From a candidate division WOR-3 bacterium (GTDB lineage: Bacteria > Hydrothermota > 32-111): a stretch of 64,000 bases of DNA. Position numbers and translations under genes: made by a program. Within the stretch, counting starts at the first letter, position 1, and every line of letters starts with the position of its first letter. The notes beneath the pieces are model-generated. The model made no database searches, was not told where the DNA came from, and was given only the letters and a program-made list of their open reading frames with translations. Positions 1 through 64,000 of this stretch are shown in pieces. The stretch is taken from assembly GCA_039804105.1 (NCBI GenBank), contig JBDRZU010000001.1, forward strand, positions 192,001-256,000. The letters are read 5' to 3'.

Positions 1-831
1 CGGTGAATGGGAAATAATGTCTTTTTTTCGAATGGCGTGGCTTAGTTCGGTTTTTCAAAACTTCCTGCACTATCTCAAAAGTTGCTCTGGAAAAAATTAG
101 TTTAAACTTATCCTCATAAGTTTCACTATTGTGGACAATCAAGCCAATGTAAACTTTATTAGTTAACATTCTTTGGATTGTTGCTTTACAAAGTGGCTTT
201 CCGTTTTTACTTATCACGCCCCAAAATTTAAGCTGTTCTCCTAAACTTTCTAAAGTATGTTTTCCATGGCTATATTCTTCAAATGCCCTTTTAATTATTT
301 TTGATTTTACTGGGGCTAGTTCTATATTTCTTGTTTTGGGATTGTTCACATAGCCAAACGGCGCAAGTTCGGGCCATTCTACGCGTCTCAATTTTTGTCT
401 AATCCCGCGTTTTACATTTTCGGACAAATTATCGAAGTAGTATTTACTCTAGCCAAAGTCGACTTGAAGCATAAAAAGTCCTTGCGGAATTGGCTCAAAC
501 CAAAATGTAGGAAAACGCAAAGAAACGATCTTGCCAATATAAATAAGATAAATAATTTGTCCGCTATCAACACTGTTTCTAGCTAACCTGTCTGGATGCC
601 AGGCCAAAATCCCAACAGGTTCTTTTGATTCATAAATTTTCTGTATCATGTTATTAAAAACTTCTCTTCCGAGTTCTTTGCACTTTTACTTTCAATAACC
701 TTTTCAGCAATAAAAAGATTTTCTCTTTTAGCGTATTCCATCAACTCAGTTAATTATGCTTCAATGGACATCACTTGTTTTTCTTCATCTTCTGTTGATT
801 TGCGAGCGTAAGGAAAATATTTTATTTTCAT
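1..831 (-). pseudogene. Large serine recombinase (resolvase catalytic domain + recombinase domain), disrupted; runs off the window start
   Basis: Manual translation from ATG at 831: MKIKYFPYARKSTEDEEKQVMSIEA*LTEL (catalytic YaRkS motif), then ILAWHPDRLARN, LSENVKRGIRQKLRR, APFGYVN, RMLTNKVYIG. Stops at 756-754 (TAA) and 451-449 (TAG), one frameshift near 675-680. Confidence 0.9.
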
Positions 832-952
832 ATGTTTTCTCCTTAAATTTTAAAAACTGGCTTCGTATTTCCACCAAAGGCGGAAAAGAAAAAATTGAAA
901 ACAAAATTTTCATTTTGTGCGTTGCTTTGCAACGTCGAACTGCCGTTGGTCG

Positions 953-1131
953 CAATTACTGAACGAAGCACGAACATATTTTGAACAAAATCATGACTAA
1001 CATGTTAGTCGCCTTCGTCGACGCACATCCACCTCCTACCCAACAGAAGCGGCGGGAAAAAATTCCTTCCCTCAGACCCGTTTCCTTTTTGCCGCCCGCC
1101 ATGCCCGCTTCGCGGGCGTGCCGCCGATTTT
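953..1131 (+). repeat. Left copy of ~180 bp inverted repeat
   Basis: 953-1000 matches the reverse complement of 4659-4706 at 43/48; 1051-1131 matches the reverse complement of 4527-4607 with about 7 differences; the middle ~50 bp is diverged. Confidence 0.95.
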
Positions 1132-1156
1132 TAGGAAAGAAAAAATCAAAAAACTC

Positions 1157-1185
1157 TTGACATTATTAAAATAATTTTGTATCAT
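1157..1185 (+). promoter_or_regulatory. Sigma70-type promoter of the cassette, TTGACA-N17-TATCAT
   Basis: Near-consensus hexamers just inside the left repeat, upstream of the XRE gene. Confidence 0.65.
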
Positions 1186-1227
1186 AATTATAAATTGTTA
1201 TTACTGCATATATACATCAATACTATA

Positions 1228-1446
1228 ATGTCAAAAGAGATTTCGCAAATGGGTAAAAATATAAAAAAATTAAGAGAACAAAAAGGCCTGTCCCAAGATT
1301 GGCTTTCTAAAATAGCTGATAATTCCTATAACACAGTCATAAAGTTAGAGTCGGGCGATATTACCAATCCCTCAATTGACACGCTTCAAAAATTAGCCAA
1401 GACTCTTAATGTTTCCGTTGATGATTTATTGAAAGTGCCAAAATAA
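1228..1446 (+). CDS. XRE-family HTH regulator (RM controller-like)
   Basis: NIKKLREQKGLSQ...IKLESG...NPSIDTLQKLAKTLNVSVDDLL; ATG 1228 preferred over TTG 1177. Confidence 0.88.
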   Translation: MSKEISQMGKNIKKLREQKGLSQDWLSKIADNSYNTVIKLESGDITNPSIDTLQKLAKTLNVSVDDLLKVPK

Positions 1447-1450
1447 AAAT

Positions 1451-2503
1451 ATGAACGATTACAAAGAACGAAAATATTTATCTTCGATAGAGGCTGCCAA
1501 GTATTTAGGTATTACCGTTGAAATGCTACATAATTTAGTTAGATCAAAAAAAATCAAATGTATTATTGCAGCAAGCGGACAAAAACGCTTTGATTTAAGA
1601 GATTTAAAAGAATACGAAAAAACAAATCTTAAAATAGATAAAGAACATATTAAGGAAATAGAATTGCCTGTGGAAAATGTATTGAGCATTAATAATACTA
1701 TTCAAAAAATCTTTATTAAAAATGCTATGAGCATGGATGAATTAAAAGATGATTCAATCCATTTAATGGTTACTTCACCGCCTTATTTCGATGCCAAAAT
1801 GTATACTAAAAAACCGATCAAAAACGATTTAGGTAATATACATGATCTTGATGAATGGTTTGAGAAAATTAGTGCGGTTTGGAAAGAGGTCTTTAGAGTT
1901 TTACAGCCGGGGAGAAAAGCATTCATTAATATCATGAATTTACCTGTAAGAGACAATGGAGGATTTAAATCTTTGAATTTAGTTGGTAGCACTATAGATA
2001 TAATGGAGAAAATTGGATTTATCTTTAAAAGAGATATAGTGTGGCATAAAACTCATGGTGTTAAAGCACATTTTGGAACTTATCCATATCCAGGCGGAAT
2101 TCTTATAAATAATATGCATGAATTTATTTTGGAATTTAATAAACCTGACAAAAAGGGATTTAACAAATATGGACATCTAACTAAAGAACAAAAAGAAGCA
2201 TCCAAACTTGATAAAGAATTTTGGTTATCCCTTAAAAATACTGATGTTTGGCTTATGAAGCCGCAGAATAGTGGTGATAACCGTTTACATGTAGCCCAAT
2301 TTCCTTATGAGTTACCTTATAAAATAATTAAAGCATTTACCTTCGTTGGCGAAACAGTATTAGATCCATTTTTAGGAAGTGGTACAACCTTAAAAGCAGC
2401 GGCAGATTTAAAACGAAATGGTATTGGTTACGAGATTGTTCCTGAAATTGCAGAAACAGCGATAAAAAATTTAAACAATTATCAAAGTAAATTATTTGTC
2501 TAA
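1451..2503 (+). CDS. Beta-class amino DNA methyltransferase (probably N4-cytosine) with N-terminal excisionase/MerR-like HTH
   Basis: N-terminal YLSSIEAAKYLGIT...GQKRF; catalytic TSPPY precedes SAM-binding VLDPFLGSGTT. Confidence 0.92.
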   Translation: MNDYKERKYLSSIEAAKYLGITVEMLHNLVRSKKIKCIIAASGQKRFDLRDLKEYEKTNLKIDKEHIKEIELPVENVLSINNTIQKIFIKNAMSMDELKDDSIHLMVTSPPYFDAKMYTKKPIKNDLGNIHDLDEWFEKISAVWKEVFRVLQPGRKAFINIMNLPVRDNGGFKSLNLVGSTIDIMEKIGFIFKRDIVWHKTHGVKAHFGTYPYPGGILINNMHEFILEFNKPDKKGFNKYGHLTKEQKEASKLDKEFWLSLKNTDVWLMKPQNSGDNRLHVAQFPYELPYKIIKAFTFVGETVLDPFLGSGTTLKAAADLKRNGIGYEIVPEIAETAIKNLNNYQSKLFV

Positions 2504-2507
2504 AATT

Positions 2508-3632
2508 ATGAAACAAGACGCAAAAACAATTTATGCTCAATCAAGCGATATTAAGTCTAGAACTTATCTAGAATATCGCAAAGATATGAAACAAAAAGCC
2601 ATTGCAGAACTAGAAGTTTTACCTTGGCTACGAGAGAAAGTTAAAGAGAAAGATAAAAAGGCTACAGTAGAAAAATTTGGTGGGGATAAATTTATCTGGT
2701 TTTTGAGAAAGGGAGGAATTACCAGAGAACCTGATTTTGTCATTAGATATTCGGACGGAAAAACTAAATTCGTTGAATTTCAATATGCAAAAGAAGAGCT
2801 AAATGCTTATGATTTTAAAATTTCTAAAATAGCTCCCCGAGATAGAACTCTAAAGAAAAGAGTCCCTAAAGATGATACAGAAATTTTATATGTTATAAAA
2901 CCAACTAACAAATTCGCTATTTTATATCCTTCTTGGATAGTTAGAAATTCAAAAGAAACAGTAGCAGCAGCATGGGGCAACGCCCCAGTATTTAGAGTAC
3001 CCGCTAATAAATTCAAAAAAGTTTTAATGACAGATAATAGCTTAAATAAAGTTTGTGACTCTATAGATAAAAAAATAGCAATTTTAGAATTTCAACATAA
3101 AGCTATTGAAATTGAAAAAGAAAAAATGTCCTACCTATTACAACAGGTTGTTGATGAAAAAAAAATTTTGAAAATAATTCCTCAAACATTAGATGGTTTT
3201 TTTAAGGTTTGTTTTATACTCAATCATCTAGAAAAAATTCCTATTAATGCTAATTTATGGCTTATCTACCTTTTGTCTTTTTTGAATACAAAATTAAACT
3301 CCCTAGAATTATTTCAGTTAATTTATAGTTTAGATTTTCTTTATTTAAAAATTGAGTTAAAAGAAAACGAGTTAAATAAATTAGTCGAAAGCTTAAAAGA
3401 GATTCAAAATCAGATTAATGAATTTTCAAAACCAGATGGTTCATATCAATCCGATAAAACTATATCGCCATTAGAAGATACAAGATATTCATTATTCTCA
3501 ATAAATATTCTTGAAGATTTAATACAAGATGTTTTGTATTATTATGGAAACAAAGTTAATTTGAAGCCCATTACTAGAATTTATCAAAATGTTTCAGATA
3601 TAGAGAAAACCTTTGAATTTATTTCAAAATAG
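2508..3632 (+). CDS. Putative restriction endonuclease (PD-(D/E)xK-like N-terminus, helical C-terminus)
   Basis: Starts 4 nt after the MTase stop; EPDFVIRYSDGKTKFVEFQY resembles a PD...ExK core with Q in place of K. Function inferred mostly from context. Confidence 0.55.
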   Translation: MKQDAKTIYAQSSDIKSRTYLEYRKDMKQKAIAELEVLPWLREKVKEKDKKATVEKFGGDKFIWFLRKGGITREPDFVIRYSDGKTKFVEFQYAKEELNAYDFKISKIAPRDRTLKKRVPKDDTEILYVIKPTNKFAILYPSWIVRNSKETVAAAWGNAPVFRVPANKFKKVLMTDNSLNKVCDSIDKKIAILEFQHKAIEIEKEKMSYLLQQVVDEKKILKIIPQTLDGFFKVCFILNHLEKIPINANLWLIYLLSFLNTKLNSLELFQLIYSLDFLYLKIELKENELNKLVESLKEIQNQINEFSKPDGSYQSDKTISPLEDTRYSLFSINILEDLIQDVLYYYGNKVNLKPITRIYQNVSDIEKTFEFISK

Positions 3633-3634
3633 GT

Positions 3635-4032
3635 ATGGAAAATAGAATTAAGCATTTAGAATTTATACAATCTATAAATCAACAGAATGGCTAATAATTC
3701 ATTTATAATGAAAGTCTGGTCGATAACTTTGATTGCGGTTTTTTTGCTTTATCCTCAAAAGATGCTAACAAAAATTATATTGTCATTTCTCTCTTGCCTG
3801 TTATAATTTTTTGGATTCTAGATAGATATTTTTTATCTAGAGAAAGAGCATTCCTTTGTTTATATAACAAAGTAAGAAATTTACACGTGAAGGATATTGA
3901 TTTCTCTTTAGATATTTCAGAATTTAGAGAGCGAAAAAATAATTGGTTTCTGTCGATTTCTTGCATACAGTTTTATTTTTCTATGCTTCTTTAATAGATG
4001 TTATGTTAATAATTTCATATCTAATCAAGTAA
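3635..4032 (+). pseudogene. Frameshifted small multi-pass membrane protein upstream of the TIR gene
   Basis: Reconstructed MENRIKHLEFIQSI/INRMANNSFIMKVWSITLIA/FFALSSKDANKNYIVISLLPVIIFWILDRYFLSRERAF.../FYASLIDVMLIISYLIK*; frameshifts near 3677, in the T-run near 3740 and near 3960-3975. Confidence 0.75.
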
Positions 4033-4036
4033 AATT

Positions 4037-4528
4037 ATGGCAAGACGAGTATTTTTTAGTTTTCATTATGAAAGGGATATTTGTCGAGCAAGCCAAATTA
4101 GAAACAGCTGGATAACAAAACCAGACAGAGAAACCGCTGGCTTTTGGGTCGCTGCTTCGTGTGAGGAAGTAAAAAAGAAAGGCAAAGAAACAATTAAACG
4201 ATGGATTGATAATCAACTCAATGGCACATCTGTTACGTTAGTGTTAATAGGAGCTGAAACCAATGAGAGCAAGTGGGTTAGTTATGAAATTCAAAAAAGT
4301 TATCAAATTGGAAATGGTATGTTGGGTATTTATAATCGTAATATGAAAGATCAGTATGGACGAACTTATTATAAAGGTAAAAATCCATTTTATAATTGGT
4401 CTATTACAAGAAATACTCAAAAAATTCTTCTTTCATCTCTTTATCGGACTTATGATTGGGTTTCTGATAATAGATATAAGAATTTAGTTGATTGGGTAGA
4501 AAAAGCGGCGAAAGATGCTGGAAGATAA
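4037..4528 (+). CDS. TIR-domain protein, ThsB/DUF1863 (MTH538)-like
   Basis: RRVFFSFHYERD, TSVTLVLIGAET, SKWVSYEI (catalytic Glu present), GNGMLGI. Confidence 0.88.
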   Translation: MARRVFFSFHYERDICRASQIRNSWITKPDRETAGFWVAASCEEVKKKGKETIKRWIDNQLNGTSVTLVLIGAETNESKWVSYEIQKSYQIGNGMLGIYNRNMKDQYGRTYYKGKNPFYNWSITRNTQKILLSSLYRTYDWVSDNRYKNLVDWVEKAAKDAGR

Positions 4529-4706
4529 AATCGGCGGCTCGCCCACGAAGCGGGCATGGCAGGCGGGCAAAAAGGAAGGGGTCTGGGGGAAGGAATTTTT
4601 TCCCGCCCTTTAGTTTTGAGTGTCGCGGGGGCGACCGTATTCGAAGACGACGCAAAGATTAGTCAGAATTTTGTTCAAAATATATTCGTGTTTCATTCAG
4701 TAATTG
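4527..4706 (-). repeat. Right copy of ~180 bp inverted repeat
   Basis: Reverse complement aligns to 953-1131; begins within the TIR stop codon (TAA AATCGGCGGC...). Confidence 0.95.
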
Positions 4707-4732
4707 AGAAAATTTTTAAATTTCTTTGTTTC

Positions 4733-4760
4733 TTGACACTTTTCATGATTTAAATAAAAT
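4733..4760 (+). promoter_or_regulatory. Sigma70-type promoter TTGACA-N16-TAAAAT
   Basis: Hexamer match upstream of AGGAGG and ATG 4783. Confidence 0.6.
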
Positions 4761-4782
4761 CAAATTTTTAAAAGGAGGTAAT

Positions 4783-5361
4783 ATGAACAATAAATTTTTC
4801 ACATTTATTAAACCTTATCTTGCATTCATCGACAATGGAGATTTCTTTAAAAAACCATTTTTATGGCTTTACACAATTTTAGCGTTAATCAATCTGATTA
4901 TTCCTATTTATATTCTTTATGAAGCAATTGACAACAAGATTTTTGATGCTGGGGCAAAACATGTTTTTATATTTTTTATAGTTTGGTTGATAATAACTTT
5001 TGCAAGTTGGGTCAGTTTTCAGTTGTGGTGGGATAGAAGGTTTAAAGTTGTTTCCATATCGAAAATGGGGGACGATTTTGTTGTGATTCCAATATTTTCA
5101 CATTTTGTTCAAACAGCAGGGGAATGGATAGGAACATGGCTTGGTATCGTTGGTTTTTTTAGTTCTCTTCTTGTGTCTTTATTTATTGGAGAAGAGGGTA
5201 GTAATTTTATGCAAAATTTAAACCTTGGTTTTTTGAGTTTGAATTTCATATTTATTATTTTAATGCCTGTAATTGGTTTTCTGATAATAATTGTAACAAG
5301 ATTTTTATCTGAACAGTTCAAAGCGATTGCGATGATCGCTAACAATACGAAAAAAAGTTGA
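4783..5361 (+). CDS. Hypothetical membrane protein (about 4 TM helices)
   Basis: Strong SD AAAGGAGG before ATG 4783; four long hydrophobic segments. Confidence 0.8.
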   Translation: MNNKFFTFIKPYLAFIDNGDFFKKPFLWLYTILALINLIIPIYILYEAIDNKIFDAGAKHVFIFFIVWLIITFASWVSFQLWWDRRFKVVSISKMGDDFVVIPIFSHFVQTAGEWIGTWLGIVGFFSSLLVSLFIGEEGSNFMQNLNLGFLSLNFIFIILMPVIGFLIIIVTRFLSEQFKAIAMIANNTKKS

Positions 5362-5385
5362 AAGATTGAAAAGTTTAAGATTTAC

Positions 5386-5411
5386 AATGGGGGTGTTATA
5401 AAACCCCCATT
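5386..5411. terminator. Probable intrinsic terminator between convergent genes
   Basis: AATGGGGGT...ACCCCCATT 9-bp stem followed by CTTTATT. Confidence 0.7.
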
Positions 5412-5426
5412 CTTTATTAAAAAAAT

Positions 5427-6161
5427 TTAAAAAAATTGTTCTTCGATCTTTTGAATATTTTCTTTTATCAATTTTTCAATCTCTTTTATCACAAGTTCTG
5501 AATATTTTTTACATTTTGTTTTATTAAGATCAATTTTCCCGCCATTTTCAGAGTAAAGTATTGTTGAAGCAGGTGATGGTATAGATTCAAAACCTTCTAT
5601 AGAAATATTGTAAAGATTTTTATCGTTAATATATTTTTCATTTATCTGTTTATCATCTATGATTTTTACCATCGCTGTTTCATCAACTCCACCATGTCCA
5701 CCTTCCTTACCAAAAACTTTTTTACAGAAAGGATATCCAATGATCCACCAATGGATTATAAAGACAAACATTCCAGTTTCTAAAAAGATTTTCTTTTTTA
5801 AATTTGAAAGAACTTTATTGTTGCCACCATGTCCATTCATAATGATAAGGTATTTAAAATTTTCCTTTTTCATCGATAAAGCGATGTCAAAAATTAATTT
5901 TTCAAAGGTCTCATCTTTTAATGTAACAGAACCTGGATATGGTAAAAGTGAAGATGTGATCGAGTAGTGAACAGGCGGGTAGATAAGCCCATTGAGTTTG
6001 TCAGCAAGTTTTTCACAAATATATTCGGGGATTATCGTATCTGTTCCATTTGAAGTTATCGAATGTGCTTCAAGAGTTCCTATTGGAAGAAAAGCAATAT
6101 CACATTTTTCTTTCAATTTTTTTATATCTCTCCAGTTGAGTTTATCTATTCTTCTTTCCAT
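5427..6161 (-). CDS. Creatininase-family amidohydrolase
   Basis: LPIGTLEAH, NGTDT, NGHGGN, GHGGVDET motifs; AGGAG before ATG 6161. Confidence 0.9.
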   Translation of the reverse strand: MERRIDKLNWRDIKKLKEKCDIAFLPIGTLEAHSITSNGTDTIIPEYICEKLADKLNGLIYPPVHYSITSSLLPYPGSVTLKDETFEKLIFDIALSMKKENFKYLIIMNGHGGNNKVLSNLKKKIFLETGMFVFIIHWWIIGYPFCKKVFGKEGGHGGVDETAMVKIIDDKQINEKYINDKNLYNISIEGFESIPSPASTILYSENGGKIDLNKTKCKKYSELVIKEIEKLIKENIQKIEEQFF

Positions 6162-6186
6162 AAACACTCCTTTTTCTCTATTATAC

Positions 6187-6214
6187 TTGTTAATTTTAAA
6201 AAATCTATTATAAT
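6187..6214 (+). promoter_or_regulatory. Promoter TTGTTA-N16-TATAAT, probably leaderless into rmuC
   Basis: -10 ends 6 nt before ATG 6221; no SD. Confidence 0.55.
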
Positions 6215-6220
6215 TTTTTT

Positions 6221-7231
6221 ATGCAAATTTTTTTATTTCTATTCATTGTTGTTGTTTTAATAATTATAAATTTTATTTTCTTTAAATTTTTTGAGTTAAA
6301 AATAGTTTCAAAAATAAAAGAGAATGAAAATTATTTTAAAGATCAGGTAATTCAGTCATTGAATCAAAACATTGAGAAGATTGAAAGAACAAAAGATCTC
6401 ATTTCAACAAATGCTATTGAAACTTTCAAAGTGATCAACAATTTAACGGATTCTTTAAGTAAAATAAGCGAGGACCAGAAAGTTGCAAATGAACTTTCTA
6501 AAGATTTAAAATACTTTTTCGATCGGCCAAAACTCCGAGGAGGATTTGGAGAGGTTATTTTAAAGGAACTTGTTTCTGATATTTTACCTTTAAATATGTA
6601 TGAAGAGCAGTTTAAATTACCTAACAATTATATAGTTGATCTGGTTATAAAGTATAGGGATCTTTTGATACCGATTGATTCGAAATTTCCCTCTGAGGAT
6701 TATAAAAGATACTATTTTGAAAAGGATGAAAAACTAAAAAACGATTATTTTAAAATTTTTATAAATCAGTTGAAAAAAATAGGAGAATCAGTTAGTTCAA
6801 AATATATAAGACCTGAAGATGGAACATCGGATTTTGCAATCATTTTTATTCCTTCAGATTCTATTTATATTGAAGCAATACAACAAACTTATCCTGGTGG
6901 TGAGAAGAACGATCTTTTTGAAACCCTTTTGAAAAAAAGGGTGCTTCTTGCAGGACCTTCAACATTTTTTGCTTTTTTAAATGTTATACTTGCAGGTTTA
7001 AAACAATATAGATTTGTTGAGATTTCAAAAGAGATTATCAAAAATGTTGAAAAATTGAGTAAAAATTTAGAAGAGAATTCTTTGAATTTACAAAATCTTG
7101 AAAAAAAAGTTAACGAACTGAATAAAAGTTATGAAACATTGCAGAAATCTTTTTCGAAAACTGAAAAAAGTTTTAAAAACATTTTGAGTTTTGAAAAGGA
7201 AGAGAGGGAAAATGATGAAAAGAATTTATAG
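6221..7231 (+). CDS. rmuC: DNA recombination protein RmuC
   Basis: N-terminal TM, coiled coil, PKLRGGFGE, IPIDSKFP, SKYIRP..GTSDFAIIFIPSD. Confidence 0.9.
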   Translation: MQIFLFLFIVVVLIIINFIFFKFFELKIVSKIKENENYFKDQVIQSLNQNIEKIERTKDLISTNAIETFKVINNLTDSLSKISEDQKVANELSKDLKYFFDRPKLRGGFGEVILKELVSDILPLNMYEEQFKLPNNYIVDLVIKYRDLLIPIDSKFPSEDYKRYYFEKDEKLKNDYFKIFINQLKKIGESVSSKYIRPEDGTSDFAIIFIPSDSIYIEAIQQTYPGGEKNDLFETLLKKRVLLAGPSTFFAFLNVILAGLKQYRFVEISKEIIKNVEKLSKNLEENSLNLQNLEKKVNELNKSYETLQKSFSKTEKSFKNILSFEKEERENDEKNL

Positions 7232-7817
7232 ATTCATTCTGGTGCCAATGTTACTTTTAATACTTTTTGGTTGTTCAAATAATGATATAAAGGTAAGTTT
7301 CAACAGGATTGGGAATTTAAAACCGAAATCCCCTGTTATTTTTGAAAGTGATTCTGTTGGTTTTGTCCATAAGATTGAGTTTCTTGATTCGAACTATCTT
7401 GTTCATATAAAAATAACTGAAAAAAAGGAATTCTTAAATTATAATCCTTATTTTTACCTGATCGACTCAGATTCTGATGCAAAGATTGTAATTCTTGATG
7501 ATCCTTCAAAAGGTTTCAATGATTTTGATGAAGAAAAGATTTTTAAAGGTGGAAATGAACTCGATTACTATCTAAAACTTTTTTCGTTAAAGTTAAATGA
7601 GAAAATAGATTCTTTGAAATCAGATGAAAGGATCAAAGAGTTAATTGAAAATTTGAATCTAAAATTGAATGAACTGAAAGATAAAGGTGAAGAAAAATAT
7701 GAGAAAATAAGACCCGAAATTGAAAAAAATATTGATGAAATTTTTGAAAAAATGAAAAAAAGTTTTAAAAGAGAAGAGTTTGAAAGTTTAAAAGAGAAGA
7801 TTAAAAAGTTATTTTAA
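7212..7817 (+). CDS. Lipoprotein with MlaD/MCE-like domain and coiled coil
   Basis: Lipobox LFGC; NLKPKSPVIF..VGFVHKI resembles the MCE motif. Confidence 0.55.
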   Translation: MMKRIYRFILVPMLLLILFGCSNNDIKVSFNRIGNLKPKSPVIFESDSVGFVHKIEFLDSNYLVHIKITEKKEFLNYNPYFYLIDSDSDAKIVILDDPSKGFNDFDEEKIFKGGNELDYYLKLFSLKLNEKIDSLKSDERIKELIENLNLKLNELKDKGEEKYEKIRPEIEKNIDEIFEKMKKSFKREEFESLKEKIKKLF

Positions 7818-7819
7818 AA

Positions 7820-8641
7820 ATGTTCTTTTTAATTTTAAGTGTTGTTTCATCGGTAATAATAGGAAATCTTTTAAAGCTCTTTCAAAAAGATAAAGAATTT
7901 TCAATACTCTTGATACTTCTTTCAAACTATTTTATAGCAACCTTTATAAGTGTTCTTCAGTTAAATGTGTCAAATTTAACTTTTAATTTTTATGATATAA
8001 TACTTGCGATCTTTGTTGGAGTGCTCTATTTTATAAATTTTTTAATTTACAATAAAAATGTAAAAGAAAATGGTATATCTTTGTCCATATCTGTTATGAG
8101 AGTTTCTCTTATTATACCTTTATTTCTTTCAGTTTTTCTTTTTAAAGAAGGTTTGACTATTAATTTGCTATTAGGATCATTTTTTATCATTCTTGCACTC
8201 CTTTTGATTGGAAAGTTGAAAGATAGAATAAACATATCATTATTATTTCTCTTATTTTTTAATACGGGGGTATCAGAATCCGGGTTTAAATTTTTTGACG
8301 CTTATGGCAAAATCAACAACTCCCTTTTTTTATCTATTCTTTTTTCATCAGCATTTATTGCTAATTTTCTTTTTTTTCTTATCGCAAAAGAAAGAATTAG
8401 TTTTAAAAATATACTTTATGGAATCATGATTGGAATCCCTAACCAATTCATGTCATTTTTTTTTCTTAAATCTTTAAAATATATTCCTGCATCAATGGCG
8501 TATCCATTTCTTGGTGGAGGTGTTGTGTTGGGAGGTATTTTTACTGATATGATATTTTGGAAACTAAAACCATCTTTTAAACAGAATATTATTTTGATTT
8601 TACTTCTTTTTGGAGTAATCTTTCTCAATTTAAAACCTTAA
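7820..8641 (+). CDS. DMT/EamA-family transporter
   Basis: About 10 TM segments in two repeats, LSVFLFKE signature. Confidence 0.8.
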   Translation: MFFLILSVVSSVIIGNLLKLFQKDKEFSILLILLSNYFIATFISVLQLNVSNLTFNFYDIILAIFVGVLYFINFLIYNKNVKENGISLSISVMRVSLIIPLFLSVFLFKEGLTINLLLGSFFIILALLLIGKLKDRINISLLFLLFFNTGVSESGFKFFDAYGKINNSLFLSILFSSAFIANFLFFLIAKERISFKNILYGIMIGIPNQFMSFFFLKSLKYIPASMAYPFLGGGVVLGGIFTDMIFWKLKPSFKQNIILILLLFGVIFLNLKP

Positions 8642-8655
8642 AATTGAACTTAATA

Positions 8656-8683
8656 TTGACTAAAATTTTTAATGATTTAAAAT
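8656..8683 (+). promoter_or_regulatory. Promoter TTGACT-N16-TAAAAT, probably leaderless into nadE
   Basis: -10 ends 8 nt before ATG 8692; no SD. Confidence 0.6.
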
Positions 8684-8691
8684 AAAAAATT

Positions 8692-9498
8692 ATGGATAAA
8701 GAAAAAATTTTTAAAGAGATGATCACGAAAAATTGGGAAGAAATTTTAGAAACAATTTTAAAGGGTCTTAAAAAGGAATTTAAAAAAAGAAATTTTGAAA
8801 ATTGTGTTATAGGGCTTTCAGGAGGTATTGATTCCTCAGTAGTGCTTTCGATTCTTGTAAAAACCTTTGATAGAAAAAATATAAAACCTCTTTTTATGCC
8901 TTATAAAACGACTTCCCAAACTTCTTATGAAGATGTTGAAATTTTAGCAAAAAAATTTAACATCGAATATGAAACTGTAGAGATAACACCTCAGATTGAT
9001 GTGTATTTTAAAAATGAAAAAGAATCAACGGATGATTATATTTTGAAATTAAGAATTGGAAACAAATGTGCAAGGGAAAGGATGTCAGTACTTTTCGATA
9101 GAGCTCTCAAATATAAAGCACTTGTGATTGGAACGAGTAATAGATCTGAGATAATCATGGGTTATGGAACCATTTATGGAGATCTTGCCTGTTCAATCAA
9201 TCCTATTGGAAATCTTTTTAAGACACAGATTTTTGAATTTGCAAAATTTCTGGAAATACCTGAAAGGATAATCTTGAAAAAACCTTCTGCTGATCTCTGG
9301 GTTGGGCAGACAGATGAAGGTGAAATGGGAATAGATTACAAAACGATCGATATTATATCTTATCTATATTTTGATAAAAAGTTTCCTGTTGAAAAAATTG
9401 AAAGTTTTGGTATCGAAAAAGAAAAAATATTAAAAGTTATTTCAAATTTTGAAAAAAATAGATTCAAAAGGGAATTACCGAAAATTTTAAAAATATAA
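8692..9498 (+). CDS. nadE: NH3-dependent NAD+ synthetase
   Basis: GLSGGIDS, GNKCARERM, GYGTIYGD, KPSADLWVGQTDE. Confidence 0.95.
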   Translation: MDKEKIFKEMITKNWEEILETILKGLKKEFKKRNFENCVIGLSGGIDSSVVLSILVKTFDRKNIKPLFMPYKTTSQTSYEDVEILAKKFNIEYETVEITPQIDVYFKNEKESTDDYILKLRIGNKCARERMSVLFDRALKYKALVIGTSNRSEIIMGYGTIYGDLACSINPIGNLFKTQIFEFAKFLEIPERIILKKPSADLWVGQTDEGEMGIDYKTIDIISYLYFDKKFPVEKIESFGIEKEKILKVISNFEKNRFKRELPKILKI

Positions 9499-9509
9499 AA
9501 GGAGATTTT

Positions 9510-10151
9510 ATGGGGGAGAACAGTAAAATCGAAAGATTATTAAAAGATGGTGAGGTTCTTTTTAGAGAAGGTGAGATTGGAGATGAGATGTATTTGATAA
9601 AATCAGGAAAAATAAAGATTGTTCAAAAAATTGGAGATGAAATGAAAGTTCTTGCTGTGCTTTCAGAGGGAGATTTTTTTGGAGAGATGGCATTGATCGA
9701 TGGTAGTCCAAGATCAGCAACAGCGATAGCAGAAGGGGATACTGAACTGATAACTTTTGATAAGGTTGCTTTTAGAAAAAAAATTGGTGAAGAACCTTTG
9801 ATAGAATATATAATAACCGAGTTATCAAAAAGATTGAGAAGGGCTGATGAACAGATTAAATTTTTAATGATAAAGGGAGACGAAAAGAGATTGATCGCCT
9901 TTTTGATAATGAAAGCACAGGATGAAGGGATAAAACAGCAGGATGGAAGTTATCTTATAAATATCGACTTTAAATATGAAAACATTGCTCCACTAGTTGG
10001 AATGAGTGTTGATAAATTGAAAAGATTGATCGAGAATCTTGAAAAGTCAAATTTAATAAAGATTTATAACGATAAAATCATTATAAACAATTTAACAAAC
10101 CTCGAAGAGTATCTAAAATATGTTTCCTTAAAGGAGAAGTATGGAGAATAA
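9510..10151 (+). CDS. Crp/Fnr-family regulator
   Basis: cNMP-binding FFGEMALIDGSPRSATA plus C-terminal HTH. Confidence 0.9.
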   Translation: MGENSKIERLLKDGEVLFREGEIGDEMYLIKSGKIKIVQKIGDEMKVLAVLSEGDFFGEMALIDGSPRSATAIAEGDTELITFDKVAFRKKIGEEPLIEYIITELSKRLRRADEQIKFLMIKGDEKRLIAFLIMKAQDEGIKQQDGSYLINIDFKYENIAPLVGMSVDKLKRLIENLEKSNLIKIYNDKIIINNLTNLEEYLKYVSLKEKYGE

Positions 10152-11052
10152 AAAAAAGAAAGCTGGAGGACAAGCACTAATCGAAGGTGTTCTTATGATG
10201 TCAGAAAATGGATATGCTTTGAGTGTTAGAAAAAAGGATGGAAGCATAATAACCGAATCAAAACCTTTTCAAAAAACTGTTAAAAAGAATAGATATTTGA
10301 ATTTTTTCCCACTAAGGGGAATCATAACTTTCGTTGAAACATTAAAAATCGGTTTTGATAGTTTAAACAGAAGTGCTGATATTTATTATGACACAAAAGT
10401 TCAAGAGAAAAACAGCATAAAAAATTTTTTTGAAACTTTTTTTACTTTTTTTATTGCAATTTTTATAGGGTTTTTTCTTTTTCTGTATCTTCCGATCCAA
10501 ATTGTCCAGTTATTGAAAGTAGGTAATCAATTTTATTTTAATGTTTTAATAGGTTCTATAAGATTTATCTTCTTTATCATTTATCTGATTTTGATATCTC
10601 AGATAAAAGATATAAAAAGAATTTTTATGTACCATGGAGCCGAACACAAAACTGTTTTTGCGTATGAAAACGGTGATGAATTGACAGTTGAGAACGCAAA
10701 AAAATATTCAACAAAACATCCCCGTTGTGGAACAAGTTTTTTGTTTATAACTCTTGCGTTTGCAATAATTTTTTACTCTATTGTTGATACATTTGTTTTT
10801 TCTATTTTTAAAATAACAAATTCTCCTATAAACAGATTTTTGAATCATATTATCTTTTTACCAATTATTGCGACGATCTCTTATGAACTTCTTTTTCTTG
10901 CTGAGAAATTTTCAAATAATCTTTTAATAAAAATTCTCATATTTCCCGGTTTGCTTTTTCAATACATTACCACAAAAGAACCTACAGATGACATGTTAGA
11001 GGTATCAATAATTTCTTTAAAAGAATCTTTAAAATATGATCTTAAGGAGTGA
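10141..11052 (+). CDS. DUF1385 family membrane protein
   Basis: GGQALIEGVLM, YHGAEHK, HPRCGTSF, TTKEP; usual neighbour of prfA/prmC. Confidence 0.92.
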   Translation: MENKKKKAGGQALIEGVLMMSENGYALSVRKKDGSIITESKPFQKTVKKNRYLNFFPLRGIITFVETLKIGFDSLNRSADIYYDTKVQEKNSIKNFFETFFTFFIAIFIGFFLFLYLPIQIVQLLKVGNQFYFNVLIGSIRFIFFIIYLILISQIKDIKRIFMYHGAEHKTVFAYENGDELTVENAKKYSTKHPRCGTSFLFITLAFAIIFYSIVDTFVFSIFKITNSPINRFLNHIIFLPIIATISYELLFLAEKFSNNLLIKILIFPGLLFQYITTKEPTDDMLEVSIISLKESLKYDLKE

Positions 11053-11054
11053 GA

Positions 11055-12134
11055 ATGCTTAAGGAAGCTTTGGAGATAAAATTAAAAGAGTATAAAGAGA
11101 TGGAAAATATGCTTTCCGATCCTTCAATAGTTTCAGATAATAAAAAATACAAAGAAATTTCGAAAAGATATGCTGAAATGGGAGCACTCGTCCAGAAGAC
11201 AAATGAATATTATAAAACTCTTGAACAACTTGAAGAGAATTTACAACTATTAAAACAGGAAAAAGATATTGAAATGAAAGAATTGATAAACCAGGAAATT
11301 AAAGAAATCAATGAAAAAATAAATAGATTGGAAGATGAACTCAAAGTTCTGCTATTACCGAAAGATCCAGAGGATGAAAAAAATATTATCTTTGAAATAA
11401 GGGCTGGAACTGGTGGAGAAGAAGCTGCCCTTTTTGTTGCTGATCTTTACAGGATGTACAAACGGTATGCTGAAAGTAAAGGATATGTATTTGAACATAT
11501 AGATTTTCATCCAACAGAACTTGGGGGATATAAAGAGATGATATTTGCATTAAAAGGGAAAAATGCATATGGAAATTTTAAATTTGAAAGTGGTGTACAT
11601 CGCGTCCAGAGAATCCCTGAAACCGAAGCGAATGGCAGGATACATACATCAGCGGTAACTGTTGCTGTTTTACCTGAAGTTGAGGATGTTGAACTTGAAA
11701 TAAATGAAAAAGATTTAAGAATCGATATATTCCATTCATCAGGTGCTGGTGGACAGAATGTTAATAAGGTCGCTACTGCGGTAAGGATAACTCATTTGCC
11801 AACGAACACTGTTGTAGTTTGTCAGGATGAAAGGAGTCAACATAAGAATAGGGAAAAAGCGATGAGGATTCTCAAAGCACGCTTGTATGAAAAAATAATG
11901 AAAGAACAACAGGAAAAGATTTCTCAGAACAGAAAAAATCTTGTTGGAACTGGGGATAGATCAGAAAGAATAAGAACATACAACTTCCCTGAAAGAAGGG
12001 TAACAGATCATAGAATAAACTTAACTCTTTATAGATTGGAAGAGATACTCGATGGTAACCTTGATCTTCTGATTCAACCTTTAAAGGATGAGGATATGAG
12101 GATAAAACTGCAGGAGTTTTATGAGAAAGGTTAG
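11055..12134 (+). CDS. prfA: Peptide chain release factor 1
   Basis: EIRAGTGGEEA, HRVQRIPETE (PxT), GAGGQNVN. Confidence 0.97.
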   Translation: MLKEALEIKLKEYKEMENMLSDPSIVSDNKKYKEISKRYAEMGALVQKTNEYYKTLEQLEENLQLLKQEKDIEMKELINQEIKEINEKINRLEDELKVLLLPKDPEDEKNIIFEIRAGTGGEEAALFVADLYRMYKRYAESKGYVFEHIDFHPTELGGYKEMIFALKGKNAYGNFKFESGVHRVQRIPETEANGRIHTSAVTVAVLPEVEDVELEINEKDLRIDIFHSSGAGGQNVNKVATAVRITHLPTNTVVVCQDERSQHKNREKAMRILKARLYEKIMKEQQEKISQNRKNLVGTGDRSERIRTYNFPERRVTDHRINLTLYRLEEILDGNLDLLIQPLKDEDMRIKLQEFYEKG

Positions 12135-12996
12135 TGTCACCCCTAAAGATCTGATAACTGAATCGATTCTCATTTTAAAAAAGCATAAAATTAAGGAAGC
12201 TAAACTGAACGCTGAGCTCATAATGTCCCATTGTATGAATGGTGATCGGATATATCTTTATGAAAATTATAACAAAAGTTTAACGAAAATAGAGCAAAAT
12301 CTTTTTAGATCACTTATAAGAAGAAGAATTAAAAAGGAACCTGTGCAATACATAATTGGTAAAACTGAATTTATGGGACTTACTTTTAAAGTAAACAAAA
12401 ATGTGTTGATCCCGAGACCTGATACTGAAACTCTTGTTGAATTCGCTATAAAATATTCACTTGAAAATAAAAAAGATTCAAATTATAGAATTCTCGATTT
12501 TGGAACAGGAAGTGGAAATATAATAGTTTCTCTTGCAAAATATTCACCGAATTTAAAATATTATGCAATAGATCTTTCAAGAGGTGCATTGCTTATTGCA
12601 AAAGAAAATGCAAAAATAAATGGCGTTGATAAAGATATAATTTTCATTCAATCAAATGGATTTTCATCTTTAAACAGTAATTTTAAATATGATATGATAC
12701 TTTCAAATCCTCCCTATATACCAACTTCGGTTATTTTAAAACTTCCAGAAGAGATAAGATTTTATGAACCTGTTATTTCTCTCGATGGTGGTGATGATGG
12801 ATTAAAAATCATTAGAATAATTGTAAACTCTGCCTATAAATATCTTAAGAAGGAAGGTGTTTGTCTTATAGAAATCGGATACGATCAGAGTGAACAGGTA
12901 GAAAAATTGGTAAAAGAAACCAGAAAATATAAAGATGTAAAATTTTTAAAAGATCTCTCAGGAATAAAGAGAGTTATATTTTTTAAAAAAATATGA
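12121..12996 (+). CDS. prmC: Release factor glutamine methyltransferase
   Basis: VLIPRPDTE, DFGTGSG, SNPPY; follows prfA. Confidence 0.96.
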   Translation: MRKVSVTPKDLITESILILKKHKIKEAKLNAELIMSHCMNGDRIYLYENYNKSLTKIEQNLFRSLIRRRIKKEPVQYIIGKTEFMGLTFKVNKNVLIPRPDTETLVEFAIKYSLENKKDSNYRILDFGTGSGNIIVSLAKYSPNLKYYAIDLSRGALLIAKENAKINGVDKDIIFIQSNGFSSLNSNFKYDMILSNPPYIPTSVILKLPEEIRFYEPVISLDGGDDGLKIIRIIVNSAYKYLKKEGVCLIEIGYDQSEQVEKLVKETRKYKDVKFLKDLSGIKRVIFFKKI

Positions 12997-13805
12997 AAAG
13001 GATATTCTATTTTTTGAATGAGGAAAAGAGAGGTTGTGCGCAAGCACTCGATAGATTAAAAAGATGGTGCAATTATAACAGGGTGGATGTTTACCCTATT
13101 GAGACTTTAAAAATTTTTAAAGGTAATCTTAAAGATTCTTTTGTTATTTCATTTGGTGGTGATGGAACCATGCTATCTGCAGCAAAAACAGCTATTTTAT
13201 ATTCCCTTCCAGTTATGGGAGTTAACCTTGGTTCCCTTGGATTTCTTTCAAATATAAGAGAAAGCGAACTTGAAAAACGTCTTGATATGGTAAAAAGTAA
13301 AAATTATTTTATACAGTTATGTAACCTTCTTTCAACAAAAATTAAAAATACTTTTCTTACCGGCCTTAACGATATAGTTATGAAATCAGAGGATATTCAT
13401 CGAATGATAAAAATAAAAGTACTTGTAGATAATAAAGAGATCTCCACAATATCTGCTGATGGGGTTATTGTTTCAACTCCACTCGGCTCAACTGCATACT
13501 CACTTGCTGCTGGTGGGCCAATCGTTTATCCTGATATAGATGCATTCATTATTACACCAATATGTCCACATTTGCTTGTTCAAAGACCAATAATTGTAAA
13601 AAGTTCATCAAAAATAACGCTTATTCCAATTTCTAAAAATGCTATAATCTCTGCTGATTCTCAAAAAGTAATAAAGATTTCGGAAAATCAAAAAGTTATT
13701 CTTTCAAACTATTCAGAAAAAATAAAAATCATTAAATTTGATGATTTTGACCTTTTTGATATTTTGAAAGAAAAATTCCATCTTGGAAAGGATCCGAGAA
13801 TATGA
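12993..13805 (+). CDS. nadK: NAD kinase
   Basis: GGDGTML, NLGSLGFL, STPLGSTAYSLAAGGP. Confidence 0.95.
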   Translation: MKRIFYFLNEEKRGCAQALDRLKRWCNYNRVDVYPIETLKIFKGNLKDSFVISFGGDGTMLSAAKTAILYSLPVMGVNLGSLGFLSNIRESELEKRLDMVKSKNYFIQLCNLLSTKIKNTFLTGLNDIVMKSEDIHRMIKIKVLVDNKEISTISADGVIVSTPLGSTAYSLAAGGPIVYPDIDAFIITPICPHLLVQRPIIVKSSSKITLIPISKNAIISADSQKVIKISENQKVILSNYSEKIKIIKFDDFDLFDILKEKFHLGKDPRI

Positions 13806-15439
13806 TACGAGAATTGATTATTGAAAATCTCTTATTTTTTGAGGATAACAGAATTGAATTCAAAAAAGGTTTCAATGTTATAACAGGTGAAACTGGTGCA
13901 GGGAAAACTGTTCTTGTGAATACTCTTTTAAATCTTATTGGTGAAAAAATAGATCTTACACTTCGTAACAAAAATCAAGATGCTTCAATCACTGGAGTTT
14001 TTGAAATTTCTGATGAAATATCGGAAGAATTGAAAAATATAGATATATATGTTGAAGATGAACTTATAATCAGAAAGGTTATAAAACCCAACAATAAGAA
14101 TACAATCTATTTGAATGATTCTGTAATAAGTTCAGCAACTTTAAAAAAAATAGGCATACTTCTCTTCGATCTACATGGCCAATATGATCATCAACTTCTT
14201 TTGAAAAAGGATAATCATATTAAAATTATCGATAGAATTTCAGATACTGAAGATACACTATCAGAATTTATTGCAAAGTACAGGGAATACAATGAACTGT
14301 TAAAAAAATTCAACTACTTAAAAGAGCAACTTGATACATTTCTAAAAGAAAAAGAATTTTATGAATTTGCTCTTAAAGAATTTGAAGAAATCGATATAGA
14401 AAAAATCGATGAGGTAAAACTTAAAGATTCATTATCCGAAATGGAAAACTTTGAAAATATCAAAGAAAAAATCGATTATTCTTTAAAATTGTTGGAAGAG
14501 AATGAAATAAATATAAATCTGCTTTTGTCAGATCTTAGGAAAAGTCTTAAAGAGATCTCAAATAAAAGTTCAAAAATTTCAAAAATCACAGAAAGTGTTG
14601 ACCTTATAATTGAATATGTTTCAGATATTTATAAAGAACTTTATAATTATGGAGAAACTTTATCCTATGATAGAAATGAACTTGAAAATCTAAGAAATAC
14701 CTATGATAAACTTGAGAGTTTAAAAAGAAAATATAACAGAGATCTTGTTGGTTTGATAAAGTTTAAAGAAGAAATTTATTCTAAGTTAAAGATAGCAGAG
14801 GATCCTGAGGGAGAATTGAAAATTCAAGAAAATATGTTGATCGAGGTAAAAAAACAACTTGATGAGTTGGGGCTAATACTTCACAAAAAAAGAGTTAGAG
14901 GTTCAAAAAAATTTGAGGAGTATGTAAATGAATGTTTGAAAAATTTGAATATGAAGGATACTAAACTTAATATAAAGATTGATTTTTCTTTAAAAAACTT
15001 TAATGAAATGGGTTATGATGATGTAGAGTTTTTTATAGCCAACAGATTCAATGAAGAAGGACAACCGTTGAAAAAAATTGCTTCTGGAGGAGAAATATCA
15101 AGGATTATGTTAAGTATTAAAGATTATTTGAGAAAAAAAGATCCTGTTATGACCATGATTTTTGATGAAATTGATATTGGAATAAGTGGAGATACAGCAA
15201 CAAAGGTTGCAGAACTTATGAAAAACATTTCTAAATTCAAACAGATTATCACCATCACTCATCTTCCCCAGATAGCAGCAAAAGCTGATAATCATATTTT
15301 TGTTTCAAAAGATAACAAGAGCATAAAAGTTAAAGAACTTAACGATGAGGAAAGAGTTAAAGAAATAGCAAGATTACTTGGAAGTTCTGAATCATATGAA
15401 ACAGCGTTAAAGCATGCTAAAGCTCTCTTGAAAAAATGA
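13802..15439 (+). CDS. recN: DNA repair protein RecN
   Basis: TGETGAGKT, HGQYD, ASGGEISR, IFDEIDIG, ITHLPQIAA. Confidence 0.96.
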   Translation: MIRELIIENLLFFEDNRIEFKKGFNVITGETGAGKTVLVNTLLNLIGEKIDLTLRNKNQDASITGVFEISDEISEELKNIDIYVEDELIIRKVIKPNNKNTIYLNDSVISSATLKKIGILLFDLHGQYDHQLLLKKDNHIKIIDRISDTEDTLSEFIAKYREYNELLKKFNYLKEQLDTFLKEKEFYEFALKEFEEIDIEKIDEVKLKDSLSEMENFENIKEKIDYSLKLLEENEININLLLSDLRKSLKEISNKSSKISKITESVDLIIEYVSDIYKELYNYGETLSYDRNELENLRNTYDKLESLKRKYNRDLVGLIKFKEEIYSKLKIAEDPEGELKIQENMLIEVKKQLDELGLILHKKRVRGSKKFEEYVNECLKNLNMKDTKLNIKIDFSLKNFNEMGYDDVEFFIANRFNEEGQPLKKIASGGEISRIMLSIKDYLRKKDPVMTMIFDEIDIGISGDTATKVAELMKNISKFKQIITITHLPQIAAKADNHIFVSKDNKSIKVKELNDEERVKEIARLLGSSESYETALKHAKALLKK

Positions 15440-16062
15440 TACTTTCGATTTTTGTATATTCAACAATATTTTTTTATTCCTTTTGTTATGGGGTTTTTAT
15501 CTTTGCTAATAAAGATTTTTCCTTTTACTTTGTTACCGGTCATTATAATTTTATAGTTGGATTTTTACTGTATCTTATCATAAGATTTTTTTTTAAACCG
15601 TTGAAAGAAAATATAAGTTTTTTTGAAACTTTTCAACATGAATTGACACACATGTTTTTTGCATTTATTACCTTTAAAAATATTTATTCATTTAAAGCAT
15701 CATCTAAAAGTGGTGGACTGATAAAAACAGAAAAAATTAATCCTATTGTTGCACTCTCTCCTTATACGATACCTTTGTTTTCCAGTTTTTTTATAATACT
15801 CACATTTTTTATAAAAGAAAGATATTTGAATTTTCTTTTTTTCTTTTCCGGGTTCTTTTTTTCCCAATTTGTTTCTGCAACACTCAAGGACATCTTGTTT
15901 GTTAAGCAACCCGATCTTGAGAGGTATCCTGTAATTTCTTACCTTATCATTCTCGTTTCAATATTTTTCTTTATCTTTTTTTTCTATCTGTTTATTATTT
16001 ATGGAATCAATCTTTTTATTATAGTTCCTAAATCTACTTTTTATATTTTATTTTCAAAATGA
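15436..16062 (+). CDS. Membrane metallopeptidase, M50B-like
   Basis: HELTH motif, ALSPY, distal Asp (QPDL), hydrophobic. Confidence 0.65.
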   Translation: MILSIFVYSTIFFYSFCYGVFIFANKDFSFYFVTGHYNFIVGFLLYLIIRFFFKPLKENISFFETFQHELTHMFFAFITFKNIYSFKASSKSGGLIKTEKINPIVALSPYTIPLFSSFFIILTFFIKERYLNFLFFFSGFFFSQFVSATLKDILFVKQPDLERYPVISYLIILVSIFFFIFFFYLFIIYGINLFIIVPKSTFYILFSK

Positions 16063-18140
16063 AAATTGTAAAAGTACTTTTACCTGTTGATATAGATAAA
16101 ACATTTGATTATTGTTTTCCAAAAGATTCAAATGTGAATCTTTTTAAAGGGGATATAGTTCAGGTTGATTTTAGAAATAAAAAATATCTTGGATTGGTTT
16201 ATGGTTTTTCAGATCATAGTGAAATAAAAAATATTAAGTCGATCGAACAAAAGGTATATGATAAAGTTATCTCAGATAAGATATTTGAATTCATAGAATG
16301 GGCATCAAAATATTATTTCGTTTCAAAAGGATTGATTATAAAGAATTATTTACCATACAATATTTCGATACCAAGAAAATATGTTTGTGTCTCAAAAGAT
16401 TATGAATATATTGAACTATTTTATGAAACGAAAAAAAGGCCTCTATCGAAAAGTGAGGTTGAAAAAATAACAAAGGAGAAGATCGATTTTTTAATTCAAA
16501 GAAATATAGTGAAGGAAGATCTTTTTCCATACACTGAAGGGAATCATAATGAAAAGATTTTAACAGATGAACAGGAAAATGCTTTTTCAATTTTAAAAGA
16601 AACTTTTGATAAAGGAGTATTTAGAACATTTTTGCTATATGGTCAACCTGCAACAGGCAAAACTGAAGTATACATAAAATTTGTGAAATATGTTTTTGAG
16701 AATTCAAACAAACAGATTCTAATTTTGCTTCCTGAAATTGGCCTTGTTGAACAGATTTCCAAAATATTTTCGAAGTTGTTCGGTTCATTGAACATAGCAA
16801 AGATCCATTCAGAACTTTCAAAAGGTGAATTCAATTTTCTGTTTGAAAAAATAAATTCTCAACATAAAAGGATAATAATAGGAACAAGGTCTGCTATTTT
16901 TTTACCATTTAAAGATCTTGGTGCTGTAATAGTTGACGAGGAGCAAGATATCTCTTATAAACAGTATGATATGGCTCCATTCTATAATGCAAGGGACTGT
17001 TCAATATATCTAGGAAAACTTTTTTCTTCCCCGGTTCTACTTGTTTCTGCAACTCCATCTCTTGAAACCTATTACAATGTTTTGAATAAAAAATATGAAC
17101 TTTTAAAACTTGAAAACAGATTCCTTGGAACGGAAAAACCCGAAGTAAAAATTGTTTATAACGAGTATGATTGTAAAAAGATTTCTCAAATCGCAATAGA
17201 TGAGATATCAAATTCTCTTGACGATGGAGAACAGGTTATAGTTTTTCTTAATCGAAGAGGTTATTTGAATCTTTACAGATGTGTTGATTGTGGAGAGTAT
17301 TTCAAATGTGAAAATTGTTCGGTTTCATACTCTTTTCATAAATCCACCAATCGTTTTATTTGTCATTACTGTCTTGATGAAAAACCATTTGATTCAAAAT
17401 GTAAAATTTGCGGTGGCAAGTTGATCTCTGCAGGAATTTGGGGGACTGAGATGGTTGAGACGATTTTTAGAAAAATATATAAAGATAGAATAATAGAAAG
17501 ATTTGATATCGATTCAACATCAAGAAAAGGTGAAAGGAACAGAATAATCGAAAATTTTATCAATCATAAAATTGATATACTTGTCGGAACACAGATGGTT
17601 TCAAAAGGTTATGATGTTCCAAATGTTTCAACTGTTCTCATTTTAAATTTCGATTCTACAATAAATCTTCCAGATATAAGGAGTATGGAAAGGTTTATGC
17701 AACTTCTGATACAGACCTCTGGAAGAGCCGGTAGAAGGGAAAAACGAGGGAAGATAATAATTGAAACCGCTATAAAAAATCAACAGATTTTTGATATAAT
17801 TCAGAATCTTGATTATCAAAAGTTTCTTGATGTTGAGATCGAAAAAAGAAAGGAACGAAATTTCCCTCCTTACAAAAGAGTATTAAAGATAAGCCATAAA
17901 AATAAAAACAGAGAAGATGCATGGAAAAACATTAAAAAGATATATGATATTCTAACACATAACAATTCTTATAGTGATATAAAGATTTTCCCACCAGGTT
18001 TTAATTTCATCGAAAAAATTAAAAATCATTATAGAACCGAAATATTTATATTCTATAAAGATTTTAAAAATGTCCATAAACTTTGCGAAAAGTTAAAAAA
18101 TGTAAAGATTGAATTTTACATAGATAATGATTATTTATAG
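16059..18140 (+). CDS. priA: Primosomal protein N' helicase
   Basis: GQPATGKTEVY, DEEQD, SATPS, LNRRGY, four CxxC, GTQMVSKG, GRAGR. Confidence 0.95.
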   Translation: MKIVKVLLPVDIDKTFDYCFPKDSNVNLFKGDIVQVDFRNKKYLGLVYGFSDHSEIKNIKSIEQKVYDKVISDKIFEFIEWASKYYFVSKGLIIKNYLPYNISIPRKYVCVSKDYEYIELFYETKKRPLSKSEVEKITKEKIDFLIQRNIVKEDLFPYTEGNHNEKILTDEQENAFSILKETFDKGVFRTFLLYGQPATGKTEVYIKFVKYVFENSNKQILILLPEIGLVEQISKIFSKLFGSLNIAKIHSELSKGEFNFLFEKINSQHKRIIIGTRSAIFLPFKDLGAVIVDEEQDISYKQYDMAPFYNARDCSIYLGKLFSSPVLLVSATPSLETYYNVLNKKYELLKLENRFLGTEKPEVKIVYNEYDCKKISQIAIDEISNSLDDGEQVIVFLNRRGYLNLYRCVDCGEYFKCENCSVSYSFHKSTNRFICHYCLDEKPFDSKCKICGGKLISAGIWGTEMVETIFRKIYKDRIIERFDIDSTSRKGERNRIIENFINHKIDILVGTQMVSKGYDVPNVSTVLILNFDSTINLPDIRSMERFMQLLIQTSGRAGRREKRGKIIIETAIKNQQIFDIIQNLDYQKFLDVEIEKRKERNFPPYKRVLKISHKNKNREDAWKNIKKIYDILTHNNSYSDIKIFPPGFNFIEKIKNHYRTEIFIFYKDFKNVHKLCEKLKNVKIEFYIDNDYL

Positions 18141-18149
18141 GAGTATACT

Positions 18150-19391
18150 ATGTTTAAATTTTTGAAAAATACCTTCAGATCGTTCAGATATTACAATTAT
18201 CGGTTATTTTTCCTCGGGCAGGGTATATCATTGATAGGGACATGGATGCAACAGGTAGCTTCTCCGTGGCTGGTTTATAGAATAACGAATTCACCTTTTT
18301 TACTTGGGTTAACATCATTTGTAGCTTTGAGTCCAAACATATTCATCACACCTTTCAGTGGTGTGGTCGCAGATAGGATTGATCGAAGAAAAATTTTGTA
18401 TTTTACTCAGATTAACATGATGTTATCAGCGTTTCTTTTAACATATTTCTATTTTAAAGGTAGAGGATATGTGTCCTATCCAATCATTTTATTTTTATCT
18501 TTTTATACAGGGATTATGAATGCACTTGATGCTCCAGCGAGACAGGCTTTTGTTTATGATATAGTTTCGGATAAAGTCGATTTACCTAATGCTATCGCTT
18601 TAAACAGTGCAATGTTCAATGGAGCAAGATTTTTCGGCCCAACATTTGCAGGTATTGTTTTGGCAAAGTGGAATGAAGGTGTTTGTTTTTTGATCAACGG
18701 AATCAGTTTTATAGCAGTTTTGATCGCTCTGTTTTTCATGAAACTTGAAAAACATGACAGGGTAAAACTGAAAACAATCAATTTTATTGATGAGTTTAAA
18801 GAAGGTTTAGATTACACATTTAAACATAAGGGAATCCTTTCTATACTTGTTATAGTTGTTATAATTTCAATTTTTGGAATGAGTTATCCTGTTGTGCTTC
18901 CGGTATATGTTAAAGAGATTTTGAAAAAAGGTGGAGATACATTAGGATTTCTGCTTTCGTTCATCGGAATAGGAGCTTTGACTGGTGCGATCTTTATAGC
19001 TTCTTTGAAAAATATAAATATTGTTGTTAGACAGTTTTTTCTTGCGGGATTGATTTTTGGAATCTCATTGATTTCCATCTCTTTTGTGCGCAACATATAT
19101 TTTTTGTATATATTTTTGTTTACGCTTGGTTTTGGTGTTGTATCCCAGGTTTCATCTGGAAACACATTGATTCAACTTTTTGTTGATGATAAGAAAAGGG
19201 GAAGAGTCATGAGTTTATACAATATGGCTTTTTTAGGTTCTGCTCCGATTGGTAGTTTGATCGCAGGATTTTTAATAAAGCAAAATGTTCTCGGAATCTC
19301 AAGAACTTTACTTGTTCTTGGACTTATTTGTGCATCCACATCATTTTTTCTTGTGTTGAACAGAAAAGAGTTCAGAAAAGTGTTCAAATAG
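18150..19391 (+). CDS. MFS transporter (MFS_3/EntS-like)
   Basis: GQGISLIGTWMQ, GVVADRIDRRK, RGRVMSLY; 12 TM. Confidence 0.9.
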   Translation: MFKFLKNTFRSFRYYNYRLFFLGQGISLIGTWMQQVASPWLVYRITNSPFLLGLTSFVALSPNIFITPFSGVVADRIDRRKILYFTQINMMLSAFLLTYFYFKGRGYVSYPIILFLSFYTGIMNALDAPARQAFVYDIVSDKVDLPNAIALNSAMFNGARFFGPTFAGIVLAKWNEGVCFLINGISFIAVLIALFFMKLEKHDRVKLKTINFIDEFKEGLDYTFKHKGILSILVIVVIISIFGMSYPVVLPVYVKEILKKGGDTLGFLLSFIGIGALTGAIFIASLKNINIVVRQFFLAGLIFGISLISISFVRNIYFLYIFLFTLGFGVVSQVSSGNTLIQLFVDDKKRGRVMSLYNMAFLGSAPIGSLIAGFLIKQNVLGISRTLLVLGLICASTSFFLVLNRKEFRKVFK

Positions 19392-19392
19392 T

Positions 19393-19911
19393 TTACTTCC
19401 TAAAACTCAAAATTATACCAAGAACTATGGACCATAAAGCGGCAATACCTATTTGATAATCTTTGGGTAATAAGAATGTGAAAGTATGTGCTGGTATCCA
19501 GAACCAGATTAAAGAAATTAGAGAAAATTCGATACCTTTAAAATCTTTTTTCCACATTATCAGATTCTCCACGAGCCGATGGAACAACATCATCTGGGGC
19601 CCAAAAAAAATATTGGTTAACGCGGAAAGAGAAAAAGCGTAGAATAATGTCCCTTCCTTTACATTGAAGAACATATTGTTTTCAATCAATGCTTTTAAAC
19701 TACCTTTACTTCCAGTAAAACCCATTTTTATCATTATACCTAAAATTCCCCATCCCAATATTTTTAAAATTATTTGAAAAAAGTTTCCGATATTTTTTAA
19801 TCTTTTTCGTATAGAATACGAAATAACTTCTCCTAAAAATCCTAGTATTGCAAATTGAAGGAAAGATGAAATTATAGGGTAAGTTTTTACAAAATGTAAA
19901 TATTTATCCAT
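19393..19911 (-). CDS. Membrane protein, Mpv17/PMP22-like
   Basis: WFWIPAHTFTFLLP..YQIGIAALWS pattern. Confidence 0.6.
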   Translation of the reverse strand: MDKYLHFVKTYPIISSFLQFAILGFLGEVISYSIRKRLKNIGNFFQIILKILGWGILGIMIKMGFTGSKGSLKALIENNMFFNVKEGTLFYAFSLSALTNIFFGPQMMLFHRLVENLIMWKKDFKGIEFSLISLIWFWIPAHTFTFLLPKDYQIGIAALWSIVLGIILSFRK

Positions 19912-19935
19912 TTTTTCTCCTTATTTTAATTTCAA

Positions 19936-19963
19936 ATTATATTTTAAATCCTCATGTAATCAA
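19936..19963 (-). promoter_or_regulatory. Promoter TTGATT-N16-TATAAT
   Basis: Hexamer match upstream of the gene starting at 19911. Confidence 0.55.
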
Positions 19964-19982
19964 CAAAAATTTTATCTGTTTA

Positions 19983-20010
19983 TTGACATGTTGAGTCAAC
20001 TTTATATAAT
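19983..20010 (+). promoter_or_regulatory. Promoter TTGACA-N16-TATAAT
   Basis: Perfect consensus hexamers upstream of AGGAG and ATG 20038. Confidence 0.8.
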
Positions 20011-20037
20011 TGATAAATAACAAAACAGGAGAAATAA

Positions 20038-21582
20038 ATGAAGTTTATTGAAAGAATGGCCAAATGGTTTAACAAAAAGAAAGTTTTATTGGAGGGCGGT
20101 GGGGAACAGGCAATCGAAAAACAGATCCAGAGTGGTAAACTGTTTGCAAGAGATAGAATAGAGTTGCTCCTTGACAAAGATAGTTTTGTTGAAACCGATC
20201 TTTTTGTTGAACACAGTGCAAAAGATTTTGGATTATCAAAGAAATCACTTGCTGGTGATGGTGTTATAACAGGTTATGGAAAAATAAATGGAAGAAAAGT
20301 TTGTATATTTGCACAGGACTTCACAGTTGCAGGTGGTTCACTTGGTGAAATGCATGCCCTAAAAATTACAAAGATTATGGATCTTGCAGCTAAAATGGGG
20401 GTTCCACTCATAGGATTAAACGATTCTGGAGGAGCAAGGATTCAGGAGGGAGTTTCAGCATTGGCTGGTTATGGTAACATATTTTTCAGAAATGCGAGAT
20501 TATCTGGAGTTATTCCCCAAATCTCTGTGATTCTTGGACCATGCGCTGGGGGAGCAGTTTATTCTCCTGCTTTAATGGATTTTGTTTTTATGGTTAACGA
20601 TCTTTCAAAAATGTTTATAACTGGACCTCAGGTCATTAAAACAGTTATAGGAGAGGACATCTCGATGGAGGAACTTGGTGGTGCTTATACACATCACACA
20701 AAAACGGGTAATATACATTTCTTTGCTTCGAACGAATATGAATCATTCTTTCAGGTTCAAAAACTCCTTTCATATATTCCAGACAATTGTTATGAGAAAC
20801 CCAAAAGGATTGAACCCAAACCTCCCAAGGAAACAAAAAGTATTGAAGAGATAATACCTCACGATTCCAAAGAACCTTATGATGTAAAAGATGTGATTTA
20901 TAGTATTGTTGATGATTCCGACTTTTTTGAAGTTCAATCTGGTTGGGCTGAAAATATTGTTGTTGGTTTCGCAAGAATTGATGGAAGGAGTATAGGAATA
21001 GTGGCAAACCAACCTGATGTTCTTGCAGGAGTTCTTGATGTTAACTCTTCTGATAAAGCCGCAAGATTCGTTAGATTCTGTGATGCCTTTAATATACCCC
21101 TTTTAACACTTGTTGATATGCCTGGTTATTTACCGGGAATAGATCAAGAATATGCAGGAGTCATAAGACATGGAGCAAAGTTGTTGTACGCTTACTCTGA
21201 AGCAACTGTACCAAAAATAACTTTGATCTTGAGAAAGGCTTATGGTGGTGGATATATTGCTATGTGTTCTAAACATTTGGGGGCAGATCTTGTGTTTGCT
21301 TTACCAACTGCTGAAATCGCTGTAATGGGACCAGAAGGCGCAGCGAATATTATATTTAAAAAGGAGATTGACGAAAGTGAAGATAAAGAAAAAACCAGAC
21401 AACTAAAAATTCAGGAGTATATCGAAAAGTTTGCTAATCCTTTTGTTGCTGCATCGAAAGGTTATATTGATTCAGTTATAAATCCCGATGAAATAAGAAA
21501 TATGCTTATAAGTGCTTTCGAGATAACTGAGGATAAAAAAGAGAATCTCCCAATCAAAAAACATTCAAACATGCCGGTGTGA
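20038..21582 (+). CDS. Acyl-CoA carboxyltransferase (propionyl-CoA carboxylase beta / methylmalonyl-CoA decarboxylase alpha)
   Basis: QDFTVAGGSLG, DSGGARIQEG, GPCAGGAVYSPA, RKAYGGGY, KKHSNMP. Confidence 0.93.
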   Translation: MKFIERMAKWFNKKKVLLEGGGEQAIEKQIQSGKLFARDRIELLLDKDSFVETDLFVEHSAKDFGLSKKSLAGDGVITGYGKINGRKVCIFAQDFTVAGGSLGEMHALKITKIMDLAAKMGVPLIGLNDSGGARIQEGVSALAGYGNIFFRNARLSGVIPQISVILGPCAGGAVYSPALMDFVFMVNDLSKMFITGPQVIKTVIGEDISMEELGGAYTHHTKTGNIHFFASNEYESFFQVQKLLSYIPDNCYEKPKRIEPKPPKETKSIEEIIPHDSKEPYDVKDVIYSIVDDSDFFEVQSGWAENIVVGFARIDGRSIGIVANQPDVLAGVLDVNSSDKAARFVRFCDAFNIPLLTLVDMPGYLPGIDQEYAGVIRHGAKLLYAYSEATVPKITLILRKAYGGGYIAMCSKHLGADLVFALPTAEIAVMGPEGAANIIFKKEIDESEDKEKTRQLKIQEYIEKFANPFVAASKGYIDSVINPDEIRNMLISAFEITEDKKENLPIKKHSNMPV

Positions 21583-21896
21583 TTATGGAAAAGAAAAAAA
21601 ATAACATATCAGTTGATTTTGATCAGTATCCAACAAACATCCCACAGGATTATAAATTACCCATAGATACCACTCTTGAAGATCCATTCGAAGTAAGATC
21701 TCCAATACCAGGAATCATTACGAAAGTTTTTGTTAAAGAGAGGGATAAGGTTTCAAGTGGAACAGTGTTGATGATACTTGAAGCGATGAAAATGAAAAAC
21801 AGAATCTATTCGAAGGTGGAAGGGGAAATAAAGGAAATCTATGTTAAAGAAGGAGAAAGGGTTGTTAAGAATCAAAAACTCTGTAAAATCGAATAA
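21579..21896 (+). CDS. Biotin carboxyl carrier protein
   Basis: EAMKM biotinylation motif. Confidence 0.92.
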   Translation: MIMEKKKNNISVDFDQYPTNIPQDYKLPIDTTLEDPFEVRSPIPGIITKVFVKERDKVSSGTVLMILEAMKMKNRIYSKVEGEIKEIYVKEGERVVKNQKLCKIE

Positions 21897-22518
21897 AATT
21901 ATTTTCTTATTTCTATCTTTATACTTTATTATATTTCTTTTTGGTGATTATAAATTTTCATACCGTTTGAAAGAATATTTTGAAAACGATTCTTCTTTAA
22001 TAAATTTTGATATTCTGACGAAAGAAAATAGTATCATTTTTAAAAATGAGAATATTAGATACATTTTCAAAGAAAATAGTGATACCTTTTATCTTGTAGA
22101 TGATGAAAATAAAACCGTAACTACTCTTTCTTTTGAATTTTTTGATTTCTTTTCATCTTATCTTGATAAAAATATCCTAAAAAATAAAAAAATGAATTTT
22201 GTTAAGGATACTGTATTAACAGGTATTCCGGTTAAATATTTTAGTATGGATATAGATTCTTTAAAAAGAATAAAAATGTTTGTAACAAAAGAAAACTTTG
22301 AACTATCAAAAATGATCAAAAGGTATAACAAGATTTTGAAAAGTTACCTGAATGTTGATTTTGAGATAATATTTGATTCGATTTATGGAGGTATTCCTGT
22401 TTTGTTCGAATTTATTAATGGGAAGGATGTTGATGTTGATATGCAACTTTTGAGTTTTCAAAAGGATAATTTTGAGAGGGAATTTGTGATACCACAAAAT
22501 TACAAAATTAACAGATGA
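21841..22518 (+). CDS. Hypothetical exported protein (start uncertain)
   Basis: Long ORF with signal-like KIIFLFLSLYFIIFLFG; the only upstream ATG overlaps the previous gene by 56 nt. Confidence 0.6.
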   Translation: MLKKEKGLLRIKNSVKSNKIIFLFLSLYFIIFLFGDYKFSYRLKEYFENDSSLINFDILTKENSIIFKNENIRYIFKENSDTFYLVDDENKTVTTLSFEFFDFFSSYLDKNILKNKKMNFVKDTVLTGIPVKYFSMDIDSLKRIKMFVTKENFELSKMIKRYNKILKSYLNVDFEIIFDSIYGGIPVLFEFINGKDVDVDMQLLSFQKDNFEREFVIPQNYKINR

Positions 22519-23381
22519 AAAGAAGAAAGCGGATAGTGAAAAAAATAATACTCTGTTGTATTCTAATGATTTTTACTAATATATATTCTCAGATAGTTTT
22601 ACCTGATGCGAGTTTTGACCATAAATATTTTGATTATTTTGAACAAGGAATAAATGCAAATTTTACCACTTCGCAACTCTCCAATTCTTTTAATCTACTC
22701 TATCTATGGAATAGCGACTTTTTGACAGGACTTGGTTTAAAAGTTATTAATTATGGCACTATCGATTATACAACTGTTTTGGATACAACCAGCGAGCCTT
22801 CTCCCATTAATTATCCATACATAATTAAGAATGAAAATCTAAATAAATTAAGTTTCACTTTTTTCTTTGGTAAAAAAACAAAATTTTTGAATTGTCTATT
22901 CAACCTGAATTTCAACTATTTAAATTTTTCAAAGAATCCAATAATATTAACAAATTCTCTTAATATTGAAAAAATTTTAGCTGATTATTCTCTTTTTTTA
23001 AATTTTTATGATTTACTTCCTGTTCAAAACTTTGGAGAGGATTATGAATATGTTTTTGAACCTCAGGGAGATGTCGGTTTTTCAAAACTGTTCAAAAAAG
23101 ATGCATCATCTTTAAAAATATCCTTTGTTGTAAATTTCTTAACATATCTTGATGATGGATATACTTTTGTTTACAAATTTCTTTCTTTATCTCCATCCCT
23201 GGAGTTAGATTACAAGTATAAAAATATTGCACTTGTTTTAAATACTTTTTCAGAGAAGTTCGAAGTTTCATTCTTATACACTTTTTCAGAAAAGTTTGCC
23301 ATATTTTCAAGTTATGGTAAAAATTATTCAAGTTTTCAATATTTTTCGATTGGTATAAATTTTAAAGGAGTAAATAATTGA
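22515..23381 (+). CDS. Hypothetical exported protein, possibly beta-barrel (alternative GTG start 22536)
   Basis: Signal peptide; alternating aromatic/hydrophobic strands in the C-terminal half. Confidence 0.6.
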   Translation: MKRRKRIVKKIILCCILMIFTNIYSQIVLPDASFDHKYFDYFEQGINANFTTSQLSNSFNLLYLWNSDFLTGLGLKVINYGTIDYTTVLDTTSEPSPINYPYIIKNENLNKLSFTFFFGKKTKFLNCLFNLNFNYLNFSKNPIILTNSLNIEKILADYSLFLNFYDLLPVQNFGEDYEYVFEPQGDVGFSKLFKKDASSLKISFVVNFLTYLDDGYTFVYKFLSLSPSLELDYKYKNIALVLNTFSEKFEVSFLYTFSEKFAIFSSYGKNYSSFQYFSIGINFKGVNN

Positions 23382-24844
23382 AAAAGATAATTATCATCGG
23401 ATCTGGTTTTGGAGGACTTTCTGCTGCTGCTTTTCTTTCAAAATATGGTTTCGATGTAACGGTGTTAGAAAAGAATTCTCAGATTGGTGGAAGAGCTTCA
23501 ACCTATTTTGAAAAAGGATTTCTTTTTGATAAAGGACCTTCATGGTATTTGATGCCTGAAATTTTTGAGAGGTTTTTCCAAAATTTTAATAAAAATTTTT
23601 TTGACTATTATAAACTTATAAAACTTGATCCAAACTATAGGTTATTTTTTGAGGATGGTCAGATAATAGATATACCATCAGATATCGAATCGATAAAAGA
23701 TATTTTTGAAAGTTTAGAAAGAGGAAGTTCTAAAAGGTTAGAAGAATATATTTCGAATGCGACATATCAATACAATCTGATAGATAAATTTTTGTATAGA
23801 AAGTATGAAAGTATTAAAGATGTTATTGATCTAAAACTTTTAACGGATGGAATAAAACTCAATATTTTCCATTATATGGATGGTTATGTAAAACGATTTT
23901 TTAAGAGCAAGAAATTGAGACAGATTCTTGAATACACAACAGTTTTTCTTGGTTCTTCTCCATATAATACACCAGCATTCTATTCCATTATGAGTTATGT
24001 TGATTTCAAGTCGGGAGTTTTTTATCCTTTTGAGGGTTTTTCTAAAGTTGCTCAATCTTATGCAGAAGTTGCAAGGGAGTTTGGATGTAAAATTTTCCTT
24101 AACAATGAAGTGAAAAAGATAGTTGTTAAAAATGGAATAGCAAAAGGTGTTGAAACCAACAATGGTTTTTTTGATGGTGATATAGTTATTTCGAATGCAG
24201 ATTTTTATTTTACGGAAAACTATCTGCTTGAACCTTCCTATAAAAGTTTTGATGAAAAATACTGGAATAAAAAAATTTTAGGGCCATCAGCTTTTTTAAT
24301 CTTTCTTGGGATCAATAAAAAAATAGAAAAATTAAAACATCATAACCTTTGTCTTGTTAACGATTGGGAAATACATTTTAAAACTATTTTTGATATACAA
24401 AAAATGCCTGAAAATCCATCCTTTTATATATCGGTCACCTCAAAAACAGATAAAACGACAGCACCTGAAAATTATGAAAATCTTTTTGTCCTTGTGCCAA
24501 TATCTTCAGGTATTGATGATAACGATCATTTAAGAAAAGAATTTTCTGAAAAAATAGTTAACAGAATTTCAAAACTTGTTGGTTTTGATTTAAAAGAAAA
24601 TATTATAGTAAAAAAAGTATATTCTATAAATGATTTTATAGAAGATTATAATTCATATAAAGGGAATGCTCTTGGTCTTTCCCATGCTAAATTTCAAACT
24701 GCAATTTTTCGATTGCCTTATAGAAGTAAAAAAGTGAAAAACCTATTTTTTGTTGGACATTATACACATCCGGGAATCGGAGTCCCAATGGTAACAATCG
24801 CTGGAGAAGTTTTATCGAAAATTGTCAAAAAAATTTATGATTAA
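23378..24844 (+). CDS. crtI: Phytoene desaturase family
   Basis: IIGSGFGGLSAA, FDKGPSWYLMP, GHYTHPGIGVPM; next to crtB. Confidence 0.92.
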   Translation: MKKIIIIGSGFGGLSAAAFLSKYGFDVTVLEKNSQIGGRASTYFEKGFLFDKGPSWYLMPEIFERFFQNFNKNFFDYYKLIKLDPNYRLFFEDGQIIDIPSDIESIKDIFESLERGSSKRLEEYISNATYQYNLIDKFLYRKYESIKDVIDLKLLTDGIKLNIFHYMDGYVKRFFKSKKLRQILEYTTVFLGSSPYNTPAFYSIMSYVDFKSGVFYPFEGFSKVAQSYAEVAREFGCKIFLNNEVKKIVVKNGIAKGVETNNGFFDGDIVISNADFYFTENYLLEPSYKSFDEKYWNKKILGPSAFLIFLGINKKIEKLKHHNLCLVNDWEIHFKTIFDIQKMPENPSFYISVTSKTDKTTAPENYENLFVLVPISSGIDDNDHLRKEFSEKIVNRISKLVGFDLKENIIVKKVYSINDFIEDYNSYKGNALGLSHAKFQTAIFRLPYRSKKVKNLFFVGHYTHPGIGVPMVTIAGEVLSKIVKKIYD

Positions 24845-25664
24845 CAAAACCTCTTATCAAATTTTTAAAAACGGGTCAAAAACATACTTTTATTCAAGCG
24901 TATTTTTCCCTATAACAGTAAGAAGCAGGGTTTTTATCCTTTACAGTTTTGTAAGAAAAGCTGATAATTTTGTTGATTCTGTTCCACAAGATAAGGATGG
25001 TTTTTACAGGTTCAAGGATGATTTTTATAAGAGGTTGAAAGGGGAGAAGGTTGAAGATGTGGTGATTGAAAGTTTTGTTTCTCTTATGAAAAAATTTGAT
25101 ATCAAAAAAGAATGGGTCGATTCATTTCTTGATTCGATGGAGATGGATATAAATAAAAAAACATATTTAAATCTCGACGAAACTTTAAAATATATGTACG
25201 GATCAGCGGAAGTCATAGGTATTATGATGTGTAAAATTATGGGACTTACAGAAGAGTCATACCATTATGCAAGAAATTTAGGCAGAGCGATGCAATATAT
25301 CAATTTTATAAGAGATATAAATGAGGATAATCAACTTGGGAGGTTGTATCTCCCACTTGATGTTTTGAAAAAATATGATCTAAATTCTTTAACCTATGAA
25401 GAGGTTTCAAAGAAAGACGAACGATTTAAAGAATTTCTAAGGGAACAGTTAGATCTTTATTTTAAGTGGCAAAATATTGGTGAACAAGGTTATAGATACA
25501 TTCCAAAATATCTTATGGTTCCAATCAAAACAGCATCAGATATGTACAAATATACAGCGAAAAGAATTTATGATAATCCTTTCATAGTTTACAAGATCAA
25601 AGTTAAACCAAGGATCAGAAGAATTGTTTTCACTGGTATAAAAAATATTTTTAATACTTTTTAA
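24837..25664 (+). CDS. crtB: Phytoene synthase
   Basis: SKTY, RKADNFVD, SMEMD, YMYGSAEVIG, AMQYINFIRDINED. Confidence 0.93.
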   Translation: MINKTSYQIFKNGSKTYFYSSVFFPITVRSRVFILYSFVRKADNFVDSVPQDKDGFYRFKDDFYKRLKGEKVEDVVIESFVSLMKKFDIKKEWVDSFLDSMEMDINKKTYLNLDETLKYMYGSAEVIGIMMCKIMGLTEESYHYARNLGRAMQYINFIRDINEDNQLGRLYLPLDVLKKYDLNSLTYEEVSKKDERFKEFLREQLDLYFKWQNIGEQGYRYIPKYLMVPIKTASDMYKYTAKRIYDNPFIVYKIKVKPRIRRIVFTGIKNIFNTF

Positions 25665-25665
25665 T

Positions 25666-26229
25666 ATGAAAAAATTATCTCTTATTCTTATATTTATATT
25701 AGTTTTTTATATTTTTCCGAATAACCCATATAAAGAGGAAATCGATTATGAAAAATTGAACTTTATTAGGGAAAAATATTATATAGCAATCGAAAATCTT
25801 GATACGACAAAGTTTTTAGAAAATTATATGGAAAAAAACTTTGGAACCGATATTTCCCAATATAATCCTATTCTTATGTCATATTATGCATGTCTAAAGG
25901 GTCTCGAGGGTAAGTTTGAAAAAAACATTCCCAAAAAAGTCAAATTTGTGTTCAAAGCGATTTCGATAATCGATAGTTCTGTTAGCAAATTTCCTGATTG
26001 TCTTGAAATCAGATTCTTAAGGTTTTCTTTTTATGAAAATCTCCCAGATTACTTCAATGTATCAAAAAAGAGAAATGAGGATTTAAAATTTATTTATGAG
26101 TATCTGCTTCATAAAGATTTTTCATTCGTTCCTCGAAAGATTCAGGTTGATATGATAAAATTTATTGTTTCAACAAGAAGATTGAGAGATAATGAAAATT
26201 TAAAACTGATAAGGTTATTGAATGAGTAG
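25666..26229 (+). CDS. Hypothetical exported helical protein within the carotenoid cluster
   Basis: Signal peptide, EIRFLRF motif; 1 nt after crtB. Confidence 0.7.
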   Translation: MKKLSLILIFILVFYIFPNNPYKEEIDYEKLNFIREKYYIAIENLDTTKFLENYMEKNFGTDISQYNPILMSYYACLKGLEGKFEKNIPKKVKFVFKAISIIDSSVSKFPDCLEIRFLRFSFYENLPDYFNVSKKRNEDLKFIYEYLLHKDFSFVPRKIQVDMIKFIVSTRRLRDNENLKLIRLLNE

Positions 26230-26908
26230 ATATCTTTTGATCAATATTATCATTATCATTTTTCCTTTAATAGGTTCTATTTTATTGTACAAATATACTC
26301 TAAAAAAATTGATATCATTTTTTATATCATTTATTTCGGTCGGAATACCTTTTATAATCTGGGATTCGGTAGCAACAAAAAGGGGAGATTGGTTTTTCAA
26401 TTCGAAATATGTTAACACTACAAGAATTTTTGATCTACCTTTAGAAGAAGTACTTTTTTTTATTACCGTTCCTTATGCATGTTTATTTCTATATGAAGGA
26501 ATAAAATTTTTTGTTTTTGATACAAAAGTAAAGCCATTGCCAAAAATTGTTATAACATCTGTAGGATTAACTTTTATTCTTCTTGGTGTTTATTTTATTT
26601 TTACTCCCTACACTTCAACCATTTTCTTTGTTACGGGATTAACATTTATAATGTTATCTTACTGTTTTAATTTTCTTCTTAAAAATGTTCATTACTACAT
26701 TTTTCTTGTGCTTATTTTTATTCTATTCTTTATTTTTAATTCATTGTTAACTGGAATTCCAATCGTTTTATATTCTAAAAAAGCGATCACAAATATAAGG
26801 ATCGGAACAATTCCTGTTGAGGATTTTTTTTATAACTTTTCATTGCTGACTCTCTATCTTGGAATTTATGAATTGATTAACAGAAAATTTTTTACAAAAG
26901 AAGTATAA
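26222..26908 (+). CDS. Lycopene cyclase, fused CrtYc/Yd type
   Basis: Two repeats ending LPLEEVLFF and IPVEDFFY; highly hydrophobic. Confidence 0.88.
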   Translation: MSRYLLINIIIIIFPLIGSILLYKYTLKKLISFFISFISVGIPFIIWDSVATKRGDWFFNSKYVNTTRIFDLPLEEVLFFITVPYACLFLYEGIKFFVFDTKVKPLPKIVITSVGLTFILLGVYFIFTPYTSTIFFVTGLTFIMLSYCFNFLLKNVHYYIFLVLIFILFFIFNSLLTGIPIVLYSKKAITNIRIGTIPVEDFFYNFSLLTLYLGIYELINRKFFTKEV

Positions 26909-27716
26909 GTTCTCTGACTATTTTTGCAGCTGCTGCTGAAGAGATTCCTGAAACGTCATGTTCAGGTGAAAGTTCGACGATATCGGTTCCAATGATTTCA
27001 AAATTTTTAAATTTTAATAGAAAATCTATGAACTCTTTAAAATTTAACCCACCTGCTTCAGGTGTTCCTGTTCCTGGAACAACAGAAGGATCAAGAACAT
27101 CGAGATCTATTGAAATATAAATTTTTTTATTTTTGATAAGATCAAAATCGAAAGAATCAGGTCGCTCATTAAAAAAGAGAAGTTTTTTTGAAAATTCGTA
27201 CTCTTCTTCTGTATAAGATCTGATGCCGATCTGACATATTCTTTTCTCACCAATCAATTTTGTACAATTTCTTATTACACATGCATGTGAAAATTTAGTT
27301 CCCATATATTCTTCTCTTAAATCTGCATGAGCATCAAAAACTATTAGAACAAAGTCGTTGTAGAAATCGTTGAAAGCTTTTATTATCGGATAAGTTATCG
27401 AATGCTCCCCGCCGAGAGAAATTATTTTTTTGTTTGATTTTAAAAGTTTTTTTGTTGTTTTAAATATTATTTCATTTGTTTTTTTGATGTTTCCTAAAGG
27501 TAATTCAATATCACCCATATCGAAATAATTTTTCGTATGGATATCTTTTTTTTGATAGTTTGAAAAAGTTTCAAGGTTCCAAGAAAAAAATCTTAATGAA
27601 TTTGGTCCATTCCTTGAACCTGCTCTAAAAGATGATGTTGAATCGAAAGGATATCCGACGATAACGATTTCAGAATTTTTTTTATCCTCTGATGATTCGA
27701 GAAAATTATAGATCAT
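26892..27716 (-). CDS. speB: Agmatinase
   Basis: GGEHS, DAHAD, SHAC, DLDVLDP, GTPEAGG. Confidence 0.93.
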   Translation of the reverse strand: MIYNFLESSEDKKNSEIVIVGYPFDSTSSFRAGSRNGPNSLRFFSWNLETFSNYQKKDIHTKNYFDMGDIELPLGNIKKTNEIIFKTTKKLLKSNKKIISLGGEHSITYPIIKAFNDFYNDFVLIVFDAHADLREEYMGTKFSHACVIRNCTKLIGEKRICQIGIRSYTEEEYEFSKKLLFFNERPDSFDFDLIKNKKIYISIDLDVLDPSVVPGTGTPEAGGLNFKEFIDFLLKFKNFEIIGTDIVELSPEHDVSGISSAAAAKIVRELILLL

Positions 27717-28569
27717 AGATCTTTTTAACAAAGTTTGGCAAAGCGAACGAACTTTTGTGAATCTCGTGGTTGTAATAGTTTAAACTTTTTTCAAAAGGTT
27801 TTATTAATTTTTTATCTTTTACTTCTATGTCGAAATTTTCTTTTGAGCATATCATAAAATTCCACATCCCAGATGGATATGTTGGTATGAATGCAAGATA
27901 AGGTTTTACATGTTTAAAAACTTTTTTCATCCTTTCATATATAATTTTAACAGATTCTTTATGAAGGTATGGACTTTCGGCTTGAACTGTTAAAAAGCCG
28001 TTTTTACTTAAAATCTTATGACAGTTTTTATAAAATTTTTCTGTAAAAAGTCCTTCACCTGGTCCTATTGGATCAGAAGAGTCAATAATTATGAGATCAA
28101 AATTTTCATTTGTTTTGTTGACAAAATCAATTCCATCTCCAATTATGATGTTAGCATTTTTTGAAAGATTTTTTGTTAACTGAGGGAAAAATTTTTTAGA
28201 TGATTTTACAACTTCACCATCGATTTCAACCATTTTTATTTTTTTAATGTGTTTATATTTTGAAACTTCTCTTAAAGTTCCACAATCTCCACCCCCAATT
28301 ATCAATACATTTTCTATATCAGGATTTATATTTATCGGTATATGGGTTATCATTTCATGGTAAACGAACTCATCCCTTTCTGTAAGCATTACTAGTCCAT
28401 CTAAGATCATTACTTTACCATATTCGTATGTGTCAAGTATCACGAGGTCCTGATATTTTGTTTTTTTTCTGTAGAGTGTCTCTTTGACTTTAAAAGTGAT
28501 CCCGGTATTTTTTGTATGGTATTCTGTGAACCAGATTTCGGTTTGCCCGGAAGTGTTGAACTCTTTCAT
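27706..28569 (-). CDS. speE: Polyamine aminopropyltransferase (spermidine synthase)
   Basis: LDGLVMLTERDEFVYHEM, IIGGGDCG, DSSDPIGPG, PTYPSGMW. Confidence 0.95.
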   Translation of the reverse strand: MKEFNTSGQTEIWFTEYHTKNTGITFKVKETLYRKKTKYQDLVILDTYEYGKVMILDGLVMLTERDEFVYHEMITHIPININPDIENVLIIGGGDCGTLREVSKYKHIKKIKMVEIDGEVVKSSKKFFPQLTKNLSKNANIIIGDGIDFVNKTNENFDLIIIDSSDPIGPGEGLFTEKFYKNCHKILSKNGFLTVQAESPYLHKESVKIIYERMKKVFKHVKPYLAFIPTYPSGMWNFMICSKENFDIEVKDKKLIKPFEKSLNYYNHEIHKSSFALPNFVKKIYDL

Positions 28570-28571
28570 TT

Positions 28572-29039
28572 TCACTCCCATAGAACTACAGCTGCGAACG
28601 CTGTTCCGATTCTTTTAACTCTATGTTCACATGCTTTGCTTTGAAGGGTAAAATTTGAAATACCTCTTACTTTCATCGCCTCTTCCGCCATACTTCTTAC
28701 AATATCTTCAATATCTTTTTTTCTTCCGTTTGAGGAATATTCCATTATAACACCTGGTAAAGAATCATCATCAGGTTTTGCTGCAGCAACACCAGCAGAA
28801 ATGTATTGACCTGTCATATCAGATGTGATCGATGCATAAGCAACCGGAATAAAACTTCCCTGGGGAATCTTTATGAATTTAACATTTTTACAATAAGGTG
28901 GGATTATTGAAGATATCTTAATAAGATTCATATTTCCTATTTTTGCGTTTAGAAGTGCACAGTCAAATGAATTCAATTTTGAAAAACCTTCTGAATGCCC
29001 CGCAACAAAGAAAAATCTTTTCGGAGTAAAAAGGTTCAT
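28572..29039 (-). CDS. pdaD: Pyruvoyl-dependent arginine decarboxylase
   Basis: LNSFDCALLNAKIGNMNLIKISSIIPP (S-S cleavage site), GVIMEY. Confidence 0.9.
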   Translation of the reverse strand: MNLFTPKRFFFVAGHSEGFSKLNSFDCALLNAKIGNMNLIKISSIIPPYCKNVKFIKIPQGSFIPVAYASITSDMTGQYISAGVAAAKPDDDSLPGVIMEYSSNGRKKDIEDIVRSMAEEAMKVRGISNFTLQSKACEHRVKRIGTAFAAVVLWE

Positions 29040-29040
29040 T

Positions 29041-29448
29041 TTAAACTCCTATTTTTTCTGTTGAACTTTTATCAGTTTTGTGTTTCAATGTTCCATCAAC
29101 ATCAAAAAGTCCTCTTTTAACTTCCATCATGGAAGTTTCTTTAGCTTTCAATTTTTTTACAAGGTATTTGAATGAGATCCAGGGGTCAAGAGTGTTTCCG
29201 CAAGTGTAGATGTCTATCGATGCGTAACCATATTCTGGCCATGTGTGGATCGTGAGGTGGGATTCCGCTATTACTACAACTCCGCTAACTCCGAAAGGTG
29301 AAAAGTGATGAAAAGAACTTGAAATCACTGTTGCTCTTGCTCTTTTTGCTGCTTCAACCATGAGTTGTTCGATTTGAGCAACATCGTTTAAAATCGCTGA
29401 GTCACATTTGTAGAACTCAGCAAGAATGTGTTTACCTAGGGCTTGCAT
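29041..29448 (-). CDS. speD: S-adenosylmethionine decarboxylase proenzyme (short class 1B type)
   Basis: HHFSPFGVSGVVVIAESHLTIHTWPE, DIYTCG. Confidence 0.95.
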   Translation of the reverse strand: MQALGKHILAEFYKCDSAILNDVAQIEQLMVEAAKRARATVISSSFHHFSPFGVSGVVVIAESHLTIHTWPEYGYASIDIYTCGNTLDPWISFKYLVKKLKAKETSMMEVKRGLFDVDGTLKHKTDKSSTEKIGV

Positions 29449-29513
29449 TCTTTCATACCTCCATAATCTGAAGTTAAAGGGTTTAACTGATACCTACACA
29501 AAAAAAGACACAT
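29436..29513 (-). CDS. Candidate 25-aa leader ORF overlapping the speD start
   Basis: AGGAG 6 nt before ATG 29513; MCLFLCRYQLNPLTSDYGGMKECKP*; begins just after the predicted transcription start. Confidence 0.35.
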   Translation of the reverse strand: MCLFLCRYQLNPLTSDYGGMKECKP

Positions 29514-29535
29514 ACGAAACTCCTGTTTTGAAGGT

Positions 29536-29563
29536 ATTATATATTTTTTTTTTATAAATTCAA
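29536..29563 (-). promoter_or_regulatory. Promoter of the polyamine operon, TTGAAT-N16-TATAAT
   Basis: Hexamer match; gives an ~80-nt leader. Confidence 0.65.
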
Positions 29564-29587
29564 TAGGAAAAATTAAAAATTTTTTTA

Positions 29588-29615
29588 TTGACAGAAAAAA
29601 AAATGGTTTTAATAT
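29588..29615 (+). promoter_or_regulatory. Promoter TTGACA-N16-TAATAT
   Basis: Hexamer match upstream of ATG 29637. Confidence 0.55.
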
Positions 29616-29636
29616 AATAAATAGAAAGGGGGGAAG

Positions 29637-29990
29637 ATGTCAAAAAAGAATATTTTAAAAATTTTGTTAATTCTATTATTGGCATCCTGTGCGAAAACTG
29701 GGAAAATAGAAGATGTGGATTGTTATTTGATCAGTATCAATGGTCCTTCAAAAATCTCTGTTGGAGAATCTGCAATATTCAACATTGTGGGTTATGACCA
29801 GAATTCAGCAGTGTTGAAAAATTCATCCTGTATAAAAAATGTTGACTGGGAATTACAAGGGGATAACATTTACATAGTTGAAAAGAAAGAGAAAAATTTT
29901 GTCAGAATTAAAGGTATAAAAAAGGGAATGTTCTGTATAAAAGCAACATATAAAGATCATAAAACTTATTTGAGTGTTACAGTAGAATGA
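29637..29990 (+). CDS. Small lipoprotein, Ig-like fold likely
   Basis: Lipobox LASC; beta-rich ISINGP..ISVGES...VDW...IKATY...SVTVE. Confidence 0.7.
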   Translation: MSKKNILKILLILLLASCAKTGKIEDVDCYLISINGPSKISVGESAIFNIVGYDQNSAVLKNSSCIKNVDWELQGDNIYIVEKKEKNFVRIKGIKKGMFCIKATYKDHKTYLSVTVE

Positions 29991-29993
29991 TTT

Positions 29994-31313
29994 TTATTGG
30001 AGATACCTTGCTTTTAATCTCTCATGCAAATCAGGATAAACATCCTTTATGCTTTCGATAAGATCAGATAATTTTAAAAATTTTTTATTTTTACTATAGA
30101 TGGTTGTAAGGTATTTAATATTTATGGTATCCTTATCGTTTAACAGGTAGAGTTTTTCGAAGTAAAATTCTGATGAATCATTTTCATTTTTTTTATATTT
30201 AATTATACCTTTAAACTTGAAGAAAAAAATTGAATCATTAAAATTTTTTAAATCCATTCTTGAGATTATCTTTTCTGATATATCGAGTTCATTTAAGAGG
30301 ATATAATTTTGAACTGATTCCTTTGAAAAATATTTTTGGTTTTTTTCTAAAATTTTGTCATAATATTTTTTTGAAAGATTTAAAGAATCACTTTTAAAAA
30401 ATTCTTTTCCAAGATTTTCAAAAATTTCCTGATCATATTTTTCAGTGTTGGTCAAAATTGAATCCATTTTTAAAAGTAGAGGAAAATTTTTAGTTCTGTT
30501 GTAAAGGTTTAAAAGTTTTTTTAGAACGATCAAAGAATCTGGATAACCTTTCAATGTGTTGAAACAGTAAACCTCGACGGAATCATAAAAATTTTTTTCA
30601 TAAAAATTGTCGATAATGCGATTCAAAGCGTAAAAATCATATTCTGTGTTTAAAAGTTTTTTAAAATAGTTGTTACTCTTATCATACTTTTTTAATTTAT
30701 GAAAAATTTCAGCTGCGAGAAAAATGTGCCTTTGGTTTTTCTCATCAATATTTAAAACCTGTGAGATATAATTTTCAGCAAGATTGTAATTTTTAATTTT
30801 ATGATAGTAGTTTGCAATCGAGAATAAAGCATCGATATCATTATCATCAAGGGATAAGATTTTTTGTGCTGCAAAAAGTGTTGAATCGTTTAAATTTTTT
30901 CTTTCGAAATAAAAAAGTTTCAGTTTCATCAGTTTTATACTGTTTGGGAAATATTTGATCGAATAATTTATTTTTTCCAGAAACTTTTTATCATCTTTTT
31001 CTAAAAGACATTTATTTAAAAGATAAAAAACTTCTTCATCATTTTTTAAGTTTGAAGCGATCGTTAGATAATGGATCGCTTTGTCCAGATTATTATTCTG
31101 GTAATATAAAAAACCTATAAAGTAGTAGGGTTCATATTTTGAGGAATCTATTTCTTTTAAAACATTAAAAAATCTTAAACTTTTTATCGTATCATTTTTT
31201 TCAATATAAAACTCTAAAGAGTCAAGAGAATCTGAAAAAAAATCTATAACTTCTTTTGAAAAAAAGTTGATTGCAAAAATTATTAGGAAAATAATGATAA
31301 AAATTTTTTTCAT
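29994..31313 (-). CDS. Exported tetratricopeptide repeat protein
   Basis: Signal MKKIFIIIFLIIF; repeated YFIGFLYYQ..LDKAI.YL-type TPR units; ATG 31313 preferred. Confidence 0.8.
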   Translation of the reverse strand: MKKIFIIIFLIIFAINFFSKEVIDFFSDSLDSLEFYIEKNDTIKSLRFFNVLKEIDSSKYEPYYFIGFLYYQNNNLDKAIHYLTIASNLKNDEEVFYLLNKCLLEKDDKKFLEKINYSIKYFPNSIKLMKLKLFYFERKNLNDSTLFAAQKILSLDDNDIDALFSIANYYHKIKNYNLAENYISQVLNIDEKNQRHIFLAAEIFHKLKKYDKSNNYFKKLLNTEYDFYALNRIIDNFYEKNFYDSVEVYCFNTLKGYPDSLIVLKKLLNLYNRTKNFPLLLKMDSILTNTEKYDQEIFENLGKEFFKSDSLNLSKKYYDKILEKNQKYFSKESVQNYILLNELDISEKIISRMDLKNFNDSIFFFKFKGIIKYKKNENDSSEFYFEKLYLLNDKDTINIKYLTTIYSKNKKFLKLSDLIESIKDVYPDLHERLKARYLQ

Positions 31314-31320
31314 ATAAAAC

Positions 31321-31348
31321 ATTATAAAAGTTTATTTTTCATAGTCAA
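31321..31348 (-). promoter_or_regulatory. Promoter TTGACT-N16-TATAAT, probably leaderless
   Basis: -10 ends 7 nt before ATG 31313; no SD. Confidence 0.65.
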
Positions 31349-31382
31349 CAAACAAAAGAAAGTTATCAAAATTAAAAATTAG

Positions 31383-31410
31383 TTGACAAAATAAAATAAA
31401 TTAGTATAAT
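31383..31410 (+). promoter_or_regulatory. Promoter TTGACA-N16-TATAAT
   Basis: Perfect consensus hexamers. Confidence 0.8.
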
Positions 31411-31430
31411 TCATCTTGACGGGGTTGAAG

Positions 31431-31517
31431 ATGGAAAAAATTAAATTTTATATTATCGGATTTATTGTTTTTTTATTTGTACTTTTAAATATTTGTTATA
31501 TACTTTCCCGTGGCTAA
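31431..31517 (+). CDS. 28-aa single-pass membrane protein (below the ORF-track cutoff)
   Basis: MEKIKFYIIGFIVFLFVLLNICYILSRG*; perfect promoter and GGGG SD-like run upstream. Confidence 0.6.
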   Translation: MEKIKFYIIGFIVFLFVLLNICYILSRG

Positions 31518-32059
31518 AAAATAAATCCAAACGATATTGAACTTGGTGCAGAGAAGTTTAACTGAAGATCATATTTTCTTTTTATTATCATTCCCATTTT
31601 TATTGAAGGGAAGGGAAAATCGTTTGTGAATACATCATCAAATCTATCATCAGAATATGAAATAAGTTTTATAGGCATGAGTATTCCACCGCCAATATAA
31701 AATAGTATTCCCTGTTTTACTGTTTCTTTTAACTCTCTTATATAATAATAAAAAGATAGATCTGGAATTATCAAAGAATATACACAATTAGATTCTATAT
31801 TAATAAGTCCTACTCTTTCTTTAACGACTCCACCCCCCATCGAAATTCCGATCTGTGGTCTTAAACTCAAATTTTTAACTTCAAACATCTCTTTGATATC
31901 AAGTCCATAAGAGACACCAAAAGTTCCAATATATGATGTTGTATTTGCTGGTTTTGAAAAAACAAAATCAAAATGGAGAAAATTATCAGTTTTTGTTTGT
32001 GGATAAATAAAAACAAAGAGAAAAACAAGAATAATTATAACGATTTTTCTTTTCATCAT
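31514..32059 (-). CDS. Hypothetical small outer-membrane beta-barrel protein
   Basis: Signal peptide, amphipathic strands, terminal Phe (ISFGFIF). Confidence 0.65.
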   Translation of the reverse strand: MMKRKIVIIILVFLFVFIYPQTKTDNFLHFDFVFSKPANTTSYIGTFGVSYGLDIKEMFEVKNLSLRPQIGISMGGGVVKERVGLINIESNCVYSLIIPDLSFYYYIRELKETVKQGILFYIGGGILMPIKLISYSDDRFDDVFTNDFPFPSIKMGMIIKRKYDLQLNFSAPSSISFGFIF

Positions 32060-32070
32060 AAACTCCTTTG

Positions 32071-32104
32071 TTGAAAATTATATTAATATGGTTATAATTG
32101 TCAA
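32071..32104. promoter_or_regulatory. Interlocked divergent promoters
   Basis: + strand TTGAAA(32071)-N16-TATAAT(32098); - strand TTGACA(32104)-N16-TATAAT(32077). Confidence 0.7.
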
Positions 32105-32105
32105 C

Positions 32106-33278
32106 ATGAAAAAATTTGTAAGAGTTTTATTGTATATATTTCTGATTTTGCTCATAGTTGAACTTGGATTAAAAATTTTTTTGATATTTTTTGAAAAGTA
32201 TTCAAGTTGGGAACAAAGATCTAATCTTTTTATGGAGGATAGTTTACTTGGATGGAGAGGGGTACCTAATAGGAAAGTGATGGTAAAGACATTTGAGAGT
32301 AAATTTTTAGTTGAAACAGATTCTTTAGGTTTCAGAAACACAATCTTCCCAAAGAAGAACAAAAAGGGCAAAAAGATATTGATGTATGGAGATTCATTCT
32401 TGTGGGGCTACCATTTAAACAACGATGATTTGATATCGAGTATGTTATCAAAGGAGTTGAATGTTGAGGTAAAGAATTATGGTATGGTTGGATATGGAAC
32501 AGATCAGGAGTACCTTTTATTCAAAGAGACAGTTGAGGATAATTCTGTTGTTGTGTTTTTGTTTTTCAACAACGATCTTGATGAACTTTTAAGAGATAAC
32601 ATAGGAACGAAAGCATCAAAGCCAAAATTTATTTTAAAAAATGATTCAATCATTCTTTTAAACTATCCTGTTGATAGAAAAATTGTTGAACAAAAAGTTG
32701 TTAATGAGAACAAATTTGAAAATTTTGGATTTTTGTTTAAGATCACAAGAACTTTAAAATTATCTCTGTACAAAACAAAAATTTATAGAGTGCTTTCATC
32801 TTATTTACAGTACACAAGTTTTGGGAAGTTTTTATACGAAAAGAATCTCCTAGAGCCAGATCTTTTAAATCCCGATGAGGATGTTTTCAATTATATCAAC
32901 TGGCAGGAATCAATAAAAATCTATGACCACCTGATGAAAAAAATAAAAAAAGAATGTGAATTGAGAGGATGTAAACTTCTTGTTTTTGTAATACCTTCAG
33001 AATGGACATATCAGCAAGATCTTATGAAAAAACTTGAAAAATTGGAACAACTTTATGGATATAATGATAGATATGAAGAGGTGATGGATAGTGTTCTGAA
33101 TGTTTTGAGAAGAGATAAGATAGATTATATTTATCCATTGGATGAGTTTCGTAAAATTGATACGAAAGTGAAATTGACAAAAAAGTTTGATAAACATTTT
33201 TCAAAAGAAGGCGCAAAATTCGTAAAAGATCTTTTGAAAACAAAAATTGAAGAGAGTTTAAAGGTTGACATATATTAA
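32106..33278 (+). CDS. SGNH/GDSL hydrolase-family protein (AlgX/AlgJ-like), membrane anchored
   Basis: YGDSF, GMVGYGTDQE, FFNND, DKHFSKEG; ATG 32106 preferred. Confidence 0.82.
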   Translation: MKKFVRVLLYIFLILLIVELGLKIFLIFFEKYSSWEQRSNLFMEDSLLGWRGVPNRKVMVKTFESKFLVETDSLGFRNTIFPKKNKKGKKILMYGDSFLWGYHLNNDDLISSMLSKELNVEVKNYGMVGYGTDQEYLLFKETVEDNSVVVFLFFNNDLDELLRDNIGTKASKPKFILKNDSIILLNYPVDRKIVEQKVVNENKFENFGFLFKITRTLKLSLYKTKIYRVLSSYLQYTSFGKFLYEKNLLEPDLLNPDEDVFNYINWQESIKIYDHLMKKIKKECELRGCKLLVFVIPSEWTYQQDLMKKLEKLEQLYGYNDRYEEVMDSVLNVLRRDKIDYIYPLDEFRKIDTKVKLTKKFDKHFSKEGAKFVKDLLKTKIEESLKVDIY

Positions 33279-33293
33279 GGTTAATGATATTAT
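33265..33293 (+). promoter_or_regulatory. Promoter of the buk-por operon, TTGACA-N17-TATTAT with extended TG
   Basis: Hexamer match upstream of AAGGAG and ATG 33322. Confidence 0.55.
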
Positions 33294-33321
33294 AAAAATT
33301 TAAAAATAAAAAAGGAGTTAT

Positions 33322-34389
33322 ATGTATAAAATTTTAACGATCAATCCCGGTTCAACTTCTACAAAGATAGCGGTCTATGAGGATGACAAAGAAATTTTCA
33401 AAAAAACTATATCTCACCCTGAAAGTGAGATTTCAAAATACAAACACATAGTTGATCAGTATGAATTCAGAAGAGCAGCAATCGAGGATACATTAAAAGA
33501 GAACGGTTTTAACATAAAAGATTTTGATTGTTTTGTTGGAAGGGGAGGACTTGTAAAACCGATTCCTTCTGGAACCTACAAGGTAAATGAAAAAATGATA
33601 GAGGATTTGAAACATTCTCCCCTTGGAGAACATGCTTCAAATCTTGGTGGTATGATTGCATATGAGTTTGAAAAAGAGACTGGAAAACCCTCATACATAG
33701 TTGATCCTGTTGTTGTTGATGAGATGGATGATATTGCAAGGATAACTGGGTTCCCTGAGATCGAAAGGGTTTCAATCTTTCATGCTTTAAATCAAAAAGC
33801 GACAGCAAGAAGAGCAGCAAAAGATCTTGGAAAAAAGTATGAAGAAATAAATCTTATAGTCGTTCATCTTGGTGGTGGAATATCTATTGGTGCTCATAGA
33901 AATGGAAAGGTAATTGATGTGAACAATGCGCTCAACGGTGATGGTCCTTTTGCCCCAGAAAGGGCAGGTTCTGTTCCAGCATGGGGTCTGTATAAATTTA
34001 TTACTGAAACAAAAATAGAGGAAAAGGATTTCAAAAAACGTTTAGCTGGAAAAGCGGGTATAGTGGCACACCTTGGAACAAATGATATGAGAAAGGTTGA
34101 AGATGAAGTAAAAGCTGGAAACAAAGAGTATGAAAGAATCTATAAAGCGATGGCATACAATATAGGGAAATGGGTTGGAATGATGGCTGCAGTTTTACAT
34201 GGAAAGGTTGATGCGATAGCGATAACAGGTGGACTTGCCTATGACAAAATGTTTGTTGGGTGGATTGAAGATATGATATCATTTATCGCTACAATAAAGG
34301 TGTATCCGGGTGAAAACGAAATGCAGGCACTTGCTCTTGGTGGACTTAGAGTTTTAACGAAAGAGGAAAGTGCTAAAGAGTATAAATAA
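33322..34389 (+). CDS. buk: Butyrate kinase
   Basis: INPGSTSTK, HASNLG, VDPVVVDE, FHALNQKA, HLGGGISIG. Confidence 0.96.
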   Translation: MYKILTINPGSTSTKIAVYEDDKEIFKKTISHPESEISKYKHIVDQYEFRRAAIEDTLKENGFNIKDFDCFVGRGGLVKPIPSGTYKVNEKMIEDLKHSPLGEHASNLGGMIAYEFEKETGKPSYIVDPVVVDEMDDIARITGFPEIERVSIFHALNQKATARRAAKDLGKKYEEINLIVVHLGGGISIGAHRNGKVIDVNNALNGDGPFAPERAGSVPAWGLYKFITETKIEEKDFKKRLAGKAGIVAHLGTNDMRKVEDEVKAGNKEYERIYKAMAYNIGKWVGMMAAVLHGKVDAIAITGGLAYDKMFVGWIEDMISFIATIKVYPGENEMQALALGGLRVLTKEESAKEYK

Positions 34390-34408
34390 AAGTTTAATAG
34401 GAGGAATA

Positions 34409-34960
34409 ATGCTTGAGATAAGAATTCATGGAAGGGGTGGACAGGGTGGTGTGATAGCATCTAAAATCCTTGCATATGCTTTTGCTATGGAAGGAAAATT
34501 TGTGCAGGCATTTCCTGAATTTGGAGTTGAAAGAAGAGGAGCCCCTGTAACTGCCTTTATAAGAGTTGCTGATCAAAGGATAAATATCCGTTCAAAAATT
34601 TATGAACCACAGCATCTTATAGTTCTTGAACCAACTCTGTTAAACGCTATAGATATCACGGAAGGTTTGAAAGAGGGTGGTTTTATCGTTATAAATACCA
34701 AGAAAAAACCCACCGAATTGAATATCAAAGCGAAAAATAGTAAAATTGCAACTGTTGACGCAACAGGTATTGCTTTAAAACATAGATTGGGTTCATCTGC
34801 AGCACCCATAGTAAATACAGCGATTTTGGGTGGTTTTGCAAAAGCAACAGGTTTTGTGAAAATAGAATCGATAGTTGATGCTATAAAAAAAGAGGTTCCA
34901 ATTAAACCGGATGAGAATGCTCAGGCAGCTATAGATGCATACAATTCTACAATAATGTAA
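34409..34960 (+). CDS. porC: Pyruvate/2-ketoisovalerate:ferredoxin oxidoreductase gamma subunit
   Basis: EIRIHGRGGQG, FGVERRGAP, VNTAILG. Confidence 0.92.
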   Translation: MLEIRIHGRGGQGGVIASKILAYAFAMEGKFVQAFPEFGVERRGAPVTAFIRVADQRINIRSKIYEPQHLIVLEPTLLNAIDITEGLKEGGFIVINTKKKPTELNIKAKNSKIATVDATGIALKHRLGSSAAPIVNTAILGGFAKATGFVKIESIVDAIKKEVPIKPDENAQAAIDAYNSTIM

Positions 34961-34972
34961 TAAGGAGAATTT

Positions 34973-35269
34973 ATGAAAAGAGTTGGAAAAAAAATAATAT
35001 TTGAAAAAGAGAGTGATCTCCCTCCAAATGCTATGTCTCTCGGAACAACAGAGTTCAATGAAACTGGATCATGGAGAAACGAAAGACCGGTTGTTGACAA
35101 AGCAAAATGTATTGCTTGCGGTATCTGCTGGAAATATTGCCCTGATATGTCGATAAAAGAGGATTCTGAAGGGAAGGCAGATATTGATTATGTTTTTTGT
35201 AAAGGTTGCGGGATATGTGCAGCAGAATGCCCGGTAAAAGCAATAACAATGATTGAGGAGGAAAAATGA
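34973..35269 (+). CDS. porD: 2-oxoacid:ferredoxin oxidoreductase delta subunit (2x 4Fe-4S)
   Basis: TGSWR; CIACGICWKYCP and CKGCGICAAECP. Confidence 0.93.
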   Translation: MKRVGKKIIFEKESDLPPNAMSLGTTEFNETGSWRNERPVVDKAKCIACGICWKYCPDMSIKEDSEGKADIDYVFCKGCGICAAECPVKAITMIEEEK

Positions 35270-36426
35270 GTGAACAAAAAGTTATAATGGGTAATCATGC
35301 CCTTTCTTATGGGGCCGTAACATCGAGAGTTCAGGTTATTGCAGCATATCCAATAACTCCTCAAACTCAGGTTGTTGAACTGCTTTCTGAAATGTGTGCT
35401 GATGGGACTCTTGATGCTGAATTTATAAAAGTTGAATCTGAACATTCAGCAATGGCTGCCTGTATAGGGGCATCTGCAGCGGGAGCAAGAGCATTCACAG
35501 CAACGAGTGCACAGGGGCTTGCTTTGATGCATGAGATGCTTCATTGGGCTGTTGGTGCACGACTTCCAATAGTCATGGGAAACATCAACAGATCTATGGC
35601 ACCACCATGGACGATCTGGTCAGAACAGACAGATTCTTTATCACAAAGAGATACTGGCTGGCTCCAGATCTATGCTTCAAGTAACCAGGAAGTTTACGAT
35701 TCAGTTTTAATTGCATATAAAGTTGCTGAAAATGAAAAAGTTTCTTTGCCTGTGATGATAGTTCTTGATGCATTCTTTTTATCACATACTTCTGAAAATG
35801 TAACTCTTATTGATCAAAAAGATGCTGATAGATATCTGAAACCATACAATCCCAAATATAAACTCAACATAAAGGATCCACACACTTTTGGTGGATTAAC
35901 AACTCCTGACTGGTATATGGAACTTAGATATAAAATCCAAAAGGCGATGGAAGATTCTATTGAAGTTATCAAAGATGCACAGAAAGAATTTAAAGAGATG
36001 TTTGGAAGAGAGTATGGACTTGTTGAAACATACAAATGTGAAGATGCTGATACAATACTTGTTGCAGTGGCAACAGCAGCATCAACAGCAAAACAGGTTA
36101 TAGATGAACTCAGAGAAAAGGGAGAAAAGGTAGGACTTTTGAGAATAAGATTTTTCAGACCTTTCCCTTATGAAGATGTTAAAAAGTATCTTAAGAATGC
36201 CAAAAAAACGATTGTTCTTGATAGAAACCTTTCACCTGGTGCTGGTGGAATAGTTTTTCAAGAAGTTAAATCGGCACTTTATAATGAACCTGTTAAACCA
36301 AAAATTTATGGATATATAGCTGGTCTTGGCGGAAGAGATATTACTGTTGATACAATACATAAACTTTTTGAAGATGCCAAGAAAAGTGAACCTGCTGATA
36401 TCAAGTGGATGGAGGTGAAATTATGA
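35266..36426 (+). CDS. porA: 2-oxoacid:ferredoxin oxidoreductase alpha subunit
   Basis: AYPITPQT, VESEHSA, TATSAQG, GLGGRD. Confidence 0.93.
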   Translation: MSEQKVIMGNHALSYGAVTSRVQVIAAYPITPQTQVVELLSEMCADGTLDAEFIKVESEHSAMAACIGASAAGARAFTATSAQGLALMHEMLHWAVGARLPIVMGNINRSMAPPWTIWSEQTDSLSQRDTGWLQIYASSNQEVYDSVLIAYKVAENEKVSLPVMIVLDAFFLSHTSENVTLIDQKDADRYLKPYNPKYKLNIKDPHTFGGLTTPDWYMELRYKIQKAMEDSIEVIKDAQKEFKEMFGREYGLVETYKCEDADTILVAVATAASTAKQVIDELREKGEKVGLLRIRFFRPFPYEDVKKYLKNAKKTIVLDRNLSPGAGGIVFQEVKSALYNEPVKPKIYGYIAGLGGRDITVDTIHKLFEDAKKSEPADIKWMEVKL

Positions 36427-37307
36427 AATATTCAATACCACAAAAAGAACTTTTAAATCCAGGGCATCTTGCATGTCAGGGATGTGGTGGTGCTTTGGCT
36501 TTAAGATTGGTTTTGAAAACACTTGGTGAAAACACGATTCTGACATTCCCTGCTTGTTGCTGGTCTGTGATAGATGGGCCATTTCCATATTCTTCAGTAA
36601 AGGTGCCTCTTTTCCACACAGCGTTTGAGACAGCAGCAATTACAGCTGCTGGAATAAAGGCAGGTGTAAAGAAAGTTGAAAAAGAGTATGTAAACGCAGT
36701 AGCATGGGCTGGTGATGGAGGAACATACGATATAGGAATCCAGGCATTATCAGGTGCTGCAGAAAGAAATGATGATATATTCTACTTTGTTTATGACAAT
36801 GAGGCGTATATGAACACCGGTGTTCAAAGATCCTCTGCAACCCCAAAAGGTGCATGGACAACAACAACTCCAACAACCTTTCCAAAAGCTGAAAACAAAA
36901 AAGATCTTGATGCAATTGTTGCTGCACACAATGTTCCATACCAAGCAACAGCATGTGTTTCATATCCTGAGGACTTAACTAAAAAACTTGAAAAAGCGGT
37001 TAAAATTAGAGGTTTTAAATTTTTCCATATACTTGCACCTTGTCCTCCTGGATGGAAAACAAATCCTGAAGATACTATAAAATTGGGCAGAATGGCTGTT
37101 GAAAGTGGAATTTTTCCACTCTATGAAATTGAAAACGGAGAAAAATATACTATAAATATGCCTTCTCCTAAAAAAGAACTAAAACCTGTGAACGAATATT
37201 TACTTAAACAGGGAAGGTTCAGACATCTAAAAGAAGATGATATCAAAGAGATACAGGAAAATGTAAATAGAAGATGGGAAAAACTGAAAAGATTAGCAGG
37301 AGTATAA
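36423..37307 (+). CDS. porB: 2-oxoacid:ferredoxin oxidoreductase beta subunit
   Basis: GHLACQGCG, GDGGTYDIG, DNEAYMNTGVQRS, PCPPGW. Confidence 0.93.
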   Translation: MKYSIPQKELLNPGHLACQGCGGALALRLVLKTLGENTILTFPACCWSVIDGPFPYSSVKVPLFHTAFETAAITAAGIKAGVKKVEKEYVNAVAWAGDGGTYDIGIQALSGAAERNDDIFYFVYDNEAYMNTGVQRSSATPKGAWTTTTPTTFPKAENKKDLDAIVAAHNVPYQATACVSYPEDLTKKLEKAVKIRGFKFFHILAPCPPGWKTNPEDTIKLGRMAVESGIFPLYEIENGEKYTINMPSPKKELKPVNEYLLKQGRFRHLKEDDIKEIQENVNRRWEKLKRLAGV

Positions 37308-37319
37308 TAATTTAAAATT

Positions 37320-37344
37320 AAGGGGGGTTTATAACCCCCTTTTA
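37320..37344 (+). terminator. Intrinsic terminator after the por operon
   Basis: AAGGGGGGTT-TAT-AACCCCCTTTT hairpin with T tract. Confidence 0.75.
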
Positions 37345-37352
37345 TCAAAATT

Positions 37353-38411
37353 ATGAAAGTTGGAATTTTAGGTTTATCAAAGTCAGGTAAAACAACAGTT
37401 TTTGAGGCTTTAACTGGTTTAAATTTAAGTTCTAATTTAAAAGATAAATTTCATATTTCTTCAGTAAAAGTTCCTGATAGAAGAATAGATTTCCTATCAA
37501 AAGTTTTTAATCCGAAAAAGACCACATATCCAACTATAGATTTTTTAGATTACAACAGGTTAGGAGAGAAGGAAGAAAAGTTCATCGATCAGGAATATTT
37601 TGGAAAACTAAAAGAATGTGATGGAATTTTAAAAGTAATTAGAAATTTTGAAAATGATATTTTCCCTCCCCATTTTGGAACTCTTGATCCCAAGAAGGAA
37701 CTTGTTGAACTTGATGATCATATAATATTGACAGATCTTGAAATCGTTGAAAAAAGGTTTGAAAAATTGAAAAACGCAAAATACAAACTTTCTACAAACG
37801 AAGTTTCAGAATTGAACTCTCTTGAAAAATTTAAAAACATTCTTTCTGAAGGGAAACCATTAAACAGATATGATTTTTCCCCTGACGAAGAAAAGTTGAT
37901 AAAAAACTATTCCTTGATATCTGCAAAAAAGGAGATTATTTTAATAAATGTTTCTTCAATGGATGAAAAAATAAATGGAGAACTTATAGAATATCTCGAA
38001 AAAGAAAAAAGAGATTATTTTATAGTTTCTGCCTTAAATGAAAAAGAATTAAACGAGTTTGATGAGAACACAAAAAAAGAGTTTGCATCGGAAATGAAGA
38101 TAAAAGAGTTTGCTATCGAAAAAGTCATATCTAAATTCTATAAAATTTTGAATCTCATTACTTTTCTTACTGTCGGAGAGGATGAGGTAAGGGGTTGGAC
38201 TATAAAGGATAAAACAAATGCTGTGAAAGCAGCGGGAAAGATTCATACAGATTTTGAAAAAGGTTTTATAAAAGCACAGGTTGTATCTTTTGATGATTTT
38301 CAAAAATATGGAAGTTTAAAAGAATGTGCAAAAAATGGTGTCCTGCGACTTGAAGGCAAAGATTACATCGTTAAAGATGGGGATATAATCGAATTCAAGT
38401 TCAATCTTTAA
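37353..38411 (+). CDS. ychF: Obg-family ATPase YchF-like
   Basis: GLSKSGKTT, VKVPD.R, AAGKIHTDFEKGFIKA, RLEGKDYIVKDGD. Confidence 0.9.
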   Translation: MKVGILGLSKSGKTTVFEALTGLNLSSNLKDKFHISSVKVPDRRIDFLSKVFNPKKTTYPTIDFLDYNRLGEKEEKFIDQEYFGKLKECDGILKVIRNFENDIFPPHFGTLDPKKELVELDDHIILTDLEIVEKRFEKLKNAKYKLSTNEVSELNSLEKFKNILSEGKPLNRYDFSPDEEKLIKNYSLISAKKEIILINVSSMDEKINGELIEYLEKEKRDYFIVSALNEKELNEFDENTKKEFASEMKIKEFAIEKVISKFYKILNLITFLTVGEDEVRGWTIKDKTNAVKAAGKIHTDFEKGFIKAQVVSFDDFQKYGSLKECAKNGVLRLEGKDYIVKDGDIIEFKFNL

Positions 38412-38416
38412 ATAAA

Positions 38417-39181
38417 ATGTCCTGTTTAGGTTTTATAATTCTTTTTATAATAATTTCTTTTATTTTTGGTCCCGCTGGATCGATCATTTTTGTAATAATT
38501 TTTACAATTTTATCTCTTTTAAACGGTCTTGATAACCTTAGTATTAGAAACAAAAACACAAATCAGAACTCCTTCTATGATCCCTTCATAGATATTTTGA
38601 GTATATTTTCTTACATATCTTTACTTGATGGGGTTGTTTCAAAAGATGAAGTTGATTATGTTAAAAGTTTTCTTTTGTCACTCTATCCGGACGATTTACA
38701 AAGGGTTCAAAATCTGATGAATGTTTACAAAAATTTTAATGAAAATCCAAAAACATTAAACATCGAGATATCGATTGAAAATATAAATGGGTCTGCAAGA
38801 TATGAAGAAAAATTATCAATTTTTTCATTGATCGTCGAACTCTCTTTGAAAAGTAAAAGAAGTGATACCATAAGGAGTACCCTTTTTCAAATCGGCAGCA
38901 AACTGAAACTAAACACCTATGACATCAACTCGATTCTCAATTATTACGATAGTCATTTTAAAAAAGGTATCGATCAAAGAAAAAGGTGGTATTCGATCCT
39001 TGGTGTTTCAGAGGACTCTTCCGATGAAGAGGTGAAGAGAGCATACAGGGAACTAGTCAAAAAAACACATCCCGATAAATTAAGAAATATGCCTGAGAAT
39101 GTGATAAAAAATGCTGAAAATAGATTTAAAGAAATAAACGAAGCTTACAACAATATTAAAATTGAGAGGGGACTCTCCTGA
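38417..39181 (+). CDS. DjlA-like TM + TerB + J-domain co-chaperone
   Basis: N-terminal TM, DGVVSKDE, YSILGV...HPDK...FKEINEAY. Confidence 0.85.
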   Translation: MSCLGFIILFIIISFIFGPAGSIIFVIIFTILSLLNGLDNLSIRNKNTNQNSFYDPFIDILSIFSYISLLDGVVSKDEVDYVKSFLLSLYPDDLQRVQNLMNVYKNFNENPKTLNIEISIENINGSARYEEKLSIFSLIVELSLKSKRSDTIRSTLFQIGSKLKLNTYDINSILNYYDSHFKKGIDQRKRWYSILGVSEDSSDEEVKRAYRELVKKTHPDKLRNMPENVIKNAENRFKEINEAYNNIKIERGLS

Positions 39182-39196
39182 TGGGTCAAGATTATA

Positions 39197-39224
39197 TTGA
39201 CTTTTGTCTTATTTAAAATAAAAT
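39197..39224 (+). promoter_or_regulatory. Promoter TTGACT-N16-TAAAAT, probably leaderless
   Basis: -10 ends 6 nt before ATG 39231; no SD. Confidence 0.6.
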
Positions 39225-39230
39225 AATATT

Positions 39231-39725
39231 ATGGAAAAAATTGAAATTTTTAGTAGATTGAAAAAAGCACTTTTAAATGAAAACAGAAAAGAGATTTTTG
39301 AAATTTATCTGTATACGATAAAGAGTGGATTCTCTGATAAAGAGATAGTCATAAAATTGATGGAATATATGTATAAAAGTAATGATAGCGAAAAGTATAT
39401 AAATCTTTTGAGATTATATGGTTCAAATACAAATTCCGATGCAGATATTGCATATTTTGTTGGATTCTATTTTTTGATGAAAAAATCATATTTCCATGCA
39501 CTCTGTTCATTTAAACTTGTAGATAAATACAGTATTTACTACACATTTGCACAAAAAAATATCCAGATGATCGAAAGTAACGAACTCAAACTTCTCACAA
39601 TAATCAAAAATGAATCGGATGGAAGAAATGAAAGATTAAAAAATATTGAAGAAAATGTTTATAAAACTGTTAACAGAATGATAAACTATGCGAAATCAAA
39701 CAAAGATGGATTTAAGGATTTTTGA
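39231..39725 (+). CDS. Hypothetical helical protein (one TPR-like unit)
   Basis: ORF heading the operon; AYFVGFYFL..SYFHAL pattern. Confidence 0.65.
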   Translation: MEKIEIFSRLKKALLNENRKEIFEIYLYTIKSGFSDKEIVIKLMEYMYKSNDSEKYINLLRLYGSNTNSDADIAYFVGFYFLMKKSYFHALCSFKLVDKYSIYYTFAQKNIQMIESNELKLLTIIKNESDGRNERLKNIEENVYKTVNRMINYAKSNKDGFKDF

Positions 39726-40456
39726 TGATAAAAGTTGTTTCTTTTGATCTTTGGAATACGATACTTTCAGGGAAGGATTCAAAAAATTTCAAAGAATACA
39801 GATTCACAAAACTCGAAAAAATATTTTCAAAATATGGATATGAACTAAAAAAGGATGACTATTATTTTGCTATAGATAAAACATGGGACGTTTTTTTCAA
39901 CGGTGAATGGCTTGAAAAAAAATATACTCCAACGACGAGTTCATCTGTTAGAACTTTTCTTTCATACCTTTCGATTGACAACTATCCTGAGGAATTTTTT
40001 GTTGAACTCGTTAACTTTATGGAAAGGTCATTTCTCGATTCAGAGGTATTATTTATAGAGAATATGGATTTACTCATAAAAAGGTTATCCCCTGAGTTTA
40101 AATTAACACTTATTTCTGATACAGGTTTTACGCCTGGTAAATATTTGAGAGAAGTTTTAAAAAAAGTTGGTATATATCAGGATTTTTCACTTTTCATATT
40201 TTCTGATGAAATTGGAGTTTCTAAACCTGACAGAAGGATTTTTGAATTTGTGATAAAATATTTTGACTGTAAACCTGAAGAGGTTGTCCATATAGGTGAT
40301 ATACCAGCAACGGATATAAAAGGGGCACTTGATGCTGGAATGAAGGTTGTACATTTTAACAGAGAGACATACCTTTTTAAAGATATAGAAAAGTTTAAGC
40401 CAGATCTTGTTACAGATGATCCTCTTGAGATTGAAAAATTCATCAGAAATTCATAG
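39722..40456 (+). CDS. HAD-family hydrolase
   Basis: FDLWNT, ISDT, KPD, HIGD...DIKGA. Confidence 0.9.
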   Translation: MMIKVVSFDLWNTILSGKDSKNFKEYRFTKLEKIFSKYGYELKKDDYYFAIDKTWDVFFNGEWLEKKYTPTTSSSVRTFLSYLSIDNYPEEFFVELVNFMERSFLDSEVLFIENMDLLIKRLSPEFKLTLISDTGFTPGKYLREVLKKVGIYQDFSLFIFSDEIGVSKPDRRIFEFVIKYFDCKPEEVVHIGDIPATDIKGALDAGMKVVHFNRETYLFKDIEKFKPDLVTDDPLEIEKFIRNS

Positions 40457-40464
40457 GAGGAAAT

Positions 40465-41463
40465 ATGAACGGAAATTTACAGTTGCAACATTTTATTCTT
40501 AATGAACAAAAAAAATTCCCTTACGCTAAAGGTGATTTTACACTTCTTTTACTCGATATAGCTCTTGCTGGGAAAATCATTTCAAGAGAGGTTAACAAGG
40601 CGGGTCTTGTTGAAATTTTAGGATTGACAGGGAAAGATAATATTCAAGGTGAACAGGTTCAAAAACTTGATGAATTCTCTAATTCAACGCTTGTTAATAT
40701 TCTTTCAAGAAATGATACGGTTGGTGGATGTGCTTCAGAAGAGATGGCAGATCCTGTATTTTTCCATAACCATTCGAATGCTAAATACTGTGTAATATTC
40801 GATCCTCTTGATGGCTCCTCAAACATCGATGTAAATGTTAGCATTGGAACAATATTTTCAATCTATAAACTTTTAAATGAGGGAGAATGTACTGAAAACG
40901 ATTTTTTAAGAAAGGGGAGTGAGCAACTGGCAGCAGGATATATAATCTATGGTTCCTCAACAATGCTTGTTTTCACAACTGGTGAAGGTGTTCATGGTTT
41001 CACTCTTGATCCATCACTTGGGGAATTTTTGTTGTCCCATCCAAACATGAAATTCCCAGAACCATCAAAAAGATATTATTCCGTTAATGAGGGTAATTAC
41101 AAATACTGGGATGATAGAGTAAAAAAATATGTTGATTATTTGAAAAACAACGAAAAACCATTTACCTTAAGATATATCGGTTCACTCGTTTCCGATTTTC
41201 ATAGGAATCTGATATATGGTGGAATTTTCCTTTATCCTCTCGATTATAAAAACAAAGAAAAACCTAAAGGAAAATTAAGATTGATGTATGAAGCAAATCC
41301 GCTCGCTTTGATAACGAAAAATGCTGGTGGTCTTGCAACAGACGGTAAAAACGAGATACTTGAAATAAAACCTGAAGAACTCCATCAAAGAGTTCCACTT
41401 TACATCGGAACGAAATTCTTTGTAGAAGAAGCGATGAGTTTTATCAACTCGGAGGAAAAATGA
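40465..41463 (+). CDS. fbp: Fructose-1,6-bisphosphatase class 1
   Basis: QKLD, SEE, DPLDGSSNIDVN, RYIGS, GKLRLMYE. Confidence 0.97.
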   Translation: MNGNLQLQHFILNEQKKFPYAKGDFTLLLLDIALAGKIISREVNKAGLVEILGLTGKDNIQGEQVQKLDEFSNSTLVNILSRNDTVGGCASEEMADPVFFHNHSNAKYCVIFDPLDGSSNIDVNVSIGTIFSIYKLLNEGECTENDFLRKGSEQLAAGYIIYGSSTMLVFTTGEGVHGFTLDPSLGEFLLSHPNMKFPEPSKRYYSVNEGNYKYWDDRVKKYVDYLKNNEKPFTLRYIGSLVSDFHRNLIYGGIFLYPLDYKNKEKPKGKLRLMYEANPLALITKNAGGLATDGKNEILEIKPEELHQRVPLYIGTKFFVEEAMSFINSEEK

Positions 41464-42686
41464 AAAAATTTTTTTATGTTCCACTTATACTATTTTTATC
41501 CACTCTCATATTCCCAGGTTATTTTAGTGGTGATATTGGATACTATTTTTTGAATATCCCTGTTGACCCTTTAAGTCAGGCATACTCAACAACTTCAGCT
41601 GCTATTATAGGAAGAAATGGAGATCTAATAAATCCAGCATCACTTTATATGGAGAAAGATGAAAAAACTTTTTCTTTCACATATATGCCTTTTCTTATTT
41701 CTTCACATTTTGGTTTATTCACATACAATTTCAACTCTTCACAGATACTTTTGAAATATTTTAATTCAGGTATGATGGAAAGAAGGGATTCTCTCAACAA
41801 CGATCTTGGTGAATTTTTTTCATCAGATCTTTTGATAGAATTTTCAAAAAGTTTTAGGTTAAACCAAAATCTTTATGTTGGCGGTGGATTGAATGCTGGT
41901 TTGGAAAAGGTTCTTGATTACAATAATATCTTTTCGACTTTGAATTTAGGACTGATATATGAAAGATTATACTTTGACTTTTTAAATGTTGGTTTTCAAA
42001 TTTTGAATCTTGGTGGAGGATATGATTTTGAAAAAACATCTATAACCCCTCTAAAGGTTGTCTTAGGCTTCTCTCTTGGGAAGGATGAGATGCCATTCTC
42101 AGCTAATATGGATCTTGGCAAAATAGTTGATAGAAAATATTTTTACTCTTTTGCTTTAAAATTTTCATTGATAAGGCCCCCACTAGAAAAAAAACTAACC
42201 CAGCAATCTAACACACAACACTATTTTGAGCAAACAACTGTTAAGGATGATGTTGTTTTAAACGATGATACTTCAAATATCTTTCAGGATAGTTTACCAT
42301 CGGATATTTTCAACACATCGAACAATGATTCTTTGCTTGATACCCTGACAACAGATCAGAATAAAGGTTTTGAATCTTATGCTGATTTTTTAGACGAAGA
42401 AAAGAAGGATACTCTGGATAATTTAAGTGAAAAAAAATCTATTGAAACAAAGGAAAACATAAAAATTTCGGAAAAGAAAAATATATTTTCTCCACTTGCT
42501 CTTGATTTGATTTTTGGTGTTTCATCAGATAGGAATGAACTACAACTTGGATATGCAACCGATATTTCAGCTGCTTTAACAGCAGGGTTCAAACTGAGTT
42601 ACAAAAATGTATCCGTTTTATGGTCAAGTAAATTCTGGGGTGAACTTGGTGTTTCTCAGTCAATAGGAATAAAGATGAGTTTTTAA
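41460..42686 (+). CDS. PorV/PorQ-like outer-membrane barrel with acidic insertion
   Basis: FLNIPVDP..AY, INPASL, YFNSG.MERRD..DLGEF, terminal IKMSF. Confidence 0.6.
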   Translation: MKKFFYVPLILFLSTLIFPGYFSGDIGYYFLNIPVDPLSQAYSTTSAAIIGRNGDLINPASLYMEKDEKTFSFTYMPFLISSHFGLFTYNFNSSQILLKYFNSGMMERRDSLNNDLGEFFSSDLLIEFSKSFRLNQNLYVGGGLNAGLEKVLDYNNIFSTLNLGLIYERLYFDFLNVGFQILNLGGGYDFEKTSITPLKVVLGFSLGKDEMPFSANMDLGKIVDRKYFYSFALKFSLIRPPLEKKLTQQSNTQHYFEQTTVKDDVVLNDDTSNIFQDSLPSDIFNTSNNDSLLDTLTTDQNKGFESYADFLDEEKKDTLDNLSEKKSIETKENIKISEKKNIFSPLALDLIFGVSSDRNELQLGYATDISAALTAGFKLSYKNVSVLWSSKFWGELGVSQSIGIKMSF

Positions 42687-43391
42687 ATGTTAAACGATAT
42701 TTTAAATGTTCGTCTTGATCAGTTTGAAGGGCCTCTTGATCTTTTATTATATCTTATCAAGAAGAATGAGATAAATATTTATGATATTCCAATTCAAAAG
42801 ATAACACTTCAGTATCTTGAGATTCTTGATAGGATGAAGGAACTCAATATAGATATTGCAAGTGATTATATTGTGATGGCCGCGACATTGATAAAGATAA
42901 AATCGGATATGTTGATACCCTCGAATCCGGTTGATGGAGAAGAAATCGAAGATCCAAGAAAACCTCTTGTCGAAAGATTGATCGAATATCAGAAGTTTAA
43001 AAAAATAACAGAAATATTAAGAAATATTGAACACGAATCCTCAAAACTTTTTTCGAGAAATGTTATATATGAGAGTAAATCGGTTGAGGAAGAGAGTCCA
43101 TATACACTTGTTGATCTGATGGATGTTTTCATACCTCTTTTAAAAAAAGGGGAATCTCTTAAACTTTACAGAGATCCAAAAGTCAAAAAAACTATTGTAG
43201 AAAAAACTAAAGAGATTTTACAGTACTTGAACGAAAATAAAGAGTTTAAATTTTTTGAATATGTCAGCGATTTTGATAATCTTTTTGAAGTTATATTAAC
43301 TTTCATAGCAATACTTGATCTTGCTTTAAAAGGTTTTTTGCATGTTGAACAAAAAACTCAATTTGATGATATAAAAATATGTTTAAAATAG
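42687..43391 (+). CDS. scpA: Segregation/condensation protein A
   Basis: FEGPLDLLLYLI, MAATLIKIKS, DPR..LVERLIEYQ, FIAILDL. Confidence 0.95.
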   Translation: MLNDILNVRLDQFEGPLDLLLYLIKKNEINIYDIPIQKITLQYLEILDRMKELNIDIASDYIVMAATLIKIKSDMLIPSNPVDGEEIEDPRKPLVERLIEYQKFKKITEILRNIEHESSKLFSRNVIYESKSVEEESPYTLVDLMDVFIPLLKKGESLKLYRDPKVKKTIVEKTKEILQYLNENKEFKFFEYVSDFDNLFEVILTFIAILDLALKGFLHVEQKTQFDDIKICLK

Positions 43392-44515
43392 AAGAAAAAG
43401 ATTTTTCCTATATTGATTTTAAAAAATCTCTCCCGATAATAAAAAATTCAAGAAAGATTCTTGTGTGGGGTGATGAGGATGCAGATGGAATTACAGCAAC
43501 TATAATTCTCGCAAAAACCTTAAAATCGTTTGGAAAGAGTGTTGAGTATTTTATCCCTTCAAGGTTAAAAGATGGAATTGGACTTGTAGAAAAAAAGGTA
43601 AACTATTTTTTGAAAAAAGATTTTGATACATTCATAACTGTCGATTGTGGATCCGTTAATTATGAAATCATAAAAAAGATCAAATTTTCAGGGAAAAATG
43701 TAATAATAACTGATCATCACATTCCGTATAAAGAGCGAATAGATGAAGTACCATACATCAATCCATATTTCATGAAATCAAAAAAATTCAAAAACCTTTC
43801 TGGTAGTGGGGTTTCTTTTCTTTTCTCCATCTATTTACTTAAAAAGTTTAAAAAGGTTAAAACCTATTATGACGCATTTTTATTTGACCCCTTAAACATC
43901 TCCCTGGCAGCTGTGGGAACAAAATGTGATAAAGTAAAAGTTGACAAAACAAATGAACAGATTTTAAAATACCACGATGGAATTTTTTATTTTATACCTT
44001 TGATAAAAGAATTCGATTTTGATGTAACAAATATATGTGGAATCTTTGCAAACTCAAAAACCATAAGATTGAAAAATCCAATGGTGGAATTCTTTTTAAA
44101 TGAAAATACAAAACAAAATTTTTACATTTTTTTGAAAAACACTAAAAAAAGAATTGAAAATTTCAAAAAGAAAATAGAAAAATATACTCAAGAACTTGAT
44201 AAAAAATCTTATGAAGATAAAAAATTTATAATAATCATCTCCGATATTGACTATAAATATGTTGGAGTTTTATCTTCAATTTTATCAAAAAAGTATAACA
44301 GACCTGTTTGTGTAATCGGTAAAAAAAGAAAAGTTTATAGTGCTGAATGCAGATATGATGGAGAAAATTTCAACTGGCTTGAAATTTTAAAACTTTTTGA
44401 AAAATTTTTTGAAGGATATGGTGGACATAAAAAAGCTGCAGGATTTGAGATAAAAAAGGAGAAGATTGATGAATTTGTTTCTGAGTTTAATAATCGCCTC
44501 AACTCTCTTAACTGA
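43379..44515 (+). CDS. DHH-family phosphoesterase, short RecJ-like
   Basis: GDEDADG, TVDCG, TDHH, GGHKKAAG. Confidence 0.85.
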   Translation: MFKIEEKDFSYIDFKKSLPIIKNSRKILVWGDEDADGITATIILAKTLKSFGKSVEYFIPSRLKDGIGLVEKKVNYFLKKDFDTFITVDCGSVNYEIIKKIKFSGKNVIITDHHIPYKERIDEVPYINPYFMKSKKFKNLSGSGVSFLFSIYLLKKFKKVKTYYDAFLFDPLNISLAAVGTKCDKVKVDKTNEQILKYHDGIFYFIPLIKEFDFDVTNICGIFANSKTIRLKNPMVEFFLNENTKQNFYIFLKNTKKRIENFKKKIEKYTQELDKKSYEDKKFIIIISDIDYKYVGVLSSILSKKYNRPVCVIGKKRKVYSAECRYDGENFNWLEILKLFEKFFEGYGGHKKAAGFEIKKEKIDEFVSEFNNRLNSLN

Positions 44516-44864
44516 TTTTTCATATGAGGTTCCATTTGAAAAAGGTGATACACAAAAAATATATTATGATGAAACTTATGACAAAAGGTTAACCGATAAT
44601 TCTATAAATATAATACCGCTTCTTGGTTTAAGATTTTATCAGATATTCATTTCACCAGCACAGGGTGAAGTGTGTAATTTTACACCCTCATGTTCGAATT
44701 ATATGTTCCAATCGTTAAGAAAATATGGTTTATTTCTTGGATTTTTAAAAGGAGTTGATCGGTTGCAAAGATGTAATTTTTCCGTAAGAGAATATGTAAA
44801 CCTTTTCTATGATTCGATAGTTCTTATTCAAAGTAGAGGTTATAAAATTATAGATAAACCGTAA
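44466..44864 (+). CDS. yidD: Membrane protein insertion efficiency factor YidD-like, N-terminally extended
   Basis: FYQIFISP..CNFTPSCSNY...KYG...DRLQRCN. Confidence 0.8.
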   Translation: MMNLFLSLIIASTLLTDFSYEVPFEKGDTQKIYYDETYDKRLTDNSINIIPLLGLRFYQIFISPAQGEVCNFTPSCSNYMFQSLRKYGLFLGFLKGVDRLQRCNFSVREYVNLFYDSIVLIQSRGYKIIDKP

Positions 44865-44875
44865 AGGAAATATTT

Positions 44876-45655
44876 ATGAAAAAATTTTTCTTATTAATTC
44901 TTATTCTTTCACTTTCAGTATTTATCTTTTCCCAGAATCTTGATTTTGCAAAATTTCTTTTTGAAGATGGTGATTACTTCAGATCCATAACTGAGTTGAA
45001 AAGAGAACTCTATCTGTGTCAGGACTCTCAGATGAGAGATAAGATCATCAATCTAATAGGTGTGAACTATCTTTTTATGGATGATTTAAAGATGGCTGAA
45101 GAAAGTTTTTATGCAATTAAAAACTCTTCTGAGGAGTATGAAAAAAACTATCTTATAACATTATTCTTTTTAAAAAAATTTAAAGATATAAAACAGACAC
45201 AAGTTATTTTTGAAAAAAATTACGATTATGTTTTGCTCTCAAAACTCTTTTTAGGTGAAGCAAATATTGAATCTTTTATTAATTCAAAAGATGAGATAAA
45301 AACTATCGCAGAAAACTTTTTCAAGATAAAGAAAAAGAACCCATTCATCGCATTAACTCTATCAATCTTTTTACCAGGAAGTGGCAGATTCTATTCAGAA
45401 AGAGGAGGAGATGGGCTTTTCTCAATAATGACGATAATCACTCCACTTCTTGGATCGATCTACTATAAGTTTATCAATGAAAATAAAACTTTTTTTATAA
45501 TCTCAACATCTATTGCTGCTATCTTTTATTTAGGTGAACTTTACGGTTCTTTTAATTCTGCCAATATATATTATGAAAAAAAGGTTAACAGGTATTTTTA
45601 TGAAATCAAAAATAGTTATTCTAATTCTGTTTTTCTCCCTCACTATTCTTTCTAA
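44876..45655 (+). CDS. Hypothetical exported/membrane protein (TPR-like + KxP..LS..PG.G motif)
   Basis: Signal peptide; GDYFRSITELKR; KNPFIALTLSIFLPGSGRFY. Confidence 0.7.
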   Translation: MKKFFLLILILSLSVFIFSQNLDFAKFLFEDGDYFRSITELKRELYLCQDSQMRDKIINLIGVNYLFMDDLKMAEESFYAIKNSSEEYEKNYLITLFFLKKFKDIKQTQVIFEKNYDYVLLSKLFLGEANIESFINSKDEIKTIAENFFKIKKKNPFIALTLSIFLPGSGRFYSERGGDGLFSIMTIITPLLGSIYYKFINENKTFFIISTSIAAIFYLGELYGSFNSANIYYEKKVNRYFYEIKNSYSNSVFLPHYSF

Positions 45656-46472
45656 TCAGACCTATTTAGAAAAACTTGTTTTAGAGGGAGATTATTACAG
45701 AGCGGTAGAAGAGTTTAAAAGGGTTTATTTTATAAGTGGTGATGAAAAAGATTGCAGATATTATCTAAAAATTGGTTCCCTTTATGCTTTATCAGGATAT
45801 GATACTTTCTCATTTAAATATCTGGACCTTCTTTCTGAAGTTGATCTTTCAGAGGAATGTTTTCTTTACGATGGACTTGTCAGGTCATTTTTAAGTTTTA
45901 AAAGAGGGGATTTTTATTCTGCAATTTTTGAAATCGAGGACTTTCAAGATCAGGGTTTTGATACTTTAAAAATTCTACTTGAACTCATAAACAAAAGTGT
46001 TAAAAAGGAAAAATTAGAGATTCCAGATTTTTTGGATGATTCGATAAAAAATGATCTAAAATCTTATGAAAAGATGAGGTTGAAATCACCCGAACTTTCA
46101 ATGATTTTATCTTCACTTGTTCCAGGCCTTGGAGAATTGTATTCCGGTAATGTTTCAATGGCTTTTAGGGATTTTACCATAACGACTTTTTCCAACATTT
46201 TACTTGTTTATTCTTTTTTAAAAAACCCGCAAAGTTTTTATATTGATAGATTTGAGTTTTCAAAAGAATTTTTTAAAAGTAGGGATTATTTTTTAACACT
46301 TTTTATATATTCATCTCTTGTGACAAGGTTTCAAAATGGTTCAAAAAACAATGCTTATAAACTTGCTGAAAAAAAGAATGAGGAAATACAAAAGAAATAT
46401 CTTACTCGTCTTTACTATTCGATTGAAAATCTTTATAGAAAGAAAATAGTTAATTTTGTCTTAAATCAGTGA
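45600..46472 (+). CDS. Paralog of the preceding protein
   Basis: GDYYRAVEEFKR; KSPELSMILSSLVPGLGELY; ATG 45600 preferred. Confidence 0.7.
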   Translation: MKSKIVILILFFSLTILSNQTYLEKLVLEGDYYRAVEEFKRVYFISGDEKDCRYYLKIGSLYALSGYDTFSFKYLDLLSEVDLSEECFLYDGLVRSFLSFKRGDFYSAIFEIEDFQDQGFDTLKILLELINKSVKKEKLEIPDFLDDSIKNDLKSYEKMRLKSPELSMILSSLVPGLGELYSGNVSMAFRDFTITTFSNILLVYSFLKNPQSFYIDRFEFSKEFFKSRDYFLTLFIYSSLVTRFQNGSKNNAYKLAEKKNEEIQKKYLTRLYYSIENLYRKKIVNFVLNQ

Positions 46473-46828
46473 CCGTTTCTTTTTTTGAAAATTTCATCTC
46501 TGTTTAAGGTTCTTGCTTTTTGATAATCATCAAGTATAACCTTATCTGAGTTGAAATATCCTGCAATCAAATTTACCATATCTTTTGCATACTTATCAAA
46601 AATAGAACCTGAATTTTTTACAAAGTATACCTCATATTTGCCGTCGTTTATTTTTGAAACAATTCCAACTTCCATGAGTTTATCGATTTTTTCCTTTAAA
46701 ATTTTTTCATCTGTGGAAAATATTTCAGAAAGTTCAAAAATGGTGCACATTTTTTTGATTAAAAGCTTAACAGTTCTTATACTTATCTCATCAGATAAAG
46801 CAATAAAAATTTTTATAAGTTTTTCCAT
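46466..46828 (-). CDS. ArsR/SmtB-like winged-helix regulator (divergent)
   Basis: KIFIALSD..IR.VKLL..MC...EL, L.EVGIV....GKY.VY. Confidence 0.75.
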   Translation of the reverse strand: MEKLIKIFIALSDEISIRTVKLLIKKMCTIFELSEIFSTDEKILKEKIDKLMEVGIVSKINDGKYEVYFVKNSGSIFDKYAKDMVNLIAGYFNSDKVILDDYQKARTLNRDEIFKKRNGH

Positions 46829-46849
46829 CAAACTCCTCTTTTTCCATTG

Positions 46850-46915
46850 ATTTTACCTTTTTAAATCGATTAGTCAACATCTTTCTATTGACAATCACTA
46901 TTATAAATATATATT
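46850..46915. promoter_or_regulatory. Back-to-back promoters
   Basis: - strand TTGACT(46877)-N16-TAAAAT(46850); + strand TTGACA(46888)-N16-TATATT(46915). Confidence 0.65.
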
Positions 46916-46933
46916 TATATAAATGGAGGTTTT

Positions 46934-49900
46934 TTGAAAAAGATTTTTTGTTTTTATCTATCGATTTTCTTGTTTTTTACATTACTCAATTCTCTTGAAC
47001 TAAAAGATATTGAGTTTTTTAAAAAATATTCAAAAAAGAATGTAGATTTTTTCATAAAGGCAAATCAGAAAATATATGATTTAAAAAAAAGTAACCCTAT
47101 CTTTTTCCAGCCATCAAAAAGAAGTATTATAGATTTTCAAAAAAAGGGCCAGGATACAATAAGAGTTCTTGTTTTGAAAGTTGAATTTATTGAGGATACC
47201 ACATCTTTAACAACTGGTAACGGGAAAATGGATTTAAGAAGATCAATCGAAAGCATTTATGTAATAGATACGATCATTCAGGGAAGTGATACTCTCATCG
47301 ATACGAGTATGAATATCTACTATAAACCACCACACGATTCATTATATTTTTACCGACAGATGGAAGCTTTGAGAAACTATTATCTTGATGATTCAAGGGG
47401 TAAACTCTATATTGATTTTGAAATATACCCCAAAGGGCTTTATGATTGTTATACTGTAAAACATCAGATGCAGTTTTATGGTGATACTCTTAATATCGTA
47501 TATGGAATGTTTTATCTTTTAAGGGATGCTTTAAAAGAAGCCGAAATTTCTGGTGGAATAGATTTTAACAAATTTGATGCTGTTATCGTTTTCCATGCAG
47601 GAAGTATGTGGCAAACAGATTACTATGGAGATTCTCCTTTTGATCTACCTGCTGTTTATATTCAGGGAGCTTCCTACATTTTTGGTGAACCTATAACTGT
47701 TGGTGGTAAAAGTTTTGAGGATGGTATAATTTATTCTGAAACTGCTATACAAGACGGCGGTTATGCATTTATTCAAGGTGGACTTGTTCATGAATTCGCC
47801 CATCAACTTGGGATATTTGATATGTATGATACCTCAAACAGAAGGATGGGTATGGGTGGATGGAATTTACAGGGGACAGGTAACTGGAATCTTGCAGGCC
47901 TCGTGCCGCCACATCAGGGTGGTTATAATAGTGTGAGTAGATTCAATACAAAACCTAACAATGATTATTTTAATTGGATCTATTTTAACCAGACGAAAAC
48001 TGTATTTAAAGATACAACAGGTCTAAGAATCAAATATCTTGGTTCTGATGAGGACACTTCAATCAAATTTTATAAAATTCCATTAAATTCACACGAATAT
48101 TTCTTGATCGAAAATAGATACGCTTACTCTTCAAAGGATACTTTATCAAATGTTCCAGATTCGAATGGATTTAGAGTTTGGAAAGATGGAGTTCTTGTAA
48201 AGATTAACGATTACGATATATCATTACCATGTCCAATAGATTCAGGTGGTCTTGCGATTTATCATGTCGACGAAACTATCATCGTAAACGATTCTGGATA
48301 TAATATGATCAATGCTGGTCCTATACTCGGTGTTGATATGGAAGAAGCAGATAGAGTTCAGGATTTTGAACTCTCATTTTATGATGTTGTTGATTGGGAT
48401 AAAACATTTTATGGAACATATGAAGATCTTTTCAGATCTGGTGGTGTATCAAATCAGTTTACACCCAAAACATATCCAAACACAGATGCAAATAATTTCG
48501 GAAAAACACATATTTATATATACAACATATCGAGTTCAGATACTGTTATGTCTTTTTCTGTTTTGTTTGATTTAAGAAGAGAAGGGTTTCCGTTTAAGTT
48601 AAAATCAGCTCCTGATGTGAATAGTCCAAAAGTTCTAAAAAAAGATGGGAAATATTATATCCTAATTCAAACCGAAAATGGAGAGTTATACGCACTTGAT
48701 AAAGATGGGAAACCACTCTCTGGTTCAACAGGTATTGTAGGGAATTTTAATGTGAATTCTTTTTCATATTCAACGATTGCAATCGGAAATATTGCAAACA
48801 CTAATGGTGATGAAATATCATTTACCGACTATGATGGAAATGTTTACCTTCTTAGAACAGACACTTTAAATCCAGCAGGATATTTCTTACCATTAAAAAA
48901 CTCTCCGGTTAATCTTGATGGTAAAATTGTTTCTTCACCTGTACTTTATGATATAGATAAAGATGGTTTTGAAGAAGTTTTGATAACCTCTGAAAACATG
49001 TATCTTTATCTACTCGATTATGACTCATCATTAGGATTTTATAAAAAAGATTCAACATTTTTAAATTCCTCATCTTGGTCTTTACCTGTTGTTCTTGAAG
49101 ACAAAATAGTAACTCTTGGCTTTGATGGTGTTGTAAGATTTTTTGATTTTGATCTGAAAGAACTCTATTATTCAAAAACTGAATATCCATATCCGACAAC
49201 ATCATCGCCTATTGCTATTGATATTGATGGAGATTCTACAATTGAAATTGTTTTCATAAGAGGGGATGGGACTTTCTTTGTGGTTTCTTCACTTTCAGGA
49301 GAGATAAAAAGTTCGAAGAAACTTCCTTTTGATAACTTTTATTCTTCTCCTGTTCCAATAGATTATAACAACGATGGACTTTTTGAAATCGCATTGATAG
49401 TACAAAAAAATCTATATCTTCTTGATTGTAATGGAAACATTGTGAACGGTTTTCCCAAACGATTTTCTGATGAAATCCAATCTTCACCTTTATCTGTTGA
49501 CCTTGATGATGATGGTATAAACGAGATTCTTGTACATACAAAAAATGGACTCCTTGTTTCATTTTCAAATAAAACTCAAACACCAGGATTTCCTTTAGCA
49601 ACTGGCCAATATTCTAATTCAACACCACTTGTTTGTGATCTCGACAATGATTCACTTGTTGACATAATTGCCTGTGTTGATTCAACAATTATTGCTTATG
49701 AGTTAAAATCTAAAATTAATGGTAAAAATTGGAACAGTTTACATTATTCTGATTCAAACAATAGATATTTTAAATATTCGTCTAACAAAATTTCAGGAGA
49801 TCTGCTTTTAGTTGAAGATGGAAACAATTATATGTATCCTAATCCAACAAAAGGTAAAATAAAATTAAGATTTTCAACTCAAACAGCAAAAGAATATTCT

Positions 49901-50086
49901 TTTATGGTATTTGATCAAAGTAAAACATTGAAATATTCCTCTCCTACTTATAAAGCAAAAGTAGGAGTTAATGAAGTGGATCTTTCTTTAGATTTTCTTG
50001 CCCCGGGTTTTTACAAACTCAGATTAATGCTCACCGATGGAGAGAAAAATCTTTATAGAAATTTTAATTTTGGAGTTATAAGATGA
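46934..50086 (+). CDS. Secreted M6 (immune inhibitor A-like) metalloprotease with FG-GAP/VCBS repeats and T9SS-type C-terminal domain
   Basis: VFHAG, HEFAHQLGIFDMYD, EYFLIENR, GLAIYHVD; DIDKDGFEE/DIDGDSTIE/DLDDDGINE repeats; YPNP...LAPGFY.L tail. Confidence 0.85.
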   Translation: MKKIFCFYLSIFLFFTLLNSLELKDIEFFKKYSKKNVDFFIKANQKIYDLKKSNPIFFQPSKRSIIDFQKKGQDTIRVLVLKVEFIEDTTSLTTGNGKMDLRRSIESIYVIDTIIQGSDTLIDTSMNIYYKPPHDSLYFYRQMEALRNYYLDDSRGKLYIDFEIYPKGLYDCYTVKHQMQFYGDTLNIVYGMFYLLRDALKEAEISGGIDFNKFDAVIVFHAGSMWQTDYYGDSPFDLPAVYIQGASYIFGEPITVGGKSFEDGIIYSETAIQDGGYAFIQGGLVHEFAHQLGIFDMYDTSNRRMGMGGWNLQGTGNWNLAGLVPPHQGGYNSVSRFNTKPNNDYFNWIYFNQTKTVFKDTTGLRIKYLGSDEDTSIKFYKIPLNSHEYFLIENRYAYSSKDTLSNVPDSNGFRVWKDGVLVKINDYDISLPCPIDSGGLAIYHVDETIIVNDSGYNMINAGPILGVDMEEADRVQDFELSFYDVVDWDKTFYGTYEDLFRSGGVSNQFTPKTYPNTDANNFGKTHIYIYNISSSDTVMSFSVLFDLRREGFPFKLKSAPDVNSPKVLKKDGKYYILIQTENGELYALDKDGKPLSGSTGIVGNFNVNSFSYSTIAIGNIANTNGDEISFTDYDGNVYLLRTDTLNPAGYFLPLKNSPVNLDGKIVSSPVLYDIDKDGFEEVLITSENMYLYLLDYDSSLGFYKKDSTFLNSSSWSLPVVLEDKIVTLGFDGVVRFFDFDLKELYYSKTEYPYPTTSSPIAIDIDGDSTIEIVFIRGDGTFFVVSSLSGEIKSSKKLPFDNFYSSPVPIDYNNDGLFEIALIVQKNLYLLDCNGNIVNGFPKRFSDEIQSSPLSVDLDDDGINEILVHTKNGLLVSFSNKTQTPGFPLATGQYSNSTPLVCDLDNDSLVDIIACVDSTIIAYELKSKINGKNWNSLHYSDSNNRYFKYSSNKISGDLLLVEDGNNYMYPNPTKGKIKLRFSTQTAKEYSFMVFDQSKTLKYSSPTYKAKVGVNEVDLSLDFLAPGFYKLRLMLTDGEKNLYRNFNFGVIR

Positions 50087-50721
50087 AAAAATTATTACTG
50101 ATAATCATTTTTCCATTTTTGATATTTTCACAGGTTCAAAAGGAAGTTATATTCGATGCAGGGAAATCGCTGATAATCCCTGGTTATGGGTTGTGGAGTA
50201 TAGATAAGAAAATAAATTCCATTCCCTTTATTGCTTCTGAAGTAATACTTTTACCCTTATTTTCCTATTTGACAATAAATTCAAAACAAACAAATGAGGA
50301 TGCTTTAAACTTTGCATCCTATATCCTTTCAAAGAATGTTTCAAATTATCCTCAAAATCTTTTAACAAAGATGGAATTTTACACTTCGTATAAAGAATAC
50401 AACACAAAAATCATTACAAAAGCAAGAACACTCTATCCTGATGATTATGAAAAACAACTCGATTATATAAACAAAAATATTGTTCCTGATTCTCTTGGAT
50501 GGGAATTTTCTTCAGATTCCACGAGATTGTTCTATTCTGATCTCAGAAAAAATTCAAGAGAGTTGAAACAATTATCTTACTACACTCTTGTAGCAATTTC
50601 ACTTAACCATATAATCAGTGGAATATACACTTACTTTGTATCAAGTGAAAAAAGAAGAATTAATTTTGAAAGTGAAGTTGATTTTAATGGTTTAAAATTT
50701 AGTATTGGAGTGAAATTTTGA
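50083..50721 (+). CDS. Hypothetical membrane protein (SL..PG.G motif)
   Basis: Signal peptide, KSLIIPGYG, terminal FSIGVKF. Confidence 0.65.
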   Translation: MKKLLLIIIFPFLIFSQVQKEVIFDAGKSLIIPGYGLWSIDKKINSIPFIASEVILLPLFSYLTINSKQTNEDALNFASYILSKNVSNYPQNLLTKMEFYTSYKEYNTKIITKARTLYPDDYEKQLDYINKNIVPDSLGWEFSSDSTRLFYSDLRKNSRELKQLSYYTLVAISLNHIISGIYTYFVSSEKRRINFESEVDFNGLKFSIGVKF

Positions 50722-51215
50722 TAGGAATAATAAAAAATTTTTTTAAAGGTTTTTTCCAGAATGTTTATGACACACTTTCAATAATGGGAGTTTTTAAATA
50801 TTTTGATATTCTTTTTGTAAAATCAAAAGGGGAAAAAATTGAATTTTTTAAAGATTACTATAAAAGGAATAAACTCCTTATTCTTATTTTTTTATCACTC
50901 CTTTTACTTGTTTTTATAGTTTTTGAATTCAATTTGAATAAACCGATCGCAGCACTTTTAATACTCCTTGTTGGAATGATAACCCATATGTTTACTGAAC
51001 TCTTAGCGCTTCTTGCTCTTGTTCCTATTATTGGTCCTGTTCTTGTTAAAATTATATCTTTACCTTTTATAATCCTTTTAAATGGAATAACATACCTTGT
51101 GAGTTTCTTTGCTTTGAGAAAAGGTTATAAAATGGAAATGTTAAAATCAAGATCTTTTACAACAACTCTTCTTCTAGGTATCCTTATAGGGTACATTTTG
51201 GGGAAAATAATATGA
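50718..51215 (+). CDS. Hypothetical integral membrane protein
   Basis: Several hydrophobic helices; 4-nt overlaps on both sides. Confidence 0.7.
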   Translation: MIGIIKNFFKGFFQNVYDTLSIMGVFKYFDILFVKSKGEKIEFFKDYYKRNKLLILIFLSLLLLVFIVFEFNLNKPIAALLILLVGMITHMFTELLALLALVPIIGPVLVKIISLPFIILLNGITYLVSFFALRKGYKMEMLKSRSFTTTLLLGILIGYILGKII

Positions 51216-54037
51216 AAAAAATGATCTTTCTTTTTCTTTTTGTAATTTCTCTTTCAACATTTTCTCAAACAACCAATTTTGGAAAAAATAAAATCCAATA
51301 TAAAGATTATAATTGGAAAGTGGGATATACTGAGCATTTCAACATTTACTACTACCAGGGTGCAGAATCTTTGTTCAATTTTGTTTCAATAGTTGCTGAA
51401 TCATCGATAGCAAGATTGCAAGAAGAGTTCAACTACAAAATAAAAAATAAAATACCTATCGTTCTTTACAATTCACATAAAGATTTTGAAGAAACAAACA
51501 TAACAGTTGAAATTCTTGATGAATTTGTTGGTGGTTTTACAGAATCTGTTAAAAACAGAGTAGTTTTACCTTTTACAGGGTCTTATGAAGATTTAAGACA
51601 TGTTGTAAACCATGAGTTGGTTCACGCTCTACAATTTCAACTTCTGTATGAGGGGAGTGGGACATCAGCGATAATTGGATCAGTTGTTTACGATATTCCT
51701 TTGTGGTTTATTGAAGGTTCCGCTGAGTTCTATTCTGTTGAATTTGATGAAGAGAGTGATATGTATATGAGAGACGCGATATTGAATGATGGTTATATTG
51801 ATCTTGTTACACTTTCTTCTTATTATGGGGGGTATTATATATATAAAGCTGGACAGATGGTTTTAAAATACATTTCAGAAAAATATGGTAGAGAAAAAAT
51901 ACCTGAAATCTATAAGGATATAAAGAATACAAAATCATTTTATAGATCACTCGAAAAAAAGTGTGGAATAAATATTGAAAAACTTGATTCTGATTTTAAA
52001 GTTTATTTAAAAGAAAGATATTTCCCACTCGTCAAAGAAAGAGAACTTGTTGTATCTGGTGGAAAATCGGTTCTTGGTGATTTTATTAAAACTTCCAACT
52101 ACAATGTTTCACCTTCGATATCTCCAGATGGTAACTATGTTGCTTTCATAAGTGAGAAATATGGTTATTTTGATATATATATCCTTCCAGTTTTTAATCC
52201 CGATAAAAAAAAGAAAATTTTACCAAGAAATTTTGTGAGAAACTATGAGTCGTTTCATCTCGATTATGGGAATCTCAACTGGTCAAAAGATAGTAAATAT
52301 CTTGTTTTTTCTGTAAGAGCAGGGAAGGATGAAATAATATTTTTGTATGATGTTGAAAAAGAAAAGATTTCCCAAAAAATCAAAATCAACGCTGACGGAG
52401 TTTATTCTCCATCCCTTGATCCTGATAACAAGAGAATAGTTTATACAAAACAGATTGATGGAAGAAACGATATATGTATATATGACCTGAAAAAAGCGAA
52501 AGAAGAGGTGTTAACCGAAGATATTTTTGATGATATTTCTCCTTTCTTTTATAACGATTCGACGATCATTTTTTTAAGTGATAGAGAATTTCTTGAAGGT
52601 GTCTGGAACTATGGTGATTATAAACTTTACAAATTATATTTGCATTCGAAAAGGGTCGAAAAAGTTGAAATTGGTTATAAACTCGGAAAAAGGTTTTACC
52701 CTGTGAATGATTCATTGATTATTTTTTCCTCTTACATCGATTTTGTATCGGATGTTTATCTTTACAATCTAAAAACAAAGGAAATAAGAAGGTTAACAAA
52801 TAGTGTAACCGGATTATTCAACCCTACAATCACATCAGATCTCTCAAAGATGACAGTATCCTATTTTAGAAGATTTTCAATGGATGTTATTTTAATACAG
52901 GATCCAGTTGAAAAAAAATATGAAATAAAAAATGAAAAAAGTTTTAACGATTATGTTTTAAAAAGTGTTAATTTTGAAAACAAAAAAACTGTTTATCAAT
53001 CGAAAAACATACCCTTGACATTTTCAGTTGATTGGGCAGCAGGTGCCTTTTCATACTCACCAATCTCTGGATTTTTAGGACTCTTGGATATTGGTATCAG
53101 CGATATCATGGGTGACAACAGAATATATATTCAGATGCAAAAACTTTCGATTACAGGAACAGGTTATTTTTCATTACAGTACTGGTATTTGAAAAATAGG
53201 TTGGATTTTGCTTTTCTCTATTTCAACCTCAAAGAGGAATATCTTTACAACTTTTATTCAACCGTCTCACAATCTTATAATGGTGGTGGAATACTTTTAA
53301 GATATCCTATAGATAGATACAAAAGGATCGACTTTGAGAATGACATTTTCAAGTATTCTTTAGATTTTAACGAATATTATATTGATACGACCGTTGTTAC
53401 AAACATTTATTCATCTCTTTTTACCAATCACATTCTTTCATTTATTTATGATAATGCGATATGGGGAGAGTATGGACCAGTTAACGGAGAACTCGCAAGG
53501 TTTGATCTTGGTTTTTCTCTTGATCTTTTAACAGATAGTTCAAATTTATCTTATAACGGTGGGTTCTATTCATTCGATTTGAGAAAATATTTTGTAACAA
53601 CTCCCAGAACTCAGTTCGCAACTAAATTCTACTACTCTCAAAATTTTGGTCCATATCCCATGTACTCTTATCTTGGAGGTGCAGGCAGTTTAAGAGGTTA
53701 CTCTGATAATCAGTTCTTTGGTAAAATTGTTGGTTATTCTAATAATGAATGGAGATTCCCTTTAATAGATGCGATCAAATTTTCATTTTTTAACATTGGA
53801 CTTTACAACATAAGAGGAGTTGTCTTTACTGATTTAGGATTTGCAAAGGATGATTTAAAAAAGTTAAGGTTGATAACATCAGATTTTCTTCTTGATGATC
53901 TAAAATTAGGATTTGGAATAGGAGTAAGGATGAACCTCTACCTTGCAATTTTAAAATTTGATATAGCAAAAAATACAGATTTATGGAGAATTTCAAAAGA
54001 AACCTATTATCATCTTTCATTTGGATCAGATTTTTAA
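51212..54037 (+). CDS. Omp85-family protein with N-terminal MA-clan metallopeptidase and PD40 beta-propeller
   Basis: FGKNKIQY, HELVH...WFIEGSAE, SPSISPDG repeats, LGGAGSLRGY, GFGIGVR, terminal SFGSDF. Confidence 0.85.
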   Translation: MKKMIFLFLFVISLSTFSQTTNFGKNKIQYKDYNWKVGYTEHFNIYYYQGAESLFNFVSIVAESSIARLQEEFNYKIKNKIPIVLYNSHKDFEETNITVEILDEFVGGFTESVKNRVVLPFTGSYEDLRHVVNHELVHALQFQLLYEGSGTSAIIGSVVYDIPLWFIEGSAEFYSVEFDEESDMYMRDAILNDGYIDLVTLSSYYGGYYIYKAGQMVLKYISEKYGREKIPEIYKDIKNTKSFYRSLEKKCGINIEKLDSDFKVYLKERYFPLVKERELVVSGGKSVLGDFIKTSNYNVSPSISPDGNYVAFISEKYGYFDIYILPVFNPDKKKKILPRNFVRNYESFHLDYGNLNWSKDSKYLVFSVRAGKDEIIFLYDVEKEKISQKIKINADGVYSPSLDPDNKRIVYTKQIDGRNDICIYDLKKAKEEVLTEDIFDDISPFFYNDSTIIFLSDREFLEGVWNYGDYKLYKLYLHSKRVEKVEIGYKLGKRFYPVNDSLIIFSSYIDFVSDVYLYNLKTKEIRRLTNSVTGLFNPTITSDLSKMTVSYFRRFSMDVILIQDPVEKKYEIKNEKSFNDYVLKSVNFENKKTVYQSKNIPLTFSVDWAAGAFSYSPISGFLGLLDIGISDIMGDNRIYIQMQKLSITGTGYFSLQYWYLKNRLDFAFLYFNLKEEYLYNFYSTVSQSYNGGGILLRYPIDRYKRIDFENDIFKYSLDFNEYYIDTTVVTNIYSSLFTNHILSFIYDNAIWGEYGPVNGELARFDLGFSLDLLTDSSNLSYNGGFYSFDLRKYFVTTPRTQFATKFYYSQNFGPYPMYSYLGGAGSLRGYSDNQFFGKIVGYSNNEWRFPLIDAIKFSFFNIGLYNIRGVVFTDLGFAKDDLKKLRLITSDFLLDDLKLGFGIGVRMNLYLAILKFDIAKNTDLWRISKETYYHLSFGSDF

Positions 54038-57000
54038 CATTATTTATCTTTCTATTTTCTTTTATAGAGAGTAGAGAGATGAAACCGATATACTCTTTAA
54101 AGGATGAGTATGGTTATATAAAAATTGTTTCAAACTATCAATTGGTTTCTGAAAAACCAGGTTTCCCCCAGATCCCTGTTATCAGGGAACTTGATGTTGA
54201 TGGAATATATGAAATCAAAGTTATAAAAGAGGAAAGTTTACAATTAAATAAAAGATTACTTCCAATATTTGAACCAGTTAGCAAAAACAAAATTTTTGAA
54301 ACTAATATTAAACCTGACGAAAATATTTATAATTATAACAAAAAACTTATTGAAAAAGATTTTTCATATAAAAATAATGTTCTGGAAATATATCCTTTTG
54401 ATTATATACCTTCAAGAAACATTTTGATTGTAAAAACTATAAAGATCGATTATTCAAAAAAAAAGTTGGATAAAACAATAAACAGAAAAGTTTTGATAAT
54501 ATATGATTCAATTTTTAAAAATGATACCTTAAATTTAAAAAGTTTTTATCTGATACGTGGTTATCAACCAATACTTGAAAATAAAATAAATATTGGTTCA
54601 ACTGCATTTGATATAAAAAACTTTATAAAATCAAAATATAACCTTGAACCATTTTCATTTTTACTTCTTCTTGGCAATTCAATGATGATTCCTTTTGAAT
54701 ATGGAACAGGGGATAACGCTTCTCCTACGGATCTTTACTATTCTCTTCTTGATACTATCGATTATTTCCCGGATATAGTGGTTTCTCGGTTACCATTTTC
54801 TGATACAACATCTTTAAAAAATTATTTGAACAACTACAAAAACTTTCTTTTAAACGATGATCTTTATAGAACCCCTTCTTCATATTTTATTGCAACTGAT
54901 GATGGAGGTTATCATCAACTCGTTGAATCAACACACATCTATTCGATGAATATTTTAAGAAATGTTAATTTTCTCACTGACTCATTTTTCGCTTATTATC
55001 AAACCGGTACCAGAATAGACACTGCTATAAATAGAGGGAAAGATATAGTTGTTTATTCAGGACATGGAGCCACATATTACTGGGCTGGACCGAGTTTTTA
55101 TGATTCAGATATTGAGAATTTACAGAATTCGATTTTCCCAGATATATTTTCATTTGCATGTCTGACTGGTAATTTTTCTTATGTAAACTTTTTTGGTAAC
55201 AGTTGGCTTTCAAAAAATTCCAAAGGTTCAATTTCCTTTGTTGGTTCATCAGTTGAAACTTATTGGATTGAAGATGATGTTTTACAGAGATATTTTGTCG
55301 ATTCTTTAAAAAATTTTGGGTACATTTTTGATATTTACAACAAAGCAAAAAAATCTTATTTCAACTATTTTGGGGATAACTCATTAACGAGGGGTTATTT
55401 TGAAAGATACAACTTTTTCTCAACACCTGAAAGATTTTTGGGAAATAGATCGATTTACAATTTTTCAAAAGTTTTTGATAGGTACACTACATTTAACAAG
55501 ACTTTTGAGGTGAATATCGATTTTAATGGAAGTTTGAATTCACCTATTTTTATTGGGCTTTTTAAAAATAGTGCACTTTTAATCGATTCAAACTTTTTAA
55601 GTTCACCTTCCACCCTTTATCTCAATACAACCTCAATTGCAGGGGATACACTTACATTGTATACATTCATTGAAGGAAGAAAACTTTTCTGCGATACGAT
55701 TATTTTAATCGATACTGGTCCTTTTGTAACCTTGAAGGAGTATTTTTTAACAGATTACTATCTTGATTCTTTCTTTTTTGATTTAACATTTAAAAACTTT
55801 GGAGATACACCATCAGATTCCTCAAAGGTATTTTTTAGAAGCGGATCATCAAATATAGAGATATTAACCGATACATTGAAGATACCACCACTTGAAAGTG
55901 AATCACTGTATAAATTTGAGAAAGGATTGATTTTAAAAATAAAAGATTTTACAGATTCTTTGATAAGCGATATCTGTTCAGTTTTTACAATTTCAGCAAA
56001 CGATACAATTATAAGTAGTATACCTTTGAGTATTATGACTCCAGATTTCTCGATCAGTTTTCTTTATTCAGTGTATGAAAATGATACTTTAAAAGGTATT
56101 CCTAAAAATCTGTATTCAAAAGTATTATTCAAAATTGATAACAATTCACTTCTTCAGGTGAAAGATTTAAAAATTTTAATTTCCTCGTCTGATCTTTATA
56201 TAGAAAATCAAGAATACATCATCGAATCATTTATGCCAAAAACTTCAACTGTTATTAGTTTTGATGTTTTTTCTCCATCAAACCTTTCAAAAGTTTGTAA
56301 GATATCCTTTAAAATAAAAATGGGTGATTGGGAAAAGGTTGTTGAACAAACATTACCTTTAATTTACATAAAAAAGCCACAATACTATGGTCCTTATAAA
56401 GGTTACTATATTTACACTAACAATATGGATTACCTTGAAAACTCACCAGATTTTATAGATTACAATCTCGATTCCTTGAAGTTCAAACAAATTGATACCA
56501 AAGATGATACAACATTGTTGATAAAACTTCCTTTTAAATTTAAGTTTTTTGGACTCGAAAGAGATTCTATATACTTTAACACAAACGGAATAATTTCGTT
56601 TACAAAACTTGATAATCTTTTGTTCACTCCAACAGTTTTACCATCAAATTACCTTTCCTCATTGAATTCAATTGTTTTCTGTTGGGCTGATTTCAGACCT
56701 TCGTATTATTATGATACTTACTCTAAAAATAGTGAGACATACAATAACATCTTTACATATTTTGATACAACAAACTTCTCTTATTTAATATATTTCAATA
56801 AGGTTAAAACAACCGATTATCTTGAAAATACTTTTGTGGTAGCGATAGATACTTCATCTGTTACGGTTTATTTCAAAAATGTTTCAGATGCAAACAGATT
56901 CATATCAGGTATCCAGTTTTCAGATTTCACATCACTTTCTTTTTCAGGAGATTCTTTTACAGATATAAATGGACAGAGTTTGATTAAAAATGGTGTTACT

Positions 57001-57321
57001 TTGAAATTCACTAAAGAAAAACCAAAATTGAAAAGTAAATTTTTATATGAGGTAAAAGAAGAAAAGGAAAAGGTTTCAATAGATGTTGAACCTTTATCTT
57101 CAAATAAATATTTTTATATAAATATAAAAGAGAATGGGATCTACTCTGTTGAAGTATATGATATACTTGGAAGAAAGAAAGATATTGTTCATCAGAAACT
57201 TTTATCAAAAAATATCCATAAACTTTTCATGGATATAGAGAGTGAAGGTATTAAATTTGTCGTAGTAAAAGATATTTCAGGTAAAGTAATTGCCAGGGAA
57301 AAAATAGTATTTTTAAAATAA
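53983..57321 (+). CDS. C25 (gingipain-family) cysteine peptidase with T9SS-type C-terminal domain
   Basis: PGFPQIP propeptide, LLLLG, TDLYY...PDIVVSRLP, YSGHG and FACLTG catalytic pair, VYDILGR...SEGI.FV tail. Confidence 0.85.
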   Translation: MENFKRNLLSSFIWIRFLTLFIFLFSFIESREMKPIYSLKDEYGYIKIVSNYQLVSEKPGFPQIPVIRELDVDGIYEIKVIKEESLQLNKRLLPIFEPVSKNKIFETNIKPDENIYNYNKKLIEKDFSYKNNVLEIYPFDYIPSRNILIVKTIKIDYSKKKLDKTINRKVLIIYDSIFKNDTLNLKSFYLIRGYQPILENKINIGSTAFDIKNFIKSKYNLEPFSFLLLLGNSMMIPFEYGTGDNASPTDLYYSLLDTIDYFPDIVVSRLPFSDTTSLKNYLNNYKNFLLNDDLYRTPSSYFIATDDGGYHQLVESTHIYSMNILRNVNFLTDSFFAYYQTGTRIDTAINRGKDIVVYSGHGATYYWAGPSFYDSDIENLQNSIFPDIFSFACLTGNFSYVNFFGNSWLSKNSKGSISFVGSSVETYWIEDDVLQRYFVDSLKNFGYIFDIYNKAKKSYFNYFGDNSLTRGYFERYNFFSTPERFLGNRSIYNFSKVFDRYTTFNKTFEVNIDFNGSLNSPIFIGLFKNSALLIDSNFLSSPSTLYLNTTSIAGDTLTLYTFIEGRKLFCDTIILIDTGPFVTLKEYFLTDYYLDSFFFDLTFKNFGDTPSDSSKVFFRSGSSNIEILTDTLKIPPLESESLYKFEKGLILKIKDFTDSLISDICSVFTISANDTIISSIPLSIMTPDFSISFLYSVYENDTLKGIPKNLYSKVLFKIDNNSLLQVKDLKILISSSDLYIENQEYIIESFMPKTSTVISFDVFSPSNLSKVCKISFKIKMGDWEKVVEQTLPLIYIKKPQYYGPYKGYYIYTNNMDYLENSPDFIDYNLDSLKFKQIDTKDDTTLLIKLPFKFKFFGLERDSIYFNTNGIISFTKLDNLLFTPTVLPSNYLSSLNSIVFCWADFRPSYYYDTYSKNSETYNNIFTYFDTTNFSYLIYFNKVKTTDYLENTFVVAIDTSSVTVYFKNVSDANRFISGIQFSDFTSLSFSGDSFTDINGQSLIKNGVTLKFTKEKPKLKSKFLYEVKEEKEKVSIDVEPLSSNKYFYINIKENGIYSVEVYDILGRKKDIVHQKLLSKNIHKLFMDIESEGIKFVVVKDISGKVIAREKIVFLK

Positions 57322-58290
57322 AAACGCAAGGATAAGGAAAAAAAGTACAAACAAAAAAATCAAAATAAAATATCCTTTTAAGAAAAATAAAAATTTTGTA
57401 AAAATGTTATTTTTGTAATTTTTTTTATCGTTGAATGGATTTTTTACACTTTTATTTTTTTCTTTGATTCTTGATATAATCTCTTCAAGATTTTGAAAAA
57501 AATTCACATTTATCCCATCATATTTTATTTTTTGAATGTTTATGATATTCGAGGGAGTTTTTCCAATGTAAATTATAGCGTCATAATCTTTTTTTAAACT
57601 TAGAATTTTGTTTTCTTTTAAAATTCCTGTATTGAATGTTACAGAATCATAAAGGGAAGAGATTTTCAAAGATAGGTTTTGAAGTGTTTTTGTATAATTA
57701 TCGTCGAGTAGTAAAATTTGAAACTTTGTTTTATGAAGATAGTAATTGTTGTATTCATTATCATCATTGTTGATAATTTTTACTGAATCTATATTGTTTT
57801 TCACTTCTATCTCAAAGATTGTATCCCTTTTAAACTCGATATTATAAATCTTATCTTTTACAAAGATTTTTGCTGAACATGTTGTATCAAATAGTGTGAA
57901 ATTTTTAAATATAACTTTTTTTAAAATATCATCTTGAATAACAGAATCGATTCCGAAATCAACTTTTCCTTTTAGATTAAAACTTTTTGTTTTTGAACTG
58001 ATCAAAATATCATTTTTTGAACCTGTTTCTGCAATGTAATAGGGATTTAAAGAACTAAAAAAATCTTTTATCACATCGTATTTTCTTTGCCCATTAATAA
58101 TCAGAAAATTTTCATCTTCTCTATTGATGATAATGAACTTTTGTTTATCTGGTAGAAAATATGATAGAAACATTACAAGAAAGGAAAGCAGAAAAATAAT
58201 AATCGAAAGAATAAATTTATTTTTTGAAACCCTTCTTGCTAAAAGAAATATTGCAAGAAGGGTTAAAGTTAAGGAAACAATAAAAAACAT
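57313..58290 (-). CDS. Hypothetical membrane-anchored protein
   Basis: Two N-terminal and one C-terminal TM helix; 3 nt downstream of pckA. Confidence 0.7.
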   Translation of the reverse strand: MFFIVSLTLTLLAIFLLARRVSKNKFILSIIIFLLSFLVMFLSYFLPDKQKFIIINREDENFLIINGQRKYDVIKDFFSSLNPYYIAETGSKNDILISSKTKSFNLKGKVDFGIDSVIQDDILKKVIFKNFTLFDTTCSAKIFVKDKIYNIEFKRDTIFEIEVKNNIDSVKIINNDDNEYNNYYLHKTKFQILLLDDNYTKTLQNLSLKISSLYDSVTFNTGILKENKILSLKKDYDAIIYIGKTPSNIINIQKIKYDGINVNFFQNLEEIISRIKEKNKSVKNPFNDKKNYKNNIFTKFLFFLKGYFILIFLFVLFFLILAFLF

Positions 58291-58293
58291 TTA

Positions 58294-59838
58294 TCAGTTT
58301 AAAGAAATGTTCATCTTTTTGAAGTTCTCTTCGAATCTTGCTTTGAGGTTGAGTGCTGCTTTTTTGTATTCCTCTTTGTTTATCCAGGTGTTGATAGGGT
58401 TCAAAACTTCCCTTGGAACATCAGGACATTCTGTCGGTATCATAAGTCCAAAAAATTCTTCCTTTTCAAATTTTATTTTACCAAACTCATCCGTTAATAT
58501 TGCTTTCACCATTCTTCTTGTGTAGGGGAGATTGAATCTTTTTCCAACACCATAAGGTCCACCTGTCCATCCTGTGTTTAAAAGATAAACTTTTGTTTTG
58601 TGTTTCAAAATTTTTTCTTTTAACATCTTTGCATATTTATCAGGACTCAATGGCATAAATGGTGCTCCAAAACATGTTGAGAATGTTGCCTGTGGTTCTA
58701 CTATTCCTCTTTCTGTTCCAGCGAGTTTACTTGTGTATCCGGAAACGAAATGGAACATTGCTTCCTCAACAGAAAGCAAGGAAACTGGTGGAAGAACACC
58801 AAAAGCATCTGCGGTTAAAAAAATAATATATTTCGGATGTGAGCATTTCCCTGACAGGTCAGCATTTGGAATGAAATGTATTGGATACGCTGCTCTTGTG
58901 TTTTCAGTTAGGGAACCATCAGCATAATCAGGTTCTCCGTTATCTTTGACTATAACATTTTCCATGACTGCACCAAATTTTAAAGAATCATATATTTGTG
59001 GTTCTGTCTCTCTTTTTAAATTTATCGTTTTTGCATAACATCCACCTTCAAAATTAAAAACACCATCATCAGACCAGCCATGTTCATCATCTCCGATCAA
59101 TCTTCTTTCGATATCAGCGGAAAGAGTTGTTTTCCCGGTTCCAGAGAGTCCAAAAAATATTGCTGAATTTCCTTTATCATCTGTATTCGCTGAGCAATGC
59201 ATTGGAAAAACATTCTTTTTTGGTAGAAGATAGTTCATCATTGTGAATATCGATTTTTTTATCTCACCAAAATATTGTGTCCCTCCGATTAGAACTGTCA
59301 TTTTGTCATAATTGATAATTATAAAACATTCAGAATTTGTTTTATCGAGTTCAGGGATCGCCTTGAAATTTGGAAGGCAGATTACATTTATGTCAGGTTT
59401 AAAATTTTTTAATTCATTTTCAGTTGGTCTTATAAAAAGTGAAGAAGATGCAAGCGCCTGATTTGCGAGTTCACAGGTGATTCGGAGTGAATATCCATAT
59501 CTTCTATCAGCACCAACATATCCATCAAAAACAAAAAGATCTTTACCCTGAATATATGCTCTCATCTTTTGATAAAGGTTTTCATAAACTTCTTCTGATA
59601 TTGGTTTATTCACTTTTCCCCATGCAATATCATCGTGTACAGATGGAGTATCAACGATGAATCTATCATCAGGGCTTCTTCCATTATATTTACCTGTGTT
59701 AACAACAAAAGCCCCGGTATTTGTAAATATCCCTTCCTTTCTTTCGATCGCTATTTCTAAAAGTTTTGCAGGAGGAAGGTTCCTGTAAATATTTCTGTAA
59801 TTTACTATTTTTAAATCGGAAAGATTAATTTTATCCAT
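58294..59838 (-). CDS. pckA: Phosphoenolpyruvate carboxykinase (ATP)
   Basis: GRSPDD, YFGEIKKS, MHCSAN, GLSGTGKTTLS, IGDDEHGW, NFEGGCYAK. Confidence 0.97.
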   Translation of the reverse strand: MDKINLSDLKIVNYRNIYRNLPPAKLLEIAIERKEGIFTNTGAFVVNTGKYNGRSPDDRFIVDTPSVHDDIAWGKVNKPISEEVYENLYQKMRAYIQGKDLFVFDGYVGADRRYGYSLRITCELANQALASSSLFIRPTENELKNFKPDINVICLPNFKAIPELDKTNSECFIIINYDKMTVLIGGTQYFGEIKKSIFTMMNYLLPKKNVFPMHCSANTDDKGNSAIFFGLSGTGKTTLSADIERRLIGDDEHGWSDDGVFNFEGGCYAKTINLKRETEPQIYDSLKFGAVMENVIVKDNGEPDYADGSLTENTRAAYPIHFIPNADLSGKCSHPKYIIFLTADAFGVLPPVSLLSVEEAMFHFVSGYTSKLAGTERGIVEPQATFSTCFGAPFMPLSPDKYAKMLKEKILKHKTKVYLLNTGWTGGPYGVGKRFNLPYTRRMVKAILTDEFGKIKFEKEEFFGLMIPTECPDVPREVLNPINTWINKEEYKKAALNLKARFEENFKKMNISLN

Positions 59839-59866
59839 CAAACCTCCTTAATAATTTTGTAATTTT

Positions 59867-59955
59867 ATTATATATTTTTAAAATTTTTTTTCAACAAAAT
59901 TGATTGTTTTACAAATTTTTTAACCACTTGAAAAAAAGTGAATTTAATCTAAAAT
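59867..59955. promoter_or_regulatory. Divergent promoters for pckA and fhs
   Basis: - strand TTGAAA(59894)-N16-TATAAT(59867); + strand TTGAAA(59928)-N16-TAAAAT(59955). Confidence 0.6.
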
Positions 59956-59976
59956 TAAAATCTTAAAGGAGAATAC

Positions 59977-61605
59977 ATGATACAACTAAAAAGAATTGAG
60001 GAGATCTGTGAAAAACTTGGAATCGACAAAGAAAACATTATCCCTTATGGTAAATTCATTGCAAAAATCAATTTAGTAGAGAGAAAGAATAGAGAAAAGA
60101 AAGGGAAACTTATACTTGTTACAGCGATAAACCCGACTCCATATGGTGAAGGGAAAACAACAGTTTCAATAGGTCTTTCTGATGCTTTGAATGCCAGTGG
60201 TAAAAAAAGTATTGTTTGTTTAAGAGAGCCATCTCTTGGACCTGTTTTTGGAGTAAAAGGTGGAGCGACTGGTGGTGGTTTATCAAAAATAGAACCCTCA
60301 AATGAGATTAACTTACATTTTACCGGTGATATTCATGCAGTAACAGCAGCACACAATCTTCTTGCAGCACTTCTTGATAATGTTTATTCGAGAAAAAATA
60401 TTTCACATTTTCAGCCCAAAGATATTTTTTTCCATAGAGTTCTTGATATGAATGATCGAGCACTACGAAAAATAATTATAGGTGTTGGTGATGATAGTGG
60501 ACAGATAAGGGAATCAAAGTTTGAGATAACAGCAGCATCAGAAGTTATGGCTATACTTGGTCTTTCATACGATTTAAAAGAATTGAAAGAAAAACTATCT
60601 AAGATAATGATCGGAATATCATATGATAACAAACCAGTTTTTGCAAAAGATATTGGTGCTGAAAATGGAATGGCGATACTTTTGAAGGATGCTATAAATC
60701 CAAATATTGTTCAAACCTTGAATAATAATCCGGCTTTTGTTCACACAGGCCCTTTCGCAAATATTGCACATGGAACATGTTCAATTACTTCTATTGATTT
60801 GTCTATGCGGTTTGCTGAATACACTGTTGTTGAAGCAGGATTCGGTAGTGATCTTGGTGCTGAAAAATTTATCGATATAGTTAGTAGAAACAAAAATATG
60901 GTTCCACCTGACTATGTGGTTATCGTAGCAACATTAAGAGCAATAAAACATCATGGTGGAGTTAAACTGAAAGATATAAATGCGAAAAATTTTGATGCAG
61001 TAAAAATCGGATTTTCCAACCTTGAAAAACATATTGAAAACATGAAATCGTTTAATATAAATACAGTTGTTGCATTAAATAGATTTTCTGAAGATGATGA
61101 AGAAGAATTAAAACTTCTTGAGGATCTTGTTAAAGCAAAAGGTTGCGAAGTATTTCAAATCGATGTTTACAATAAAGGATACCAAACAGCATTACCTCTT
61201 GCTGAATATATTATAAAATCAAAACCAATAAAAGAAAAAATTAACTATGTGTATGATTTCAAAGAATCTATTGAAGAAAAAATTAAAAAGATAGCATATA
61301 GAATTTACGGCGCTTATGGTATAGTTGTTAACAAAAAGGTTAAAGATAAAATAAAGATGATCGAGGACTGGGGTTTTTCAGATTTACCAATATGTATAGC
61401 AAAAACCCAGTATTCTTTTTCTGATAATGAAAAATTACTTGGAAGGCCAAAGAATTTTAACATAGAGATAAAAGATTTAAAAGTTTCAAGTGGAGCTGGT
61501 TTCATAGTAGTTTATCTTGGAAACATTATGACGATGCCTGGATTACCCGAAGAACCAGCGGCTTTAAGTATGCATATTGACGATGAAGGTAATGTTAAGA
61601 TATAA
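59977..61605 (+). CDS. fhs: Formate--tetrahydrofolate ligase
   Basis: TAINPTPYGEGKTT, LREPSLGP, KGGATGGG, EAGFGSDLGAEKF, KTQYS, TMPGLP. Confidence 0.97.
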   Translation: MIQLKRIEEICEKLGIDKENIIPYGKFIAKINLVERKNREKKGKLILVTAINPTPYGEGKTTVSIGLSDALNASGKKSIVCLREPSLGPVFGVKGGATGGGLSKIEPSNEINLHFTGDIHAVTAAHNLLAALLDNVYSRKNISHFQPKDIFFHRVLDMNDRALRKIIIGVGDDSGQIRESKFEITAASEVMAILGLSYDLKELKEKLSKIMIGISYDNKPVFAKDIGAENGMAILLKDAINPNIVQTLNNNPAFVHTGPFANIAHGTCSITSIDLSMRFAEYTVVEAGFGSDLGAEKFIDIVSRNKNMVPPDYVVIVATLRAIKHHGGVKLKDINAKNFDAVKIGFSNLEKHIENMKSFNINTVVALNRFSEDDEEELKLLEDLVKAKGCEVFQIDVYNKGYQTALPLAEYIIKSKPIKEKINYVYDFKESIEEKIKKIAYRIYGAYGIVVNKKVKDKIKMIEDWGFSDLPICIAKTQYSFSDNEKLLGRPKNFNIEIKDLKVSSGAGFIVVYLGNIMTMPGLPEEPAALSMHIDDEGNVKI

Positions 61606-61610
61606 TTTTG

Positions 61611-61638
61611 TTGACTTAGAAAAAATATTAAATAAAAT
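61611..61638 (+). promoter_or_regulatory. Promoter TTGACT-N16-TAAAAT
   Basis: Hexamer match upstream of ATG 61669. Confidence 0.6.
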
Positions 61639-61668
61639 AAAAATTTAAGTTTAAAAATGTGAGGATAT

Positions 61669-63237
61669 ATGGAAGATAAAAAATTCAATTCATCTGGAAT
61701 CGAGTTGAAAGTTTTCTATGATAAAAATGATTTGAAGGATGATCCAAAACTTGGTAAACCTGGAGAGTATCCTTTTACAAGAGGTGTATACTCAACGATG
61801 TATCGTGGAAAACCATGGACGATGAGACAGTATGCTGGTTTTGGAACAGCAGAGGAAACTAACGAAAGATTCAAATATCTTTTGAAAAATGGTCAAACAG
61901 GACTTTCTGTTGCTTTTGATCTCCCAACACAACTTGGGCTCGACTCTGATGATCCACTTTCATCAGGAGAAGTTGGAAAAGTTGGTGTTGCGATTTCAAC
62001 AGTTGATGATATGATGGTTCTTTTTGATGGAATTCCTCTTGATCAGGTCTCCACTTCGATGACTATCAATGCTTCATCAATGATTATCCTTGCGATGTAT
62101 ATCATAGTCGCAAAAAAACAGGGAGTTAGTATGGACAAACTCTCTGGAACTATACAGAACGATATTTTAAAAGAGTATACCGCAAGGGGAAACTATATTT
62201 TTCCACCAGAACCTTCAATGAGATTAACAGCAGATATTTTTGAATTCTGTTCAAAAAATCTTCCAAAATGGAACACAATTTCTATCTCTGGTTATCATAT
62301 CAGAGAAGCTGGATCAACAGCGGTTCAGGAACTTGCTTTCACTTTTGCTGATGCTATCGCCTATGTTGAATACGCTTTGAAAAAAGGACTTGATGTTGAT
62401 TCTTTCGCTCCAAGGTTATCCTTCTTTTTCAACGCACACAACAATTTCTTTGAAGAGATCGCAAAATTCAGAGCAGCAAGAAGGATATGGGCAAAAATAA
62501 TGAAAGAAAAGTTTAAAGCAAAAGATCCAAAAAGTATGATGCTCAGATTCCATACTCAAACAGCAGGTTCAATGTTAACAGCCCAGCAACCTATGAACAA
62601 TATTGTAAGAGTTGCTCTTCAGGCATTATCAGCAGTATTAGGCGGCACACAATCTTTACACACAAACTCCTATGATGAAGCGCTTGCTCTTCCAACCGAA
62701 GAATCAGTTAGAATAGCACTCAGAACCCAACAGATCATTGCTTATGAAACAGGGGTTTGTGATGTTGTTGATCCACTTGGAGGAAGTTATTACATTGAAA
62801 CATTAACCGATGAGATAGAAAAACTTGTCTGGGAATATCTTGATAAGATTGAAAAGATGGGTGGTGCTGTAAGATGTGTTGAAACTGGATACTTCAAAAA
62901 TGAAATTCATAATTCTTCATACAAATTCCAGAAAGAGGTTGAATCAGGTGAAAAGATTATAGTTGGATTAAATAAGTTTAAAATTGAAGAAAATATCAAA
63001 TCAAATCTTATGAAGATTGATGAAAGTGTTGAGTTGAAAAGGAAAGAGATTTTAAAAGAATTCAGAAAGAACAGAGATAACGAAAAAGTGAAAAAAATTC
63101 TTGAGAAGATTTCACAGGTGTGTGATACGAATGAAAATCTTTTCCCTTATGTGATTGAAGCAGTTGAGAACAAAGCGACTATGGGGGAAATTATAAATGT
63201 AATGAAAAATAAGTGGGGGTTATTCGATAATGATTAA
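61669..63237 (+). CDS. Methylmalonyl-CoA mutase, substrate-binding (large) subunit
   Basis: [39 protein letters not shown]; no B12-binding domain. Confidence 0.95.
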
Positions 63238-63649
63238 AAAATTTAACCACATTTCGATTGCTGTTTCAAATCTTGAAAAGAGCAAAAAAATTTTTGAAGA
63301 GATTTTCAATAAAAAATGTGATATGGAAGTTGATGTTCCAGATCAAAAAGTAAAAGTTGCCATGTTTGATATCGGTGGAGTCCTTTTTGAAATAATTCAG
63401 CCATTAGATATGGAATCTTCAATAGCACAGTTTGTTGATAACAGAGGAAACGCCTTACACCATATCGCTTTTTCAGTTGATGATATACAGAAAACAATCG
63501 AAGATTTTATAGCAAAAGGTTATAGAATGATCGATCAGAAACCAAGAATAGGAGCTGAAGGACATCCGATTGCATTTATGCATCCAAAATCTTCAGATGG
63601 GATTTTAATAGAATTTGTTGAAGAAAAAGAGGAGAAGAAAAATGAGTAA
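63230..63649 (+). CDS. mce: Methylmalonyl-CoA epimerase
   Basis: HISIAV, QKVKVA, LHHIAF.VDDI, FMHPKS..GILIE. Confidence 0.93.
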
Positions 63650-64000
63650 ATTTAAAATTTTTGAGGAAAAGTTAAAAGAAAGAAAAATAAAAGCAAGAGT
63701 TGCTGTTGTGAACGCAACGATCGAGTCAGCGATAGATGCTGCTGTTGAAGCGGCGAACAAAGGTTTTGCTTATCCAATTCTTATTGGGCAAAAACAAAAA
63801 ATAGAGGAATTGCTTAAAAAGGTCAACTTCAACGGGGAGTATGAAATTGTTGATTCACCAAATGAAGTTGAATCAGCAAAAATAGCGGTCAACCTTGTGA
63901 AAGAAGGAAAAGCGGATGTTATATTAAAAGGTTCAATAACAACATCAAATTTTATGAGACCAATTTTAAGTAAAGAAAATGGAATAGTAAAACCAGGGTC
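63642..64000 (+). CDS. ptb: Phosphate butyryltransferase / phosphate acyltransferase, 5' part (runs off the window)
   Basis: Manual translation [10 protein letters not shown]...VAVVNA...PILIG...SAKIAVNLVKEGKADVILKGSITTSNFMRPIL. Confidence 0.8.
   Translation, partial: MSKFKIFEEKLKERKIKARVAVVNATIESAIDAAVEAANKGFAYPILIGQKQKIEELLKKVNFNGEYEIVDSPNEVESAKIAVNLVKEGKADVILKGSITTSNFMRPILSKENGIVKPG

Follow-up and report, generated by a model that had tools for sequence, protein, structure and literature searches.

Inverted repeats in a candidate division WOR-3 genome are very probably attachment-site arms of a decayed serine recombinase island with defence genes at a tRNA-Pro gene

Two inverted repeats of about 180 bp, found at one end of a 64,000-nt stretch of a candidate division WOR-3 genome (contig JBDRZU010000001.1, positions 192,001 to 256,000; hereafter the window), are very probably attachment-site arms of a 5.4-kb defence island that was integrated by a large serine recombinase (LSR) at the end of a tRNA-Pro gene and is now dead. 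The LSR encoded by the island would have recombined its attP site with tRNA-Pro(CGG) at its extreme 3′ end, directly behind the discriminator base, leaving the tRNA intact. The order on the chromosome would then be tRNA-Pro with the end of the recombinase gene (attL), the LSR gene pointing at the tRNA, an internal, inverted and complete attP, the XRE gene and the cargo, attR with the right repeat as its arm, and host DNA. The cargo comprises a type II methylase with a candidate nuclease, plus a PDC-M50/TIR pair. The data demonstrate the insertion with its boundaries, the layout across the family, the geometry of the half-sites and the decay; catalysis by the LSR and an excised circle would be expected from what is known of serine integrases. 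The features are listed in Table 1, where G000 is the genome containing the window.

Table 1. Features of the island and its right flank, in window coordinates.
Feature	Coordinates	Strand	Evidence or remark
LSR pseudogene, 5′ part	1..831	-	extends beyond the left edge of the window up to the tRNA-Pro gene, G000:C1:191238-191313
Recombinase ribosome binding site and promoter region, with decayed spare recombinase gene end (right arm of internal attP)	832..946	-	comparison with G020
Internal inverted attP core	947..952	.	TGGTCG, reverse complement of the tRNA-Pro end CGACCA
Left repeat	953..1131	+	predicted element (P) arm of internal inverted attP
Promoter-like site of cargo operon	1157..1185	+	TTGACA-17-TATCAT, 11/12 matches; consensus match only
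Small XRE/HTH_3 regulator (candidate), family backbone gene	1177..1446	+	HTH_3 E 2.7e-15; control-protein/HTH models in PADLOC
HTH_17 and N6/N4 DNA methyltransferase (type II)	1451..2503	+	PF01555 E 3.3e-44; MTase_II E 1e-57
378-aa ORF, overlaps methylase stop	2496..3632	+	candidate restriction endonuclease
Broken small membrane gene, PDC-M50A-like	3634..4030	+	seven stops when 3636-4030 read in one frame
ThsB-like TIR protein (PDC-M50B)	4037..4528	+	ThsB_TIR E 3.7e-23; ThsB1 E 2.1e-60; PDC-M50B E 8.1e-59
Right repeat	4527..4706	-	P-type element arm of attR
Junction of attR and host DNA	4707..4712	.	G001 empty-site alignment, placed to ~5 nt
Host membrane-protein gene, first of right flank, outside island	4783..5361	+	directly after tRNA-Pro and a short spacer in G001

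The island extends from G000:C1:191311 to about 196708, that is, from window position -690 to about 4708, and its left end is the 3′ end of an intact tRNA-Pro(CGG), situated 690 bp to the left of the window. A genome of the same genus, G001, contains the corresponding empty site: its left flank stops at the 3′ end of tRNA-Pro and its right flank resumes 44 nt further on, in the same contig and strand. In this alignment, one junction falls at the discriminator base and the other near 4708; since attR in G000 differs by a few bases from the G001 flank, the latter junction is good to about 5 nt, and the crossover is placeable only within the shared CGA. Neither a transposase nor a target duplication was seen at the window island, in agreement with a preliminary description of this DNA. 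That description suggested looking for an empty site in relatives, and placed the recombinase outside the element, starting about 120 bp from the left repeat. The distance was right (the minus-strand gene has its ATG at 831, which leaves 121 nt to the repeat), but the recombinase lies inside the mobile unit, which the empty site shows to reach from the 3′ end of tRNA-Pro to about 4708. The inserted unit is thus the whole island, including the recombinase gene, and not a cassette beside a recombinase. No family was found for the membrane-protein gene that opens the right flank.

When searched against the whole genome, the two repeats matched each other in inverted orientation with 80% identity over 179 nt (E 2.3e-37), as the preliminary description had proposed from the letters alone. 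Its remarks on their edges also hold: the right copy begins within the stop codon of the TIR gene (TAA at 4526-4528), and the promoter-like site starts 26 nt past the left copy, against its estimate of about 25 bp. The best ungapped block (1051-1131 with 4527-4607) reaches 89%, the inner 81 nt being better kept than the middle, and the G+C content is 0.52 in the left copy and 0.49 in the right one, over a background of 0.29-0.30. A profile built from five repeat copies picked out no place in the 1.8-Mb genome other than these two (E 7e-47 and 8e-47; next match, E 5), so the scatter over the genome that would have spoken against dedicated sites is not seen.

The family is very common: at least 578 related loci were confirmed by tblastn among one-genome-per-species contigs, and the best 80 of them served as the family sample. 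Most of these 80, mainly from Patescibacteria and with many different cargos, share the same layout. Within these best 80 of at least 578 loci, a minus-strand tRNA lies at the 3′ end of the LSR gene in 61 of the 67 that have at least 150 bp beyond the match; an inverted copy of the gene end is found just upstream of the LSR in 65 of the 77 with at least 200 bp upstream, and is missing from 12; and a far inverted repeat abuts the spare gene end in 24 of the 33 with at least 8 kb upstream (26 in all), while it is absent within 10 kb from the other nine. The cargos of this sample (best 80 of at least 578) measure 1.1-8.9 kb, and the two repeat pairs overlap by 3-22 nt, mostly 4-7. In 16 of the 26 complete relatives, a small HTH_3 gene is the first ORF next to the internal attP, and in all 16 elements where this XRE gene is recognisable it occupies the recombinase-proximal end, on the opposite strand; likewise, the strand opposite to the LSR encodes at least 80% of the ORF residues in 18 of the 26 cargos. 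The recombinase segment, and not the cargo, is flipped in four of the best 80 of at least 578 loci.

The family occurs in 8 of 200 genomes sampled in the phylum of the window. Two of its members there show the same layout: G020, with an intact 537-aa LSR at tRNA-Pro(CGG) and a repeat 79% like that of the window, and G003, with a 543-aa LSR at tRNA-Ser and a 12-kb non-defence cargo. The far site of G003 contains 25 nt of the tRNA 3′ end in place of the pseudo-end, and therefore the crossover point differs among members. The window island likewise has tRNA-Pro(CGG) at the 3′ end of the LSR gene, the repeat pair and the HTH_3 gene. The repeats had originally been taken for dedicated recombination sequences tied to a large serine recombinase; this is supported, since homologous recombinases elsewhere adjoin equivalent repeat pairs that enclose different, often defence, cargo. 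The preliminary description did not recognise the element class and, indeed, our literature search found no published description or name for tRNA-end LSR islands with an internal inverted attP, which form a widespread and apparently undescribed family.

Read as codons, positions 947 to about 1000 yield the native tail of the recombinase, with its last 17 codons and its stop, a reading kept with two changes in the reverse complement of the right repeat, and the outer 50 nt of the left repeat are conserved across tRNA-Pro-type elements. Whatever the tRNA, the spare copy encodes a conserved tail, A-R-T-x-F-E followed by a stop, in 48 of 55 readable loci (counted by eye); this motif is kept in both window repeats. 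The complement of the T-loop is the longest word common to the outer end of the repeat and the tRNA in 32 of 48 loci, and in those 32 the distance from the shared core to the T-loop-like word is 5 or 6 nt longer in the repeat than in the tRNA (shuffled control, 0.3 per round at +5); the shift in G000, counted by eye, is 5 nt. According to the available part of PMC3783163, the motif for the zinc-ribbon domain is 5 bp closer to the centre in attB sites of serine integrases than in attP. The outer 50 bp of the repeat is a P-type half-site for the LSR that also codes for the native last 17 residues of the enzyme. The conservation of the tail may operate at the DNA rather than at the protein level, as the motif overlaps the T-loop-like word. 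The left repeat is part of a complete attP-like site, internal and inverted, between the recombinase gene and the cargo. The two copies are therefore not equivalent, one being the arm of attR and the other one half of the internal inverted attP; in this family the repeats come one to each island end, not one to each gene.

The stretch between the tRNA and the left repeat is taken up by the LSR remnant, which retains Recombinase (PF07508) and Zn_ribbon_recom (PF13408) domains; the LSRs of intact relatives are of the three-domain large type (PF00239, PF07508 and PF13408). A tblastn query with the intact 537-aa relative matched the pseudogene from end to end at 64-66% identity (66% across the N-terminal 74 codons). 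In-frame TAA and TAG codons and at least one frameshift interrupt its reading frames; in the tblastn alignment the stops fall near codons 26, 128 and 329 and the C-terminal third is scrambled, and the read-through frame contains 11 stops. The pseudogene state of the recombinase was absent from the preliminary description. The spare gene end has also decayed: the core TGGTCG and the tail codons are kept, and the 115 nt beyond are eroded almost past recognition, showing scattered similarity only, compared with the match of about 75 nt to the sequence after the tRNA in G020. The repeats are 80% identical in the window island versus 93-100% in intact relatives. No second LSR copy was found in the 1.8-Mb genome. 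The window island is a fossil, immobile now because its LSR is a pseudogene with no second copy in the genome and its internal attP is half decayed; with the recombinase dead in this genome, nothing is therefore driven at present.

In the cargo, the methylase, 378-aa and TIR ORFs are still open. The XRE gene likely starts at the ATG at 1228; it is a candidate regulator, a backbone gene of the family rather than a proven control protein, and no recombination directionality factor was recognised in the island. The 378-aa ORF had no family match in Pfam, PADLOC, NCBIfam or PDB sequences, and its residues 6-183 have structural neighbours in the Atlas that include clusters partly carrying Hjc or NOV_C (TM 0.31-0.36 by query). 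Its position and these weak neighbours give a lead towards a candidate restriction endonuclease. For a type II restriction-modification system, the methylase is clear and its 378-aa partner is without a recognised family. The TIR protein is intact, its PDC-M50A-like partner is broken (a 66-aa ORF at 3794-3994 matches positions 56-122 of 134 in PDC-M50A, E 1.4e-16) and ThsA is absent, so that neither the Thoeris nor the PDC-M50 pairing is found. Among the five genes of the preliminary description, the XRE, HTH-methyltransferase, broken membrane and TIR genes were recovered, and its probable nuclease becomes the candidate above.

The preliminary description considered the repeats as equivalent ends with which the neighbouring recombinase inverts, captures or exchanges a defence cassette, in an RMCE- or integron-like platform. 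This would agree with the repeats bracketing variable cargo in 26 related loci, with the internal site being a complete attP, so that the cargo has a site with a P arm on either side, like the inverted-attP cassettes made by engineering, and with the flipped segment in four of the best 80 of at least 578 loci, which points to some rearrangement at the sites. Nevertheless, we consider it highly unlikely: the flipped part is the recombinase segment, the orientation of the cargo is fixed, the empty site reveals the whole island as the inserted unit and, in the available part of PMC3783163, serine integrases alone recombine only attP with attB. Public contigs contained no excised circle, inversion or empty-site variant of the window island, and the few odd joints found have 20-41 matching letters on their short side; these contigs show the assembled orientation only and cannot show rare forms. 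Of that first proposal, the dedicated recombination sites stand, and of cassette inversion there is no sign, the XRE gene having a constant orientation in the 16 elements where it is recognisable. A Hin/Gin-type or shufflon invertible switch was rejected because of the large-type enzyme, the same fixed orientation and the single orientation in contigs. The integron likeness fails in every defining feature: the recombinase is a serine enzyme and not the tyrosine IntI, the cargo has its own promoter-like site and the repeats do not accompany each gene.

The repeats could also be structured RNA elements or terminators, duplicated with the cargo and unrelated to recombination. Their high G+C content, local hairpins, better-kept inner 81 nt and a terminator-like site at 4584-4605, just past the TIR gene, would fit, but their fold energies are no better than those of shuffles (z-scores of -0.96, -1.68, +0.47 and -0.46), no Rfam match reached the gathering score (an E 6 match within the repeat was the only one), and that terminator-like site is one found versus 1.9 expected. 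Since the outer 50 nt are accounted for by the half-site and the tail codons, we give this alternative very little credence, and the term structured used in the preliminary description is not upheld. The attachment-site explanation leaves room for a terminator in the inner part: the inner 130 bp is a G+C-rich spacer that may terminate transcription in both directions between the LSR and cargo genes, which converge. Finally, terminal inverted repeats of a non-autonomous MITE- or IS-derived transposon, which the inverted copies around passenger genes might evoke, have a negligible probability given only two copies in the genome, the lack of target duplication and transposase, and the fact that, across many genomes, the copies accompany a single LSR family at tRNA genes.

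Returning to the attachment-site explanation, we tentatively consider an extension that is possible, although rather unlikely, in which the doubled attP is a working switch and not a relic. Integration would replace the native tail with tRNA-antisense residues, because the recombinase gene runs across attP, and this might lock the island; the inverted spare would store an intact attP and the native gene end, and either integration through the spare site or a flip of the recombinase segment between the two copies of the gene end would give an integrated island with the native enzyme. The four flipped loci of 80 (best 80 of at least 578) would represent the second state, and the family a self-regulating integration module that reads the tRNA T-loop and disseminates defence genes in Patescibacteria and further phyla.

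Although serine integrases belong to textbook knowledge and are widely used in genome engineering, several features observed here seem to be undescribed, namely the reading of the universal T-loop and 3′ end of tRNA genes, a gene lying across its own attachment site and a second, inverted attP. With this family, restriction-modification, CBASS-like, TIR and other defence genes travel among ultra-small bacteria, a group in which little is known of how genes are exchanged. To this, the window contributes boundaries that are cleanly proven by an empty site, a carrier that is not an ultra-small bacterium, from a phylum in which the family is rare, and a view of island decay after the death of the recombinase. 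Engineering could benefit from an integrase that is specific for tRNA ends and has a defined 50-bp P arm.

In the yeast 2-micron plasmid, a tyrosine recombinase acts on identical inverted sites that separate two segments. Two inverted recombination sites also separate two segments in engineered inverted-attP cassettes (MiMIC, RMCE), as these are outlined in the descriptions available, and the predicted circle of the tRNA-end LSR family has the same topology; those systems are engineered or driven by a tyrosine recombinase. The best NCBIfam matches of the LSR from the intact relative are CcrB (E 6e-29) and XisF (E 4e-25), with scores far below the cut-offs (101 bits versus 900 and 89 versus 375) for SCCmec Ccr and the XisF fdxN-element recombinase. 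Small cargo islands, some with defence genes, are moved by serine recombinases, as with SCCmec Ccr (PMC11470126, available part). Those systems use a different target, and an internal inverted attP does not figure in the descriptions compared. Genomic islands that target tRNAs with tyrosine integrases, such as tycheposons in the available text of bioRxiv 10.1101/2020.12.28.424599, are small cargo islands at the 3′ ends of tRNAs that stay intact; their enzyme is a tyrosine recombinase and their tRNA-end repeats are direct, whereas the islands described here have a serine recombinase, a core of 3-7 nt and inverted repeats.

With the elements and prophages of large serine integrases, these islands share a three-domain LSR and insertion without a long duplication. 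Examples of such elements are A118/LI, Bxb1, phiC31 and SPbeta SprA. Also common to both is a P-type half-site with its distal motif 5 bp further out than in the B-type, following the rule in the part of PMC3783163 cited above. In contrast to them, the target here is the extreme 3′ end of many kinds of tRNA genes, the LSR ORF crosses attP, so that integration swaps its last 15-17 residues, and the element retains, in inverted orientation, a second complete attP along with the gene end.

The two inverted copies of ca. 180 bp that the preliminary description had noticed were recovered when the whole 1.8-Mb genome was searched, being 80% alike over 179 nt (E = 2.3e-37); the repeat edges, a promoter-like site, the start of the recombinase gene and the five genes also lie as described there. 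Left and right copies have a G+C content of 0.52 and 0.49, respectively, against 0.30 for the A+T-rich window. A five-copy profile (two sequences from the window, three from relatives) matched only the window pair in the whole genome (E = 7e-47 and 8e-47; next E = 5), with none scattered elsewhere. Although the repeats had been called structured, neither strand of either copy folded better than shuffled sequence; the window had no match in Rfam at the gathering score, and a permissive scan of positions 800–4900 returned only rows of chance level.

Comparison with relatives alters the limits of the element, whose ends had been taken to be two equivalent repeats with the recombinase outside. The recombinase remnant extends leftwards to a tRNA-Pro(CGG) gene, and G001, a genome of the same genus with flanks 89–92% identical, contains an empty site: on one contig and strand, its left flank stops at the tRNA 3′ end and its right flank restarts 44 nt on. 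Alignment of these flanks indicates an inserted unit of ca. 5.4 kb that includes the recombinase gene. The right junction coincides exactly with the end of the right repeat, and the left repeat is internal to the island. The tRNA body ends with the discriminator A in both genomes. In G001 a T-rich spacer follows, and then the membrane-protein gene of the right flank. In G000, of which the window covers C1:192001–256000, the discriminator is followed on the left by CCA and then the end of the recombinase gene, with host sequence restarting on the right. The CCA of the G000 tRNA-Pro is supplied by the island; the G001 empty site (stretch L114) encodes none. A second empty site was not obtained from the other same-genus genomes G002, G003 and G004, where the flanks are on different contigs; in these, there is a contig break at or near the same tRNA-Pro, or different DNA after it. 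The tRNA-Pro locus may thus mark a variable hotspot in these genomes.

Coordinates of the island and of related loci (window positions unless a contig or a fetched stretch, L, is named)
Feature	Location	Details
tRNA-Pro(CGG) gene	C1:191238–191313	its 3′ end is the left end of the island
CCA supplied by island	L014:11311–11313	L014, G000 stretch with tRNA-Pro and island
Recombinase start	831	
Core	947–952	TGGTCG
Left repeat	953–1131	
Promoter-like site	1157–1185	
PDC-M50 candidate defence pair, with TIR gene	3634–4528	
Right repeat	4527–4706	
Restart of host sequence	ca. 4708	
Membrane-protein gene, start	4783	
Break or different DNA at tRNA-Pro, G004	L116	end of G004:C18
Break or different DNA at tRNA-Pro, G002	L117	G002:C26
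Break or different DNA at tRNA-Pro, G003	L115	G003:C18:1–1133
G003 island	L023:2688–17046 (G003:C1)	14 kb, at tRNA-Ser(CGA), 543-aa recombinase homologue
Flipped recombinase segment	L055, L058, L084, L063	L063:1318–3891
Lone repeat-like arm	L027:9888–10094 (G029:C29)	
Conserved outer end, G011	L024:3951–3991, L025:10636–10677	
Conserved outer end, G026	L026:7067–7177	

The same layout recurs in public genomes. A search of one genome per species, with the intact recombinases of G020 and G003 as queries, returned at least 578 confirmed loci. The best 80 of these were retrieved; judged by record titles, most come from Patescibacteria and some from Omnitrophica, Bacteroidetes and others. Among these 80 loci, a tRNA gene on the opposite strand, for 12 amino-acid types overall, is found at the recombinase 3′ end in 61 of the 67 with enough right flank. 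The 90–170 bp just upstream of the recombinase are an inverted copy of its 3′ end that includes up to a few bases of the tRNA (65 of the 77 loci with at least 200 bp upstream); we refer to this copy as the spare gene end. The block abutting it is in turn an inverted copy of a far block in 24 of the 33 loci with at least 8 kb upstream, and in 26 overall, enclosing 1.1–8.9 kb of cargo. The two repeat pairs overlap by 3–22 nt, mostly 4–7. Many contigs end 300–450 bp before the recombinase start, at the place where an assembly would be interrupted by the repeat.

In the host phylum the recombinase family is rare, occurring in 8 of 200 sampled genomes including G000. Of 39 relatives sampled, 5 contain the outer 40 nt of the repeat, frequently as two inverted copies. 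The recombinase of G020 is intact (537 aa), has all three large serine recombinase domains and overlaps a tRNA-Pro(CGG) gene with its 3′ end; 126 nt before its start there is a repeat copy 79% like that of the window, and each of the two G020 copies is at a contig end. The cargo of the G003 island comprises 12 kb of lipid and export genes, flanked by repeats 92–94% identical, and the recombinase gene of this island is itself bracketed by a second inverted pair, 99% identical. This cargo includes an IS256-type transposase fragment, TetR, FabH, a glycosyltransferase, MMPL, a LolA-like protein and a radical SAM enzyme. At its far site there are 25 nt of tRNA 3′ end in place of the pseudo-end seen in the window, suggesting that either the crossover point or the history differs from those of the window island. 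One repeat-like arm in G029, without an adjoining recombinase, lies directly 3′ of a tRNA-Pro(CGG) gene, with its conserved outer end 130 nt downstream; it resembles a scar left by an island of this family that has been lost. Further copies of the conserved outer end occur in G011 and G026, in which no recombinase of the same family was found at E = 1e-40.

This layout can be read in terms of serine-integrase attachment sites. Recombination between an attB in the tRNA end and an attP made up of repeat, core and gene end should leave an attL, in which the recombinase gene end adjoins the tRNA end, and an attR, in which the far repeat adjoins host DNA; both are what the loci show. On this reading, a complete copy of the attP lies inverted between the recombinase gene and the cargo, formed by the near repeat, the few core bases common to all three sites and the spare gene end. 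In the window, the core is complementary to CGACCA, with which the tRNA ends. For the 48 loci that have a tRNA as well as a spare gene end, we compared the 45 nt running from the shared block into the repeat with the 45 nt running from it into the tRNA. The longest common word was the complement of the tRNA T-loop in 32 of the 48, situated further from the core in the repeat, by 5 nt in 13 loci and by 6 nt in 19; with the tRNA side shuffled, an offset of 5 nt appeared in 0.3 loci per round. Counted by eye, the offset in G000 is 5 nt. According to PMC3783163, the motif bound by the zinc ribbon domain of serine integrases lies 5 bp nearer the centre in attB than in attP, and the matching offset indicates that the outer end of the repeat is a P-type half-site and the T-arm plus acceptor end of the tRNA a B-type half-site. 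If the distal motif is the universal T-loop, this would account for the use of many tRNA genes by a single family. The inner 130 nt of the repeat are kept among close relatives only. In a circular form they would separate the converging recombinase and cargo genes, and one terminator-like site leads us to guess that they act as a two-way terminator.

The recombinase reading frame spans the core, so the integrated gene ends in residues read from the tRNA antisense strand. In the spare copy the frame enters the repeat for 12–20 codons and stops after a conserved A-R-T-x-F-E motif, a tail counted by eye in 48 of 55 readable loci, whatever the tRNA. Both window repeats keep a 17-codon reading of this tail, the right one with two changes. 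Since the motif overlaps the T-loop-like word, the constraint may be on the protein or on the DNA.

Inversion or exchange of the cassette, as initially proposed, finds no support in these comparisons. The XRE gene is proximal to the recombinase in 16 of the 16 elements where it is recognisable, and in 18 of 26 cargos at least 80% of ORF residues are on the strand opposite the recombinase; this fixed orientation argues against a flipping cassette. It is the recombinase segment that appears flipped in 4 of the 80 loci, where the tRNA lies 5′ of the recombinase on the same strand and the inverted copy of the gene end comes next (61 loci have the usual tRNA arrangement versus these four). In one of them, L063, both gene-end copies are on a single contig and only 85% alike, making a repeat-driven misassembly unlikely, and its gene carries the native tail that goes with the flipped orientation. 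Such loci would arise if integration can use either attP copy, or if the segment is flipped by way of the two copies of the gene end.

The strain is present in hot-spring metagenome runs of two studies, and contigs from four runs span the two repeat junctions, in the assembled orientation alone; inverted or circular forms that are rare would not be seen in contigs. Odd joints in L014 (13132 to 16708, 11332 to 13140, and 12979/15885) were discounted, having a short side of 20–41 letters at 85% likeness. The junction of an excised circle, with the far repeat running into the gene end, was seen in none of the 26 complete loci in genome contigs. Viral contigs contained only three relatives of the recombinase, the best at 42%, and so give no indication of excised circles or of a connection to phages.

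The ORF beside the internal attP, divergent from the recombinase, codes for a 64–89-aa HTH_3 protein in 16 of 26 complete relatives, and the window XRE gene fits this backbone position. A DNA methylase is found in 11 of the 26 cargos, several of them together with known restriction enzymes (ApaLI, BglII, MamI), with GmrSD or HNH nucleases, or with a complete type I system; others contain SMODS/SLATT, AAA_15, Panacea, ubiquitin-like or PLD genes, and some consist of plain metabolic or surface genes, the G003 cargo not being defence. Defence cargo is hence frequent but no rule. For the 378-aa ORF of the window, the putative nuclease of the preliminary description, no family or solved relative was found in Pfam, PADLOC, NCBIfam or PDB sequences, and the Atlas gave only weak nuclease-fold neighbours. 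The PDC-M50 candidate pair has a broken small membrane partner and an intact TIR partner; with no ThsA beside the TIR gene, this is not a classical Thoeris system.

The island copy in the window is dead. Its recombinase is a pseudogene with 11 stops in the main frame and several shifts, and there is no second copy in the G000 genome. The repeats are 80% alike, compared to 93–100% in intact relatives, and little is left of the spare gene end. Of the cargo, the PDC-M50A-like gene is disrupted, and open frames persist for the methylase, the 378-aa ORF and the TIR protein.

What holds of the preliminary interpretation, and is corroborated in relatives, is that the repeats are recombinase-linked ends of an element of undescribed type with variable, often defence, cargo; a recombinase outside, equivalent ends and inversion or exchange do not hold. 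No published description of the layout was found in open-access full-text literature on serine recombinases and integrases in connection with tRNA genes, inverted repeats, Patescibacteria, genomic or defence islands and extra attP sites, where "inverted attP" refers to engineered cassettes only, nor in the portions consulted of PMC12455944 and bioRxiv 10.1101/2024.03.08.584096. The element belongs with the known serine-integrase islands, among which its family is set apart by an inverted spare attP that includes a copy of the recombinase gene end.
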